A DNA stretch of 63,364 nt, filler included. It is 3 parts of 3 records of this genome, joined end to end, with 100 filler letters (N's around TTAATTAATTAA, not from the genome) between each part and the next. Parts side by side here need not be neighbours in the genome. Positions count along the whole stretch, not along the records: positions 1 to 30,268 come from SRR22947725_2432; 2 more parts are not named here. One strand, 5' to 3'. The notes beneath the pieces are model-generated. The model was not told the DNA's origin, made no database searches, and saw nothing but the letters and a program-made list of their open reading frames with translations. Positions 1 to 63,364 of this stretch are shown piece after piece. Made by a program: the position numbers and the translations under genes. Every line of letters begins with the position of its first letter. Position 1 is the stretch's first letter.

Positions 1-2
1 CA

Positions 3-158
3 GCAGGCATTTGTGATGAATCTGGCAGAATTACAATCATGATGCCTCACCCTGAAAGAGTTTTTCGAACAGTTCAAAACTCATGGCATCCAAATGAATG
101 GCAAGAGAGATCACCATGGCTCAGAATGTTTGAAAACGCCAGGAAATGGATTGACTAA
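3..158 (+). CDS. purL: Phosphoribosylformylglycinamidine synthase, C-terminal fragment (truncated by window start)
   Basis: My translation: [30 protein letters not shown]...[22 protein letters not shown] is the PurL glutaminase-domain motif. Confidence 0.93.
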
Positions 159-184
159 ATATAACTATAGAATCCCTTATCAAA

Positions 185-844
185 ATGACGCCTTATAAAG
201 TGATCAGAAGCAATAGAAGAACCCTGAGTATTTCAATTGATGAAAATGCTGAATTGATTGTTAGAGCCCCTCATCTACTTTCAATGAATAAAATTCATGA
301 CTTTATTAATGAAAAGAAAAAATGGGTCAACAAGCAGCAAAAGATTGTCAGTAATCGTTTAAGTGATAGCGCCTTTGATAAAGATATGGCTTTACTGTTA
401 GGATACTTATATCCAATTAAAGTAAAAACGGATCAATCCAAAAAATTAACTTTCAATGGCGAAGAGTTTTTAGTGTGCTCAAATGATCAAGAGTTGATTC
501 ACTCATCTCTAAAGAAATGGTACAAAAAAAAATTTAAAGAGGTCGCTATTCCAAGGCTTACTTATTTTGCTGATAAATACAATTTAGCTGTAAACCAAGT
601 TCGAATAAAAGAGCAGAAAACACTGTGGGGCTCTTGCTCATCAAGAAATAATATTAATCTAAACTACCTTTTAATTATGGCTCCCATGAAAGTAATTGAC
701 TATGTCATAATTCATGAACTAGCACACACAATTCACAGGAATCATTCATCTCATTTTTGGAAAACTGTTGAATCAATGATGCCTAACTTCAAAGAAGCTA
801 AAACTTGGCTAAAGGATTACGGCTACAAACTAAGAAAACTTTAA
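185..844 (+). CDS. YgjP/DUF45-like zinc metallohydrolase (M48-like)
   Basis: RSNRRTLSI N-terminus, WGSCS, IDYVIIHELAH (HExxH), NHSSHFW. Confidence 0.88.
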   Translation: MTPYKVIRSNRRTLSISIDENAELIVRAPHLLSMNKIHDFINEKKKWVNKQQKIVSNRLSDSAFDKDMALLLGYLYPIKVKTDQSKKLTFNGEEFLVCSNDQELIHSSLKKWYKKKFKEVAIPRLTYFADKYNLAVNQVRIKEQKTLWGSCSSRNNINLNYLLIMAPMKVIDYVIIHELAHTIHRNHSSHFWKTVESMMPNFKEAKTWLKDYGYKLRKL

Positions 845-849
845 TTTAA

Positions 850-1176
850 TTAGCTATTGTATTTTTCAACAGCCTCTTGCATAGCGTCCTTAAGAGTATC
901 CTGCTCAGCCATTTCAATAATAATATCTCCGCCCCCCACTAATTCAGAGTTGAAATAGATTTGAGGAAATGTAGGCCAATCAGCAAAGTCAGGTAGACTT
1001 TGAAAAACTTCTTGATCTTCAAAAACATTAACGTAAGCAAACTCAACTCCAGTTGATGCTAAAGTTTGAGATGCACGTGCAGAAAATCCACACTGAGGAA
1101 ACTGTGGTGTTCCTTTCATATAAATAACAATTGCAGCGCTATCGACTTGCTTTTGAATTTTTTCTAATACTTCCAA
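850..1176 (-). CDS. grxD: Monothiol glutaredoxin Grx4
   Basis: MKGTPQFPQCGFS and WPTFPQ motifs; TTG start with GGAG upstream. Confidence 0.95.
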   Translation of the reverse strand: MEVLEKIQKQVDSAAIVIYMKGTPQFPQCGFSARASQTLASTGVEFAYVNVFEDQEVFQSLPDFADWPTFPQIYFNSELVGGGDIIIEMAEQDTLKDAMQEAVEKYNS

Positions 1177-1245
1177 TTTATTGCTCCGATTTTTTCCTAC
1201 TATTTTAATCTAGTATTATAAATACTGCAAAGATTCATAAAATAA

Positions 1246-1836
1246 TTATTGCTTTATTGCTTGGGAAATAACATATTTTTGACCCTGTTTAATTTTTTTA
1301 TAATTTCCAAAAACTGATTTAAAATTATTTTTTATAAAGTCCTTAAGACCATTGATGGTCACAACAGTTATTGACCCCCCAGGCTGAAGCGCATCAAATG
1401 CATCATAAAGAATAATTGAAAGCTGCTCTCTTCCGACTTTGGCAGGAATATTTGAAATGATTTGATTAAATTTTATATCATTTGGTACTTGCAAAAATGC
1501 ATCAGATAGATAGGCTTTAGCATTACTAACATTATTAATCTTTGCATTATATTTTGAAAGTTCAACCGCCACAAAGTCCTTATCTACCATATGAACTTGT
1601 CCCTTGTGACACTGCCTAGCCAATGCAAGACCAATTGGTCCATAACCACACCCTAAATCAAGACAGATGTCATTTTCATTGGCGCTAATATACTTCATCA
1701 TAAGAAGTGTACCATCATCAATCGATCGGGGACTAAAAACCCCCCACCGAGTGTGGAGCTTAAATCTAGAATTTAATAGCTTGACATCTAAAACAATGTC
1801 TTTCTTAAGTTGGGCAATATCTTTTCTATCAAACAT
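1246..1836 (-). CDS. Class I SAM-dependent methyltransferase (RsmC/MTS small-domain type)
   Basis: GVFS...IDDGT, LDLGCGYGPIG, SNIP motif IV. Confidence 0.85.
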   Translation of the reverse strand: MFDRKDIAQLKKDIVLDVKLLNSRFKLHTRWGVFSPRSIDDGTLLMMKYISANENDICLDLGCGYGPIGLALARQCHKGQVHMVDKDFVAVELSKYNAKINNVSNAKAYLSDAFLQVPNDIKFNQIISNIPAKVGREQLSIILYDAFDALQPGGSITVVTINGLKDFIKNNFKSVFGNYKKIKQGQKYVISQAIKQ

Positions 1837-1880
1837 TTGAATAACTATCTCTTATTTAAAAAGTTTATTTATAAAATTAT

Positions 1881-2810
1881 CTATGTTTTTTGTTGAGTGT
1901 GATTAACGTCATCACCAATATGAACCTCACCTCTTTTCTTAGCAAGTTGGACCTGCTTCTCTCTTTCTCGGTATCTGCCTACTTGTTCTATGTTTTTTGT
2001 CCCATAACATCTTGGGCAGGATGCCCCCTTCTCATAGTGAGGGTGCTTTGTATCTTCCTCTGTAACCGGAAACCGACATGCATGACACTGATCGTATTTA
2101 CCTTGCTCAAGGTTATGCTTGACAGCAACTCTATCATCAAATACAAAGCATTCACCTTCCCAAAGACTTTCTTCCTCTTTAACCTCTTCCAAATATTTAA
2201 GAATCCCGCCTTGAAGATGGAAAACATTTTCAAAACCCTCAGACTTTAAATAGGCTGTAGATTTTTCACAGCGAATTCCGCCGGTACAAAACATGGCAAT
2301 TTTTTTGTCTTGATATTGCTTTAGACTATTTTTTGTAAAACTTGGAAACTCCCTAAAAGTTTCAGTATTCGGGTTAATAGCGCCCTTGAAGCTTCCAATT
2401 TCATACTCATAATTATTCCTTGTATCAATAAGTATGACATCAGGATTATTAATTAAATTATTCCAATCTTTTGGCTTGATATAGGTCCCAACAGAATGAT
2501 TAGGATCAACATCTGAGAGGCCCATGGTAACTATTTCTTTTTTTAGTTTGACTTTAAGTCTCTTAAATGGTGGTTTTTTGCTATATGAAAATTTATATTC
2601 CAATTCAAGAAATCTATCATCATTTTGAAGGTAATCAAGAACTTTTTCAACACTATCTTTACCCCCTGAAATGGTTCCATTTATGCCTTCTCTTGCAAGC
2701 AATAGAGTTCCCTTAACACTTAAAGAGTCTAAAAATGACTTCAGTGGAGCCTGGATATCTTCAAAATCATCAAGCCGAGTAAACTTGTATAAAGCGCAAA
2801 TAGCGTACAT
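1881..2810 (-). CDS. trhO: tRNA uridine(34) hydroxylase, rhodanese domain (YceA/UPF0176)
   Basis: [42 protein letters not shown]. Confidence 0.92.
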
Positions 2811-2988
2811 ATTTCAAGATAACCCTACAAAAAATGTTAATTTTACTAGTAGCAGAAAGTAATTTAAGTTTATTTAGACTTTTCATAAACATTAAAACTC
2901 CATTAGGGCTTCACTATTCTCAATACTGACAAGTGTATAATTCGACTCTTTTCTCTGCTATAAAATTAAGTTTTTTTTACGAAGTCGA

Positions 2989-4797
2989 ATGATCTTAACT
3001 CACATTCATAATCCCAGCGATATCAAAAAACTAGATATTGATGAACTTAATACTCTTGCAGAAGAAATTAAATTATTCTTAATTGAGAGTATTGAAAAGA
3101 CAGGTGGACATTTAAGCTCTAACCTTGGAACAATTGAATTGACCTTGGCAATGCATTACGTTTTTGACAGCCCTGATGATACTTTCGTCTGGGATGTGGG
3201 TCATCAGGCATACACTCATAAAATATTAACAGGTCGCAAAGATCTCATGTCAACTCTTCGTCAAAAAGATGGTTTATCTGGTTTTACAAAGCGAAGTGAA
3301 AGCGAGCATGATGTCTTTGGTGCTGGTCATTCCTCTACCTCCATTAGTGCGGCCCTCGGAATTGCTATGGCAAATAAACTCAACAATAATTCAGACACCT
3401 CAATAGCTGTCATCGGAGATGGCGCCCTAACGGGTGGCATGTCATTTGAAGCTATGAATCATGCTGGAGATACAGATGCCAACCTGCTCATCATTCTTAA
3501 TGATAACGATATGTCCATCTCCAAAAATGTGGGTGCATTAAGCAAATATTTAACGCGTCTTATTTCTGGAAAGATATACTCAACTATGAAATCTAAATCG
3601 CTTGAATTGCTAGAAAGGCTTCCACGTATTCAAAAGTTTGCAAAACGATCTGAAGAGCATCTAAAAGGAATGATCCTACCAGGCACTCTTTTTGAAGAAT
3701 TAGGAATAGATTACTTTGGCCCAATCGATGGACATGATATTTCCATATTAGTCAAAACTCTAGAAAATCTTAAAAATCTTAAAAAACCCAGAATACTGCA
3801 CATCATTACAAAAAAAGGTCATGGCTTAGAAGCTGCAGAAGAGAATCCACTAAAATTTCATGGTATCTCGCCGCCATCATCATCAAGTAATAACTTTCCA
3901 AGCTATAGCAGCGTTTTTGGAAAATGGCTTTGCAATAAGGCTAAGCATGATCAAAGTCTTATTGGAATTACCCCAGCAATGTCTGAAGGGTCGGGTATGG
4001 TTGATTTTGCAAATAGCTTTCCTGAACGTTTTGTAGATGTTGCTATTGCAGAGCAGCATGCAGTTACTCTTGCTGGCGGTATTGCTGCCAAAGGTTTAAA
4101 ACCTGTAGTTGCGATTTATTCAACATTTTTACAGCGTGGCTATGACCAATTTATTCACGACATTGCTCTACAAAATTTAAATGTTACGTTTGCAATTGAT
4201 CGAGCAGGATTAGTTGGAGCAGATGGTGCAACACATGCAGGTATTTATGATTTAAGTTTTTTAAGATGCATTCCTAACATCATTATTATTGCACCCAGTT
4301 CGTCATTGGAAATGTATAAAGCGCTCAATTTTGCTCATAATTTTGATGGGCCAGTTTGTGTGAGATTCCCAAGAGGAAAATCTGAGATAGAGGAATTTGT
4401 TTCAGACTTAACAATTGATCTTGGGAAAGGAAATATTGTTAAAACTGGAAAAGATACTGCTATTTTTGCTTTTGGAAATATGCTTGAAATTGCGCTTGAA
4501 GCTTCTGAAAAAATTAATGCTTCAGTTGTTGATATGAGGTTTGTTAAACCCTTAGATAAAGCTCTAATCATTGAGATTGCAAATAACTCTAAATTACTTA
4601 TCTCTATTGAAGATAATACTGTCAATGGTGGTGCGGGTAGTGCTGTCAATGAACTATTACAGGAAAATAATATTACTACGCCTTTGAAAATTCTTGGTGT
4701 CCCTGATAAGGTTACAGAGCATGGCTCACAATCTGAGCTTTATGAGCTTTACGGACTCACTTCAGAAAATATTATTAATGTGTCTAAAAATAAATGA
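2989..4797 (+). CDS. dxs: 1-deoxy-D-xylulose-5-phosphate synthase
   Basis: GGHLSSNLG, WDVGHQAY, GDGALTGG, IAEQHAV, DRAGLVGADGATH. Confidence 0.98.
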   Translation: MILTHIHNPSDIKKLDIDELNTLAEEIKLFLIESIEKTGGHLSSNLGTIELTLAMHYVFDSPDDTFVWDVGHQAYTHKILTGRKDLMSTLRQKDGLSGFTKRSESEHDVFGAGHSSTSISAALGIAMANKLNNNSDTSIAVIGDGALTGGMSFEAMNHAGDTDANLLIILNDNDMSISKNVGALSKYLTRLISGKIYSTMKSKSLELLERLPRIQKFAKRSEEHLKGMILPGTLFEELGIDYFGPIDGHDISILVKTLENLKNLKKPRILHIITKKGHGLEAAEENPLKFHGISPPSSSSNNFPSYSSVFGKWLCNKAKHDQSLIGITPAMSEGSGMVDFANSFPERFVDVAIAEQHAVTLAGGIAAKGLKPVVAIYSTFLQRGYDQFIHDIALQNLNVTFAIDRAGLVGADGATHAGIYDLSFLRCIPNIIIIAPSSSLEMYKALNFAHNFDGPVCVRFPRGKSEIEEFVSDLTIDLGKGNIVKTGKDTAIFAFGNMLEIALEASEKINASVVDMRFVKPLDKALIIEIANNSKLLISIEDNTVNGGAGSAVNELLQENNITTPLKILGVPDKVTEHGSQSELYELYGLTSENIINVSKNK

Positions 4798-5279
4798 AAG
4801 AGACATTAAAAAAATATAGTCCAAAGCGAGAAAATGTTAATCTAGGTTTTCTCAATAAGCACTTGACTGATCCAGAGCTGTGGAAATGGAATAAAAGGAC
4901 TATTTCCAAAGCTTTTGCTATTGGATTATTTTGTGCCTTCCTTCCTATTCCCGGGCATACAGTATTGGGAGCAGTTCTTGCAGTTATATTTTCAGCAAAC
5001 ATCTTGCTTTCAATGCTCTTGGTTTGGGTGAATAACCCAATCACTATGGTTCCCATTTTTTATTTTACTTATAAATTGGGTGCTTCAATTATGGGGATTG
5101 AAATGGATCCAGGCTTTGAGTTTTCATTTTCATACCTAATGGATAACTTTGGAAGTGCTACTCTGGCTATGTGGGTTGGAGGAATAATAACTTCTACAAT
5201 TACAGCAATACTTGGCTATTTTGCAATTATTACTATCTATAAATATAGGGCAATTAAACGAGTTAAACGTTGGAAATAG
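4794..5279 (+). CDS. DUF2062 family membrane protein
   Basis: [25 protein letters not shown] pattern, hydrophobic helices; overlaps dxs stop. Confidence 0.85.
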
Positions 5280-6345
5280 GAATTCGCCTTCTAATCTGCG
5301 CCTCAAGAGTGTCGACTAATGAATCATTAGTAACCTTACTGTGAGTCTTTCCATCAATATAGAGAAGGTTTGGAGAGCCTCCCGTTAGGCCTACACTAAC
5401 CTCTTTTGCCTCCCCTGGGCCATTAACGACGCAACCAATAACTGCTACATCAATCGACTCAGTAATATCTTCAAGACGAGATTCAAGTTCATTGACAACT
5501 GAAATGACATCAAACTTTTGCCTAGAGCATGATGGGCAGGCAATTAAATTAACGCCTTTTTTTCTTAAGTGAAGTGACTTTAAAATATCAAAGCCAACCT
5601 TGATCTCATCAACTGGATCAGAAGCAAGTGAAACTCGAATAGTGTCTCCAATCCCCTCACTCAAAAGTAATCCCATACCAATTGAAGACTTGACAGCACC
5701 GGAACGAAAAGAGCCGGCTTCGGTTATACCTAGATGAAGTGGGTTATCAATTTGCGAAGCTAATTGACGATAGGCGAACACAGTCATAAAAACCTCTGAG
5801 GCCTTTAATGAAACCTTATAGTTATCAAAATTCAGTCTATCAAGAATATCAATATGTCTAAATGCCGACTCAACCATTGCTTCAGGTGTCGGCTCCGTGT
5901 ATTTTTTTTGTAGATCTTTTTCAAGTGAGCCAGCATTAACACCTATTCTAATTGGTATTCCATTATCTTTTGCTGAAGCAACAACTTCCTTAATTCGATC
6001 CTCTTTCCCAATATTCCCTGGATTTATTCTTAAGCAATCAGCGCCATACCCTGCAACTTTTAAAGCAATCTTATAATCAAAATGAATGTCAGTGATTAAA
6101 GGAATATTGACACGCTTCTTTATTTTTTTGAATGCCTCTGCTGCATCCATAGTTGGAATCGATACCCGAACTAAATCAGCCCCAGCGTTCTCAAGAGAAA
6201 GTATTTGATTCACTGTAGAATCTACATCGCATGTATCAGTATTAGTCATGCTCTGAACACTGATTGGAGCATCTCCTCCAATAGCAACATTTCCCACAAA
6301 TATTTGCTTAGATAATCTTCGATTAATTTTGTGTACTTGCTTCAT
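5263..6345 (-). CDS. ispG: 4-hydroxy-3-methylbut-2-en-1-yl diphosphate synthase
   Basis: [35 protein letters not shown]. Confidence 0.98.
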
Positions 6346-6631
6346 AATTACTAATTACTTCATCCAGACTTTCGCTATTATTAATAGTTGTTTCAGAAAT
6401 CGATTCGTCGACTTGATTGACTGAACCTAATTGATTTTTTATTAGAGAAACGGGCTCATTATCCTCAATCGGCCTACTGATGATAATTGAACTGGAGCTT
6501 CCCTCTGACAACTCTAAATCCTGAAAATAATACCACATGCTTAATAGAATTATAAATAACAAAACAACCCAGAAGAGTTTTCCTTTAAGTTGTTTTTTCT
6601 TTTTAGGATAGTAATCTATTCCGCTCAGCAT
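6323..6631 (-). CDS. Hypothetical single-pass membrane protein
   Basis: Basic N-terminus, one hydrophobic helix, acidic Ser-rich tail; fills the gap between rlmN and ispG on the same strand. Confidence 0.6.
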
Positions 6632-7697
6632 TTCTTCTGCTCTTGTCTAAGACTTTTCCAGCCAACTGGCCACATGCAGCATCAACATCATCACCTCTTG
6701 TTCTTCTTGTGGTCGTTCTTATACCAGCTTTAAAGAGGACATCTTGAAACTTGTCGATAGTTGAAGGGCTTGATGTTTTGTATTGAGACTCTGGAAAAGG
6801 GTTAAAGGGAATTAAATTAACTTTTGCTGATTCACTCTCAAACCAGTAATTTAAAAGCTTTGAAAGGGATTTAGCCTGCTCAATTGAATCATTGACTCCA
6901 TCAAGCATGACATACTCAAATAATATATGCCTTTCTTGAGTTCCAGCTTTTAGGTAATAATGGCATGCCTTCATAAGCTCTTTTATAGGATATTTTTGAT
7001 TGATGGGGACTAATATATCTCTAAGTATATCATCGGGTGCATGTAAAGAAATAGCCAAGCTAACCGGAACAGTGTCTGACATCCTTATGAGTGCAGGCAC
7101 AATTCCTGATGATGAGACAGTTACTTTTCTCCTTGAAAGACCAAATGCCCAATCATCCAAAAGAATTTCACACGCATCATAAACCGGAGATTCATTAAGA
7201 AGAGGTTCCCCCATTCCCATAAAAACAACATTAGTGATTCTACTATTATTTGCCTCAAGATAGTTTTTAGCTAACAAGACTTGAGCTATGATCTCATGAT
7301 TTTTGAGGTTACGATTAAAGCCCTGATAGCCAGTTGAACAGAAAGTACAAGCCAATGAACATCCAACCTGCGAAGAGATACACAAAGTTCCTCTATCCTT
7401 TTGAGGTATGAAGACACTTTCAATATGATTGTCTTCACCAAGCTTTATAACCCACTTAACTACCCCGTCCTTAGAGTGATTCAGAGAGACAATCTCAGGC
7501 ATATTTATTGAGGCGATTGAGTCAAGTTTTTGTCTTAAATCTTTAGAAAAGTTATGCATATCATCAAAGTCGGTAACACCTTGATGGTAAATCCACTGCA
7601 TAATTTGTTTAGTGCGAAAGGGTTTCTCATTTAAATCAGAAAAAAACTTCTTAAGCTTACTTTGCGTAAGCCCTAGAAGGTTTTGTTTTTTTAACAT
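6603..7697 (-). CDS. rlmN: Dual-specificity RNA methyltransferase RlmN (radical SAM)
   Basis: CISSQVGCSLACTFC, MGMGEP, AACGQL. Confidence 0.97.
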   Translation of the reverse strand: MLKKQNLLGLTQSKLKKFFSDLNEKPFRTKQIMQWIYHQGVTDFDDMHNFSKDLRQKLDSIASINMPEIVSLNHSKDGVVKWVIKLGEDNHIESVFIPQKDRGTLCISSQVGCSLACTFCSTGYQGFNRNLKNHEIIAQVLLAKNYLEANNSRITNVVFMGMGEPLLNESPVYDACEILLDDWAFGLSRRKVTVSSSGIVPALIRMSDTVPVSLAISLHAPDDILRDILVPINQKYPIKELMKACHYYLKAGTQERHILFEYVMLDGVNDSIEQAKSLSKLLNYWFESESAKVNLIPFNPFPESQYKTSSPSTIDKFQDVLFKAGIRTTTRRTRGDDVDAACGQLAGKVLDKSRRNAERNRLLS

Positions 7698-7718
7698 AAG
7701 ACAATATTCCTCTATTAT

Positions 7719-8144
7719 CTATCTAGTTCTTGGACAAACACCATCATCACCAAAGAAATATGCAATTTCAATTGCTGCATTTTCCTGAGAATCAGAACCA
7801 TGAACTGCATTTTCATCCAAGGACTCTGCAAAGTCAGCTCTTATTGTTCCTGCATCCGCCTCTTTTGGGTTAGTAGCTCCCATTATTTCACGATGCTTTG
7901 CAACAGCATTTTCACCCTCAAGAACCTGGATCATCACTGGACCAGAAGTCATAAAACTTACTAGGTCATTAAAGAAAGGTCTGTCTTGATGAATGGCATA
8001 GAATCCACCAGCCATTTCATCATCCAGGTGAATCATTTTTGATGCAACAATTTTAAAACCAGCACTTTCAAAGCGTGAATAAATTTGGCCAATTACATTT
8101 TTAGCTACAGCATCCGGTTTAATTATAGATAGAGTTTGTTCCAT
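7719..8144 (-). CDS. ndk: Nucleoside diphosphate kinase
   Basis: [26 protein letters not shown]. Confidence 0.98.
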
Positions 8145-8246
8145 GGATAAATTCCCAATTATTTAAAAAGGCAGTATTTTACCATGCTAATGTAGATTTC
8201 TTTTAATTACAGAGAAAATTGAAAGCTCTTGTTATTAATGTAAAAA

Positions 8247-9572
8247 TTAATCAAAATTAACTTTTTTTATTGATTTCACTCGTCTGAAATTATCATACAA
8301 ATCAAAGCCTCTAAAGTAGGCACTGACAATTGGCAAAAACCATGGCTTTCCAAAGTAGTATGGCCTTGTTTCTAGAGGGGTTTGTTCAAAAACAGACACT
8401 CTTTGATCTGGATTTAATATTTTAAGTGCGGCTTTATGGCCCAAATAGGGGGCCATTGCAACGCCATTTCCACAGTACCCAAGTGCAGAATATATGCCAT
8501 TTTTTGAGCTAAGATTTGGAAGCTGACTAAAACTAAAGCCAGTAAATCCTGTCCAGCAATGACTAATGTCAACATCCTTCAAAGAGGGAAAAATTTCAGA
8601 CAGCATTTTCTTAAGCGTTGGCAGAGCGTCTTCAGCACTCATTGCGTGCATTGCAGCTCGGGTACCCAGCATAATTCTTTTTCCACAAGGAGTGGCTCGA
8701 TAGTAACAATAACGCTTACGAGTCTCCACCATACAATGGCCTCCAGGTAATAACGATTTCACTCTATCCTCACCAATATCAACAGTTGTAATAATAAAGC
8801 TTGGAACTGGCAACACACGCCTAGATAAATACTTTGAAAGATTAGAGCGTGTGTATCCATTTGTTGCCATTAATACGTCTCTGCATTCAATAGAGGTGTC
8901 AACAGCATTAACTGTAAACAATAGTTCATTTGATTTTGATTTTTTAATAATTTTAGTTACAGGCCTATTTCCATAAACCATTGCACCTGCATTGATTGCA
9001 AGTTTCAATAATCCATAATGAAATTTACGAGGTTGAACCGCTCCATGGTCTTCATAATACTGCCCTCCAAAATATAAATCAGTTTTAATTGACTTCTTTA
9101 GAAGATCTAAATTGATCATTTGAGAATTAAAATCTTCAATATCTTTTAATTTATTTAAATTATTAGACATATCTGTTTGGTTGTGAGGTAGCCATGAGGT
9201 TCGGAGTCTTCCACAAATTTGAAGATCACAATCAATCTGATTCTCTTTAATTAAATTAGTCGTATAAGCCAGTGAGGCATTCGCTTCTTTATGAAGATTG
9301 GATGCTACCTCTGAGCCATATTTTTGCTGCGCATGATCATTCGAAACTTTATGGCCTGAACCCAACATGCCGCCATTGCGGGTGCTGGCTCCAAATCCAA
9401 TATCCTCAGCATCCAAAACAATAACTTTTTTACCATTATTTGCCAACGTTAAAGCAGCACTAAGACCTGTATAACCAGCTCCAACAATTACAACATCCGC
9501 ACTTTGAGGAAGTTCGGTATTGTTTTCAAATCGTGGCTGACCTTCCCACCAATAGGGAGTAAATTTAGTCAT
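8247..9572 (-). CDS. FAD-dependent amine/amino-acid oxidoreductase (DAO, PuuB/OrdL-like)
   Basis: VVIVGAGYTGL, GASTRNGG, ATNGY, GYCGNGVAMA. Confidence 0.88.
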   Translation of the reverse strand: MTKFTPYWWEGQPRFENNTELPQSADVVIVGAGYTGLSAALTLANNGKKVIVLDAEDIGFGASTRNGGMLGSGHKVSNDHAQQKYGSEVASNLHKEANASLAYTTNLIKENQIDCDLQICGRLRTSWLPHNQTDMSNNLNKLKDIEDFNSQMINLDLLKKSIKTDLYFGGQYYEDHGAVQPRKFHYGLLKLAINAGAMVYGNRPVTKIIKKSKSNELLFTVNAVDTSIECRDVLMATNGYTRSNLSKYLSRRVLPVPSFIITTVDIGEDRVKSLLPGGHCMVETRKRYCYYRATPCGKRIMLGTRAAMHAMSAEDALPTLKKMLSEIFPSLKDVDISHCWTGFTGFSFSQLPNLSSKNGIYSALGYCGNGVAMAPYLGHKAALKILNPDQRVSVFEQTPLETRPYYFGKPWFLPIVSAYFRGFDLYDNFRRVKSIKKVNFD

Positions 9573-9695
9573 ACAAAAAAAATAATTAAAATGCAGGAGT
9601 ATCTTAACCTTTTTATGTATAGATTTCTATAAGAAAGGATGTATTAGTTTTGTATATATAAGTATCATAATGAAACATCAAAAAATGTATTTACT

Positions 9696-10712
9696 ATGAA
9701 AAACCAACTATTAAATTCTCCGATTACATTTCCAAAGAATCTGCCAGAAGGATATCAGTATCTTGAGGATGAGCCAGTTTATGATCCAAAAAAGCACCTT
9801 GCATTAGAGTATCCCAAAGACTCTATTTCATTACATGACCTTGGCTATAGTGCTGAAGAAATTTCTAAGTGTCCAACTGAGTTTGCTATTTCTGGTGTTG
9901 CCAGACTCTTATCTAGTGAAGGCTCAGAAGAATTAATGAAAGTTATACAGAAACTAAAAACATTTTCCTCATGCGGTGGATCAAGGATTCAGCATATGTT
10001 AAGAGGCTGCGTATATCGCTCACGCTTTCTAAGAGATTTATGTTTATGTCCTGAGGTTAGCAGTTTTATGTCAAAAATTTATGGCATTCCTGTATCCCCT
10101 CACTCAATTCCATTACACCTAGGACACTGTAATTTTGCTCCGGATGATCTAAATCGAGCAGTAGATAGATGGCATACTGATACCATTGGACTTGACTATG
10201 TCATGATAGTTTCAGATCCAACCAAGCAAGTGGGAGGTGAATTTCAATACTACATGGGCACCAAAAATGAAGTAGAAAAAATAACAAATAAAGGTGAAAA
10301 ACTATCTGAAAAAAAAATAAAGAGCCCTCACTTTCCTGGCCCTGGTTACATAGTAGTAATGCAAGGAAATATGGTTGTTCACCGCGGTGCAAAACTCAAA
10401 GAGCATTTTGATCGAATCACAATGGTTAATGGGTATGTGCCTCTGGAGATTGAATCTGATGATCCTTCTAGATTCTCAGATGTAAAAAGTGTTGACCCAC
10501 ATCAGTTATTATTCCCGGAATGGGCAAAGCATAAGGCTTGGCTTTCAAGAGGAAAACTCAATCGATTAATTGAAGAACTTCCTTTTACTGATGACACTCA
10601 TCTAATTATTAAAGAGCTCAAAGATGCAATAAAGGATGTAGAAACTGCAATCAATGATCTCAGTAGCAATGAAGATGGGCAACAAAACTATTATGTGGAT
10701 CTCGATAAATGA
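9696..10712 (+). CDS. Uncharacterised protein, probable Fe(II)/2-oxoglutarate dioxygenase fold
   Basis: WHTD (HxD), GGEF, distal VVHRG and RITMV spaced as in double-stranded beta-helix oxygenases. Confidence 0.62.
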   Translation: MKNQLLNSPITFPKNLPEGYQYLEDEPVYDPKKHLALEYPKDSISLHDLGYSAEEISKCPTEFAISGVARLLSSEGSEELMKVIQKLKTFSSCGGSRIQHMLRGCVYRSRFLRDLCLCPEVSSFMSKIYGIPVSPHSIPLHLGHCNFAPDDLNRAVDRWHTDTIGLDYVMIVSDPTKQVGGEFQYYMGTKNEVEKITNKGEKLSEKKIKSPHFPGPGYIVVMQGNMVVHRGAKLKEHFDRITMVNGYVPLEIESDDPSRFSDVKSVDPHQLLFPEWAKHKAWLSRGKLNRLIEELPFTDDTHLIIKELKDAIKDVETAINDLSSNEDGQQNYYVDLDK

Positions 10713-10762
10713 CTTTACTGAAGAAACGAAATTGAAAAATTTATAGATAATTTTTTAGAAAT

Positions 10763-10788
10763 AAAAAAGGCGCCATAGGCGCCTTTTT
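10763..10788. terminator. Bidirectional intrinsic terminator
   Basis: AAAAAAGGCGCC-ATA-GGCGCCTTTTT between convergent genes. Confidence 0.9.
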
Positions 10789-10808
10789 AATGAAACAATA
10801 TAACTTAA

Positions 10809-11081
10809 TTAGTTACATGCATCCTTCAAAGCCTTACCAGCTTTGAATGCTGCCACATTAGAAGCTTTAATTTGAATAGTAGCTCCTGTCTGAGGGTTAC
10901 GGCCAGTACGAGCTGCACGACTTCTCACAACAAAACTACCAAATCCAGTAAGTTGAACACCATCACCACTTGCCATAGCAGAAGTGATAGCACCAGTAGT
11001 AGCATTTAAAGCTCTTGCAGCATCTGCTTTAGAAAGGTTAGCACCTGAAGCGATTGCGTCAATTAATTCTGATTTATTCAT
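10809..11081 (-). CDS. hupB: DNA-binding protein HU
   Basis: [25 protein letters not shown]; start placed at the ATG at 11081 with GGAGAG upstream. Confidence 0.93.
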
Positions 11082-11117
11082 TTTAATTCTCTCCAATAAA
11101 AGTTTGTTAAAAAAAAT

Positions 11118-11200
11118 TAGACAGAGCGGAAGAGGTAACTTTTACACCTTTTTAGGAGGAAAGAATCAAAAGAAACCATCTGCCTCCAACGCTGTATCTA
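11118..11200 (-). promoter_or_regulatory. Putative structured 5' leader of the HU gene
   Basis: Imperfect 20-bp inverted repeat (11118-11137 vs 11181-11200) just downstream of a minus-strand TACAAT at 11207-11212. Confidence 0.4.
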
Positions 11201-11261
11201 GTAGTTATTGTACTATCAAAAGAAAGTTATTTGAAAAATAATTTAAAAAAAATATTATATT

Positions 11262-11738
11262 TTATTGATTACTCTCTTTTAGTGCTCTAGCTTTATCCAG
11301 TTTCCAGTCCCTATCTTTAATATCTTGACGCTTGTCATGTGCTTTTTTTCCTTTTGCAACTCCAATTTCAAGCTTTACATGACCCCTTGCCCAATATAAT
11401 TTTAGGGGAACAACAGTTGCTCCTTTTTGCGTAATTTTTTCCCTTAATCTATTAATTTCAAGTCTATTAAGTAGCAGTTTTCTAGTTCTAATTGGGTCAC
11501 ACTCTACATGGCTTGAAGCTGATCTTAATGGAGAAATATGGGCGCCAAAAAGAAAGAGTTCATTATTTTTATAAATGACATAGCTTTCTTTAATTTGAAC
11601 TTTATTCTCTCTAAGGCTTTTAACTTCCCAGCCTAGTAAACTTAGACCTGCCTCTAGACTTTGTTCGATAAAATAGTCATGCCTAGCTTTTTTATTTAAA
11701 GCAATAGTATTTGAATTATCTTTTTTATTTTTTGCCAT
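11262..11738 (-). CDS. smpB: SsrA-binding protein
   Basis: [39 protein letters not shown]; start placed at 11738 by comparison with the usual SmpB N-terminus. Confidence 0.96.
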
Positions 11739-12168
11739 GCATCGTATTTCTAAAAGTGCAATTGTTCCATACACACCTCAGCAAATGTTTGAGCTAGTTA
11801 ATAATATAGATGACTATTCTCAATTTTTAAACTGGTGTGACTCTTCCTCTATTTTAAATGAATCTGGTAATCAAATCACTGCCTCAGTTCAGATTAATAA
11901 AAGTGGCTTTAAACAAACATTTACAACGATCAATACTTTAACTCCATTTCAGTCGATAGAAATGAAACTACTGGATGGCCCTTTCGATGAGCTTTCTGGG
12001 GAATGGCGATTTGAATCGCTTGGTGAAAATGCTGCAAAGGTCCATCTAGAACTTGAATTTAGCTTTAAATCAATGCTTCTCGACATAACAATCTCCCCTG
12101 TATTTAAAAGTATTGCTAACTCGCAATTAGACGCTTTTGTTGATAGAGCCAAAATAGTTTATGGCTAA
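11737..12168 (+). CDS. ratA: RatA/PasT (Coq10-like START-domain protein)
   Basis: [36 protein letters not shown]; usual position divergent from smpB. Confidence 0.9.
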
Positions 12169-12691
12169 AGTCATAGCATTTAATAAACCATTTGGAGTGA
12201 TATGCCAGTTTAGTGGTGAGGGAGATACATTGGCAAATTATGTCAATATTCCAGATATATATCCGGTGGGTAGACTTGATAAAGACTCCGAGGGTTTGGT
12301 CATACTTACTGATGATGGCTATCTTCAAAATCGCGTCTCTGATCCGAAATATAAGAAAATAAAAACCTATGTTGTTCAGGTTGAAGGAGAGATAACAAAT
12401 GCCGCAACTTCTGCTCTTGAAAAAGGAGTTAAGCTTAAAGATGGAATGACGAAGCCAGCCAGTATTAAAAAAATTAAAGAGCCAGATTGGCTTTGGGATA
12501 GATCAAGTCCAATTCGAATAAGAAAAAATATACCAACCTCCTGGATTGAAATCTCGATTAGTGAAGGAAGAAATCGCCAAGTGAGGAGGATGACTGCATG
12601 CGTTGGCTTTCCTACTCTAAGATTAATAAGAATAAGCATTGATCAATGGAAACTAGGTAATATTAAAGTGGGCTCATATGTCTCTTTATAG
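12161..12691 (+). CDS. rluE: rRNA pseudouridine synthase, RluE-like
   Basis: FNKPFGVICQF, GRLDKDSEGL, EGRNRQVRRMTA, GFPTLRLIR. Confidence 0.85.
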   Translation: MAKVIAFNKPFGVICQFSGEGDTLANYVNIPDIYPVGRLDKDSEGLVILTDDGYLQNRVSDPKYKKIKTYVVQVEGEITNAATSALEKGVKLKDGMTKPASIKKIKEPDWLWDRSSPIRIRKNIPTSWIEISISEGRNRQVRRMTACVGFPTLRLIRISIDQWKLGNIKVGSYVSL

Positions 12692-13478
12692 ACTAGCCTA
12701 TGATGCTCTAATCTGCAATGATGTGAGTGAAAAAGTAATCTTAGCTAATAAACTTATTCATTATAAGGGTCTGAAAGATGCCCATCCAAAATGCAATATT
12801 AAAAAAATTTCAATTCCTGGTCGACCCCAAAAGCCAACCTTAGTTAATTTTAATGGAGCTCCAAAAAGAGATAAGTCTGAACTAGGCATGATAAAAAATA
12901 TTCATGCCATTTGTCACATTGAGTTCAATGCAATCAATTTAGCGCTTGATGCAATTTATAGATTTCAAGAGATGCCAATTGAATACTATGATGACTGGAT
13001 TAAAGTTGCCATTGAGGAATCCTATCACTTTACACTTCTAAGAAAATATCTTGAGAGCCTAGAATATCAATATGGAGATTTCGATGCTCATAATGGCTTA
13101 TGGCACATGACAGTTGAAACCGACTATGATGTATTGGCAAGAATGGCCCTAGTTCCAAGGGTTCTTGAAGCTAGAGGACTTGATGTCACTCCGAGCATCA
13201 AAAAAAAATTTAGAGGCTCAAAGTTCAACGAAATGGTTTCAATATTAGATATTATTTTTGAAGATGAAATTGGGCATGTAAAGATTGGAAACTTTTGGTA
13301 TCAATATTTATGCAAAAAGAGGAAGATTGATCCAATTAAAACTTTTGACCAGTTAATAAAAAAACATATTGGAACAAATTTACGTGGGCCATTTAATATT
13401 GAAGCAAGACTGCTATCAGACTTCAGTCAAAGTGAATTAGATTATTTAGAGCATCCCGAACTATTAATGATTAAATGA
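12678..13478 (+). CDS. Ferritin-like domain protein (DUF455)
   Basis: [35 protein letters not shown] di-iron motifs. Confidence 0.9.
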
Positions 13479-13908
13479 GTTCATCCATAGCCTGATTAGC
13501 CAAAAGATCAGCCATATCATTCCCAGGGTCATCACTATGACCTTTAACCCAGTGCCAGCTCACACTGTATTTCTGATTAAGGGTATCTAGTTGCTTCCAA
13601 AGCTCAACGTTCTTTACTGGTTTTTTGCCAGATGTTTTCCATCCTTTAGATTTCCAGCCATCAATCCAATCATTTATACCTTGGATAACATACTTAGAAT
13701 CTGTATATAAATCAATTGATATTTCAGATGCTTTCACTGCCTCCAGTGCCTTTATGGCTGCAGTTAATTCCATTTTATTATTGGTTGTATTCAGCTCTGA
13801 ACCTTTTAATTTTTTATCATGATCTCTATAACGAAGCCATACTCCCCATCCACCAACACCCGGGTTACCTCTACATCCACCATCTGTATAAATTACAATA
13901 TTTTCCAT
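13471..13908 (-). CDS. rnhA: Ribonuclease HI
   Basis: [34 protein letters not shown]. Confidence 0.97.
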
Positions 13909-13911
13909 TAT

Positions 13912-15684
13912 TTATTTGTCCACATTAATTTGAAACCAATACTCAAGTAATGCTAAGTGCCAAAGTCTAGAGCCATTCAATGCAGTCATATAATCTCTTG
14001 GTGAATCAATTACTTTATTGATATATTGTTTGTCAAAAATACCTCTATTAATGCATGCGCGTGATAGAAGTATATCAGACATAAATTCCAGAAATTCACC
14101 CTGAATATACTTCAACGCTGGCATTGGAAAATAACCTTTTTTTCGATCAATAACTGAGTCTGGCAAGAGCCCCCTTGAAATATCTTTTAATGGATACTTG
14201 CCCTCTTCTCTCATCTTAAGACTTGGAGGGATAGTTAGAGCCCATTCAACAAGCTCAGTATCCATAAAAGGAACTCTAGCCTCTAGCCCCCATGCCATAG
14301 TCATATTATCAACTCGTTTAACAGGATCATCGACTATCAACCGAGTCATATCAGTCCTAAACACCTTATCTATAAAAGAGTCAGCGCCAGGTTTAGAAAA
14401 TTCTTTATCTAACCAATTATGTGTGTGGTTTTCTCCTTGATATTGAGATGCAACAGTTTTTAAATACTCCTTATGTGGTCTATCAACATAGTGTCTAGAA
14501 AAGCGCTCAATGTCACTACCATTTTCTTTAGCCATTCTTGGATACCAAAAATATCCAGAAAAAGCTTCATCGGCTCCTTGCCCTGAAAGTACCACCTTAG
14601 TGTGCTTTGAAACCTGTTCTGATAGGAGATAAAAAGCGACAGCATCTTGACCGACCATTGGCTCAGACATATTCATGACTGCCTCTGACAATCTTGGAAG
14701 TACCTCTTGATTACTGATCTTATACTTTTGATGCTGAGTCTTAAATCGAGAAACAATTTGATCAGAGTATTCAAATTCACTGCCAGCCTCATCATCAATA
14801 TCTTCGAAACCAATCGAAAAAGTTCGAATATCTTCATGACCAGCTTCTTTAAGTAATGCCACAATAAGAGATGAATCAAGGCCACCAGAGAGTAAAACTC
14901 CAATTGGAACATCAGATGCATCCATCCTTTTTGTAACAGCTGCAGTCAAGAGCTCATGTGTCTTCTCAATATACTCTTGATCAGAAATATTCTCTGAAGG
15001 TCTCTTTGCGCTGGGGCTCCAGTATGTTTTCTCTTGAATTTGACCATCAGTATTTAAAATAATAAATGTGCCTGGTTTTAATTTCTGAATGCCATTAATA
15101 ATTGTATTTGGAGCAGGCACAACACCATGCAAAGAGAGTTGCTGCTGAAGAGCAACAGGGTTTATACTTTTATCAAGATCCTGCGTGAGAAGCGCTTGAG
15201 AGTTGGAAGCAAATGTAAACGCCTTACTAGAAGCATTAAAATAGAATGGCTTAATTCCCATCCTATCTCTTGCAATAAATAGCTTTTGAGAGGCTTCATC
15301 CCAAATTGCAAAAGCAAACATACCATCTAAACGCTCAAGACATTCCACGCCCCAGCAATGGTATGCCTTTATGATCACTTCAGTATCAGAATTTGAAAAA
15401 AAAATGTAGCCAAGACTAACTAATAAAGCTCGAAGTGATTTATAGTTATAAATCGTTCCATTAAAAACAAGTGTTAATCCAAGCTTTTCATCAACCATTG
15501 GCTGAGAGCCTAAATTTGATAAATCAATAATACTGAGACGCTGATGTCCAAAACCAATTGCGCCTTCAATCCATTTACCACTAGAATCAGGTCCTCGTCG
15601 GGCAAGTTTGGACATCATCATATCTAAAGACTTTGAAGAAACTTTTTTTCCATCAAAGCGAAATTGGCCGCAGATACCGCACAT
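13912..15684 (-). CDS. Asparagine-synthase-family amidotransferase, NAGGN amidotransferase (AsnO)-like
   Basis: N-terminal MCGICG, LLSGGLDSS, EPMVGQDAVAFYLLS, SGQGADE, DDPVKRVDNMTMAWGLEARVPF. Confidence 0.82.
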   Translation of the reverse strand: MCGICGQFRFDGKKVSSKSLDMMMSKLARRGPDSSGKWIEGAIGFGHQRLSIIDLSNLGSQPMVDEKLGLTLVFNGTIYNYKSLRALLVSLGYIFFSNSDTEVIIKAYHCWGVECLERLDGMFAFAIWDEASQKLFIARDRMGIKPFYFNASSKAFTFASNSQALLTQDLDKSINPVALQQQLSLHGVVPAPNTIINGIQKLKPGTFIILNTDGQIQEKTYWSPSAKRPSENISDQEYIEKTHELLTAAVTKRMDASDVPIGVLLSGGLDSSLIVALLKEAGHEDIRTFSIGFEDIDDEAGSEFEYSDQIVSRFKTQHQKYKISNQEVLPRLSEAVMNMSEPMVGQDAVAFYLLSEQVSKHTKVVLSGQGADEAFSGYFWYPRMAKENGSDIERFSRHYVDRPHKEYLKTVASQYQGENHTHNWLDKEFSKPGADSFIDKVFRTDMTRLIVDDPVKRVDNMTMAWGLEARVPFMDTELVEWALTIPPSLKMREEGKYPLKDISRGLLPDSVIDRKKGYFPMPALKYIQGEFLEFMSDILLSRACINRGIFDKQYINKVIDSPRDYMTALNGSRLWHLALLEYWFQINVDK

Positions 15685-15815
15685 AAAATTAAACCCTAAA
15701 GCGTAAAAACTAAAATAAATTTAATATCCAACATATAGACACTTTTGATTATTTCTATAATGAAGGTTATCTTAGAAATGTAAAATAGTCATTTTATCAA
15801 GTATTGTTATCAATA

Positions 15816-17219
15816 ATGCCTCAAACACTCTACGATAAACTAATGAGCGCCCATAAAGTTTTAGAACAAGATGGTTCAACGCTTATCTATATTGATCGTC
15901 AACTAATTCATGAAGTTACTTCTCCCCAAGCTTTTGAGGGTTTAACCTTAGCAGGTAGAAAAATCTGGCGTAAAAAAGCAAATCTAGCTGTCCCAGATCA
16001 CAATGTTCCCACAACTGATAGATCAAGCGGAGTGAGTAGCATTACTGATCCAATTTCTAGACTTCAGGTTGAAACTTTAGATAAAAACTGTGAGTCATTT
16101 GATATTAACGAAATTCAAATGAATGATATCCGTCAAGGCATAGTTCATGTAATTGGTCCTGAACAAGGGGCAACTCTACCTGGCATGAGTATTGTTTGCG
16201 GTGACTCTCATACGACAACCCATGGTGCACTTGGAGCTTTAGCATTTGGCATTGGAACTTCTGAAGTTGAACATGTTTTAGCGACTGGTTGTCTATGGCA
16301 AAACAAAGCAAAAAATATGAAAATAGAAATTAATGGTGACTTAGGTATTGATGTTACTGCCAAAGACATTGCACTTTATGTCATTGGAAAAATTGGAACT
16401 GCAGGTGGAACAGGATTTGCAATAGAGTTCTGTGGATCAACAATTGAAAATATGAGCATCGAAGGAAGAATGACGCTTTGTAATATGTCAATTGAAGCAG
16501 GAGCAAAGGTTGGACTGGTGGCAGTTGATAATAAAACAATTGATTATGTAGAGGGCAGACCGTTTTCACCGACAGGTGAAAACTGGCAACTAGCCCTTGA
16601 GTATTGGCAAACTCTTCATAGTGACAGTGGATCTCATTTTGATGAGTCTATATTGATTGATGCAAGTCTCATTAAACCTCAAGTCACTTGGGGAACATCT
16701 CCAGAAATGGTTGTTGATATAAACGGATCAACACCTGATCCTAAAAATGAAAAAGATGCTGTAAAGGCAGATAGTATAAGAACTGCTCTTGAATATATTC
16801 ACTTAAAACCGAATACTGCAATGAGTTCAGTAACCATAGATAAAGTGTTTATTGGATCTTGCACAAATTCTAGGATAGAAGATTTAAGAATTGCTGCTTC
16901 AGTTGCGAAGGGTAAAAAAATTGCAAATAATATTAAATTAGCGCTTGTCGTTCCAGGCTCTGGACTTGTAAAAAAACAAGCTGAAGAAGAGGGTCTTGAT
17001 CTAATTTTCAAAGATGCTGGATTTGAATGGCGAGAGCCAGGCTGCTCCATGTGTCTTGCAATGAATGCAGATAAATTAGAAGTTGGTGAGAGGTGTGCAA
17101 GCACATCTAATAGAAATTTTGAAGGGCGTCAAGGTCAAGGCTCTTTTACACATCTTGTAAGCCCTGCTATTGCAGCAGCTAGTGCAATTGCTGGCCATTT
17201 TTCTGGAGTAAGCTCATGA
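15816..17219 (+). CDS. leuC: 3-isopropylmalate dehydratase large subunit
   Basis: [43 protein letters not shown]. Confidence 0.98.
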
Positions 17220-17830
17220 AAAAATTTAGCTCAATTAACTCAATTGCTATGCCACTTGATCGTGCTAATATTGATACAGATGCAATTATTCCAAAACAAT
17301 TTCTAAAATCAATTAAAAGAAGTGGTTTTGGTCCAAATCTATTTGATGAATGGCGCTATCTTGATCATGGTGAGCCTGGCATGGATAATTCAATCCGTCC
17401 AATTAATCCAGACTTTGTTTTAAACAACCCAACGTACTCTGGTGCACAAATATTATTAACAAGGCGCAACTTTGGATGTGGCTCTTCTAGAGAACATGCA
17501 CCTTGGGCTTTAGAAGATTATGGCTTTAGAGCAATTATTGCCCCTAGTTTTGCTGATATATTCTATAACAATTGTTTTAAGAATGGTGTTCTTCCAATAG
17601 TATTGAGTAGTGAAATTGTTGATAGCTTATTCAGTTATTCAGGACTTATAAATATTGACCTAGAAAAGCAAATTGTAAAGATTGATCAAAATTCGTTTGA
17701 ATTTGAGGTGGACCCTGAAAGAAAGCGAAGACTAATCAATGGACTCGATGATATTGGTTTAACATTACAGAACGAAAATCAAATTTGCATATTTGAAACA
17801 GCGCATTTTGCGAAATACCCCTGGCTATGA
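17216..17830 (+). CDS. leuD: 3-isopropylmalate dehydratase small subunit
   Basis: [28 protein letters not shown]. Confidence 0.98.
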
Positions 17831-18420
17831 TTGGACATCTAAAAGGAACAATTATCAGTAAGAATCCACCCGAGGTAATTCTTGAGGTTGGTGGTATTGG
17901 ATATGAAGTACTTTGCCCAATGTCCACATTCTATCAACTTGATAATTTATCTGAGGATGTTTTATTATTTACTCATCTCAGTATTAAAGAGGATGGGCAC
18001 ACTTTATTCGGCTTTGTTACTAAAGATGAAAAAAATATTTTTAGAGAGTTAATACGAGTGAATGGTGTTGGCCCTAAAGTCGCTCTAGCTATTCTCTCTC
18101 ATTTAACTGTCAAATCTTTAATTGAGTGTATCTCAACAGAAGATGCGGACCTTCTTGCAAAAACTCCAGGAATTGGTAAAAAAACTGCCCTTAAGCTCAT
18201 CGTTGAACTACAAGACAGACTTGTTAAGTTAGAATTAGTTGGAAGCCCAGAAGCCACTAATCAGATGGATCAAAGAAATAACCCTAATTCTAAACAGGCT
18301 ATAGAGGCGCTTCAATCTCTTGGCTTTAAAACAAAAGAAGCCAATAGAATGGTTTCAAAAATTGATGACCAAGATCTTTCAACTGAGCAATTGATTCGCT
18401 TAGCACTTCAAAATAAATAA
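17827..18420 (+). CDS. ruvA: Holliday junction branch migration protein RuvA
   Basis: [31 protein letters not shown] HhH motifs. Confidence 0.97.
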
Positions 18421-21400
18421 TTAAGCTGTAGTTTTCTTCCTAGAAAACTTAGCTCTTATCCTTCCAAGCATATTGATAAAGTCATAGTTCATCATGTACA
18501 TACATGGAAGCAAGATTAAAGTTAAAACTGTTCCAAATATTAGGCCATAACCAAGTGCAAGAACCATTGGCTGCAAGAATACATCTGTACCACCAATACC
18601 ATATGCAAGTGGCAATACACCAGCCATCGTCGTTAAAGTAGTTAATACTACCGCTCTAAGACGATCTCTAGAACCTCGCGCTATCCAGACGATTTTGTCT
18701 TCAAGTTCTGCGCTCTTTGCTTTGATATAGTTTAAGTGACTTACCATTACTAAAGAGTCATTTACAATTACTCCCATTAAGGCTAATGAGCCTGTCAATG
18801 CAAAGAAACTTAGTGGCTCACCATGAAAATAAAATGCCCAAACAACTCCAATTAAAGAAAATGGAACTGCAGCTAATACAAGCATTGGCTGTGAATATGA
18901 GTTAAAGAGTATTGCCAATAAAAGATAAATGCCGCATATTGCAACAACGAAAGCCCGCAGAAAATCTTGAAGCGAATCTATAGACTCTTGCGCCCCTCCA
19001 GCAGTAATAATTGAAACTTGTGGATAATCAACTGCAGCATTGAGCTCTTTTAATGCCTGCGCTAATATTATTGTCTTAGAAGGTGGTCGTCCCCCTCTTG
19101 CTTTTGGAGCTCCTTCAGGTTTTTGATCTAGGGATTGGAGTTCACCAGTATTTTGATTTTCACTTTGATCTTTCTGAGCACTACTCGGCCTTCCTCTAGG
19201 GCGCCCATCAGCAATACTTGCAGTAACTTTTATAGAGCGATCACCATCTAAATGGTTATAGTCAGGCTCACCAGCAATCTCTCGTAGACTTGAAAACTGG
19301 CTCATTGGGATTGAGTTGCCTTGACGATTTTTAACTGAAGTATTTTTAATAAAGTTTTCAGTGTAATCATTCTCACCAATATAAATCCTAATATCCTCAT
19401 CCTTCCCAGCAATTGTTGCATCAGTCACATATGACCCTGAAAAAGCAGTCCTAAGATGACGATATACAGAAGAATAATCAACACCTAAACGCGCCATCTC
19501 ATCGAAATCAAGTACTGTTTCAATTCTAGGCTTTCCAATCTCATCGTTACGATTGATATTGTCAACACCCTTAATTGTTTTTAGAATCTCTTCAAGTCTA
19601 TCGGCAGCAAGAGCTCTCTGAGAATCATTATCAGATACAAGAGTTACCTCAATATCTGCGCCCTGAGGTGGTCCAGGTCTAAGTAATGAAATTTTAATTT
19701 CTTCAGCACCTTCAACACTCTTGACTAATTCTTTAAGTTTTTCTTGCATATCTTCTGCAGTTCTCTCACGATCACTTGTAGGGGATAGAGCAATTTCAAT
19801 ATCCGCCTTATTTGTAAAGTAGGCACCAACTTTACTAGTGTAAGACTTGAGATCATCACCAATCTCGCTAACAATTAGATTTTCAACGTCAATAACAATA
19901 TTCTCGGTGTAAGAGGCTGAGCTTCCATTAGGTGCTTCAATGTTAGCAAACATTACTGTTGCACCCCTTGAAGGAAATAAATTAAATGGGATATTTTTCA
20001 TTGCAAACATTGCTGAATAAACAAGTAAGGCAATAAAAATAGGAACAATTAAGTAGCGCCATCTTAGAAAACGGTGCATGCATTTATTGTAGAAATTTTC
20101 AACAGGTATAAACCAGGTTTTTTGTTTTCCACTTTTATTTGGAGTTGCTAAATGAGCAGGCAAAGCAAAAGTAATTTCAAGAAATGATATTGCAAGAGCG
20201 AAAATTACGACTACAGGAAGTACATAAATAAATTTTCCTAAGACTCCACCCATTAAGAAAAAAGAAGACATGACAAGCATAGTTGAAATAATCGTTGTAA
20301 TTACAGGCAAAATGACTCGCTTTAAACCTGTTACTACATTTTTGTATAGACTCCCTTCTTTGGATTTGTAATGATGAATACTCTCAGCAATGACGATGCT
20401 ATCATCCACAACGATACCAAGAACAAGGATAAACCCAGAAAGTGAAATAAGATTTATCGTATTACCTGTTAGACCGAGCCCAAATACTGTTCCTAGCAGT
20501 GTCACTGGAATACTCACAGCAACCCAAAATGCTGTCTTAATCGAAAGGAAGATGCCCAAAACAACTAAAACTAATGCAAGGCCAATATAGCCATTTTTAA
20601 TAATAATATCGAGTCTATTTTCAACTGCCTCTGATGAGTCATCCGTATAAAAAATATTGATATCTTCTGGAATATTAACTTGAATCTCTGAAACTTTTTC
20701 TCTTACTCTTTTAACTGTTCTAATAATATCCGCTTGAGCCTGTTTTCTAACCTGGAGGACAAAACCTTTAGTTCCATTAACTCGCGTAATGGACATTTCT
20801 TCTTCTTGTCCTCTAAAAACCTCAGCAATATCACCCAACCTAATAACTGGTCCATCAAAACTTGACTTTATGACTACATTTTTAATATCATCAATACTCT
20901 CAAATTCAGAGAGAATTACAATGTTTTTCTCAAGACTCTCTTGATTATTTCCACCTACAGTAAAACGTGCATTTCGACTTGAGATTGCAGCTATAACCTC
21001 ATTAATAGACATATTAAATTTATCAAGCTTAACAGGATTAACCTTTATCTGTATTTCACTTTCAAGGTAACTTGGATTATCAACTGCAGCAACACCTTTA
21101 ATCCTAGACAATGAAACCTGAAGTTCATCTGTAATTTGCCTCGCCTGATCAAAATTTCCCGATGTACTGTCAATATTGACAGTAATAACTGGAAAGTCAC
21201 TGACATTAAAGTCGACAACTGCAGGTAAGTCTGTAACTTCTTCAGGAAATGATTTGACACGGTTTACTGCATTCCGAACATCATTCTTAACAGTGGTGAC
21301 ATCTTTTAAGTCTGCTTCAAGTGTAACAATAATCGATGAAAGTCCTTCTCGAGACGAAGATGTAATTTCTTTAATTCCACTGACGCCCAATAATTCGTCT

Positions 21401-21606
21401 TCAATAATATTTGTCACTTTTTTCTCTACATCCTCTGGAGAAGCCCCAGGATAAGCTGTAGTGACACTAAGAACTTCAAAGTCAACCGTAGGGAACTGAT
21501 CTCTCTGCATCCCAACCACTGATAAAATTCCAATTGCAATGAAGGCAAGAGAAAATACAATTGCAAACTTTTTTTGTTTGACTAAAAACTCTAAAAATGC
21601 TTCCAT
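18421..21606 (-). CDS. RND efflux transporter permease (AcrB family)
   Basis: YPGASPEDVE, GIVVDDSIV, RLRAVVLTTLTT; two large periplasmic loops, about 12 TM segments. Confidence 0.92.
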   Translation of the reverse strand: MEAFLEFLVKQKKFAIVFSLAFIAIGILSVVGMQRDQFPTVDFEVLSVTTAYPGASPEDVEKKVTNIIEDELLGVSGIKEITSSSREGLSSIIVTLEADLKDVTTVKNDVRNAVNRVKSFPEEVTDLPAVVDFNVSDFPVITVNIDSTSGNFDQARQITDELQVSLSRIKGVAAVDNPSYLESEIQIKVNPVKLDKFNMSINEVIAAISSRNARFTVGGNNQESLEKNIVILSEFESIDDIKNVVIKSSFDGPVIRLGDIAEVFRGQEEEMSITRVNGTKGFVLQVRKQAQADIIRTVKRVREKVSEIQVNIPEDINIFYTDDSSEAVENRLDIIIKNGYIGLALVLVVLGIFLSIKTAFWVAVSIPVTLLGTVFGLGLTGNTINLISLSGFILVLGIVVDDSIVIAESIHHYKSKEGSLYKNVVTGLKRVILPVITTIISTMLVMSSFFLMGGVLGKFIYVLPVVVIFALAISFLEITFALPAHLATPNKSGKQKTWFIPVENFYNKCMHRFLRWRYLIVPIFIALLVYSAMFAMKNIPFNLFPSRGATVMFANIEAPNGSSASYTENIVIDVENLIVSEIGDDLKSYTSKVGAYFTNKADIEIALSPTSDRERTAEDMQEKLKELVKSVEGAEEIKISLLRPGPPQGADIEVTLVSDNDSQRALAADRLEEILKTIKGVDNINRNDEIGKPRIETVLDFDEMARLGVDYSSVYRHLRTAFSGSYVTDATIAGKDEDIRIYIGENDYTENFIKNTSVKNRQGNSIPMSQFSSLREIAGEPDYNHLDGDRSIKVTASIADGRPRGRPSSAQKDQSENQNTGELQSLDQKPEGAPKARGGRPPSKTIILAQALKELNAAVDYPQVSIITAGGAQESIDSLQDFLRAFVVAICGIYLLLAILFNSYSQPMLVLAAVPFSLIGVVWAFYFHGEPLSFFALTGSLALMGVIVNDSLVMVSHLNYIKAKSAELEDKIVWIARGSRDRLRAVVLTTLTTMAGVLPLAYGIGGTDVFLQPMVLALGYGLIFGTVLTLILLPCMYMMNYDFINMLGRIRAKFSRKKTTA

Positions 21607-21674
21607 AAATTACAATATAAATAGGTCAAAAAGATTGCATTATATAGTTGTCGCATGAAGAAATAGTGGAGACT

Positions 21675-23486
21675 TTATGAACTTCTAGAGCGTTTTCTTT
21701 GATTTTCAGTCAACAACCTTTTGCGAATTCTAATATTATGAGGAGTAACTTCTACCAACTCATCATCATCAATAAACTCCAGGGCTTGCTCTAAGTCAAG
21801 ACTAATCTTGGGTGTCAAGGCAACTGCTTCATCGGTTCCAGATGCCCTCACATTAGTCAGCTGCTTACCTTTCATGACATTGATCACAAGGTCTTTATCG
21901 CGTGTGTTTATACCTACTACCATTCCTTCATAAATATCTTCTCCATGCCCTACAAAGAACTTTCCACTTTTCTGGAGGTTAAATATAGCATAAGCTACCG
22001 ATTTTCCCTGATTCATTGAAATAAGTGAGCCATTCGTTCTTTGACCAATTTTTCCATCTTTTTGAGGCCTATAAGAGTCAAATGATGAATACATCAATCC
22101 CGTTCCTGTTGTTGCAGTAAGGAATTCAGTCCTAAAACCTATAAGACCTCTAGCTGGAATAATAAAGTCAAGTTTTACTCGGCCTTTACCATCAGGAGTC
22201 ATATTGGTCAGTTCGGCCTTTCTTTCTCCAAGTTTTTCCATAACAGATCCCTGATGAACTGACTCAACATCTACCGTAAGGTCTTCAAAAGGTTCACAAA
22301 TTGTTCCATCAACCTCTTTGAGAATAACTTGAGGTCTTCCGACTGAAAGTTCAAAGCCCTCTCTTCTCATTGTTTCTATTAGAATAGAAAGATGCAACTC
22401 TCCTCTTCCTGATACTAAGAATTCAGAAGAATCCTGCGTATTTTCAACCCTAAGCGCAACATTATAAATCAGCTCTTTATCTAACCTTTCTCTGATATTT
22501 CTAGAGGTTATATACTTACCATCTAGGCCTGCGAAAGGGGAATCATTCACTCTAAAAGCCATACTTACTGTCGGCTCATCAACACTTAGAGGCGGCAAAG
22601 CCTCAACACTTGATGAATCACAAATAGTATCAGAAATAGATATGTTTTCAATTCCCACAATGCCAACAATATCCCCTGCATTCGCAGAATTGACTTCATG
22701 CCTATCTAAACCATTAAATCCTAACAATTGAACAATTTTTACGTTACGCTTGGATCCATCTGGCGCAATCAAGACATTCTGCATATTCTTTTTTGCAATA
22801 CCTCTTTCAATTCTTCCAATACCTATAGCTCCAACAAAAGAAGAATAATCTAATGACGTTATTTGCATTTGAAATGGGCCATTAATATCAACTTTTGGGG
22901 CTGGTGCTTTGTCAACAATTAATTCAAACATTGGAGTCATATCTCCTTCTCTAACACTATCATCTTCAGAAGCATATCCGCCAAGTGCTGAGGCATATAT
23001 AACTGGAAAATCTAACTGATCTTCAGTAGCACCAAGCTGATCAAAAAGCTCAAATACTTGATCAATAACCCAGTCTGGTCTTGAGCTATCTCTATCAATT
23101 TTATTAATCACTACTATAGGATTAAGGCCTTGCTCAAAAGCCTTTTTTGTAACAAATCTTGTTTGTGGCATTGGGCCGTCAGTAGCATCTACTAAAAGTA
23201 GAACGCTATCAACCATTGAGAGAACTCTCTCCACCTCACCACCAAAATCAGCATGTCCGGGAGTGTCAACAATATTAATTCTATAATCACCCCACTTAAT
23301 AGCGGTGTTCTTAGAGCTAATTGTAATTCCCCTTTCTTTTTCAAGATCATTTGAATCCATCATCCTGTCAGTCGCCTGAAAACGCTCATCAAAGGTTTGA
23401 GACTGTGAAAGTAATTTATCTACAAGCGTAGTCTTTCCATGGTCTACGTGAGCAATGATTGCAATATTTCTTAAATTGACTGCCAT
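21675..23486 (-). CDS. typA: Translational GTPase TypA/BipA
   Basis: [36 protein letters not shown]; start at MAVNLRN. Confidence 0.98.
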
Positions 23487-23624
23487 AATATATTTTTTCA
23501 AAAAAATCGATGGCATATTATCCCGTAAAAATCAACCATACCCAACATAAATGAGAAATCAATTTAATTTAAGTTAAAGGACTTATCTTATAAAATAAAG
23601 TAATAATTACTAATTATTTTGACT

Positions 23625-24242
23625 GTGGCCAAAAAAGGGAGTTCTCGTCGCTGGATGCATGAACATTTAAGTGATGAGTTTGTAAAAAAAGCACAAAAAG
23701 AGGGTTATCGCTCTAGAGCTGTTTATAAACTTATTGAAATCGTTGAAAAAAAAGCAATTATTAGAAATGGTAATAAGGTCTTAGATCTTGGAGCTGCTCC
23801 GGGTGGCTGGTCTCAGGTTGCTGCAAAACTTGTTGGCTCTCAAGGCAAAGTTATTGCAAGTGATATATTGCCCATAGAATTAATTGATGGTGTAGATTTT
23901 CTTCAAGGGGACTTTACAGAACAGTCAGTTTATGATGACTTATTAGTTATGACTGATGGTGCTAAAGTAGATGTAGTTCTATCAGATATGGCGCCTAATA
24001 TGAGTGGACAATTATCAGTTGATCAACCCAAGTCAATGTACCTTGCTGAACTTGCAATTGAGATGGCCATAAAAACCTTAAATCCAGGTGGAAGTTTTGT
24101 TGTCAAAGTGTTTCAAGGTGACGGTTTTGATGTATTTGTTCAGAATGCTAAAAAAACATTTAAGAAAGTCTCTGTAATTAAACCAAAAGCTTCTCGACCT
24201 AGATCTAAAGAAGTATATTTATTAGCAAGTCAGTTAAAATAA
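23625..24242 (+). CDS. rlmE: 23S rRNA Um2552 methyltransferase RlmE/FtsJ
   Basis: [36 protein letters not shown] start assumed (TTG at 23619 also possible). Confidence 0.96.
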
Positions 24243-24248
24243 ATCTTT

Positions 24249-25220
24249 ATGCAAAACTTCGCTGAAATACAAGCGCTCATGAAGAGCGAACTTGAACTAA
24301 TGGATAAGATTTTAGTCAATCGGCTAGATACAAATGTTGACCTCATTAGTCAGATGAGTCATTACATAATAAATTCAGGCGGAAAACGCATACGGCCCTT
24401 GCTACTTCTTTTGTGTGCTAAAGCCACAGATTATGATGGAGATTATCATTACTCGATGGCAGTGGTGATTGAGCTTATTCATACTGCAACTCTTCTCCAT
24501 GACGATGTAGTTGACCAATCATCAACGCGTCGTGGTCAAGAGACTGCAAATGAGTTATGGGGAAATGCACCCAGCGTTCTTGTAGGAGACTTTCTTTATT
24601 CAAGAGCCTTTGAAATAATGGTTGAACCAAACTCAATGGCAATTATGAAAATCTTATCAAAAGCCACCAATCAGATTTCTGAGGGAGAGGTTTTACAATT
24701 ATTAAATATAAAAAATGCAAAAGTTACTCAATCTGAATACTTTCAAGTCATTGAAAGAAAGACAGCATGCTTATTCAAGGCTGCTTGCCAGATAGCTGGG
24801 ATTTTATCCGGTTCAAATCAAAATATCATTGAGGCACTTGGAAGTTTTGGAATGCATCTTGGTAATGCTTTTCAAGTTATTGATGACACGTTAGATTACG
24901 AATCTAACGCACTAATCATTGGAAAAGAAATTGGGGATGACTTATCCGAAGGCAAGGTGACATTGCCGATGATTTACGCTTTAGAGAAAACTAGCGGTTC
25001 TAAAAATAAAATACTCTCCAATGCAATAAAACAAGCTGACTCATCTAATATTGAAAGTATTGTTGAGATTCTTTTAAATATGGACGCATTTAATTACAGT
25101 CGAAATATAGCCAGAGAGCAGTCAGCTAAAGCAATAGAATCCCTAGACCTAATACCAAGCTCAGAATATAAATCTGCTTTAAGATTGCTTTGTGAACTCT
25201 CTCTTGAAAGGAATTCATAG
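24249..25220 (+). CDS. ispB: Octaprenyl/polyprenyl diphosphate synthase
   Basis: GGKRIRP, LLHDDVVD, FQVIDD, GDDLSEGK. Confidence 0.92.
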   Translation: MQNFAEIQALMKSELELMDKILVNRLDTNVDLISQMSHYIINSGGKRIRPLLLLLCAKATDYDGDYHYSMAVVIELIHTATLLHDDVVDQSSTRRGQETANELWGNAPSVLVGDFLYSRAFEIMVEPNSMAIMKILSKATNQISEGEVLQLLNIKNAKVTQSEYFQVIERKTACLFKAACQIAGILSGSNQNIIEALGSFGMHLGNAFQVIDDTLDYESNALIIGKEIGDDLSEGKVTLPMIYALEKTSGSKNKILSNAIKQADSSNIESIVEILLNMDAFNYSRNIAREQSAKAIESLDLIPSSEYKSALRLLCELSLERNS

Positions 25221-25228
25221 CTCAATTA

Positions 25229-27286
25229 ATGCTGACTCCAAAACTTAAACAGCAGATTCGAACCTCTTTTGATGGGGCTAAAACTCAATTGAGTAATTAT
25301 AGTAATCGATCATCTCAGAATAAAATGATTGCTGAAATTTCAAAAACCTTGATGGGTGAATACCCCAATATGAATCCAATTATCTGCGTTGAAGCGCCTA
25401 CTGGAACTGGAAAAACGATGGCTTATCTTGTCAGCTGTTTACCGATTGCCAAAACGCTTAAAAAGACACTAATTATTGCGTCAGCAAATGTTGCTCTTCA
25501 AGAACAAATACTTAACAAAGACATTGTTGAGGCAAAAAAATACTCTTCTGTAGATTTCGAATATGCTTTGGCAAAAGGCAGATCTAGATATGTTTGCATC
25601 AGAAATTTAATCAATCTTACAGAAGAAAATTCAAACTCTCCTGATGTGTTTGAGGATGCGCTACTTTGGGATGGAAAACCAACTAAAAGTGATTTAGACG
25701 AACTTTCAGAGATGGCTGATAGTTATTCATCAAACAGATGGAGTGGGGAGATTGATGATTTGGAGAGTCCTCCAGATAATAGCCTTTGGCAAAAAGTTGC
25801 TTGCAATAGGTTTACATGCAATTCAAAGAATTGTGAGTTTTATAATGATTGCTCTTTTTTTAAAGCTAGAAAAAAGGCATCCCATTCTGATGTAATTATT
25901 GCAAATCATGATCTTGTCCTCGCTGATATCATCAATGGCAATAATGTTCTTCCAGATGTCGAAGATTGTGTCTTTGTGTTTGATGAGGCTCACCATTTAT
26001 CCCAAAAAGCTCTATCTCATTTTTCAGAAGGTGGAAGTACTGAATTTATGAAGACCTCGATTCGACAATGCCATAGTGCTATAGATCAAATTATTAAAAT
26101 CTCAAAATCCAAATCTTCCAATAATTATATTGAGAAGGTTGATACTGCTTTAAATGAACTCTCTGATTTACTATCTGATCTAGATTACTCTGATGACGTG
26201 TCTCTATTTCCTATAACTGGGATACCCAATGAAATCGTCAATCAAACCAAACAGATATTCATTCTATTCAACTCTGCCTATAATGATTTTTATGAGCATA
26301 AAGAGCAATGGGAGGAATATACCAAAGCCAACAAAATAGAACAAACGACTACTGATAACTTAAATAACATTATTGGTCAAAACAATCAGAATTTATCCTC
26401 CATTCTGTCTCTTCTCAGTACATTTAATCGTATGCCCGATAAAGATAAACCACCTTCAAGTAATTGGATCAGCCGTTCTCGACTTGCAAACAGGAAAAAT
26501 AATTATCAACTAAATTCTGCAAAAATAGATGTCTCAAGCTCACTCGATCAGATGATATGGTCTAAGGCAGCTGGAGTGGTTCTGACATCTGCCACTTTAA
26601 CAGCACTTGGCAGCTTTAATAGACTCAATCAGCAGCTTGGATTAGACGCTTCTAAAAATCAATACCTTAGGCTTGCATCACCTTTTAACCATAATTCAGT
26701 AGAGTTTAAAATTGCTAAGATTGAAGCAAGTCCAACAAATTCATTTGATCATACTGAAGAGGTTGCACTCGCACTAAAAAATCGAATCGATACTGAATCT
26801 GCAACTCTAGTTTTGTTTGCCTCAAATAGTCAAATGCAAAGTGTCGCCGATATAATCGAAAAATCAATTGATTGTGAGCTACTAATACAAGGCGAATATA
26901 GTAAAAAAAATATCTTAGAAAGGCATATAGAAAATAGAAAAAAAGGCAAAGGAAGTATTATTTTTGGATTAGATAGCTTTGCTGAAGGGGTTGATCTTAA
27001 AGGTGACTACTTAAACCATGTATTTATAGCTAAACTTAGATTTAGCGTCCCAACCTCACCCATTGAAATGACTACCCAGTCTTATCTAGAATCTCTGAAT
27101 CGAAACTCATTTATGGAAATATCTCTTCCAGATGCATCCTTGAGGCTGATTCAGGCTTGTGGAAGACTGATTAGAACTGAGACTGATAAGGGAACAATTA
27201 CTATTTTTGATAATAGATTGATCCAGAAATTTTACGGAAAACTACTGCTTAAGGCACTTCCTGATTTTAAAATCATTGTTGAGTGA
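25229..27286 (+). CDS. dinG: ATP-dependent DNA helicase DinG
   Basis: EAPTGTGKT, KGRSRYVC, Fe-S cysteines, DEAHH, TSATL, QACGRLIR. Confidence 0.93.
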   Translation: MLTPKLKQQIRTSFDGAKTQLSNYSNRSSQNKMIAEISKTLMGEYPNMNPIICVEAPTGTGKTMAYLVSCLPIAKTLKKTLIIASANVALQEQILNKDIVEAKKYSSVDFEYALAKGRSRYVCIRNLINLTEENSNSPDVFEDALLWDGKPTKSDLDELSEMADSYSSNRWSGEIDDLESPPDNSLWQKVACNRFTCNSKNCEFYNDCSFFKARKKASHSDVIIANHDLVLADIINGNNVLPDVEDCVFVFDEAHHLSQKALSHFSEGGSTEFMKTSIRQCHSAIDQIIKISKSKSSNNYIEKVDTALNELSDLLSDLDYSDDVSLFPITGIPNEIVNQTKQIFILFNSAYNDFYEHKEQWEEYTKANKIEQTTTDNLNNIIGQNNQNLSSILSLLSTFNRMPDKDKPPSSNWISRSRLANRKNNYQLNSAKIDVSSSLDQMIWSKAAGVVLTSATLTALGSFNRLNQQLGLDASKNQYLRLASPFNHNSVEFKIAKIEASPTNSFDHTEEVALALKNRIDTESATLVLFASNSQMQSVADIIEKSIDCELLIQGEYSKKNILERHIENRKKGKGSIIFGLDSFAEGVDLKGDYLNHVFIAKLRFSVPTSPIEMTTQSYLESLNRNSFMEISLPDASLRLIQACGRLIRTETDKGTITIFDNRLIQKFYGKLLLKALPDFKIIVE

Positions 27287-27296
27287 GTTGACTTTT

Positions 27297-27896
27297 CTAT
27301 AGGTTACTTACATTTTTTGATAAATATTCTGCAATACCATCTGCATTTTCTTTGATTCCTTCATCACCCTTGTTCCATCCAGCTGGACATACTTCTCCAT
27401 TTTCAGTATGAAAATCAAGTGCATCGACCATTCTGAGCATTTCATCTACATTCCTACCTAATGGATGATCATTAACTACTTGATGACGAACAACAAAATT
27501 CTCATCTATTAAAAAAGATGCTCTTAATGCTGTTCCTTCAGGGTGTTCAATTCCATATGAGCTCATAATTGAATGATTCATATCTGAAACTAGTGGAAAG
27601 TCTATTGCTCCTATTCCACCATCATTAATGTTAGTATTTCGCCAAGCGTTATGAGTATGTTTAGAATCTATTGAGACTCCAATAAGCATTGTTTCTCTCT
27701 CAGCAAAAGCTTTGACTCTTTTGTGATGGGCCAAAATCTCAGAAGGACAAACAAATGTAAAGTCTAGTGGGTAGAAAAAAAGTACTATTTTTTGACCTTT
27801 AAATTTTGATAGTTGAAAATCTTCAACAATACTTCCATCTGCAAGAATAGCGGATGAACTAAAATCTGGTGCTTCTTTAGTAACCAATACGCTCAA
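27297..27896 (-). CDS. ahpC: 2-Cys peroxiredoxin (AhpC/TSA)
   Basis: FYPLDFTFVCPSE and EVCPAGW; TTG start with AGGAGAG RBS. Confidence 0.92.
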   Translation of the reverse strand: MSVLVTKEAPDFSSSAILADGSIVEDFQLSKFKGQKIVLFFYPLDFTFVCPSEILAHHKRVKAFAERETMLIGVSIDSKHTHNAWRNTNINDGGIGAIDFPLVSDMNHSIMSSYGIEHPEGTALRASFLIDENFVVRHQVVNDHPLGRNVDEMLRMVDALDFHTENGEVCPAGWNKGDEGIKENADGIAEYLSKNVSNL

Positions 27897-28101
27897 AGTA
27901 CTCTCCTATTTAATGTTCTCGAGCTTTTGTAGTAAGATGCTAATTCTTTATTGAAGTCATTTTTTACTTAATCTAAAATAATTTGTCCAATAATTGTCAT
28001 TGGAATACCGTACTGTCTCATCGATATAAAGTTCAAACGATTCGTTTTTTTTAGTAAATATATTTTGTAGCTATACCAAAGATTCATAATTAATTTTTTA
28101 T

Positions 28102-28136
28102 AAAAAAAGCCCTATGGAAGGAGGAAGACATAGGGC
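28102..28136 (-). terminator. Intrinsic terminator with a CU-rich loop
   Basis: Minus strand GCCCTATG-TCTTCCTCCTTC-CATAGGGC-TTTTTTT. Confidence 0.8.
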
Positions 28137-28342
28137 CAATTAATTACAAATAGAGCTACTAAAGGAAGTAAATAACTTTTATAGGTAATTAAAATATCAC
28201 TTATTTAAAATCTCCTTTGATATTTTGTTTCATCATAGTTCGGAGGGCTATTATGAAACAGTTGAAATGATTAAAAAAAACATCAGATTGAGGAAGTCAG
28301 TTTTGTTAATAATCATTTCAAACTTTCTTAATTTCTTATTAA
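28102..28342 (-). ncRNA. Putative Fur-repressed small RNA of about 240 nt with five tandem hairpins
   Basis: Promoter and Fur box at the 5' end, five consecutive inverted repeats, U-tract terminator at the 3' end, no long ORF; ends are inferred. Confidence 0.62.
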
Positions 28343-28367
28343 ATGATAATGATACTCATTATCATTT
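28341..28367. promoter_or_regulatory. Fur box
   Basis: GATAATGATACTCATTATC (28345-28363) matches the consensus GATAATGATAATCATTATC at 18/19; it sits within a perfect 12-bp inverted repeat AAATGATAATGA-TAC-TCATTATCATTT. Confidence 0.9.
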
Positions 28368-28377
28368 GTGTTTGCAA
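28349..28377 (-). promoter_or_regulatory. Sigma70-type promoter overlapped by the Fur box
   Basis: Minus strand TTGCAA (28377-28372), 17-nt spacer, TATCAT (28354-28349). Confidence 0.65.
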
Positions 28378-28474
28378 CCTTTTTTTAAAAAAAATTAATA
28401 ATTTTTATTGAAGTCAATAAATACGGGCAAGATAACCTAAAATAGTTGTAATGAATCTATTAACACTGACCTAA

Positions 28475-29611
28475 ATGCAGTCTAATAATCGAACTAAAGC
28501 TAGCCAAAAAGTAACAATTGTTGGAGCATTGATTGATTTCTTACTCTCAATCATCAAAATCATTTTGGGCTTCATCGGTCAATCTGGTGCTTTAATTGCT
28601 GATGGAGTCCATTCATTCTCTGACTTGCTAACTGACTGGGTCACCTGGTATGCTGCTAAGCTTTCTGGGGACGCACCGGATGCAGACCACCCTTATGGGC
28701 ATGAAAGGTTTGAAACTGTTGCCACCTTAGGTTTAAGTATTTTTCTTGCAATTGTAGGAACTATTATTATCTTTGAGGGTTTTGGTCGATTCTCAAATCC
28801 CAGTGAACTTAGACATGAAAACTGGCTTATAGCCGCTGCTGCATTGTCTGTACTTAGTAAGGAGGCACTTTACTGGTATACAGTAAAGGTTGCCAGAGAT
28901 ATTAATTCAGACCTACTTAAAGCAAATGCTTGGCACCATCGAACTGATGCCTTTTCCTCAATTGTGGTGGTTATTGGAATAATAGGCGCTGCAAATGGTT
29001 ATTTTTTCCTTGATAGTGTTGCTGCAATTATAGTTGGAATCTTAATTATTTATATTGGATGGCAACTAGGATTTGAGGCGACCAAGGAGTTAGTTGATAC
29101 ATCTATTGATCAAGAGGATATAAAAGCACTTCGTGTTGCCCTATCAGAAATCAAAGGTGTTAACAGTGTTCACACACTTAGGACAAGAAAAGTTGGCCAT
29201 AAAAAGTCTGCAGATGTTCACGTACAAGTTAACCCGTTTTTGTCTGTGAGTGAAGGTCACATTATCAGTGTTAGTGTTGAAAGAGTTGCAAAGGAGTGTA
29301 TCGAAGAGCTCGATGATGTTACCGTCCATATAGATCCTGAAAATGATGAGGAAAAAGAAGATGCCCCATATAAAGACCTTCCAGAGCGAGCCCAAGCTTT
29401 AAAGATTATTAGTCAATCTTTAAAGCTTGAAAATGTTAATTACAACATTGAAAAAACTCAATTGCACTACCTTGAGGGGGAGATACTAGTAGATTTTTTC
29501 TTGTCAGCTGATTATCTTAAAAATCAAGAGTTAAATAATATTAAATCTGAACTCAGTGCAGCCTTAGAAAAACTTCCAGATTTTGGCGAGGTAAAAGTCT
29601 ACTTTAGTTGA
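28475..29611 (+). CDS. Cation diffusion facilitator (FieF-like metal efflux)
   Basis: ADGVHSFSD, HPYGHERFE, AWHHRTD, VHIDP; extended C-terminal domain. Confidence 0.92.
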   Translation: MQSNNRTKASQKVTIVGALIDFLLSIIKIILGFIGQSGALIADGVHSFSDLLTDWVTWYAAKLSGDAPDADHPYGHERFETVATLGLSIFLAIVGTIIIFEGFGRFSNPSELRHENWLIAAAALSVLSKEALYWYTVKVARDINSDLLKANAWHHRTDAFSSIVVVIGIIGAANGYFFLDSVAAIIVGILIIYIGWQLGFEATKELVDTSIDQEDIKALRVALSEIKGVNSVHTLRTRKVGHKKSADVHVQVNPFLSVSEGHIISVSVERVAKECIEELDDVTVHIDPENDEEKEDAPYKDLPERAQALKIISQSLKLENVNYNIEKTQLHYLEGEILVDFFLSADYLKNQELNNIKSELSAALEKLPDFGEVKVYFS

Positions 29612-29613
29612 CT

Positions 29614-30084
29614 TTAAAGTGCATGATAAGCATGACAAATAGCTCCCGCAAGAGCATCGCCAGCATCAGCTTGAGGAGCCTTGTTAAGCTTCAAAAGCTG
29701 CTGAACCATAAATGAAACTTGCTCTTTTGATGCATGCCCTCTTCCTACAACTGACTTTTTAATTTGGTTTGCTGTGTAATCAACAATTGGAATCCCTTTG
29801 CCGCCTGCAGCTGAAATGATTGCCCCTCGAGCATGCCCCAACTTAATTGCAGCATCTGGATTGGGTCTATCTGGTCTCATGAATACCCTCTCGACAGCAA
29901 CGATATCTACTTCGTGGTTAGTGATGATTTCTTTGATGCCTTCATAGATCGTAATAATTCTCTCATTTAAATCACCTTGGGTTCTTATGCATCCACTATT
30001 AATGTATGAAAACTTTAGTTTATTAGCCTCTATTAAGCCGAAACCAGTAATTCTTGAGCCAGGATCTATACCGAGTATTTTCAT
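29614..30084 (-). CDS. ruvC: Holliday junction resolvase RuvC
   Basis: ILGIDPGSRITGFG, LGHARG, DAGDALA. Confidence 0.96.
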   Translation of the reverse strand: MKILGIDPGSRITGFGLIEANKLKFSYINSGCIRTQGDLNERIITIYEGIKEIITNHEVDIVAVERVFMRPDRPNPDAAIKLGHARGAIISAAGGKGIPIVDYTANQIKKSVVGRGHASKEQVSFMVQQLLKLNKAPQADAGDALAGAICHAYHAL

Positions 30085-30171
30085 GAAGCTATTCTATCAG
30101 CTAAGTAAAAACAAGCCAGTATTTTAGTAAAAAAGTTATAATGCACTTTAATTTTTTATGAGAAAAGCTTT

Positions 30172-30268
30172 ATGTCAGTCGTTGAACTTACTCAATCAAA
30201 CTTTGATGAGACCATTAGTAATAATGAAATAGTGATTATTGATTTTTGGGCGCCTTGGTGTGGACCTT
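30172..30268 (+). CDS. Thioredoxin, N-terminal fragment (truncated at contig end)
   Basis: My translation: MSVVELTQSNFDETISNNEIVIIDFWAPWCGP. Confidence 0.9.
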
Positions 30269-30368
30269 NNNNNNNNNNNNNNNNNNNNNNNNNNNNNNNN
30301 NNNNNNNNNNNNTTAATTAATTAANNNNNNNNNNNNNNNNNNNNNNNNNNNNNNNNNNNNNNNNNNNN
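30269..30368. other. Artificial contig-joining spacer
   Basis: N-run, TTAATTAATTAA (stop codons in all six frames), N-run. Confidence 0.98.
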
Positions 30369-30728
30369 TACAATAAACCAGACTCTGCCATCCCTCCTAT
30401 GTCTGAAGTAGCTATTCTACTGAGTTTGTATCAATAATCAACAATTAATTAAGTTGTGAAGATATGACTTAGATAATAAGCATAGAGACAATAAAGGGGA
30501 ATATTGCCTCTATGAAATTTCAATCTATCGAGGAATTGACTGAACAAAAATAATATAATTATTCAAAGCGACAATAATGTGAAATACAGGTTATATATTG
30601 TAAGATTTTTGAAACAAAATATTAGCACCACAACTTTTTTATGGTTAATTATTTCTATCTTGGTGCCTTTGCCCTACTCACTGTATTTAGAATTTTTAAT
30701 ATTAGCGAACTAGGTTTAGAATGAAGTC

Positions 30729-31511
30729 ATGAATAAATATATAAGATTATTAGCATTAGTACCTATTTTTTGTTTTAGTTCGTCTGGGTATACACATGAT
30801 TTAGAAGCTGCAATAGCTAGTAATGAAAGAACCACTAGCTATGCCTCAAGAGATGAATATAGAAATCCCTATAAAACCTTAACTTTTTTTGAAATTAAAT
30901 CAGATATGAAGGTCGTTGAGCTCTCACCTGGTGGAGGCTGGTATACAGAAATTCTTGCTAATTACCTCCACGAACCTGGTGCTCTAATAGCTGCGCATTT
31001 TGATAAAAATACAGATAGAGCTTATTATAAAAATAGCAGACTAGCATACGAAAAGAAAATTGCAGGAAAATCAATGTATGAAAATGTTTCTGTGGTTGAT
31101 TTAAGCTCTGATCTTGCTCCCGAAGGAAGTGTTGACGCGGTTCTTACATTTAGAAACCTTCATAACTGGCTCGGGTCACAAATGGATCTAATTTTTGCTA
31201 ATAGCTACAAAGCGCTTAAACCTGGAGGTATATTTGGGGTTGTTGAGCACAGGGCTAGCCCAGGAACTTCAATGAATACTATGAAAAAGAGTGGCTATGT
31301 TACAGAAGAACATGCAATTATGGTTGCGAAAAAACATGGCTTCACTTTAGTTGCAAAATCAGAAATTAATTCAAACAGTAAAGACATCAAAGATTATCCT
31401 AAAGGTGTATGGACTCTTCCACCAAATCTTAGGCTTAAAGATGTTGATAGAGAAAAATATATTAATATTGGTGAGAGCGATAGGATGACTTTGTTATTTA
31501 AAAAACTTTAA
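30729..31511 (+). CDS. Exported class I methyltransferase-fold protein (COG4798-like)
   Basis: Signal peptide, RDEYRNP, VELSPGGGWYT, TFRNLHNW, GESDRMTL. Confidence 0.82.
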   Translation: MNKYIRLLALVPIFCFSSSGYTHDLEAAIASNERTTSYASRDEYRNPYKTLTFFEIKSDMKVVELSPGGGWYTEILANYLHEPGALIAAHFDKNTDRAYYKNSRLAYEKKIAGKSMYENVSVVDLSSDLAPEGSVDAVLTFRNLHNWLGSQMDLIFANSYKALKPGGIFGVVEHRASPGTSMNTMKKSGYVTEEHAIMVAKKHGFTLVAKSEINSNSKDIKDYPKGVWTLPPNLRLKDVDREKYINIGESDRMTLLFKKL

Positions 31512-31527
31512 TTATTAAGCCTGTTAT

Positions 31528-31686
31528 TTAAAATGAGCATTGCACTTCTTCTAAAAAGTTAGTTTTAAGTCTTAATAGCTGCCCAGGATCCTTTCTATTA
31601 GGATATCTAGGATAAACCCATAAATCAGTATCTTGATCAACAGAATTCGTTAATTGATTATATATATCTAAACTAACAAGTTTAGC
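31528..31686 (-). pseudogene. Possible gene remnant (open frame without an ATG)
   Basis: 52 open codons AKLVSLDIYNQ...WVYPRYPNRKDPGQLL...VQCSF*, preceded by a TAG stop. Confidence 0.25.
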
Positions 31687-31708
31687 CTATAAATTGCTAA
31701 GCTTATTT

Positions 31709-31737
31709 AAAAAAGGGAGCTAAAAGCTCCCTTTTTT
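31709..31737. terminator. Intrinsic terminator
   Basis: AAAAAAGGGAGCT-AAA-AGCTCCCTTTTTT just past the stop of 31753-32451. Confidence 0.9.
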
Positions 31738-31752
31738 ATACTTAAAATAAAG

Positions 31753-32451
31753 CTATTTGCTTGCAGTATAGAATTGCTCACATACTTCAAACTGATCATT
31801 AACAACATCATCAACTAGCAGTAGTGCTTCTCTATATGTATTACCCCACGATGCTCCTGCAAAATAATCATCTATTAATGCGCCATGAGTATCTACATTT
31901 GAAGTTATTGATTTAAGGTAATAAGTACCAGCCTCAGTAACGCCACCACCTATTGCTACAAACAAACCATTCATGAAGGTATCATGACCAGCAGCCTGAA
32001 CTTCTTTCTCGAGTCTAGTTACTACTTGAACTAACTTTGGAAGATTTGCTCTTGAAACTTTAATACGCATAGCTCTCTCATATCCAGGATCTAGTCTAGG
32101 AAAAGGCTTTATTGGGGCCCATGTTGCTCCATATTTAAATTTACGCATTTTTGACATTTCTTTAGGCGCTTTGCTTGGATCATATTTACTTGCGCCTTGA
32201 AGTGCGCTTGTTACATCTGAAAAAGCACTCCACATCATAAGCTGGCCTTTATAATCTCGTCCAGATATTGTTTCGCAATATCCTGCAGCATCAGCCCCTA
32301 TTGCTTCATATAAAGCTGTATTAGATTTAACTGATTTAATATAGGCATCAGTGTTCTTAGCACTAACCATTACAGTTGTGAATGCACCTTCAGAAGTAGC
32401 ACTCATGCTGAAAGTTAATACAAAAATTGATATTAGTTTTATTTTATTCAT
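31753..32451 (-). CDS. Exported hypothetical protein
   Basis: Signal peptide, strong GAGGAG RBS, own terminator. Confidence 0.8.
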   Translation of the reverse strand: MNKIKLISIFVLTFSMSATSEGAFTTVMVSAKNTDAYIKSVKSNTALYEAIGADAAGYCETISGRDYKGQLMMWSAFSDVTSALQGASKYDPSKAPKEMSKMRKFKYGATWAPIKPFPRLDPGYERAMRIKVSRANLPKLVQVVTRLEKEVQAAGHDTFMNGLFVAIGGGVTEAGTYYLKSITSNVDTHGALIDDYFAGASWGNTYREALLLVDDVVNDQFEVCEQFYTASK

Positions 32452-32621
32452 TTAGACTCCTCTTAAAAATTATTACATTATAAATATAACTGTAAAAAGA
32501 GATTAAATGAAGAAATACAAAATAATCATTTTTGTATGAGGGGGTATTAAACACTTATGGCTATTCAACCTTATCCATTTGACTGTTAGACTATTAAGCA
32601 TATTTAATTTTTAAGGTATCA

Positions 32622-33116
32622 ATGAATATTTGTCAAAAAATAATATATTTAGGCCTAGCAACAATAACTACATTGTTAATTTTTCATCTTGAAAAGCTTG
32701 AGGATCGTGTAAGAGTTCTTGAAGAAACAATAGAAGAACAGATCGAAAGAGCTGGAGAGATAGCAAAAACAGCCCACACTAATGAAATTATTTTAAGAAA
32801 TAACTATGTCCTAACAGACACAGAGATATCTTTGTCGAAAGATATACTTGGAATAAAATGCAATTTACAAAATTCTTTTAATTCTGACATGGAGCTAAAA
32901 GATGAAATCGATATCCTATTGAATAAAACTAAAGATAGCCTAGTGCTTAATGACATTACTTCAACTGGAAAAAATATGAATGACTATGAAAGCGGTGAAC
33001 AGTATATGTTTTGGGGCGATGACCCCGATTTAAGCTATATGATAAATATTCCAAAAAAAGAATTTCATATTCATACTCATGACGGAAGTATGGTTATATA
33101 TAAATGTAATTTATAA
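32622..33116 (+). CDS. Hypothetical protein (N-terminal TM helix plus coiled coil)
   Basis: Hydrophobic N-terminus followed by heptad-like LEDRVRVLEETIEEQ; AAGG RBS. Confidence 0.65.
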   Translation: MNICQKIIYLGLATITTLLIFHLEKLEDRVRVLEETIEEQIERAGEIAKTAHTNEIILRNNYVLTDTEISLSKDILGIKCNLQNSFNSDMELKDEIDILLNKTKDSLVLNDITSTGKNMNDYESGEQYMFWGDDPDLSYMINIPKKEFHIHTHDGSMVIYKCNL

Positions 33117-33298
33117 TGATTACTGATAAGAATGAGGCGGTTATAAATAAAATTTTAGACATTATTGATTCAGATAATTTAGAAGCCTCGCCAAAACAAG
33201 ACCTTATTAATCACTTAAAAAAAAGGGTTAGTATCTCCAATCTTGAAAAAGAAAAAATTGATGAGTCTTTGAGAATATTACAAAACCTTAAAGACTAA
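33116..33298 (+). CDS. Small hypothetical protein
   Basis: 60 aa, TAATG coupling to the upstream ORF. Confidence 0.55.
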   Translation: MITDKNEAVINKILDIIDSDNLEASPKQDLINHLKKRVSISNLEKEKIDESLRILQNLKD

Positions 33299-33320
33299 TT
33301 AAGTCCCTAAGGTTTTGTAA
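33278..33320. terminator. Long hairpin between convergent genes (probable terminator)
   Basis: TTACAAAACCTTA...TAAGGTTTTGTAA 13-bp arms plus an inner GACT/AGTC stem; no clear U-tract. Confidence 0.55.
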
Positions 33321-33330
33321 AAAAAATATT

Positions 33331-36300
33331 TTAATTCTCTATCTTGAAGCCATTAGCAGGAACGGTAAAAGTCTTACCATCACTATAACTTACTGTAATA
33401 GGGTTGTTTTCATAATTATATGCTACATATGTAGTAACCCCATTTTTCTCAAAGGCGACTGCAGTAGGATGATCTGATGTTAATTCACCTGTTCCGGTCT
33501 GTATATGGCCAAGAGCATTAAAGGTGTGTATCCAATGATAGGTATGAGCTTTTGATTCTCCAGCCTCATTCTCATAGAGAGATACACTTTCATAGTCATT
33601 AATTGCTGCTTCACCATCAACCATAGCTATAAGATTCCACCAAAGATCTCTCCATTCATCATCAGTTTGCAAGCCTGAAGGTAATTTATTTGAGGATTCG
33701 GCTAAACCTAAATCTATATAATCCATCATATAATCCTTGTACTGACTAACATGGAAAATTAAAGGATTAGATGGCAAGCCTTGTATACCTAAAATATGAG
33801 CATACTTAGGACTAAACCAAGTGGAGAAGTCAGCACCACTACTCCATATAATTGACGTGGTTATATTTGGATATCCGTTAATAAAGTTATCATAATCATC
33901 GCCTAAGCCATTATAGCCATCTATATTATTCCAATATTGCCAATAGGCGGTTGAAGTGCTTGCGTGGAGGTAAATACCCCTATTAACTAAGTCATTATCA
34001 TCAACAATAAGACCGTATAAAATAAGTGCGCCATATGAGTTAGCTGCTTCTGATGTAGACTCATTGTTATTACCTTGCAAAGCATCAGCCTTTCCGTCAG
34101 CCCAAGAAAAACCATTTGCAGGATCAAAATTTCTATAATTTGGGAACATATCGTCAGTGTCTACGCCAGCATAATCTCTAATTAATAACTCAACCATAGG
34201 GCCATATTTATCATCCCCACACCATGATTTGTCAGTTCTGCATATCTCAGCAGCAGCTCTAACAAAGTAGCCGTAATGGAAGTGATGGTCAGCAAGCCTA
34301 GTATGAGAGCCATAGGCCTCTTCCATACCCAGTAAAGTATCCCAAGTATCATCGTAGACAAAATACCTTTCCTCATCTAACTCACCATTTGTTTCAGCAG
34401 TAAACCAATCTTCAAGTTCTGATTTTAACCAATTGGTTAAACGATTTGATTCTTCAGTTAGCCCTATTGATTTTGAGATAGCAATAAGCTCTGCAACTTT
34501 TCCATAGGCTTTGCCGGACCAATACGTGTCGTTTGTAATAGATCTATCAATCCAAACATTTTCACCCTGATCAACAAAGTCTTTTACAAGTTGAGTAAGT
34601 TTTGACACTTCAAAAGTATTATCAATTGAAGGTAATGTAGGCAAGACGCCTACATAAGGCATCGTGTAATTAAAAGAGTCCCTCTCTGCAAACTTAATAA
34701 CGCCTCTAGCGCTTCTAATTTTATAGTTAGAAGTTTGATTATTAGATGAAAACTTCCAATGCATTGGATGTAAACCAATAATGGTGTTAACTAGATTGCC
34801 ATCTTTTCCATGATACTCATGTGTTACAGTAACCGAATTATCAGACCTATCAACTTCGTAATTAATATCAACAGCTGAGATTACATTTCTTGATTTATTT
34901 ATAAAATAATCAGACATTGCATCACCTGGAATACCTGAAGACTGGGGAATATAGGTTACTGTAAATTCTCCAGTGCTATTGTTAATACTAATATTGTTGC
35001 TTGTTGGATTTGTGAATGTTGTGACCCCTTCGCCTGTGATAATAAAGTTATTTCTATTACCGGCAACATCCGTCCAAACTCCAAGACTATCGCCTTGTTC
35101 ATAGAAAACACCTTTTTCGCCACCATCTTCTCTTAGCGTTTTTAAAATTGCATTTCCATCAAAAACCTTAAAAAACACATATGGGGAGCCATGTACAAAA
35201 GTTGCCTCCATGACGTCGGTATCCCCAGACATCCATAGCGTAGTAACTGAGCCATCACTATAGTCTTTTAAGTATGCATTCATATTTGTATGCTTACTAT
35301 TAGCAATTGCTATACCATCAAAAACCTCAGTAAACCATTCGGGAGCTGCATATTGTGGGTAACAATTACCGCATAAACCACCTGCAAGTCTGAACCCACC
35401 TGGGATTCCCATCAACCTAACTCCAGCAGTGCTTAGTCTTGCTCTTATTGGGTCAGGAGAAACGTGAGCTGGTGACACAGAAGTAGGATCACCAATTTTT
35501 GTTTCGCCAACAAAAGGAATAGACCCCCACCATCGATGTGTTGCAATTTTTTTTGAAGCTGCAGGCTCTACAACCTGAGGCATAACTTTAACTGGTGCGC
35601 TTATAGGTTTTCCGGTTGAGTTATTACAGCTACTAATAAATGATTCAACAACACCCGCATTCCATATCCAAGTTGCAGCATCGTTACTACCACATTTATA
35701 ACTTTCTATATTTATTGCTGTAGAAATATTACCTGCTCCATAATTGATTATTTCATACTCACCAGTATTACCTGATCCGCCGCCGCCTCCATTATTCGGT
35801 CCAGAGGGAGGTGTTGCTCCCTCTTTAATACCTGTATATCTAACATTATCTATTTGATAAACAAGATTTTCACCAGTTTGAAAAGATGGGAAGAAAACCA
35901 TGGGCACGGTAATATTTGATAGATTTAAAGCTCCGCTTTGAGTTAATGCTGAAACAGGGAAATCTATTGATTCCCATTGCCCGTTAGCACTAATATCATT
36001 TACAGGTAACTCTCCAGAATTCTGAGTATCACTTTCAACTTTTACAAGAAAGCCATTAGGTAAATTGTCTGTACCTTTGTTAACAACCTTTATATCAAAT
36101 GATAAAGACCCTTCAGAATAATCGCTGAGGTTTACCCCTGCAGTAGGTCCCACAACTAATCCAGCATGGCCTGCATTAGATGTATATCTAACTTCTAGCA
36201 CATCTCCTCTGTCGGAACCCGAATCAACATAAGAGTAATCTACACTTTGACATGAATCTGATTTGCATGACTGATAACCATTGAGCTCATCAAAAAAGAA

Positions 36301-37071
36301 TAGAGAACTTTCTCCACCCCATATAGTAGCAACAGAACCTTCATCTATGATTTGAACATCGAGATTGGATGTATTTTCATCTACATCGGTAACAACGACA
36401 GTAATATCTTGTGTATCCGAATCTGTTCCATCGCTAGCAGTTACAGTTTCTGTATAGGTAGATTTAGTTTCATAGTCTGGAGGTGATATAAAAGTTAAAA
36501 CCCCTCCTGATGTTATAGCTAATTCAGAACCGCTAACTTGAAAGGTAATGGAGTCTCCATCAGCATCTGTTGCAGTTACAGTTCCTATAGCGGTTTGATT
36601 TTCAGCTGCTGTAAAAGTATTAGATGAAGTAATAACTGGAGCGCTATTCTCATCAACATCAGTAACTGATACAACGATCCCTACCGAACCAGTAGCCGAA
36701 CCATCTGATGCAACAACTGTAATAGAGTAATTATTATCACCACTTGCACTTCCTGGATTCTCAAAGTCAGGAGCTGTATTGAAACTTAAAACTCCTGTGC
36801 CTGAATCTATAGTAATTAGTGAGGTATCATCTCCAGTCAAGGAGTATGTAAGAGTATCTCCGTCAGCATCTGTTGCTGTAACTGTTCCAATAGCAGTTGT
36901 ATTTTCTGCAACTGCAATTGTCCCTACATTAGCAAATGTTGGTGCATTATTTGCAGGTGGTGTGGGTGGGGTTGGTGGGGTTGGAGTAGATCCTCCGCCG
37001 CCTCCGCCGCCTCCGCCACAAGATGAAATAATAAAAATTGAAGTTATCAAAAGTGATGATCTAAGATTCAT
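33331..37071 (-). CDS. Multidomain lipoprotein endo-beta-1,3-glucanase, GH81 family, with two cadherin-like repeats and a putative carbohydrate-binding module
   Basis: Lipobox ISSC, poly-Gly and Pro/Thr linker, repeated AEN.TAIGTVTATDADGD, DTYWSGK, DHHFHYGYF, NNESTSEA catalytic motif. Confidence 0.88.
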   Translation of the reverse strand: MNLRSSLLITSIFIISSCGGGGGGGGGSTPTPPTPPTPPANNAPTFANVGTIAVAENTTAIGTVTATDADGDTLTYSLTGDDTSLITIDSGTGVLSFNTAPDFENPGSASGDNNYSITVVASDGSATGSVGIVVSVTDVDENSAPVITSSNTFTAAENQTAIGTVTATDADGDSITFQVSGSELAITSGGVLTFISPPDYETKSTYTETVTASDGTDSDTQDITVVVTDVDENTSNLDVQIIDEGSVATIWGGESSLFFFDELNGYQSCKSDSCQSVDYSYVDSGSDRGDVLEVRYTSNAGHAGLVVGPTAGVNLSDYSEGSLSFDIKVVNKGTDNLPNGFLVKVESDTQNSGELPVNDISANGQWESIDFPVSALTQSGALNLSNITVPMVFFPSFQTGENLVYQIDNVRYTGIKEGATPPSGPNNGGGGGSGNTGEYEIINYGAGNISTAINIESYKCGSNDAATWIWNAGVVESFISSCNNSTGKPISAPVKVMPQVVEPAASKKIATHRWWGSIPFVGETKIGDPTSVSPAHVSPDPIRARLSTAGVRLMGIPGGFRLAGGLCGNCYPQYAAPEWFTEVFDGIAIANSKHTNMNAYLKDYSDGSVTTLWMSGDTDVMEATFVHGSPYVFFKVFDGNAILKTLREDGGEKGVFYEQGDSLGVWTDVAGNRNNFIITGEGVTTFTNPTSNNISINNSTGEFTVTYIPQSSGIPGDAMSDYFINKSRNVISAVDINYEVDRSDNSVTVTHEYHGKDGNLVNTIIGLHPMHWKFSSNNQTSNYKIRSARGVIKFAERDSFNYTMPYVGVLPTLPSIDNTFEVSKLTQLVKDFVDQGENVWIDRSITNDTYWSGKAYGKVAELIAISKSIGLTEESNRLTNWLKSELEDWFTAETNGELDEERYFVYDDTWDTLLGMEEAYGSHTRLADHHFHYGYFVRAAAEICRTDKSWCGDDKYGPMVELLIRDYAGVDTDDMFPNYRNFDPANGFSWADGKADALQGNNNESTSEAANSYGALILYGLIVDDNDLVNRGIYLHASTSTAYWQYWNNIDGYNGLGDDYDNFINGYPNITTSIIWSSGADFSTWFSPKYAHILGIQGLPSNPLIFHVSQYKDYMMDYIDLGLAESSNKLPSGLQTDDEWRDLWWNLIAMVDGEAAINDYESVSLYENEAGESKAHTYHWIHTFNALGHIQTGTGELTSDHPTAVAFEKNGVTTYVAYNYENNPITVSYSDGKTFTVPANGFKIEN

Positions 37072-37140
37072 AATATAAATATAGTAGGATTTAAGTGGAA
37101 ATTATATAGTAAAAATTTTGTTAAAAAAAGATATTAAAAT

Positions 37141-37155
37141 TGTAAATAATTTACA
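37141..37155. promoter_or_regulatory. Palindromic putative operator upstream of the GH81 gene
   Basis: TGTAAAT-A-ATTTACA, 70 bp upstream of the start. Confidence 0.35.
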
Positions 37156-37189
37156 CTTTTTGAATATGTTTTTAGTTATATATTTCTAA

Positions 37190-38869
37190 TTAATAACCAA
37201 CTGCGTGACCATCTTTTCTAGATTCAGATGCACCGTAAAAAACACCATCTTTGAGCATTATTGCTTGATAGCCACCAAAGATACCTGGTTGGTAATCTAT
37301 GATATGACCTTTAATTTTAAGCTCTTCAATAATAGTTTTAGTAAACGAATTTTCCAAACTTAGATATCCTCCATTAATCATAGTTTCACCTGTTGGTTGA
37401 GACGAACCAGTATGGACTATTCTGGGTGCATCACCAGCCTCTTGAAGGTTAAGATTAAAATCAATTATATTAATTGCTATTTGAGCATGCGCCTGAGGTT
37501 GAGTTGCTCCACCCATTACACCAAAACTTATGAAAGGCTTATTATCTTTAGTTATGAAAGCTGGAATAATTGTATGAAATGGCCTCTTTCCTCCAACCAA
37601 TGAATTTGCATGATCTTTATCTAGACTAAATAGCTCGCCTCTATTCTGTATCATAAAACCTAAACCTGGTGGGACCATTCCTGATCCCATCCCTCTATAG
37701 TTGCTTTGAATTAGGGAAACCATGTTCCCATCCTTATCTGCTGTGGTGAGATAGATCGTATCACCATCCTTTAAAGTGCCTGCAGGGACGCTAGCGGATG
37801 ATTTGAGAGGGTTGATATGCTTTGATCTTAAATCAGCATATTCTTTTGAGATTAAATAATCTATGTCAATATCATTAAAATCTGGATCAGCGTAATACTT
37901 AGCCCTGTCTGCAAAAGCTAACTTCTTTGCCTCAACAAAATGATGGATGTATTCACTACTAAATAAGCCCATTTTATTGAGGTCATACCTTTCAAGTAAA
38001 TTTAATATTTGAAGAGCTGCGATACCTTGTCCATTTGGTGGTAACTCCCAAACATCATAGCCCCTATAATTTGTTGAAACTGGCTCCACCCATTCTGCGT
38101 GGTATTGAGCTAGATCATCCGCTGAAAGGAATCCACCTTGAGAAACTACAAAATTACTCATTATTTTAGCTATATCCCCTTCATAAAAACTTGATCGCTT
38201 TGAAGTTGCAATGTCTTCTAAGGTTTTTGCTAGCATAGGGTTTTTAAAAATATCCCCTTTTTTTAAATATGCACCATAAGGCATCCATACGTCTTTAAAG
38301 TTTGGATATTTTTTAAATCTTTGTGATGATAATTCTAGATAATAAGCTATGGTTTCAGTGAGTGGAAATCCATTATTTGCATAATTAATTGTTGGTTTGA
38401 ATAATTCTTTAAATGGTAACTTGCCAAATCTCTCATGAAGTTTTATCCACCCATCTACGGCACCGGGAACAGAAACTGGCAATGGGCCATATGAAGGAAT
38501 TTTATCAAGGTTATTGTCAGTAAAGTATTCAATAGATATATCTTTTGGAGATGGGCCGCTAGCATTTAATCCATAAAGTTTTTTTGTTTTTGCATCCCAA
38601 AGAATTACAAATAAGTCACCCCCAATACCATTTCCTGTTGGTTCCATTAAACCCAAGGCTACGTTTGCAGCAATTGCAGCATCTATAGCATTTCCTCCAT
38701 TTTTTAAAATCTGAAGTCCTATTTGCGAGGCAAGTGGATGGCTTGTTGCAACCATTCCATTTTGAGCTATAACTTCTGATCTGCTGCTAAAGTCTTGTCC
38801 AGTAACTCTGTCATATGACAAAAGATTTATTGAAAAAATAATAGTTAGAAAATAGTAAAAAAAATTCAT
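37190..38869 (-). CDS. ggt: Gamma-glutamyltransferase
   Basis: GGNAIDAAIA, GIGGDLF, DTIYLT nucleophile Thr, KRPFHTIIP, GVMGG. Confidence 0.94.
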   Translation of the reverse strand: MNFFYYFLTIIFSINLLSYDRVTGQDFSSRSEVIAQNGMVATSHPLASQIGLQILKNGGNAIDAAIAANVALGLMEPTGNGIGGDLFVILWDAKTKKLYGLNASGPSPKDISIEYFTDNNLDKIPSYGPLPVSVPGAVDGWIKLHERFGKLPFKELFKPTINYANNGFPLTETIAYYLELSSQRFKKYPNFKDVWMPYGAYLKKGDIFKNPMLAKTLEDIATSKRSSFYEGDIAKIMSNFVVSQGGFLSADDLAQYHAEWVEPVSTNYRGYDVWELPPNGQGIAALQILNLLERYDLNKMGLFSSEYIHHFVEAKKLAFADRAKYYADPDFNDIDIDYLISKEYADLRSKHINPLKSSASVPAGTLKDGDTIYLTTADKDGNMVSLIQSNYRGMGSGMVPPGLGFMIQNRGELFSLDKDHANSLVGGKRPFHTIIPAFITKDNKPFISFGVMGGATQPQAHAQIAINIIDFNLNLQEAGDAPRIVHTGSSQPTGETMINGGYLSLENSFTKTIIEELKIKGHIIDYQPGIFGGYQAIMLKDGVFYGASESRKDGHAVGY

Positions 38870-38872
38870 AAT

Positions 38873-39049
38873 TTATCCCATTAATATAAATGAATCTGGT
38901 TTTTCAAATAAGAAATAAACAGCTAAGGCAATTATTAATATAAGAATTGTTTTAACGTTAAAACTAGCCTTTGATTTCAGTATAACTATTAATGAGGTAC
39001 TAATAAGCAACAATCCTAAAAAGTAATTAATAAGTTCAAATGTAATCAT
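38873..39049 (-). CDS. Small two-TM hypothetical protein (58 aa; not in the ORF track)
   Basis: MITFELINYFLGLLLISTSLIVILKSKASFNVKTILILIIALAVYFLFEKPDSFILMG*, ending 3 bp before the ggt start. Confidence 0.6.
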   Translation of the reverse strand: MITFELINYFLGLLLISTSLIVILKSKASFNVKTILILIIALAVYFLFEKPDSFILMG

Positions 39050-39097
39050 GATATTTTTATTTATAACACTTATAGATATTAAGTTATCATAATATAC

Positions 39098-39241
39098 ATG
39101 GATATTATCTTAATAATTATGTTCTTAACTTTTCTTGTTGGGGTTTGGATTGCCTCTGAAGATCTTGTTAAGTGGCAAAGATTGCTTTTATTAGCAACAA
39201 CATCCATTGTTGTAATTGCTATAGTAAGCAATGGTTATTAG
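39098..39241 (+). CDS. Small two-TM hypothetical protein (47 aa; not in the ORF track)
   Basis: MDIILIIMFLTFLVGVWIASEDLVKWQRLLLLATTSIVVIAIVSNGY*; stop abuts the next ATG. Confidence 0.6.
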   Translation: MDIILIIMFLTFLVGVWIASEDLVKWQRLLLLATTSIVVIAIVSNGY

Positions 39242-39616
39242 ATGAAGCTATTATATCTAGTATTAATATTTAGTATTAGTTATCAACTTAATGCATCGTC
39301 ATCAGATGATATTGATTGCACAAGTGAAATTGATGCTGCTTACTTTAATTCAGCCTATTTTAAAAATAGAGAGATGATTTTTTCATCTTCGAAGGCAGAT
39401 CTTGAGTTAAAAGCTCTAATGATAAATAAACTTAATATAACAGGTGTGCTTACATTAAAAGATTTGGATAGCTTATTTGAATGGGATAGAATCAATAATA
39501 TGAAATATATCTACAAAATACTTGATCTTATGGATAGAAACTATCTTATTAATAAAAAAAATGTAGAAGATTTTCTGAAATACGAAGTTAAGTTTAATAG
39601 TTACTGCGAGGGTTAA
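39242..39616 (+). CDS. Exported hypothetical protein
   Basis: Signal peptide; Cys near each end of the mature chain. Confidence 0.7.
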   Translation: MKLLYLVLIFSISYQLNASSSDDIDCTSEIDAAYFNSAYFKNREMIFSSSKADLELKALMINKLNITGVLTLKDLDSLFEWDRINNMKYIYKILDLMDRNYLINKKNVEDFLKYEVKFNSYCEG

Positions 39617-39620
39617 AATC

Positions 39621-40100
39621 ATGATGCTTAAAGCTATAATTTTAAGAGCCCTTGGGGTTTTTTTAGTTGCACTTCCCTCCAATTTGCAAGCAGATTCTGA
39701 AGACCTGATTGGGTTTAAATGTGCAGTTGTAATTACATCTAGAATCAATGACAACCAAGACCCCTTCCAATATGCTATTGATAGAATTCGAATGTGTAAA
39801 AAAAATGATATCCTTTCTGTATCTAGTTTCTTGGATACACTTACAACCAAAGTTTACTTTAATGACTTAATGCGAGGTTTTTGTGCTTTCGACAAACAAA
39901 TCATAATTGATGTAAATTCAGAATCTTCTAGTCTAAGTTGTGCTCATATTGGAAAAGAGAGACTAAGAAGAGATTTCAAGAAATCTGCTAGCTTAAGACC
40001 AAAATACGATATTGATAAAAAAGCATACAGAAACGACCCAAGCTGGAATAATAACCCTACTCCACTAAAAGAGCCCGGGCCTTCGGGAACAAGGCCCTGA
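39621..40100 (+). CDS. Exported hypothetical protein, Cys-containing
   Basis: Signal-like N-terminus, four Cys, operon-like spacing. Confidence 0.68.
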   Translation: MMLKAIILRALGVFLVALPSNLQADSEDLIGFKCAVVITSRINDNQDPFQYAIDRIRMCKKNDILSVSSFLDTLTTKVYFNDLMRGFCAFDKQIIIDVNSESSSLSCAHIGKERLRRDFKKSASLRPKYDIDKKAYRNDPSWNNNPTPLKEPGPSGTRP

Positions 40101-40107
40101 AATAAAC

Positions 40108-40485
40108 TTATACTAAGTTACAAGCCATCCAAGCAATAGCAATAATAGACGGTAACCAAATCAATGGCCTAACAAGAGGTATTTTGTATAGGTTGAATAC
40201 AGAGCCTGCTAAATAAGCTAACCTAGAAAACAACCAAATATGCATTGGTAAAGAATTGTCAACTTCTAATTGAATTGATAAAACTGACAATGCTAAAAAA
40301 AGTGGTAAGCTTTGCCTTAAGTTGTCAGATGACTGTGATAATCTTCCAGATAATTCGGTTTTCTTGGATAAATCACCACCTACATAAGTAAATTCCTTAA
40401 ATGAAATTTTATGCAATGAAAAAATCATTGGAAGAAAAAGATTTAGCAAAGAAAAAAAGATAGCAAGGACAAGAATATCAATCAT
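40108..40485 (-). CDS. MAPEG-family membrane protein (divergent)
   Basis: GRLSQSSDNLRQSLPLF resembles the MAPEG R..RA..N..E..P.F pattern; SRLAY; 4 TM segments. Confidence 0.65.
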   Translation of the reverse strand: MIDILVLAIFFSLLNLFLPMIFSLHKISFKEFTYVGGDLSKKTELSGRLSQSSDNLRQSLPLFLALSVLSIQLEVDNSLPMHIWLFSRLAYLAGSVFNLYKIPLVRPLIWLPSIIAIAWMACNLV

Positions 40486-40545
40486 ATTTATAGAAGTTAA
40501 TTAGTTCTATAACATGTTAATAAATTTTAAAGGATAATAAAACTA

Positions 40546-40698
40546 TTAACTATCAATCTCTTCATCAATAGATTTTAGCTCTATTTCATCCATTTCGTCT
40601 TCGTACACAATTTCTTTGGTATTTTTGGAGATTAATCGAGTTGAAATAAGATAAACAACAAGTATGGTAATTAAGATTCCAATTAGTTGAGCTAACAT
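40546..40698 (-). CDS. Small single-TM protein with acidic tail (50 aa; not in the ORF track)
   Basis: MLAQLIGILITILVVYLISTRLISKNTKEIVYEDEMDEIELKSIDEEIDS*; AAGGTGA RBS. Confidence 0.62.
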   Translation of the reverse strand: MLAQLIGILITILVVYLISTRLISKNTKEIVYEDEMDEIELKSIDEEIDS

Positions 40699-40751
40699 AT
40701 GATCACCTTTTAGTTATGTTTTATAATATTTATTAACTATATCAGACAAAA

Positions 40752-41312
40752 ATGAATAAATTACTATCAATAATACAAAATAGAAACTCACATAGGACTT
40801 TAGTAAAACCACATCCCTCAACCATAGAGATGGAAGAGATTTACAAAGCTGCTCTTAGAGCGCCTGATCATGCTTGGCTTAAACCATCCAATTTTATAGA
40901 AATTAAGGGTGATGGGCTTACTAAATTATCTAATATATTTGAGGAGTTTGCTTCACAGGTACTTGATATTAACGATGAGAATATTTTACAAAAATATAAA
41001 AATGCACCCTTTAGAGCACCTATGATTATTACACTGGTTACAAAACTGTCTAATCATCCAAAAGTTCCATATATTGAACAAAAACTATCAACAGCTGCTG
41101 CTGGTCAGAACATCCTTAATGCATTGGAGTGCCTTGGTTACTCAGGTATGTGGAGGACTGGTAAATTGGCTTTCAATCAAGACTTGGTAAAAATGATGGG
41201 GCTTGATAAAAATAATGAAATAATAGGATTCTTGTATATTGGAACAAAGTCAGGAAAAGAGAAAAGGCTTCCAGAAAGAAATATTAGGGACCATTTAACA
41301 ATTTGGGACTAA
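40752..41312 (+). CDS. Nitroreductase family protein (YdjA-like)
   Basis: NRNS, ALRAPDHAWLKP, RAPMII, MWRTG, GFLYIGT. Confidence 0.9.
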   Translation: MNKLLSIIQNRNSHRTLVKPHPSTIEMEEIYKAALRAPDHAWLKPSNFIEIKGDGLTKLSNIFEEFASQVLDINDENILQKYKNAPFRAPMIITLVTKLSNHPKVPYIEQKLSTAAAGQNILNALECLGYSGMWRTGKLAFNQDLVKMMGLDKNNEIIGFLYIGTKSGKEKRLPERNIRDHLTIWD

Positions 41313-42007
41313 GCCTTTATTTTTTTAACCCCATCGATTTGATCTTCAATGACACTTTCATTCTGCAGTATTACATTGTATGAATTATTATCATTTTTAA
41401 ATGAAACAGAATATTCTGGTTTATCATCTATAAGATGAAGAGCGTTGAAACCTTCAATCGATATACATGAATCAATGTTTTTGTTAACTAGCTCCTTCTT
41501 AACAAAAGGTCTTCTATTGGGCTCCTCATCATAGTGAGGACAACAAGTTCCATTAACAAACCCAAGGCAATCCATTATTGCAAGATCATGGCTCCAAGAA
41601 TCGGTTATGCCTTTGTCAAACCAACATATTGCTCCAGCACTAACACCGGACATGATAATGCCTTTGTTATATGCTTCTTTTAGAATTATATCTAACCCCC
41701 ATTCTCTCCAGACTGCGAGCATGCTTTTTGTATTGCCGCCTCCAACAAAAATAATGTCTTGATTGAGTATATGCTCTCTTAGATTTATAGTTCTTTTAAA
41801 AAAAGATATATCAGATGGTATGCAATCTAATGTATTGAATGCTCGATAAAAATTATTTATATAGCCGCTATCATCTCCTGTTGCAGTTGGAATAAAACAT
41901 ATTTTTGGTTTACTAGATTTACATTGGTTAATAATATATTTTTCAATTCTAAGTTCTCCAAGAGATCTTCCAAAACCCCCTCCACCAATTGATATTATTT
42001 GCTTCAT
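41309..42007 (-). CDS. Peptidase E (S51 family)
   Basis: IGGGGF, FIPTATGD, VGGGNT, GVSAGAICW, CPHYD. Confidence 0.9.
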   Translation of the reverse strand: MKQIISIGGGGFGRSLGELRIEKYIINQCKSSKPKICFIPTATGDDSGYINNFYRAFNTLDCIPSDISFFKRTINLREHILNQDIIFVGGGNTKSMLAVWREWGLDIILKEAYNKGIIMSGVSAGAICWFDKGITDSWSHDLAIMDCLGFVNGTCCPHYDEEPNRRPFVKKELVNKNIDSCISIEGFNALHLIDDKPEYSVSFKNDNNSYNVILQNESVIEDQIDGVKKIKA

Positions 42008-42015
42008 TATATTTC

Positions 42016-42696
42016 CTAGACTTTTTGATTGTTAAATTGAATTAATTTGTTTTTCCATTTACGAGTTAGCACATTAAATTCAGCAGTTTTTACTGTAAAT
42101 GCTTGAAAAATAAGATCCCTGTCTACCATAAGTATTACTATCTGATTGATATTTGTTCCAAACATTACATTGTGTGCATTAGCATATGCGCAACCTTGAA
42201 GAAAATAGTCCTCAATCCACTCTCTTCTTTTTATTTTTTTTGCAGTCTTAAAGTCTATGATCGATGGAACTCCATTTACTAGCCCAATACAATCTGCAGT
42301 TCCAGCATATAGACCATCTAAAATAAGTCCTACCTCCAAACCCCAAATTTCATTTATTGAATTTAATCCATCTAAGATAAATTTTTGAGAAATTTTTCTT
42401 GATATATTTTCATCAGATATGGATACATCAAAAATATCCCACTCTTCTTTTTTAAGGTAAGCCTCTAGAGCTTCATGAACAGCAGTCCCGATATCAGTGC
42501 TTTGCTTTATAACTCTATCAGCCTCAACATCCCCAACCCTCTGCCTCCATTTATCAATTCCATCTGATTTAGTTGAGGTATTGCTGAGAATAGTAGTCAC
42601 ACTTGGAACTGGTGAGCCAGTAGAATCAAGATAATGTCTTCCAGAATCAAGGTCGACTCTCTCCAACTCTGGATATTTATATATATTTTTAAGCAT
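42016..42696 (-). CDS. PD-(D/E)XK exonuclease (phage-type, MGME1-like)
   Basis: PSVTTILS, GTAVH, E...YAGTAD, IIDFKT, Q..AY. Confidence 0.85.
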   Translation of the reverse strand: MLKNIYKYPELERVDLDSGRHYLDSTGSPVPSVTTILSNTSTKSDGIDKWRQRVGDVEADRVIKQSTDIGTAVHEALEAYLKKEEWDIFDVSISDENISRKISQKFILDGLNSINEIWGLEVGLILDGLYAGTADCIGLVNGVPSIIDFKTAKKIKRREWIEDYFLQGCAYANAHNVMFGTNINQIVILMVDRDLIFQAFTVKTAEFNVLTRKWKNKLIQFNNQKV

Positions 42697-42700
42697 TGAG

Positions 42701-43606
42701 TTATTTTATATGAGAATCAATAAAATCAATCATATTTGAGTAAGATTCATCTTTATTAATTTCACTAAATACCTCATGCCTAGCTTCTTTAACAAGATTC
42801 ATAGTTATGTTTGTAAAAATTGATGAGAGAAATTTATTTAAATCTTTAACTCCTTTACCGCTGTTTCCAACGGGGTCTTTATCACCAGAGATAATATATA
42901 TTGGAAGAGATTTATTTGATTCTATGTAATTTGATGATTTAAATACTTTTAAAAATTGATTACACAGCTGAAGCCACAAAGAGTTTGTAACTAAAAATCC
43001 ACATTTATCATCATCAGTATACTCATCAACACTTGAAGTATCTCTAGTCAACCAATCATTAGGGGTTCTATTTGGGCTAAACAACGAATTGTTTTTTCTC
43101 ATAGTAATTTTATCTAAAAGTTTGCTATAAGACTTTTCTCCAAATATAAAAATTAGAAAAGATACCAATCTCTTTTGTGAAGTGACCACTTTATTAGGAA
43201 TTAAAGAGGATCCAGATAATATTAATACATCTATGTATTTATATTTCTGAATAACGCCTAGAGCTATCCATGAACCCATGCTATGGCTAAATAGAATTTT
43301 TTTTAATGTTGGGAATTTTTGATTAGCATACTCAAGTACAGAAACTAAGTTATTTTCAATATTGTCAAGGTTATGGCCCTCACCGAAATATCCAGGCAGG
43401 CCACCATGATCTATGTAAGAACCATGCCCTATATGATCTGCAGAGACAACGTGATAACCAGAAGAATTGAAATGTTTAATCAACCAGGAATATCTATGCA
43501 TATGTTCTGCCATTCCATGACTAATAGTAACAACGCCTTTTATGTTTTCATTAGATGATAAAGATTCATTAATAAATTTTTTATCAATAGTTAAATTTTT
43601 AAACAT
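42701..43606 (-). CDS. Alpha/beta hydrolase, lysophospholipase-like
   Basis: HGMAEH, DHIGHG, SHSMG nucleophile, GDKDPV, RHE. Confidence 0.88.
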   Translation of the reverse strand: MFKNLTIDKKFINESLSSNENIKGVVTISHGMAEHMHRYSWLIKHFNSSGYHVVSADHIGHGSYIDHGGLPGYFGEGHNLDNIENNLVSVLEYANQKFPTLKKILFSHSMGSWIALGVIQKYKYIDVLILSGSSLIPNKVVTSQKRLVSFLIFIFGEKSYSKLLDKITMRKNNSLFSPNRTPNDWLTRDTSSVDEYTDDDKCGFLVTNSLWLQLCNQFLKVFKSSNYIESNKSLPIYIISGDKDPVGNSGKGVKDLNKFLSSIFTNITMNLVKEARHEVFSEINKDESYSNMIDFIDSHIK

Positions 43607-43644
43607 AATTTATAATAAACCCAATTATAAATTTAATAAATAAC

Positions 43645-44754
43645 ATGAATGATATAAGTATTATTGGAACTGGTTTATGGTATCCGGACGAGTTAACTAC
43701 CAATAAGGAAGTGGTGGACTCCTACAATACCTATGTTGATAATTTTAATAAAGAAAATGCTTCATTAATAGAAAGTGAGTCAATTAAAGCAAAAGCACAT
43801 TCATCTGAAGAATTTATTCTCAAAGCATCTGGCATCAAAACCAGAAGACTTATCGATAAAAAAAATTCACTAGATCCAACTATGATGAGGCCCGTTACTA
43901 AAAATGAAGATGAGTCTGAGCTATCATTATTAGCAAGAGTTGGAATAGAGGCTGCAAAAAAGGCAATGGCTAAAGCAAACATTACTGCTGATCAAATCGA
44001 TGGTGTAATTCTTGGCACTTCTCATTCAGGAAGGAACTACCCGGCTGTAGCAATAGAAATTCAAGAAGAGCTTGGTATTGATGGTTATGCATATGATATG
44101 TTAGTAGGATGTTCATCTACAACCTTTGCTCTAAGTAATGCCTTTACAGATATTGTATCTGGTATGGCTAAAACCATTTTGGTAATAAATCCTGAAATAA
44201 CTACACCAGGTTTAAATTTTTCTAATAGAGATGTGCATTTTATATTTGGTGATGGCTGTGTTGCTACCATTCTCCAACAAACAAATGAGTCTGGTTTTAA
44301 AATAATTGATAGGAAGCTGGTCACTAAGTTTTCTAATAATATTAGAAGTGATTTAAGTTATCTAAACAGAACAGCTTCTAATCAAAAAACTCCTGAAGAG
44401 CTTTTATTTTATCAAAATGGAAGAAGTGTTTTTAAAGAGGTTTGCCCTCTTGTTGCTAAAACAATATTAGAACAACTTAATAAAAACAACATAAAGCCAG
44501 ATGAGATATCAAAATTTTGGTTGCATCAGGCTAATGGAAAAATGATAAGACTAATAGTTTCAAAAGTATTAGGAACTGATAGTTTTGATGAAGAATTGGC
44601 GCCTCTTCCAATGAAAGATTTTGGCAATCTAGCGTCTGCAGGATCTATGTTTGCTTTTGATCTATATAACGATTTAAGCAAAGGTGAAAAAGGTGTTATT
44701 TGCTCATTTGGTGCAGGTTACTCAATAGGGTCATTAATAGTTGAAAAAAATTAA
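43645..44754 (+). CDS. Beta-ketoacyl-ACP synthase III (long, PA3286-type)
   Basis: ASGIKTR, GCSS, FGDG, LHQAN, GNLAS, FGAGYSIG (Cys-His-Asn triad). Confidence 0.9.
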   Translation: MNDISIIGTGLWYPDELTTNKEVVDSYNTYVDNFNKENASLIESESIKAKAHSSEEFILKASGIKTRRLIDKKNSLDPTMMRPVTKNEDESELSLLARVGIEAAKKAMAKANITADQIDGVILGTSHSGRNYPAVAIEIQEELGIDGYAYDMLVGCSSTTFALSNAFTDIVSGMAKTILVINPEITTPGLNFSNRDVHFIFGDGCVATILQQTNESGFKIIDRKLVTKFSNNIRSDLSYLNRTASNQKTPEELLFYQNGRSVFKEVCPLVAKTILEQLNKNNIKPDEISKFWLHQANGKMIRLIVSKVLGTDSFDEELAPLPMKDFGNLASAGSMFAFDLYNDLSKGEKGVICSFGAGYSIGSLIVEKN

Positions 44755-44795
44755 AATCCACTAACATTTAAATTAAATATATTTATAATACAGCC

Positions 44796-44939
44796 ATGGC
44801 ACAATACGATTCAGTTATAGTTTTTATTTTAGCAACAGTATTTATTTCTTTTTACCTTTTTATTGAAGCAAGACCGCATGGGTCTTCTTTGATAGCTGAT
44901 ATTAAAAATACAGTTCTTAGATTTCTAAGAATTAAATAG
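44796..44939 (+). CDS. Small single-TM hypothetical protein (47 aa; not in the ORF track)
   Basis: MAQYDSVIVFILATVFISFYLFIEARPHGSSLIADIKNTVLRFLRIK*; TATAAT 6 nt before the ATG; ends 1 bp before tspO. Confidence 0.6.
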   Translation: MAQYDSVIVFILATVFISFYLFIEARPHGSSLIADIKNTVLRFLRIK

Positions 44940-44940
44940 C

Positions 44941-45381
44941 TTGCTTAAAAATAAGTATTTAGTTTTTCTATATATCTTAATCGCTCTTATTCTTGGGGGA
45001 CTATCCTCATCCAATACCGCATCAGACCCTTGGTATCAAGATTTAATAAAATCAAGCTTGAATCCACCTGGTTATGTCTTTGGGATTGTATGGCCTATTT
45101 TGTATATTTTGATGGGCATATCGGCTTTTCTTACCTATTCAAAAGTTTATAAACTATTTTTATTGCAGTTGGTATTTAACACAATGTGGTCTTGGTTGTT
45201 TTTTGCATTCCATCAACCATTAATAGCTCTAATAGATATATATCTTTTAATTGGGCTAAATATTTATTTAATTAATCTAATGAGGGGAATCAATAAGCTA
45301 GCAGCATACTTATTTTTACCTTACATTATTTGGCTATTATTTGCCTCTCATCTTAATTTAGTTATCGTTATATTTAATTAG
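44941..45381 (+). CDS. tspO: TspO/MBR tryptophan-rich sensory protein
   Basis: WYQDLIK..LNPPGYVFGIVWPILY, WSWLFF, LPYIIWL.FA. Confidence 0.92.
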   Translation: MLKNKYLVFLYILIALILGGLSSSNTASDPWYQDLIKSSLNPPGYVFGIVWPILYILMGISAFLTYSKVYKLFLLQLVFNTMWSWLFFAFHQPLIALIDIYLLIGLNIYLINLMRGINKLAAYLFLPYIIWLLFASHLNLVIVIFN

Positions 45382-46631
45382 ATATAAAGAGAAAGGACTA
45401 GTCCGGTCATGCATGAGGCTAAGGTTGCGCCTATTAAAGCCTTAAATGAAACCTCTATAAGCTCAGGCTTCTTTTCAGGAGCCATCGCGCTAATACCGGA
45501 AACGAGAATTCCAATAGAAGAGAAATTTGCAAAACCACATAAACCATAAAGCGTTATTAGTCTTGATCTATCTGAAAGAACACCTTCTGATAAAGATGCA
45601 AGCTCACCATAGGCAACAAATTCATTAAGAGCTGTTTTAATTCCTAGCAATTTACCAGAGACTAAAGCCTCACTCCATGGAACACCCATCAGCCAGGCTA
45701 TAGGAGCAAACATATAACCAAGAATAAGTTGAATCGACAAAGGTTCTCCACCTAAAGTTAATGGGATTAATCCTATTATTGAATCAGCAACATAAACCAG
45801 AGCAATAAATGCCAATACAATTGAACCAACTCCTAAAGCTATATTTAGGCCATCGCTTGTACCCCTTGTAATAGCGTCCATTGTGCTTTCATAGACTCTT
45901 GGAGTATTGGAAGACTCAAAGTTTGTAACGTGATTGGAAGGAATCATTATGTTTGCATAAACAATAGCAGCAGGTACAGAAAGTATTGAAGCAATTAAAA
46001 AATGTTGTATTAAATTGATGCCATCAAATTTCATATCTAGCATGCTTACGAGAGCAATCATTACAGAGCCAGCAACTGTTGCCATGCCTGTTGTCATTAG
46101 AATAAGTAGCTCTTTTTTAGATAAATCTTTAAGATAAGGTCTTATCAGTAGAGGAGCCTCTACTTGACCAACAAAAACATTTGCTGCAGAACCTAATCCT
46201 ATTGGACCACCGATATTAAAAAGTTTTTGACATACTGCTGAAAAACCTTTCACCAAAATAGGAAGAACTCTCCAATACCACAAGACAGCTGTAAAACAGG
46301 ACATGACAATAATAAATGGAAGAATATTAAAAGCAAAAATAATTGCAGAGCCTTTTTGAGATTCAACATATGGCGATTCACCTCCACCAAGATATCCAAA
46401 TATAAAGCTTGATCCTTCAGCAGTAGCAACTTTTAAGACCTCCACGCCATTAGAAAGATATTCAAAAAAAGAAGTGATTAGTGGCACTTTTAAAAGCACT
46501 GCTGCAAGAATAACTTGAAAAACTATTCCACCAGCTACATGTTTATAATTAATTAATTTTAAATTATTTGAAAAAGGAATTGCTAAAGCTATAAGCCCAA
46601 TAAATCCGATCAGTATTTGTAGGTATTGCAT
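45378..46631 (-). CDS. Concentrative nucleoside transporter (NupC/CNT)
   Basis: ANVFVGQVEAPL, GMATVAGS, NEFVAY, LCGFANFSS. Confidence 0.94.
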   Translation of the reverse strand: MQYLQILIGFIGLIALAIPFSNNLKLINYKHVAGGIVFQVILAAVLLKVPLITSFFEYLSNGVEVLKVATAEGSSFIFGYLGGGESPYVESQKGSAIIFAFNILPFIIVMSCFTAVLWYWRVLPILVKGFSAVCQKLFNIGGPIGLGSAANVFVGQVEAPLLIRPYLKDLSKKELLILMTTGMATVAGSVMIALVSMLDMKFDGINLIQHFLIASILSVPAAIVYANIMIPSNHVTNFESSNTPRVYESTMDAITRGTSDGLNIALGVGSIVLAFIALVYVADSIIGLIPLTLGGEPLSIQLILGYMFAPIAWLMGVPWSEALVSGKLLGIKTALNEFVAYGELASLSEGVLSDRSRLITLYGLCGFANFSSIGILVSGISAMAPEKKPELIEVSFKALIGATLASCMTGLVLSLYI

Positions 46632-46635
46632 GGTG

Positions 46636-47544
46636 TTAGTATAACTTAATTGCCTTTAATCTTTCATTTAAAAAGTCATCAGCTGAAACTCCCTTTGAGC
46701 CTTGTTTAAATATATCTCTTAGATCTGTCTCTGGAGAAGGATGCATAAAAAACGGGATGCTATATCTTGAAGTTGGTTCATTCTCGACATATTGAACGAC
46801 TCTATGAGTAGTGCTTTTTAATTTTTTATTTGTAACAAGTTGCATCATGTCCCCTATATTACAAACGATTGAATTAGAGCTAGGTTGAACCCTAATCCAT
46901 TCATCATTTTTATTTAATACCTCCAAGCCACCCTCCTCAGCTCCTACAAGTAAGGTAATTAGATTAATATCCTCATGAGCTCTTGCTCTATGGATATTTA
47001 TTGTATTTTTAACTGGTGGGTAATGAATAGGCCTTAAAAGTGAGTTACCTTTCTCTGTCCAAGAATCAAAAAAGTTTTTTTCAATACCTATAGATTCAGC
47101 AATAACCCGAAGAACTCTTGTGCCGATGGCATGAAGGTCTTCAAACAGAAGATCAAAGTTTCTATTAAAATCTTCTAGTTCTTGAATAATTATATTTTTA
47201 GGTATTTTTGAAGAGTATGACGTATCAGTAATAGGTCCATGATGCCAAAACTCTTTAAGGTCTGCGACACTCTCTCCAACTGCTGTTTCTATACCAAAGG
47301 GTGTGTATCCCCTAGCCCCTCCAGATGTTGGGTCATGATATAAATTCTTAACTTCATCTGAAAGATTAAAAAAGTCTTTTGATGACTTATAGCAAGAATC
47401 GAGAACTTTTTGAGATAAGCCATGATCAGTAATTGAAAAAAAACCATGACTGTTTAAGGCTTCTGCTAATAGGGAGGTCGCTTTAGGGTCTCCGTTTTCA
47501 ATATCTTTAAAGGAAAGTTCAGGTATGTCGTTTGTAGTTTTCAT
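46636..47544 (-). CDS. Fe(II)/2-oxoglutarate dioxygenase, isopenicillin N synthase family
   Basis: GFFSITDHG, RGY, HYPP, AHEDINLITLL, NIGDM, STTHRV, RYSIPFF. Confidence 0.9.
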   Translation of the reverse strand: MKTTNDIPELSFKDIENGDPKATSLLAEALNSHGFFSITDHGLSQKVLDSCYKSSKDFFNLSDEVKNLYHDPTSGGARGYTPFGIETAVGESVADLKEFWHHGPITDTSYSSKIPKNIIIQELEDFNRNFDLLFEDLHAIGTRVLRVIAESIGIEKNFFDSWTEKGNSLLRPIHYPPVKNTINIHRARAHEDINLITLLVGAEEGGLEVLNKNDEWIRVQPSSNSIVCNIGDMMQLVTNKKLKSTTHRVVQYVENEPTSRYSIPFFMHPSPETDLRDIFKQGSKGVSADDFLNERLKAIKLY

Positions 47545-47551
47545 AAGCAAT

Positions 47552-47578
47552 AAAAAAGGCGGTATTAAACCGCCTTTT
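47552..47578. terminator. Intrinsic terminator after the TonB-dependent receptor
   Basis: AAAAAAGGCGGT-ATTAA-ACCGCCTTTT. Confidence 0.85.
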
Positions 47579-47594
47579 AATTATATATCAATTA

Positions 47595-50500
47595 TTAGAA
47601 TTTATATTTAATTCCTAACTGAGCTCTCCAGATACTCTGAGTAGCTGATATTCTGTCTTCAAATGGATTGTCGATATCATATCTATAAGCATATCCGCTA
47701 TAGTCATACTTATTATCAACAATTCTTAAATCCATAACATCTAGCCTACCTGAGTAGTAACCAAACTTAACAACACCTTTTTTGTCATCAATTAAGTTAA
47801 GTAGATTCTCTATACCTAAAGTTATAACCACTTCATCATCAGCTCTAAATCCAGGAAGTATCTGAGTAACTTTTACATCAAGTGATGACTGCCATGGATA
47901 GTTGAAAGACCCTCTTGGCTGAATAGAGCCAGCATATCTTTCAAGACCATATGTATTATGAAGAAGGTTTATTACCTCTGCTGCTCTAGCTGAAGCTTCA
48001 AAAGATCCCTCATCTCCACACTTATAAGACCAGCAAATTAATGGGTCGTTAGTTCCAGTAGGTATATATAGTAAAGCAGAGCTGTCATCATTTAAATTAT
48101 AATCATAACCAAAGGCTTTTGATCCATAATCGCTTGGAGAACCTGTAAATGTATCAAATGAAAGGTATCCAGGTAAACCTGATTTTCTCTCGAAGATCAT
48201 TGAGAAAGTTGTTGGTTTATCTTCACCAAAGAAATAATGCTTAGATGTCACAGTAGCGAGGAATCTATGTTCAGTTTCATAGATTGATCTCATAGGCTTT
48301 CTGTTGTTGTAATCAATAGCTCCAACTTTTCCGTAGTTAGAGTTTGATGTTGAAGAAGTCATACCACTTAGCTCATCAATATCTTGAGCTGTGTAACTCA
48401 TAACAAGTCTGCCGTCACCATCATTAAAGGTTCTTGCAAATGTTGCAGACATAACCTCTCTTTCACCACAACAATCATTGTAGAGACCGGCTTTGTATGT
48501 TCTTCTACCTGTCATATTATAAATAGGACGCCCATCAGGAGCTGTAGCAGTAGGAACAGTAGGATCAAAGCCATCTAATGGATAACCAGTATCGATTACT
48601 TTGTATAAAGCTTCCTCTTGATTTGAATTTAAGTAAGTTAAAGTCATATCCCAATTTTCTGATAGCTGTCTTTCGTATGTGACGTTTAAGATTTTTGATT
48701 CAGGCCACTCAAAATTAGGTGATATGAAATCAATCTTAGCACTCGTTAAAGGAGCATTGGCAATAGCTTGCTGAACACAACCTGGAAGGCCAACTCCTGC
48801 AGCAGCAAGTGGGTTACAGCCAGCAGCAGCATAATCAGAATCATAAGCTGAAACTCTTACGCCATCGTTTGTATATGCATTAGAAATCCATACTGCAGGT
48901 AATTTAGCAGAGTAAGTACCGTAAGTAATATTTAATGAACTTACATCATCAATAAGCAAATCAGCACCAAATCTATAATTAAGAAGACTTGTTCCATCAA
49001 TACCCGCATTAGCAAAACCATATTCAGCTTCAAAATCTGGATTGGCAGCTGGAGCATCGTCTGAAGAGTACTCGTCGTATCTTAGACCTGCGGTTAAAGT
49101 TAATCTATCTGAAACAGTTATTTCATCTTGTATATACATTGATGAAAGACTGTATTCAAAATTAGCAGCTGCATCTGCAGGATTACCTGTTTTTGCATTA
49201 TTTGCAAAGAAAGAACTTGCATTACCATTATTAAAGTCATCTAAAGAATCAAATTCCCATTGACCATCTTGAGCAACGATAAATAAGTTATAAATATCCC
49301 AGCTAGTATTTTCATAACCTGCTGTAATTTTATGATTATCTGCATAGTAAATTGCTTTTAACTTTAAAAAGTCTGTCGTAGTGGCGAGCTCATTTGCTGA
49401 TCTATAAATATCAGCTCCGATATAAACTTCATTACCATATGCATTATCTATGTATAAATTAGGAACGTTCTGACCTGCTGGAGAATTTTGGCCAGTAGTT
49501 GTTTCCTTGCTTGAATAGTTAACTTCTGTAGAAAGGTTGTCTGACCAATTTGAGATTAATAAAACACTATTGGTCTCTGTTTTTTCTGTTTTAAGGTAAG
49601 AGGCAGAAGTAAAGTAAAACGAATCAAAGCCACTGTCAGCTCTCAATGCGTCACCTTCAGCTAATTTGTAGTCATATTGCAATCTATGATTTTCATCAAC
49701 AATATAATCAAGTCTTAAAGTAACATTTTCTTGAGTAGACTCTGTTGTATCTGCATAAGAAAGAGGATCAAAACCATATAGGTCTATGGTAGTTTGTCTT
49801 ATTTCAGCAACTTGAGCAGTTGTTATTGATTGCTCAATCTGAGCATTTGAACCGGCTGGTCCAAAAAGAACAGGGTTTGTTAGAACACTTTCTTCATATG
49901 ATGTAAAGAAGAATGCTTTGTCTTGTATTATTGGTCCACCAAACGTGAAACTTGTAGCAGTATCTTCTTTATCAAAGGAATAATCTCTACCATCGATCTT
50001 ATCTCCATAGAACTGATCTCCTCTATCATAGAAAGCTGCACTTCCACTAAACTCGTTAGTACCACCTTTAGTAATGAATTCTATAACACCACCCCTAAAA
50101 TTAGAGTACTCAACAGATGCTGGAGCAACTTTAATGCTCATTTGCTCAATAGCATCTAGATTTAATGGACTTCTTTGAGAAGGATAGCCATTACCATTCA
50201 AACCAAAATCATCATTGAATGAGACGCCATCAACTTTAATATCATTAGATCTTGGATGTGCTCCACCGATACTTATTGCCTCATCTCCATCCTCAGCATC
50301 ATCCAAGGATACCAAAGGATTAAGTCTCATAAGATCTTTTATATCACGTGTAATTGAAGGTGTATTTTGAATAGTCTCAGCATCAATGGTAGTTGTATAA
50401 CCTTGTGCTGTCATTTGTTCAATTTTTTGACCTACAACAACAACATCATCAACATCACCAACTGAAACTAACGCAAAAGAAACTCTTCCAGTTTCTCCAA

Positions 50501-50783
50501 CTTGAAGGTATGTTTCTACAGAATCAGGGAGTAGTCCATTAGCCGATACTTTGATCTTATAAGGCCCACCAGGTCTAAGACCAGCAGCTCTATATCTTCC
50601 ATTTTCAGAAGTTACCTTGCTAACTTTAGTATTAGTTGGCACATAAGTGATCTCAACCGTTGCACCACCTACCGCATCACCACCATTAGAAACAACACCA
50701 GTTATGTCTGAAGTTAATTCTTGGGTAAAAGCAAGCGGGGAAATGAAAAGTGAGAAAAGAAAAATTCTAAACGTCTTATTCAT
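47595..50783 (-). CDS. TonB-dependent receptor (Oar-like, N-terminal carboxypeptidase-regulatory-like domain)
   Basis: Signal peptide, GLRPGGPY, IKVDG...NDDFGL plug, TKGGTNEFSGS, C-terminal aromatic YKF. Confidence 0.92.
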   Translation of the reverse strand: MNKTFRIFLFSLFISPLAFTQELTSDITGVVSNGGDAVGGATVEITYVPTNTKVSKVTSENGRYRAAGLRPGGPYKIKVSANGLLPDSVETYLQVGETGRVSFALVSVGDVDDVVVVGQKIEQMTAQGYTTTIDAETIQNTPSITRDIKDLMRLNPLVSLDDAEDGDEAISIGGAHPRSNDIKVDGVSFNDDFGLNGNGYPSQRSPLNLDAIEQMSIKVAPASVEYSNFRGGVIEFITKGGTNEFSGSAAFYDRGDQFYGDKIDGRDYSFDKEDTATSFTFGGPIIQDKAFFFTSYEESVLTNPVLFGPAGSNAQIEQSITTAQVAEIRQTTIDLYGFDPLSYADTTESTQENVTLRLDYIVDENHRLQYDYKLAEGDALRADSGFDSFYFTSASYLKTEKTETNSVLLISNWSDNLSTEVNYSSKETTTGQNSPAGQNVPNLYIDNAYGNEVYIGADIYRSANELATTTDFLKLKAIYYADNHKITAGYENTSWDIYNLFIVAQDGQWEFDSLDDFNNGNASSFFANNAKTGNPADAAANFEYSLSSMYIQDEITVSDRLTLTAGLRYDEYSSDDAPAANPDFEAEYGFANAGIDGTSLLNYRFGADLLIDDVSSLNITYGTYSAKLPAVWISNAYTNDGVRVSAYDSDYAAAGCNPLAAAGVGLPGCVQQAIANAPLTSAKIDFISPNFEWPESKILNVTYERQLSENWDMTLTYLNSNQEEALYKVIDTGYPLDGFDPTVPTATAPDGRPIYNMTGRRTYKAGLYNDCCGEREVMSATFARTFNDGDGRLVMSYTAQDIDELSGMTSSTSNSNYGKVGAIDYNNRKPMRSIYETEHRFLATVTSKHYFFGEDKPTTFSMIFERKSGLPGYLSFDTFTGSPSDYGSKAFGYDYNLNDDSSALLYIPTGTNDPLICWSYKCGDEGSFEASARAAEVINLLHNTYGLERYAGSIQPRGSFNYPWQSSLDVKVTQILPGFRADDEVVITLGIENLLNLIDDKKGVVKFGYYSGRLDVMDLRIVDNKYDYSGYAYRYDIDNPFEDRISATQSIWRAQLGIKYKF

Positions 50784-50850
50784 AATGATAATATCCTCTT
50801 AAAAAATTAATAAAATTTAATACACAAATAATAACAGAAAAAACTATGAA

Positions 50851-50870
50851 ATTTGTGACAATTTGTGACA
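50851..50870. repeat. 10-bp direct repeat ATTTGTGACA x2 upstream of the receptor (candidate regulator site)
   Basis: Minus strand TGTCACAAAT TGTCACAAAT TTCAT. Confidence 0.55.
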
Positions 50871-50882
50871 ATTTTTAGAGAT

Positions 50883-52130
50883 TTATACAGAAATTTTGTC
50901 TTTTCCCATAAAGTCCTTAAGAATATCCGGAATTACAATACAATTCTCATTTGAATTATAATTATTTTCAACAATCGCAACTAAAGTTCTTCCCACTGCC
51001 AAAGCTGAGCCATTGATCGTATGAGCTAGTACTTTCTTAGATTTATCCTTAATTTTAATGTTAGAGCGTCTTGCTTGAAAGTCACTAAAATTTGAACAAG
51101 AAGAGATTTCTCTGTATTTATTTTGGCTAGGCATCCATACTTCAATATCAAAAGTTTTAGAGGAGCTGAAGCCTAAGTCACCAGCACAAAGCTCAATAAC
51201 TTGATAAGGTAAATCCAGTAATTGAAGAATTTCTTCGGCGTTATTCAAAAGGTTGTTTAAATCGTCCAAGGACTTATCAGGATGACTTACTTGAACTAAT
51301 TCAATTTTTTCAAATTGATGCTGTCTAATAAGACCTTTTGTATCTCTACCATAACTTCCAGCCTCAGATCTAAAGCAAGGAGTATGAGAGGTGACCTTTT
51401 TAGGCAGCTCATCCTTACTAAATGTTTTATTTCTGAATAAATTAGTCAAAGGTACTTCTGCAGTTGGGATAAGGTAAAGGTTATCAGAAACCTTAAATAA
51501 ATCCTCCTCAAATTTTGGAAGTTGTCCTGTACCCATTAGTGATTCTTTATTTGCCATAAATGGGACGTAATATTCTTCATACCCATTTTTATTGGCAATA
51601 TTTAGCATAAAATGTATTAATGATCTTTGTAATTTAGAAAGGTCTCCTTTTAGAACAGAAAACCTTGAACCAGCTATATTTGCAGCTAAGTCTGTATCGA
51701 TATTTGAAGTAATTGAAAGATGGTCTGGTGAGCTAAGAGTTTTAATTTCACCATATTTAGATACAACAACATTATCATTCTCAGAAGATCCCAAAGGGAC
51801 ATCTTCTCTAGGAATATTTGGTATATCAAGCAAGAAGTTATTTATTAAATTTAATAAGTTCTGCAAAGACTCGTCTTTTGATTTTAATTCAGCATTAATT
51901 AAATCAATTGTTTCTTTTAAATTCTCTGTTTCCTCACCCGCTGCCTTGAATTTACCAAACTGAGCAGATAAATCTTTTCTTTTTGACTGAAGTGATTCAA
52001 CGGAAACTTGCAGATCTTTCCTTGAGGAATCTAGTTCATTAAATTTTTCAATATCTAATTCATAACCTCTTTTGAGAAGAGCCTCTTGGGTCTGTTTGGC
52101 CTCATCTCTTAACTTTTTTATGTCTATCAT
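50883..52130 (-). CDS. serS: Serine--tRNA ligase
   Basis: GTGQLPKF, LIPTAEVP, FRSEAGS, RQHQFEK, EISSCSN. Confidence 0.98.
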   Translation of the reverse strand: MIDIKKLRDEAKQTQEALLKRGYELDIEKFNELDSSRKDLQVSVESLQSKRKDLSAQFGKFKAAGEETENLKETIDLINAELKSKDESLQNLLNLINNFLLDIPNIPREDVPLGSSENDNVVVSKYGEIKTLSSPDHLSITSNIDTDLAANIAGSRFSVLKGDLSKLQRSLIHFMLNIANKNGYEEYYVPFMANKESLMGTGQLPKFEEDLFKVSDNLYLIPTAEVPLTNLFRNKTFSKDELPKKVTSHTPCFRSEAGSYGRDTKGLIRQHQFEKIELVQVSHPDKSLDDLNNLLNNAEEILQLLDLPYQVIELCAGDLGFSSSKTFDIEVWMPSQNKYREISSCSNFSDFQARRSNIKIKDKSKKVLAHTINGSALAVGRTLVAIVENNYNSNENCIVIPDILKDFMGKDKISV

Positions 52131-52487
52131 CTATTTACCAAGTATTAATCCAATGTAAGTTGCTAATATCGTCAACGATATTGTAAGCATTATATATAAA
52201 GAACCAATGATTGGACTATTTGATGCAAATAAATCGATGCTCTGACTAGAGAAAGCCGACATCGTAGTAAAAGATCCTAAAAAACCAATTATAAAAAAAT
52301 AATATGAAGCATCTTTTAATTGAATGCTTGAACCAAGAGCGAAACCAATCAATAAGCAACCTATAATATTTATTAGTAATGTGGCTATGGGAAATGAGCT
52401 GAACCAAAATTTTTCAACTAGAACTGTTAATAAATATCTTAATATCGCTCCTAAACCTCCACCTATACCAATTAATATGAGATTCAT
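52131..52487 (-). CDS. crcB: Fluoride efflux channel Fluc/CrcB
   Basis: GGGLGAILRY, TLLINIIG, GFLGSFTTMSAF. Confidence 0.93.
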   Translation of the reverse strand: MNLILIGIGGGLGAILRYLLTVLVEKFWFSSFPIATLLINIIGCLLIGFALGSSIQLKDASYYFFIIGFLGSFTTMSAFSSQSIDLFASNSPIIGSLYIMLTISLTILATYIGLILGK

Positions 52488-52978
52488 TATTTAAGTTCCT
52501 TGAAAAGGATTGTATTAAGTATATTTAAGTTATCTAAATAATCTATAGAGAAAGAATCGTCTGAAATGATTTTTATTATTAATGATCTCTCATCAACATC
52601 TAAAGCAAATGAACCATTTGAAATTTGTGAAATATTATCTTTTTTGAAGCCAAGTTTTAAAATATTAATAATTGCTTTATTAGGCAAGGTTTCTATTTCT
52701 ATGGTTTTAATCTGATTAAATTCAAGATCATTGATCTCAATATATGAATCAGTTATAGAATATTTCTCTCTAAATGGTGAGCTTATATTTATAAAAATTG
52801 TATTATCAATCCGATAAATGTTGCCTTCTGAGACCTGTATTGAATTTGTCATCTCATTGAGAGATGTCTGAGTAAATACGCTTTTGTCTGAAAGTAAAAT
52901 ATTATTGATTAAATCTAGATTGGAAGAAAAGGAATTGCACGAAAATAATGCAATAAGTACAAAATTAAATAATCTCAC
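52487..52978 (-). CDS. lolA: Probable divergent outer-membrane lipoprotein chaperone LolA
   Basis: Signal peptide, FTQ, SEG, P..E pattern; position immediately after ftsK. Confidence 0.6.
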
Positions 52979-55266
52979 TGTCTTTTCGGAACAAGAACTT
53001 CTCTCGATCCATTTGAACTCATTTCAGTTACAAGGCCGGCTTCCTCCATTGTTTCAATTAATCTTGCAGCTCTGTTGTAACCAATTCTCAATTTGCGTTG
53101 GACGGCAGAAATAGATGCACGTCTAGACTCAATAACAAAATTTACAGCCTCATCATATAGCTCATCAGAGTCTTCTGAATTACTCCCAGATGATTCTGAA
53201 CTGCTCCAGCCAGGTATTGGCCCAGTCTCTTGAGCTTCGTTAACAATACTTTCAATATAATCTGGCTCTGCTCTGGACTTCCAATCATTAACTACCCTAT
53301 GAACCTCATCATCTCCAACAAAAGCACCATGAACTCTTATAGGAACTCCAACTCCAGGGGGTAAGTAGAGCATGTCACCATAGCCTAATAATTGTTCTGC
53401 GCCACCTTGATCAATAATAGTTCTAGAATCAATCTTTGATGAGACTTGAAATCCTATTCTAGTTGGAATATTGGCTTTAATAAGACCAGTAATAACATCT
53501 ACTGATGGTCTTTGTGTGGCAAGTATTAAGTGGATTCCTGCTGCCCTGGCTTTTTGTGCAATCCTAGCAATCAAGTGCTCAACTTTTTTGCCAACAAGCA
53601 TCATCATGTCAGCAAACTCATCAACAACAACAACTATTGAAGGTAATGTTTCTAAATACTCCTCTTCATTTTCGTTGAGCGGATTTAATATCTGTTTTCC
53701 ATTTTCTGCAGCTTCTTCAATTTTTTTATTGAAGCCAGCTAAATTTCTTACACCCATCATGGACATTAATTTATATCTTCTGTCCATCTCAACAACACAC
53801 CACCTCAAACCATTTGATGCATCTGTCATATCAGTAATAACAGGAGTGAGAAGATGAGGTATGCCATCATAAACAGATAACTCTAACATTTTAGGATCAA
53901 TCAATATTAATCGAACGTCTTTTGGATCTGATTTAAATAAAAGACTTAAGAGCATGGCATTAACACCAACAGACTTACCTGAGCCCGTTGTTCCAGCTAC
54001 TAATAGATGTGGCATCTTTCCTAAATCAACTACGACAGATTTACCAGCAATATCATGACCAAGTGCTAATGTTAAATTTGAGGTTGATGTCTTAAATGCA
54101 TTTGATGAAAGAATCTCTGTCAGTCTTACCATTTTTCTATTTGTATTAGGTATTTCAATCCCAACAACTGATTTTCCCTCTATAACTTCAACAACCCTTA
54201 CAGAGCTAACCGATAGAGATCTTGCAATATCCTGGGCGATTCCAGTAATTTTACTTGCTTTAGTTCCAGGTGCAGGTTGAATCTCAAACCTTGTTACAAC
54301 TGGTCCTGGTAAGACTGTTTCTACAACAGCCTCAATTCCAAATTCATTTAACTTTGTTTCAAGAAGCAGTGCTAATTCATTTAATTCTTCTTTAGATAAT
54401 GATGATCCATCATCAAGAGCTCTATCAAGCAATTGGGTGCTTGGCATTTTTGTCTTTTTAGAATCAATATCTATTTTATCTGATGGTGTATTAACTTCCT
54501 TTAACTTAGATTCAGTATCAATTTCTTTTTGTTTAGTTGGTATCTCAGGTTTTGGTTTGTTATCGAATAGAATTTTTTTAGTCTTTGGTAGCTTAGCTGT
54601 TTCCATTTTTTTAACTTCTATATTAGCTTTAAATTTTACATACCCATCAGCCAGGATAGATTTAAAACGTGAAGTAAGTTTTCCAATATTATGAAATAAA
54701 GATTTTAAAAGTATGGAAAAGGAAGTGAAGATAGCCAATAAATATTTTCCAATCAGTTGCAGAAAACTTAACCAAGAAAAATTAAATGTATTTGATGACG
54801 CAGGAACTAAAAAAAGTGTAAAAAATATTAAACCCCCTACAGTTCCAATATTAGAAGACAAGCCTCCAAAAAGAAGCTTACCAGTTGCTCCGCCGGAGAT
54901 ACCTGTAAAATAATATTCAAGAATTGAAGAACAGCTTATTAATAAAATAATAGAGCTTGCAATTCTCACAATAACTTTAGAAGAAGAATTATATTTATCT
55001 TTGTAAAAGATTATTTGTGCAGACCAAATACAACCTGTCAATAATAAAATATATGCTGAGTAACCTATTAGTGTGAAAAGGAAATCTGAGATATTTGCCC
55101 CTAGAGGGCCGCCAAGATTAGAAATTGTATTTGTAGAGTTTTGATTAAAAAATCCTGAGTCAGCTGAACTGTAGGATACTAATGCTACAAAAATATATAT
55201 TGAAAGACCGATTAAAAAATAACTAAAAAAGTTTATTGCTGATTTTTTTATATATGGAGAAAACAT
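52975..55266 (-). CDS. ftsK: DNA translocase FtsK
   Basis: N-terminal TM domain, [34 protein letters not shown] gamma domain. Confidence 0.97.
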
Positions 55267-55325
55267 TTTTAGTTTAATAACCCTTATTTTTTATAAAAAT
55301 TTAACTATTTATGAATAACATTTAA

Positions 55326-55502
<177 letters not shown>

Positions 55503-55602
55503 NNNNNNNNNNNNNNNNNNNNNNNNNNNNNNNNNNNNNNNNNNNNTTAATTAATTAANNNNNNNNNNNNNNNNNNNNNNNNNNNNNNNNNNNNNNNNNN
55601 NN
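55503..55602. other. Artificial contig-joining spacer
   Basis: N-run, TTAATTAATTAA, N-run. Confidence 0.98.
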
Positions 55603-56299
55603 CAACACCTACAAACATTTCAACAAAATCAGAACCAGAAATCGTAAAAAAAGGAACACCAGCTTCACCCGCAACAGCTTTAGCTAAAAGCGTTTTACCT
55701 GTTCCAGGAGGACCAACAAGTAGAACTCCTTTTGGTATTTTACCGCCTAATTTTTGAAATTTAGCTGGATCTTTTAAAAATTCTACAACCTCCTCCAGCT
55801 CTGATTTAGCTTCATCTATGCCTGCCACATCTTTAAATGTAACCTTATCTCTATGCTCTGTTAAAAGTTTAGCTTTAGATTTTCCAAAACCCATAGCACC
55901 CTTTGAACCACCTTGCATTTGTTTCATAAAGAAAATCCATACACCAATAAAAAGAAGCATAGGAAACCATGATATTAAAACAGAGAATATTCCAGGCATT
56001 CCGTTTTCGATTGGCTCAGAAGTAACTTTAATTCCCTTTTCAGACAATTTGTTAGCTAATTCTTCTTCTTTAGGAATTAATGAATAAAAAGGAACACCAC
56101 TACTAGATGCTCCAGAAATTTTATCACCCTGAATACTAACTTCTCTTACTTCACCAGCATTAACTCTTGCTAAAAAATCAGAGTAAGCTATTACATTAGT
56201 AGTATTCTGAGAAGACGATCCTTGAAACACGTTAAAGATTGCAACTAATACAAGAGAGATAATTACCCAAACTGCAATATTTTTTCCGAAATTATTCAT
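55603..56299 (-). CDS. ftsH: ATP-dependent metalloprotease FtsH, N-terminal part (truncated)
   Basis: Two TM segments, [32 protein letters not shown]. Confidence 0.97.
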
Positions 56300-56332
56300 T
56301 TTTTTCCTTTTATACTTTTAACATTTTGACAC

Positions 56333-57631
56333 TTACATAAATATAGAGTTAATGAGGGAAAGCTCATAGGAGTTACCTTCAGAATTAGTTTTAGTATGTG
56401 ATTTACCAACATACTTACTAAAATAGGGTTTGATAGTCATTCCTTCAAGAGTTGACATAAAAGGAATTGTACTATTTATATCATCTTCACATTCTACAAA
56501 AGGGTTATTATTTTTCACACTTTCAAAATTATGAAACTCTGAACTAATTATATTACCAGAATATTTACTTGTTAAAAAAAATCGCCCATCAAAAATATAT
56601 TTTTTATTTTTTATTATTTCTATATCAAAATTTATGTTTCTATTTTCTCTAGTAAAAAATAAATATGATTTCTTTAAAGATATTTTAACATTTCCTAAAT
56701 TTGTATTTTTAAATACAGGACTAAAAATATGTTTTAAACAATTTAATGTTTTTTTTCTTTTAGGTGCATATTCGTTTCCTCCCACAGTTTTGATTATTCT
56801 ACCAAAAATGCTAATAGTAAATAAATTAGATTTTTCAAAAATATTTTGTAAATTCTTAAAATCAACCCTTATTGCTCCCCTATTATCAATCAATATATTA
56901 TTTTGAACCCATTCACTAAAAATTTTATTAATTTTTAATAAAAGCTGTTTATTAAGTAAACTAAATTTTATTATATCATTTGATATAGTAGGCCAGTTGC
57001 TCACTCTAATTTTCTTTAATGTATCTCTAACCCTGGCTCTCTCGAATTTTAACATAAAGTTGGATTGATCTTCAAAAAAGATAACATTATTACTATTTGC
57101 ATAATCGATTATCTGACGTTTTTTAAAAAATATCAATGGTCTTAAAATTAAAGTATCATTCCAAATCATTCTATCTTGCATACCTCTAAGACCTTCGATA
57201 CCTGAACCTTTAACTGATCTCATAAATATAGTTTCTACTAAATCATCTACATGATGACCTAAAATTAAATTAGCTGATAATTCAAAAGCTACATCGCATA
57301 GTAATCTTCTTCTTTCTTTTCTTGCCCAATTTTGAATATTACCACTAGGCTTTTTGATAATAATTTTTTTTATAATTGTGCTAAATCCATGGCTTATTGC
57401 TATATCTTGAACAACTTTAGCTTCATTTGAAGAGTTTGATCTTAGATCATGGTCAATTATTACCGGAAAAACTTCAATTTTTAAACTTTTATTAGATATT
57501 ATGAAGCGTTTAAGAAGGCTTAACAAGACCATTGAGTCTATTCCACCAGATAAACCAAGGATAAACTTTCTTTTATCAGTCTTTAAATTTAAACATAGCT
57601 CTCTGAAATTATCATTAAAATTTTCTATCAT
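56333..57631 (-). CDS. tilS: tRNA(Ile)-lysidine synthetase
   Basis: SGGIDS PP-loop, DHDLR, GHHVDD, RPL, EDQSN; position upstream of ftsH. Confidence 0.92.
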   Translation of the reverse strand: MIENFNDNFRELCLNLKTDKRKFILGLSGGIDSMVLLSLLKRFIISNKSLKIEVFPVIIDHDLRSNSSNEAKVVQDIAISHGFSTIIKKIIIKKPSGNIQNWARKERRRLLCDVAFELSANLILGHHVDDLVETIFMRSVKGSGIEGLRGMQDRMIWNDTLILRPLIFFKKRQIIDYANSNNVIFFEDQSNFMLKFERARVRDTLKKIRVSNWPTISNDIIKFSLLNKQLLLKINKIFSEWVQNNILIDNRGAIRVDFKNLQNIFEKSNLFTISIFGRIIKTVGGNEYAPKRKKTLNCLKHIFSPVFKNTNLGNVKISLKKSYLFFTRENRNINFDIEIIKNKKYIFDGRFFLTSKYSGNIISSEFHNFESVKNNNPFVECEDDINSTIPFMSTLEGMTIKPYFSKYVGKSHTKTNSEGNSYELSLINSIFM

Positions 57632-58611
57632 TCAGCAGAGCATTTTTTTTCATTCTTTAAAGAATTTATCCTTTTAACAAATTTCTCTGATGGGTTAACC
57701 ATAAATTCTAATGACTGATTCAGAATATCACATAATTGATTTTTAGGCGCAAAATTAACTGCAGCTTCTGCAATAAGCAACGTCGTCTCTTGAAAACGTG
57801 GGTCATTAGGAAAAATACTGTTAAATTCTGCCATTGCAATGGCCGCTTCCTCATATTTTTTTTGAGCAAAATAAACTCTACCTAACCAATATTGGGCATC
57901 CGCCTGTAGCTTATTATTTTTATGTCTAATAAGAAATTCTTTGAAAGCTTTCTCGGCATTTTCGAAATCAAGTTGCCTAGCTAAATCTAAAGCATAATTA
58001 AAACTTTCTTCAGCTGTCACTTTAGATAATTTTAAAGCATCTTTATTATCAACAACTTCTGTGTCAGTAACTTTTTTTTGATTTTCGGCATCTGTATTAG
58101 GGGCTTCTTTAATAAAGCCTAAAACGCCATCTGTTTTTCCATCCAAACTTTTCTTTTTTATATTTTCAATTTTTTGTTTTTGAAAAGTTGGTTTAGCTTC
58201 AGATTTGAAGTCATTTACTTCTTTAGTATTATCATCTAGAATAGATTTCAACTGCAAATGACGCTCTATTCTTTTTAGAGCAAAGTCTAAATTATATGAC
58301 AAGTTTGTAATGTTTTTAATATTATTTTCTAATTGCCTGATATTAGAACTTAATTCATTCACCTGGTTTTCTAAAACTTTCAGATTTTTATTTTGTGTAC
58401 CAAAATTTGATTGTTGCTCGAGAGACCCAACTAATTTTTTAATATTATCTTCCATTCTCAATATTTTTTCTTGTTGAATGGAAACAATATCCTTCAAACC
58501 TTCAATCGATTGAGCCATGACTGGTCCAGCAAATAGTAGGGTGAATAACAAAATATTTCTAAAATGCTTAAAAATTACTACTAATCCATGAAAATAAAAA
58601 ATAATCATCAC
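57628..58611 (-). CDS. cpoB: Tol-Pal protein CpoB/YbgF (coiled coil plus TPR)
   Basis: Signal peptide, coiled coil, AQYWLG TPR; follows pal; exact start uncertain. Confidence 0.8.
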   Translation of the reverse strand: MMIIFYFHGLVVIFKHFRNILLFTLLFAGPVMAQSIEGLKDIVSIQQEKILRMEDNIKKLVGSLEQQSNFGTQNKNLKVLENQVNELSSNIRQLENNIKNITNLSYNLDFALKRIERHLQLKSILDDNTKEVNDFKSEAKPTFQKQKIENIKKKSLDGKTDGVLGFIKEAPNTDAENQKKVTDTEVVDNKDALKLSKVTAEESFNYALDLARQLDFENAEKAFKEFLIRHKNNKLQADAQYWLGRVYFAQKKYEEAAIAMAEFNSIFPNDPRFQETTLLIAEAAVNFAPKNQLCDILNQSLEFMVNPSEKFVKRINSLKNEKKCSAE

Positions 58612-58652
58612 ATAAAAATATGGAAAGAAATATTAATAGAGATTTATTAATA

Positions 58653-59153
58653 TTAATTTATAATGGTAACAGCACGTCTGTTTTTAGACCAAGCCATACC
58701 ATTTGAACCAACGACGGCTGGCTTTTCTTTCCCATAGGAAATAACTTTAATTCTATCAGGGTCAATTCCTTGAATAACTAAATAATCCCTTACTGCCGTT
58801 GCTCTTTGTTCACCCAAGGCTAAGTTATACTCACGGGTGCCTCGTTCGTCACAGTGACCTTCTACTATAAAGTTTAAGTCAGAGTTAGCTCTTAAAAACC
58901 TAGATTGTGCATCAAGAAGTATTTTTGCACTTGAGTCTAACTTAGAAGAGTCATAATCAAATAAAACTCTATCACCTACTGCAATTAATTTATCAGCAGC
59001 TGTTTGTTTAGCTTGAGAAAACAAACTATTCTTTTTATCAACTGAGCTTGAGGTAGATCCAGAATTGGAACCTGTAACCACCTTTTGAGATGCTGTTTCA
59101 CAAGCTGAAAGCAGAGATACAGCTCCTATAATAGCAATAATTTTCATTTTCAT
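58653..59153 (-). CDS. pal: Peptidoglycan-associated lipoprotein
   Basis: Lipobox LSAC, FDYDSS, EGHCDERGTREYNLALGEQRA, NRRA. Confidence 0.97.
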   Translation of the reverse strand: MKMKIIAIIGAVSLLSACETASQKVVTGSNSGSTSSSVDKKNSLFSQAKQTAADKLIAVGDRVLFDYDSSKLDSSAKILLDAQSRFLRANSDLNFIVEGHCDERGTREYNLALGEQRATAVRDYLVIQGIDPDRIKVISYGKEKPAVVGSNGMAWSKNRRAVTIIN

Positions 59154-59262
59154 TATACTCTCCTTAAAACTAAACAGTTGATCAATATTTGAATAATTTA
59201 AATATTTTTTGACATTAACTCAATTTATTATAACATTCAACTTTTTTAGAAAATTCTAACTT

Positions 59263-60615
59263 TTAATTTGGCAATAAAGGTGACCAAGCTGGATCCGAGC
59301 CATCACTAGGCGTAATAATTCTTGTTTCTCTAAAACCCGTAATGTCAATTTTATATAAGTTAACACTAGCACTCTTTCCATCATCAATAGGGGCATCTTG
59401 TTTAAAATACATCAACACTCTTCCATTTGGAGCCCAGGTTGGTCCCTCTACTAAATAACCTTCTGCTAACAATCTTTCATTAGAACCATCTTGTGACATA
59501 ACACCTATGTAAAATTTGTTTTTTAGCATTTTAGTAAATGCTATTAAATCTCCTTTTGGAGCCCAAACCGGCGTTGCGTATCTACCTTTTCCAAAAGATA
59601 TTCTCTTAACATCATTACCTTTAGAATCCATAATATAAATTTGCTGCGAACCACCTCGGTCTGAGTTAAAAATAACGCGTTTCCCATCAGGTGAGAAACT
59701 AGGTGAGGTATCAATTGAACTATTATTTGTCAATCTTGTAACTTTTTGATTATTTAAATTCATAGTATAAATATCTGTTATACCTTTTGTAGCTAGACTC
59801 ATTATAATTTTGTCACCTGATGGAGAAAATCTTGGAGCGAATGTCATTCCAGGGAAGGATCCCAACAATTCTTGCTGACCTGTTTCTAGATTAAAAATAT
59901 AAACTCTAGGTTCATTTTTAAAATAAGCTAAATAGGTAATCTCTTGAGTTGTAGGAGAAAACCTCGGTGTTAGCACCAAGAAGCTACCATCTGTTAAATA
60001 TTGATGATTTTCACCATCTTGGTCCATTATGGCGAGTCTTTTTAAACGTTTATTTTGCGGACCAGATTCAGCAACGTAAACTATTCTTGTATCAAAATAA
60101 CCACTATCTCCTGATAATCTTTGAAAGATTTCATCTGAAATTATATGAGCCACTCTCCTCCACGCATTTGCGTCAACAATCAATCTTAAACCTATGAGAT
60201 CAGTTTGAGCAACAACATCCCAAAGCCTAAATTCTACCTCTACCTGTTGGTTATTTATATTTTTTACTGAGCCAGTAATTAAAGCCTTTACACCTAGTGG
60301 AGACCAGTCTGTAAAATTAGGTCTTACTGATGGGCTCGTAGGAGGAGCTATAAAAGCAGCGCTTTCAAGTGCTTTAAATTGTCCAGATCCAACTAAATTA
60401 TTCGAAATAACCTCAGAAATTTTTCGTCCTATTTCATTTGCTTTGCCTTCTTGTCCAGTAAAGTCTGCAATAGCAATTGGTAGCGGCTCCACTTGTCCTG
60501 AGCTAATTTTTATTCTTAAATCCTGGGCCAAAACCTGATTGATTAACAAAGGAGAAATTAAAATTAAAATTTTAAGAACTATTAATTTTAAGTTTTTATT
60601 CAAAATAAATCCCAT
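59263..60615 (-). CDS. tolB: Tol-Pal beta-propeller protein TolB
   Basis: [19 protein letters not shown], repeated P.FSPDG motifs, SDPAWSP. Confidence 0.97.
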
Positions 60616-60683
60616 CTAAAATCTAATATTATATTATTAATTACTTTTATAAGGCATGATTATGGCAATCCAACAAAAAATAC

Positions 60684-61568
60684 CTAATACCTATATATAA
60701 ATGAGGTATCAAAGTCAAAAAAGAAGCTTTTAAATTGAGAAGCTTTATTTTTAGGCAAAGGTAAAGGCGAACAGTCAAGTACTGCCCTTCTTGCAGAATC
60801 TGCTGTTGCTCTATAAAAAGTATCCTTAACGTAACGAGATTGATCATCAATTTCTACACTATTAACTGACCCATCCATATTGGCACTTATTTTTAATGGA
60901 ATGATAATTTTCACTTCACTTGCACCAATTGAGGTATCCCAGCATTTACTGATATAATTCCGAAGTTTATCTATCTCGGTTTGAGTAAGTTTAGCCTCTG
61001 TCTCCAAAGATCGTTTAGATGTGTTTCCTACTATTTGTTTTAATTTATTCAAAACATTTTTATTATTATTTTGTGATTTATTAATCTTATCTTTATTTAT
61101 AATTGGCTGAGGTTTTGTAAGTGTTTTTAATATTCCCTTAGCTAAAATTTTGTTTTGTTTTTTCTTTATTTCTTTAGGCTTGGTTTTTACTTTTGGTACA
61201 GAAACTTTTTTATTTTTCTCAATTTTAGACTTTGGCTTTTTCTTAATTAGTTCAGCTATTTCTTTAAGTTTTTTTTTCTTTTTCAATTCTATGTTTTTTT
61301 TATCAATTATTTTTTTACTAGGTAATGGAGGAGGTGGAGGAGGTGTTTTTTTAACTTTATCCTCTTGGACTATATCTTTTTTTATTTTTTTAGCTTCTTT
61401 ATTAGGATTTCCGAGTTTAAGAACAGTTTTAGCGCCCACAAGAGTATCTTCTACAATATCAATAGGTTGTTCGAAAGGTTCTTTAACTTTAAATGAGGGC
61501 AAGCCGTAATAGGCAACTAATATAAAAAAAACATGAAGCCCTATTGAAATAAAAGTTGACTTAACCAT
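60684..61568 (-). CDS. tolA: TolA-like energy transducer
   Basis: N-terminal S..LH TM motif, Lys/Pro-rich linker, ADSARRAV..CSPL C-domain. Confidence 0.82.
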   Translation of the reverse strand: MVKSTFISIGLHVFFILVAYYGLPSFKVKEPFEQPIDIVEDTLVGAKTVLKLGNPNKEAKKIKKDIVQEDKVKKTPPPPPPLPSKKIIDKKNIELKKKKKLKEIAELIKKKPKSKIEKNKKVSVPKVKTKPKEIKKKQNKILAKGILKTLTKPQPIINKDKINKSQNNNKNVLNKLKQIVGNTSKRSLETEAKLTQTEIDKLRNYISKCWDTSIGASEVKIIIPLKISANMDGSVNSVEIDDQSRYVKDTFYRATADSARRAVLDCSPLPLPKNKASQFKSFFFDFDTSFIYRY

Positions 61569-61572
61569 TGCC

Positions 61573-61998
61573 TCAACTTTCTTTTAACTTCGCGACTAGT
61601 GCTACCTTCTTAAAACCAGAGCTTTTAATTTTTGCAATAGTTTCTAAAACTATACCATATGGGACATCTTTATCACCTCTTACATATATTCTAAGATTTT
61701 TATTTCCAGCAGAGATAGCCTTAAGACGAGGCAATAACTGAACTGTGTCAATCACTCTTTCCTGCAAATATAAATCCCCAGTTTTTTTTATACTAACTAC
61801 AATTGGGTCACCCTTTTGATTTAGCTGAGCTGCTTTAGTTTTTGGAAGATCAACTGACACTCCTACTGTTAGAAGAGGCGCAGTAATCATAAACACAATT
61901 AACAATACAAGCATTACATCAACAAATGGCGTAACGTTAATCTGATTAATTGATTTATTTTTTTTGCGTAAACCTTTTAAAAGCATTCGATTAGACAT
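61573..61998 (-). CDS. tolR: TolR
   Basis: INVTPFVDVMLVLLIVFMITAP, RGDKDVPYG; start placed at 61998 (61986 also possible). Confidence 0.95.
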   Translation of the reverse strand: MSNRMLLKGLRKKNKSINQINVTPFVDVMLVLLIVFMITAPLLTVGVSVDLPKTKAAQLNQKGDPIVVSIKKTGDLYLQERVIDTVQLLPRLKAISAGNKNLRIYVRGDKDVPYGIVLETIAKIKSSGFKKVALVAKLKES

Positions 61999-62752
61999 TA
62001 TGTTTTTTTTCCATCTCATTAAGTTTTTTTGATAAAAACTCAATTGAAAAATATTCTAAATTACTAGAAATTTTATCTAAGTCATTTGAAAATTTATTAT
62101 AAGCGGCAACCGCAGGAATTGCAGCTAATAATCCTAGAGCTGTAGCAAATAATGCTTCAGCTATACCAGGCGCTACAACTGCAAGACTAGTGTTATTACT
62201 GATCGCAATTGACTGAAAAGCGTTTACTATTCCCCAAACTGTTCCTAACAAACCAATAAATGGACCAACAGAACCTATTGAGGCTAAAAAACTCATTCCA
62301 TTTTCTAATTTTTCGACTTCTTTAGCAATTTCTATTTGTAATACTGTTTCGATTCTTTGAAAAAGTTCTTTTATTTTGTATTTATCTCTTGCAAGCAAAT
62401 TGTTGGAATGAATTTTATTAAATTCAATCATACCTAGCATAAAGATTTTTACTTGAGCATTTAGCTGATTATGATCTTTTATCTCACTTTTATAAAAATC
62501 AAATAACTCATCATCATCTACATCTTCATTTATAAAGTTAACTTCAAAGTTTGCAGATATTTTTTTTTCTTTTCTAATTATCTTCGATTTATTAATAATT
62601 ATGGTCCAACACCAAATTGAAGCTATTACAAGCAAAAACATTATTAATTGGACAAAAATATCAGCGTCTGCAATCAATCCCAACAATGATAGATCATGAC
62701 CTTCTGAAATTTTTTCTATATCAACTTGTGGAGTCTGCACTTCATTAGCCAT
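61991..62752 (-). CDS. tolQ: TolQ
   Basis: GPFIGLLGTVWGI, VAPGIAEALFATALGL. Confidence 0.96.
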   Translation of the reverse strand: MANEVQTPQVDIEKISEGHDLSLLGLIADADIFVQLIMFLLVIASIWCWTIIINKSKIIRKEKKISANFEVNFINEDVDDDELFDFYKSEIKDHNQLNAQVKIFMLGMIEFNKIHSNNLLARDKYKIKELFQRIETVLQIEIAKEVEKLENGMSFLASIGSVGPFIGLLGTVWGIVNAFQSIAISNNTSLAVVAPGIAEALFATALGLLAAIPAVAAYNKFSNDLDKISSNLEYFSIEFLSKKLNEMEKKHNV

Positions 62753-62774
62753 AATTCAAACCTTTTATTTATCT

Positions 62775-63236
62775 TTATGATTTATTTTGAAAAAATTTAT
62801 GATTTAATATCGTATTCATTCTTCTTACTTTATTTTGACTGTTAATAGCAACTATTTGTATAACGCCTGAAACTAACAACTCATGTTCGTGATTATTGCT
62901 GTCATATTTAAATGCAATTTGATTAAGAGTTATACTAGAGTTTTTGGCATATTTAAGGCAAGTTTCTATTACAAGCTTATCATTCAACTTTGCAGACTTA
63001 TACCAATTAACATCTACTTTTTTAACTACTAAGATTATATCAAATTCTTTTTTTAAGTTTAATTGATCAATTTTTAACAAATTTAATAAAGAAGAACGGG
63101 CTCTTTCAAAATATTTTAAATAGTTAGTATGATAGACAATTTGGCCAGAGTCAGTATCTTCATAAAACACTCTTAGTCTATAAAAGTGTTTATCACCTGT
63201 AATAGATCCATCTAAATTTTCAAAATTATTATTCAT
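62775..63236 (-). CDS. ybgC: Tol-Pal-associated acyl-CoA thioesterase
   Basis: RVFYEDTDSGQIVYHTNYLKYFERAR. Confidence 0.93.
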   Translation of the reverse strand: MNNNFENLDGSITGDKHFYRLRVFYEDTDSGQIVYHTNYLKYFERARSSLLNLLKIDQLNLKKEFDIILVVKKVDVNWYKSAKLNDKLVIETCLKYAKNSSITLNQIAFKYDSNNHEHELLVSGVIQIVAINSQNKVRRMNTILNHKFFQNKS

Positions 63237-63251
63237 TAAGTTTCAAAAAAA

Positions 63252-63362
63252 TTATATTTTATTTGGTGTGTTCATCATGTCAGCTTGTTCTTCTGCTTTT
63301 GAAGGTGGTTCAAAGCCCAGATGCCTCCACCCCGAAGCAGATATAAATCTACCCCTTGATGA
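63252..63362 (-). CDS. ruvB: Holliday junction helicase RuvB, C-terminal fragment
   Basis: My translation: SSRGRFISASGWRHLGFEPP...QADMM...*, like the RuvB RTPRGR...HLG tail; usual position upstream of ybgC. Confidence 0.8.
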   Translation of the reverse strand, partial: SSRGRFISASGWRHLGFEPPSKAEEQADMMNTPNKI

Positions 63363-63364
63363 TC

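Follow-up and report, generated by a model that had tools for sequence, protein, structure and literature searches.

The stretch of DNA analysed here, 63,364 nucleotides long with its filler (hereafter, the window), carries in its ahpC-CDF intergenic region a series of inverted repeats beside a close match to the Fur consensus, and the question that this locus raises is whether a Fur-controlled regulatory RNA is made from it and how such an RNA would act. We find, on the minus strand, a conserved and structured unit that is non-coding, with a Fur box over the −10 hexamer and an intrinsic terminator. Our best reading, which we hold with somewhat better than even confidence, is that the unit encodes a Fur-repressed, Hfq-independent small RNA (sRNA) of about 240 nt, analogous to IsrR of Staphylococcus aureus or to FsrA and the Fbp proteins of Bacillus subtilis. 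Its elements, by position in the window, are these:

28372 to 28377, minus strand: −35 hexamer TTGCAA, from the promoter scan
28349 to 28354, minus strand: −10 hexamer TATCAT, from the promoter scan, inside the Fur box
28345 to 28363, palindrome: Fur box, matching the classical consensus at 18 of 19 positions
28102 to 28342, minus strand: predicted non-coding RNA of about 240 nt, from folds, alignments and a covariance model
28262 to 28321, minus strand: hairpin 1, with 12-bp arms and the loop motif CUUCCUCA at 28296-28289
28226 to 28260, minus strand: hairpin 2, with the loop motif CCCUCCG at 28247-28241
28191 to 28226, minus strand: hairpin 3, with a Shine-Dalgarno-like AAAGGAG in its loop at 28218-28212
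28141 to 28191, minus strand: hairpin 4, with the loop motif ACUUCCUUU at 28169-28161
28102 to 28137, minus strand: intrinsic terminator, with a 9-bp G+C-rich stem (28137-28129 / 28116-28108), a 12-nt loop, UCUUCCUCCUUC, and U7 at 28108-28102
27893 to 28087, minus strand: small basic-protein open reading frame (ORF), 64 codons in relatives, 20 nt past the terminator hairpin match

The promoter and its Fur box

An earlier note, made from the letters of this DNA, had proposed a minus-strand promoter, TTGCAA-N17-TATCAT, covered by an 18/19 Fur box; both are present, the promoter at 28377-28349 and the box at 28345-28363, where it overlaps the promoter at the −10 hexamer. The pair of hexamers scores 9 of 12 matches in the promoter scan, with a spacer of 17 nt and an A/T tract upstream of the −35. 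Across 16 homologous loci the −10 hexamer is identical throughout, and the −35 hexamer is kept in 14, the remaining two reading TTGTAA and TTGCAT. Promoter-like sites as such are not rarer than chance around the unit, which lies in an AT-rich region (6 found, 6.1 expected). Measured against GATAATGATAATCATTATC, the Fur box has one mismatch on the plus strand (18/19) and two on the minus strand; no other site in the 63-kb window has three or fewer mismatches (0.04 expected), and none of 100 shuffles in the Fur-box control gave two matches.

The box scores 15 to 18 of 19 in all 16 homologous loci, and the promoter is kept with it. In G008, a complete genome of 1.71 Mb whose copy of the RNA is 98% identical to that of the window, the orthologous box outscores every other site in the genome against the consensus (17/19), the next being six sites at 16/19 and 29 at 15/19. 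A Fur gene is present in all five related genomes searched. Elsewhere in the genus, short DNA-search matches place near-identical boxes ahead of ABC-transporter operons, whose products belong to a solute-binding family that includes ferric-iron binders; for the iron specificity of these transporters, the NCBIfam matches stayed below their cut-offs. Taken as a σ70-type promoter, the site would have its −10 hexamer and start site under the Fur box: with iron sufficient, Fe-Fur should block the promoter, and with iron short, the RNA should be made. We infer from this a role for the RNA in iron limitation.

Structure, strand and coding potential of the RNA

The 5′ end of the RNA was set from the −10 hexamer and the 3′ end at the U-tract. 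Computed on positions 28102-28345 of the minus strand, the minimum-free-energy and centroid structures both give five hairpins, reproducing the five adjacent inverted repeats and closing U7 that had been read from the sequence, and when the 16 homologues are folded one by one, each shows the same architecture. The RNA is thus predicted to fold into four hairpins and a terminator hairpin, with four of the loops displaying CU-rich motifs, CUUCCUCA, CCCUCCG, ACUUCCUUU and CUUCCUCCUU, all complementary to Shine-Dalgarno sequences; CUUCCU is common to three of them, and the fourth has CCCUCC. These loops read as the earlier note gave them, and in all 16 homologues, each folded separately, the four motifs are predicted to be unpaired with probabilities of 0.63 to 1.0, an exposure that is IsrR-like.

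Within the unit, which is itself more conserved than its flanks, conservation is highest in the CU-rich loops. In hairpin 1, the motif has a mean unpaired probability of 0.63 to 0.98 over the 16 homologues, and the stem sequence differs between clades. The loop of hairpin 2 is identical in the homologues save for C or U at one base (unpaired probability, 0.85 to 0.93), and one pair of its stem changes from CG to UA. The loop of hairpin 4 is identical in 16 of 16 (0.88 to 0.96), and both sides change at four of its 17 stem pairs, the stem sequence again varying from clade to clade. In the terminator, whose loop contains CCUCCUU, the loop motif is unpaired with a probability of 0.98 to 1.0, compared with 0.37 to 0.45 for the whole RNA (16 homologues), and the stem pairs in 97.6% of alignment cells, with a single CG-to-UA change, in G062. 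Hairpin 3 contributes AUAUCAAAGGAG, likewise identical in all 16 homologues; for the role of its AAAGGAG we have no explanation.

Covariation in the stems was assessed on two alignments. Pairing holds in 92.6% of the cells of the model-guided alignment and falls to 30 to 45% when the partners are slid; seven of the 45 pairs change on both sides, a count reached by two of 500 shuffles, and 22 never vary. The plain MAFFT alignment is weaker: five of 60 pairs change on both sides, a number that 65 of 500 shuffles reach. Since the structure was derived from the same sequences, both counts lean towards it. The conservation of stems and loops that the earlier note anticipated is therefore borne out in part: the loops are kept and some changes are compensatory, but, the family being young, covariation is modest. 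RNAalifold, run on the MAFFT alignment, returns a partly different structure with one compensatory pair, in which hairpin 1 is absent and its 3′ arm pairs with AAGUGAU; we prefer the five-hairpin model because each homologue adopts the five hairpins when folded alone.

Folding energy gives z = −2.83 for the minus strand (one of 200 shuffles as good) and z = −4.53 for the plus strand; the plus strand folds better, so energy alone cannot assign the strand. The minus strand is favoured on other grounds, namely, the excess of G-U over A-C cells (37 versus 9), the U-tract and the promoter.

The absence of a long ORF, also claimed at the outset, was confirmed: the minus strand holds no ORF of 30 or more amino acids inside the unit, which is non-coding and structured and ends in an intrinsic terminator. 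Shorter or opposite-strand candidates were considered and rejected. A 57-aa ORF on the plus strand (28225-28398) has no Pfam match, shows no bias among codon positions (756, 831 and 836 differences) and is broken in relatives by frame-breaking length differences and stops; a tiny ORF after AAAGGAG (GUG AUA UUU UAA) varies in length and frame, and G066 lacks its GUG; and a minus-strand peptide beginning ATG ATG AAA is shifted in frame by indels among relatives.

Known RNA families did not account for the unit either. No Rfam family reaches its gathering score anywhere in the window, and a search of 27850-28520 at E values up to 10 gave eight matches at chance level, csRNA among them and the best being rli24 (21.8 bits, where its gathering score is 100, and on the opposite strand), but no Fur-sRNA family. 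The covariance models of PrrF, NrrF, FsrA and other curated Fur-sRNA families had no match, nor did RyhB (RF00057), in keeping with the initial impression that the RNA is neither RyhB nor PrrF.

Distribution and the adjoining small gene

The relatives that carry the unit are Pseudothioglobus, with genomes of 1.7 Mb, which agrees with the streamlined marine gammaproteobacterium first proposed as its host; the SUP05 / Arctic96BD-19 group, which includes Pseudothioglobus, is abundant in the sea. By DNA search, 12 of 37 genomes of the genus have a homologue over the full length, at 75 to 98% identity. With a covariance model built from the 3′ 165 positions (hairpins 2 to 5), 15 of 43 Pseudothioglobus species genomes match strongly, at about 132 to 193 bits, and six of these belong to the 15 genomes with a completeness of 90% or more; two further matches are weak (32 to 35 bits) and come without a Fur box. 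Under Infernal's stricter filters, the model had no match in 79 genomes from 18 other genera of the family. A pattern scan of metagenomes, whose pattern proved too loose, yielded five genuine loci among 80 examined (118 stretches), all of them close variants. Nineteen sequencing runs contain at least half of the sampled words from 28090-28400, and ten of these runs, which are recorded as RNA and come from six studies, contain 0.60 to 0.83 of the words, which is consistent with an expressed RNA, though not proof of one.

The neighbours of the unit vary. Among the first 12 loci, ahpC is absent downstream in three and the CDF gene is absent upstream in two, so the unit is tied to neither and either neighbour is replaceable. 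The lineage also lacks the usual RNA chaperones and regulators: the Hfq (PF17209), ProQ and CsrA families were found in none of five related genomes, four of them complete, in searches whose positive controls were detected (for Hfq, in E. coli).

What does accompany the RNA is a small ORF of 59 to 64 codons, which starts 15 to 48 nt past the terminator in all 16 loci. It is open in 15 of them; the window copy, with an in-frame TAA at codon 40, is the sole interrupted one. Differences accumulate at third codon positions (1566, versus 697 and 442 at the others), including in codons 1 to 22 (638, versus 365 and 312), and to judge from this pattern the ORF is a real gene under purifying selection. 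The 15 genomes (of 43) with the small protein are precisely those with the RNA; in G012 the CDF gene stays, the Fur box, the RNA and the first part of the ORF are gone, and a degraded remnant of the ORF is left. No Shine-Dalgarno sequence is visible before the ATG of the ORF, and some public gene calls or clusters start the protein at Met23 instead. The protein is basic (pI 10.3, with 14 K+R against 3 D+E), and its relatives form 30 clusters confined to the lineage, all those named by their sources being called hypothetical. Its AlphaFold model (mean pLDDT, 86) is mainly helical, with helices at residues 2 to 14, 20 to 25 and 30 to 54 and a short C-terminal helix. Searches for a Pfam family, a Foldseek match and a usable ESM Atlas match found none, and structural comparison (VIA) gave a best Z of 5.0, with no meaningful match. 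The protein is probably produced by read-through from the same Fur-controlled transcription, and its linkage to the RNA suggests that the two may act together. A type I toxin-antitoxin pair was considered but set aside, since the small protein is basic and hydrophilic and the RNA lies upstream of its ORF in the same orientation, not antisense.

Because the ORF comes directly after the terminator, the RNA could be a leader. It would then act mainly in cis, as a 5′ leader, or an attenuator, for the small basic-protein gene and, at loci where ahpC comes next, for ahpC as well, with Fur controlling the operon, the terminator setting read-through and the loops serving folding or factor binding. The short distance from terminator to ORF, which leaves no space for a promoter of its own, argues for this, as do the lack of a visible Shine-Dalgarno sequence, the shared occurrence and shared loss in G012 of RNA and ORF and the alternative RNAalifold pairing of hairpin 1; a start at Met23, however, would give the ORF its promoter space. 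Moreover, the terminator is canonical and conserved, our folds contained no alternative pairing that would disrupt it, loops of 9 to 10 nt that stay invariant while stems drift are typical of seed regions, and four anti-Shine-Dalgarno copies are unneeded in a leader. We therefore regard a chiefly cis-acting RNA as unlikely.

A second possibility is that the RNA is chiefly a scaffold or sponge for protein, its CUUCCU-type loops binding the small basic protein or another factor much as CsrB binds CsrA through repeated GGA loops. Such a role would fit the recurrence of CUUCCU in three loops (with CCCUCC in the fourth) and the strict co-occurrence of the RNA with an adjoining 64-aa protein that is very basic, lineage-confined and under purifying selection. 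RNA binding by a protein with neither Pfam family nor structural match is, however, purely hypothetical, the ORF of the window has an in-frame stop while its RNA is intact, and, the loop motifs being exact anti-Shine-Dalgarno sequences, base pairing explains them more simply; we consider a scaffold quite improbable.

A bolder version would join both parts in one Fur-controlled riboregulatory module, in which the 64-aa basic three-helix protein is a dedicated partner or chaperone that recognises the CUUCCU loops and the pair replaces RyhB and Hfq, in a gammaproteobacterium from which Hfq, ProQ and CsrA have been lost. In such a module, the mRNA of the small protein, having no Shine-Dalgarno sequence, would escape the anti-Shine-Dalgarno RNA. 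We consider such a module unlikely.

Finally, the view that no functional RNA exists and that chance AT-rich inverted repeats lie beside a Fur box serving the divergent CDF (metal efflux) gene can draw on the position of the box 112 to 130 nt upstream of the CDF start, on promoter-like hexamers no rarer than chance and on a plus strand that folds at least as well, but is very hard to credit given that box, promoter and RNA are kept at the two of 12 loci where the CDF gene is not a neighbour, that G012 keeps the CDF gene and has lost box and RNA, that the unit outconserves its flanks with loops kept and stems co-varying and that RNA runs contain the sequence.

Proposed mode of action and relation to known systems

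For the reading that we prefer, a Fur-repressed sRNA that works without Hfq, the most likely mechanism is that the loops pair in trans with the ribosome-binding sites of several mRNAs, which would lower translation of these targets during iron limitation. The 3′ end of the G008 16S rRNA, CACCUCCUUA, is canonical; Shine-Dalgarno sites should thus be AGGAG-like, and the loops can pair with ordinary sites. We ranked targets by duplex energy with each loop over 1741 start regions of G008, with windows inside genes as controls. Energies at start regions were no better than in control windows, and the top matches were functionally mixed. A two-genome test on 693 orthologue pairs (G008 against 53% of G062; cut-off, −12 kcal/mol in both) gave fewer sites strong in both genomes at start regions than in controls for loop 1 (9 versus 40), loop 2 (15 versus 29) and loop 5 (22 versus 30) and a weak enrichment at start regions for loop 4 (7 versus 2). 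Given no enrichment at start regions, we claim no regulon, and the predictions lend no support to the iron-sparing role that the earlier note inferred.

Some iron-themed genes rank as candidates by duplex energy, and as candidates only: nuoG, a rubrerythrin-like gene, an Rrf2/IscR-like gene, ilvD and bolA. The best of them is nuoG: its start region, AUUGAGGAAGU, complements loop 1 over 11 nt. This site is conserved because it is also the coding end of nuoF, and we rejected nuoG as a co-varying target, its site not following loop 1 in the clade that has a different loop 1. The target classes considered a priori in G008 (SdhC, Fe-SOD, the aconitase family and the ferritin family) gave nothing clear: family searches found neither SdhC nor Fe-SOD, and, by duplex energy, an aconitase-like gene ranks between 201 and 288 of 1741 and leuC, unmatched, at 1027 or lower.

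The closest functional parallel is IsrR of S. aureus, which the available text of its description presents as Fur-repressed and Hfq-independent, with C-rich single-stranded loop regions that pair at Shine-Dalgarno sites and with stems of conserved primary sequence and little covariation (PMC9410917). As far as that account goes, both RNAs have Fur boxes at the promoter, several stem-loops, C-rich loop regions and a Rho-independent terminator. They differ in that IsrR has 174 nt and belongs to Bacillota, whereas the RNA described here has about 240 nt, occurs in Gammaproteobacteria and, going by the Rfam search, bears no detectable sequence relation to it; in that IsrR has runs of C, whereas the loops here are CU-rich (CUUCCU), four in number and accompanied by an internal AAAGGAG; and in the small basic-protein gene attached here, where targets and iron response are only predicted. 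FsrA of B. subtilis, in the parts of the literature available, is an sRNA regulated by Fur; it inhibits the translation of mRNAs for iron enzymes and cooperates with small, basic proteins under Fur control, namely FbpA, FbpB (48 aa) and FbpC, proposed RNA chaperones (PMC7430163, PMC9410917). Here, too, a gene for a basic protein of 59 to 64 aa follows the RNA and co-occurs with it, and cooperation may be read from this linkage; the protein here has no Pfam family. In contrast, FsrA has 84 nt, and the accessible text does not describe the fbp genes as adjacent to it.

Nearer by taxonomy are RyhB and PrrF, small RNAs from the same bacterial class whose promoters likewise lie under a Fur box and which likewise end in an intrinsic terminator. 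These RNAs have one main seed, not several anti-Shine-Dalgarno loops. They depend on Hfq, according to the available part of the source (PMC9410917), whereas Hfq is missing from all five genomes searched here. In Bacillota, RoxS/RsaE has several C-rich loops that target Shine-Dalgarno regions, as described in the portion of the report available (PMC4409812). It is under nitric oxide and redox control (ResD, Rex), not Fur, and is unrelated in sequence to the RNA described here. Like the RNA proposed here, RoxS/RsaE acts independently of Hfq. IsrR, FsrA and the others are thus analogues and not homologues of the unit, whose unusual features are its linked protein and its host without Hfq, ProQ and CsrA.

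A literature search conducted largely outside the subscription journals found no paper describing a regulatory sRNA in the SUP05/Thioglobus group. If our reading is true, a gammaproteobacterium that has neither Hfq nor ProQ nor CsrA would possess a Fur-controlled riboregulator, and the multi-loop anti-Shine-Dalgarno solution of Bacillota would also have arisen in Pseudomonadota. That an sRNA may have a dedicated partner is an idea that the linked small basic protein makes testable. Growth is iron-limited across large areas of the ocean, and the RNA would provide a sequence marker of iron stress that could be read directly in marine metatranscriptomes.

Possible internal pairing of the RNA and a predicted partner

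Within the predicted ~240-nt non-coding RNA, the loop of hairpin 3 carries an invariant motif that resembles a Shine-Dalgarno sequence and is complementary to UUCCUUU in loop 4 and to CUCCUU in the terminator loop. This motif could bring two loops into contact or serve as a decoy. In the RNAalifold structure, hairpin 1 is not closed by its own two arms: its 3′ arm (AAUCAUUUC) pairs with the AAGUGAU segment in hairpin 3, a possible alternative conformation of the RNA. The elements concerned are as follows:

Window 28212-28218, minus strand: AAAGGAG, hairpin 3 loop
Window 28264-28272 with 28193-28199, minus strand: alternative pairing

At the start region of a proteorhodopsin-like gene (Bac_rhodopsin; G008:C1:1628354-1629061 in the complete related genome G008), the predicted pairing with the terminator loop is among the strongest of those conserved in two genomes, at -17.9 and -16.4 kcal/mol.

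Weak matches to the covariance model

The covariance model of the RNA also returned two weak matches of 32-35 bits in related genomes:

G022:C214:14539-14696: weak match (L046)
G002:C74:62514-62664: weak match (L047)

Both belong to another RNA-like unit, in which CU-rich loops are combined with a strong terminator and a conserved promoter (TTGCAAATACCC...TAGGATAT) that differs from that of the RNA; a Fur box is absent at both loci. This unit may be a sister family of the RNA that is under other control.

Local gene order and other ORFs of the window

The fur gene of G008 (G008:C1:528979-529338) lies 12.6 kb away from the RNA gene, whereas tblastn found no fur homologue in the entire 63-kb window, showing that gene order differs locally between close relatives. 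Elsewhere in the window, a 250-aa ORF (55547-56299, minus strand) lies immediately before ftsK. It aligns with FtsH over the N-terminal ~230 residues only (profile positions 2-229 of 644), which may mean that ftsH is truncated or frameshifted here or is cut by an assembly join. Two very large minus-strand ORFs (33331-37071, 1246 aa; 47595-50783, 1062 aa) have scant or no NCBIfam annotation.

The downstream small ORF and loss of the module

A small ORF for a basic protein follows the RNA in the window, where its stop and the TTG start codon of ahpC overlap:

Window 27893-28087, minus strand: small basic-protein ORF
L320 (G012:C30:10154-13288), 1540-1720, minus strand: locus with a degraded small-ORF remnant

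An in-frame TAA at codon 40 (27970-27968) interrupts this ORF in the window's genome only, the reading frame being uninterrupted at the 15 other loci compared. In the related genome G012, the CDF gene is retained and nothing is left of the small ORF except a degraded remnant containing stops. Since the 5′ portion of the small ORF has disappeared from this locus along with the RNA and the Fur box, the module was lost as one whole.
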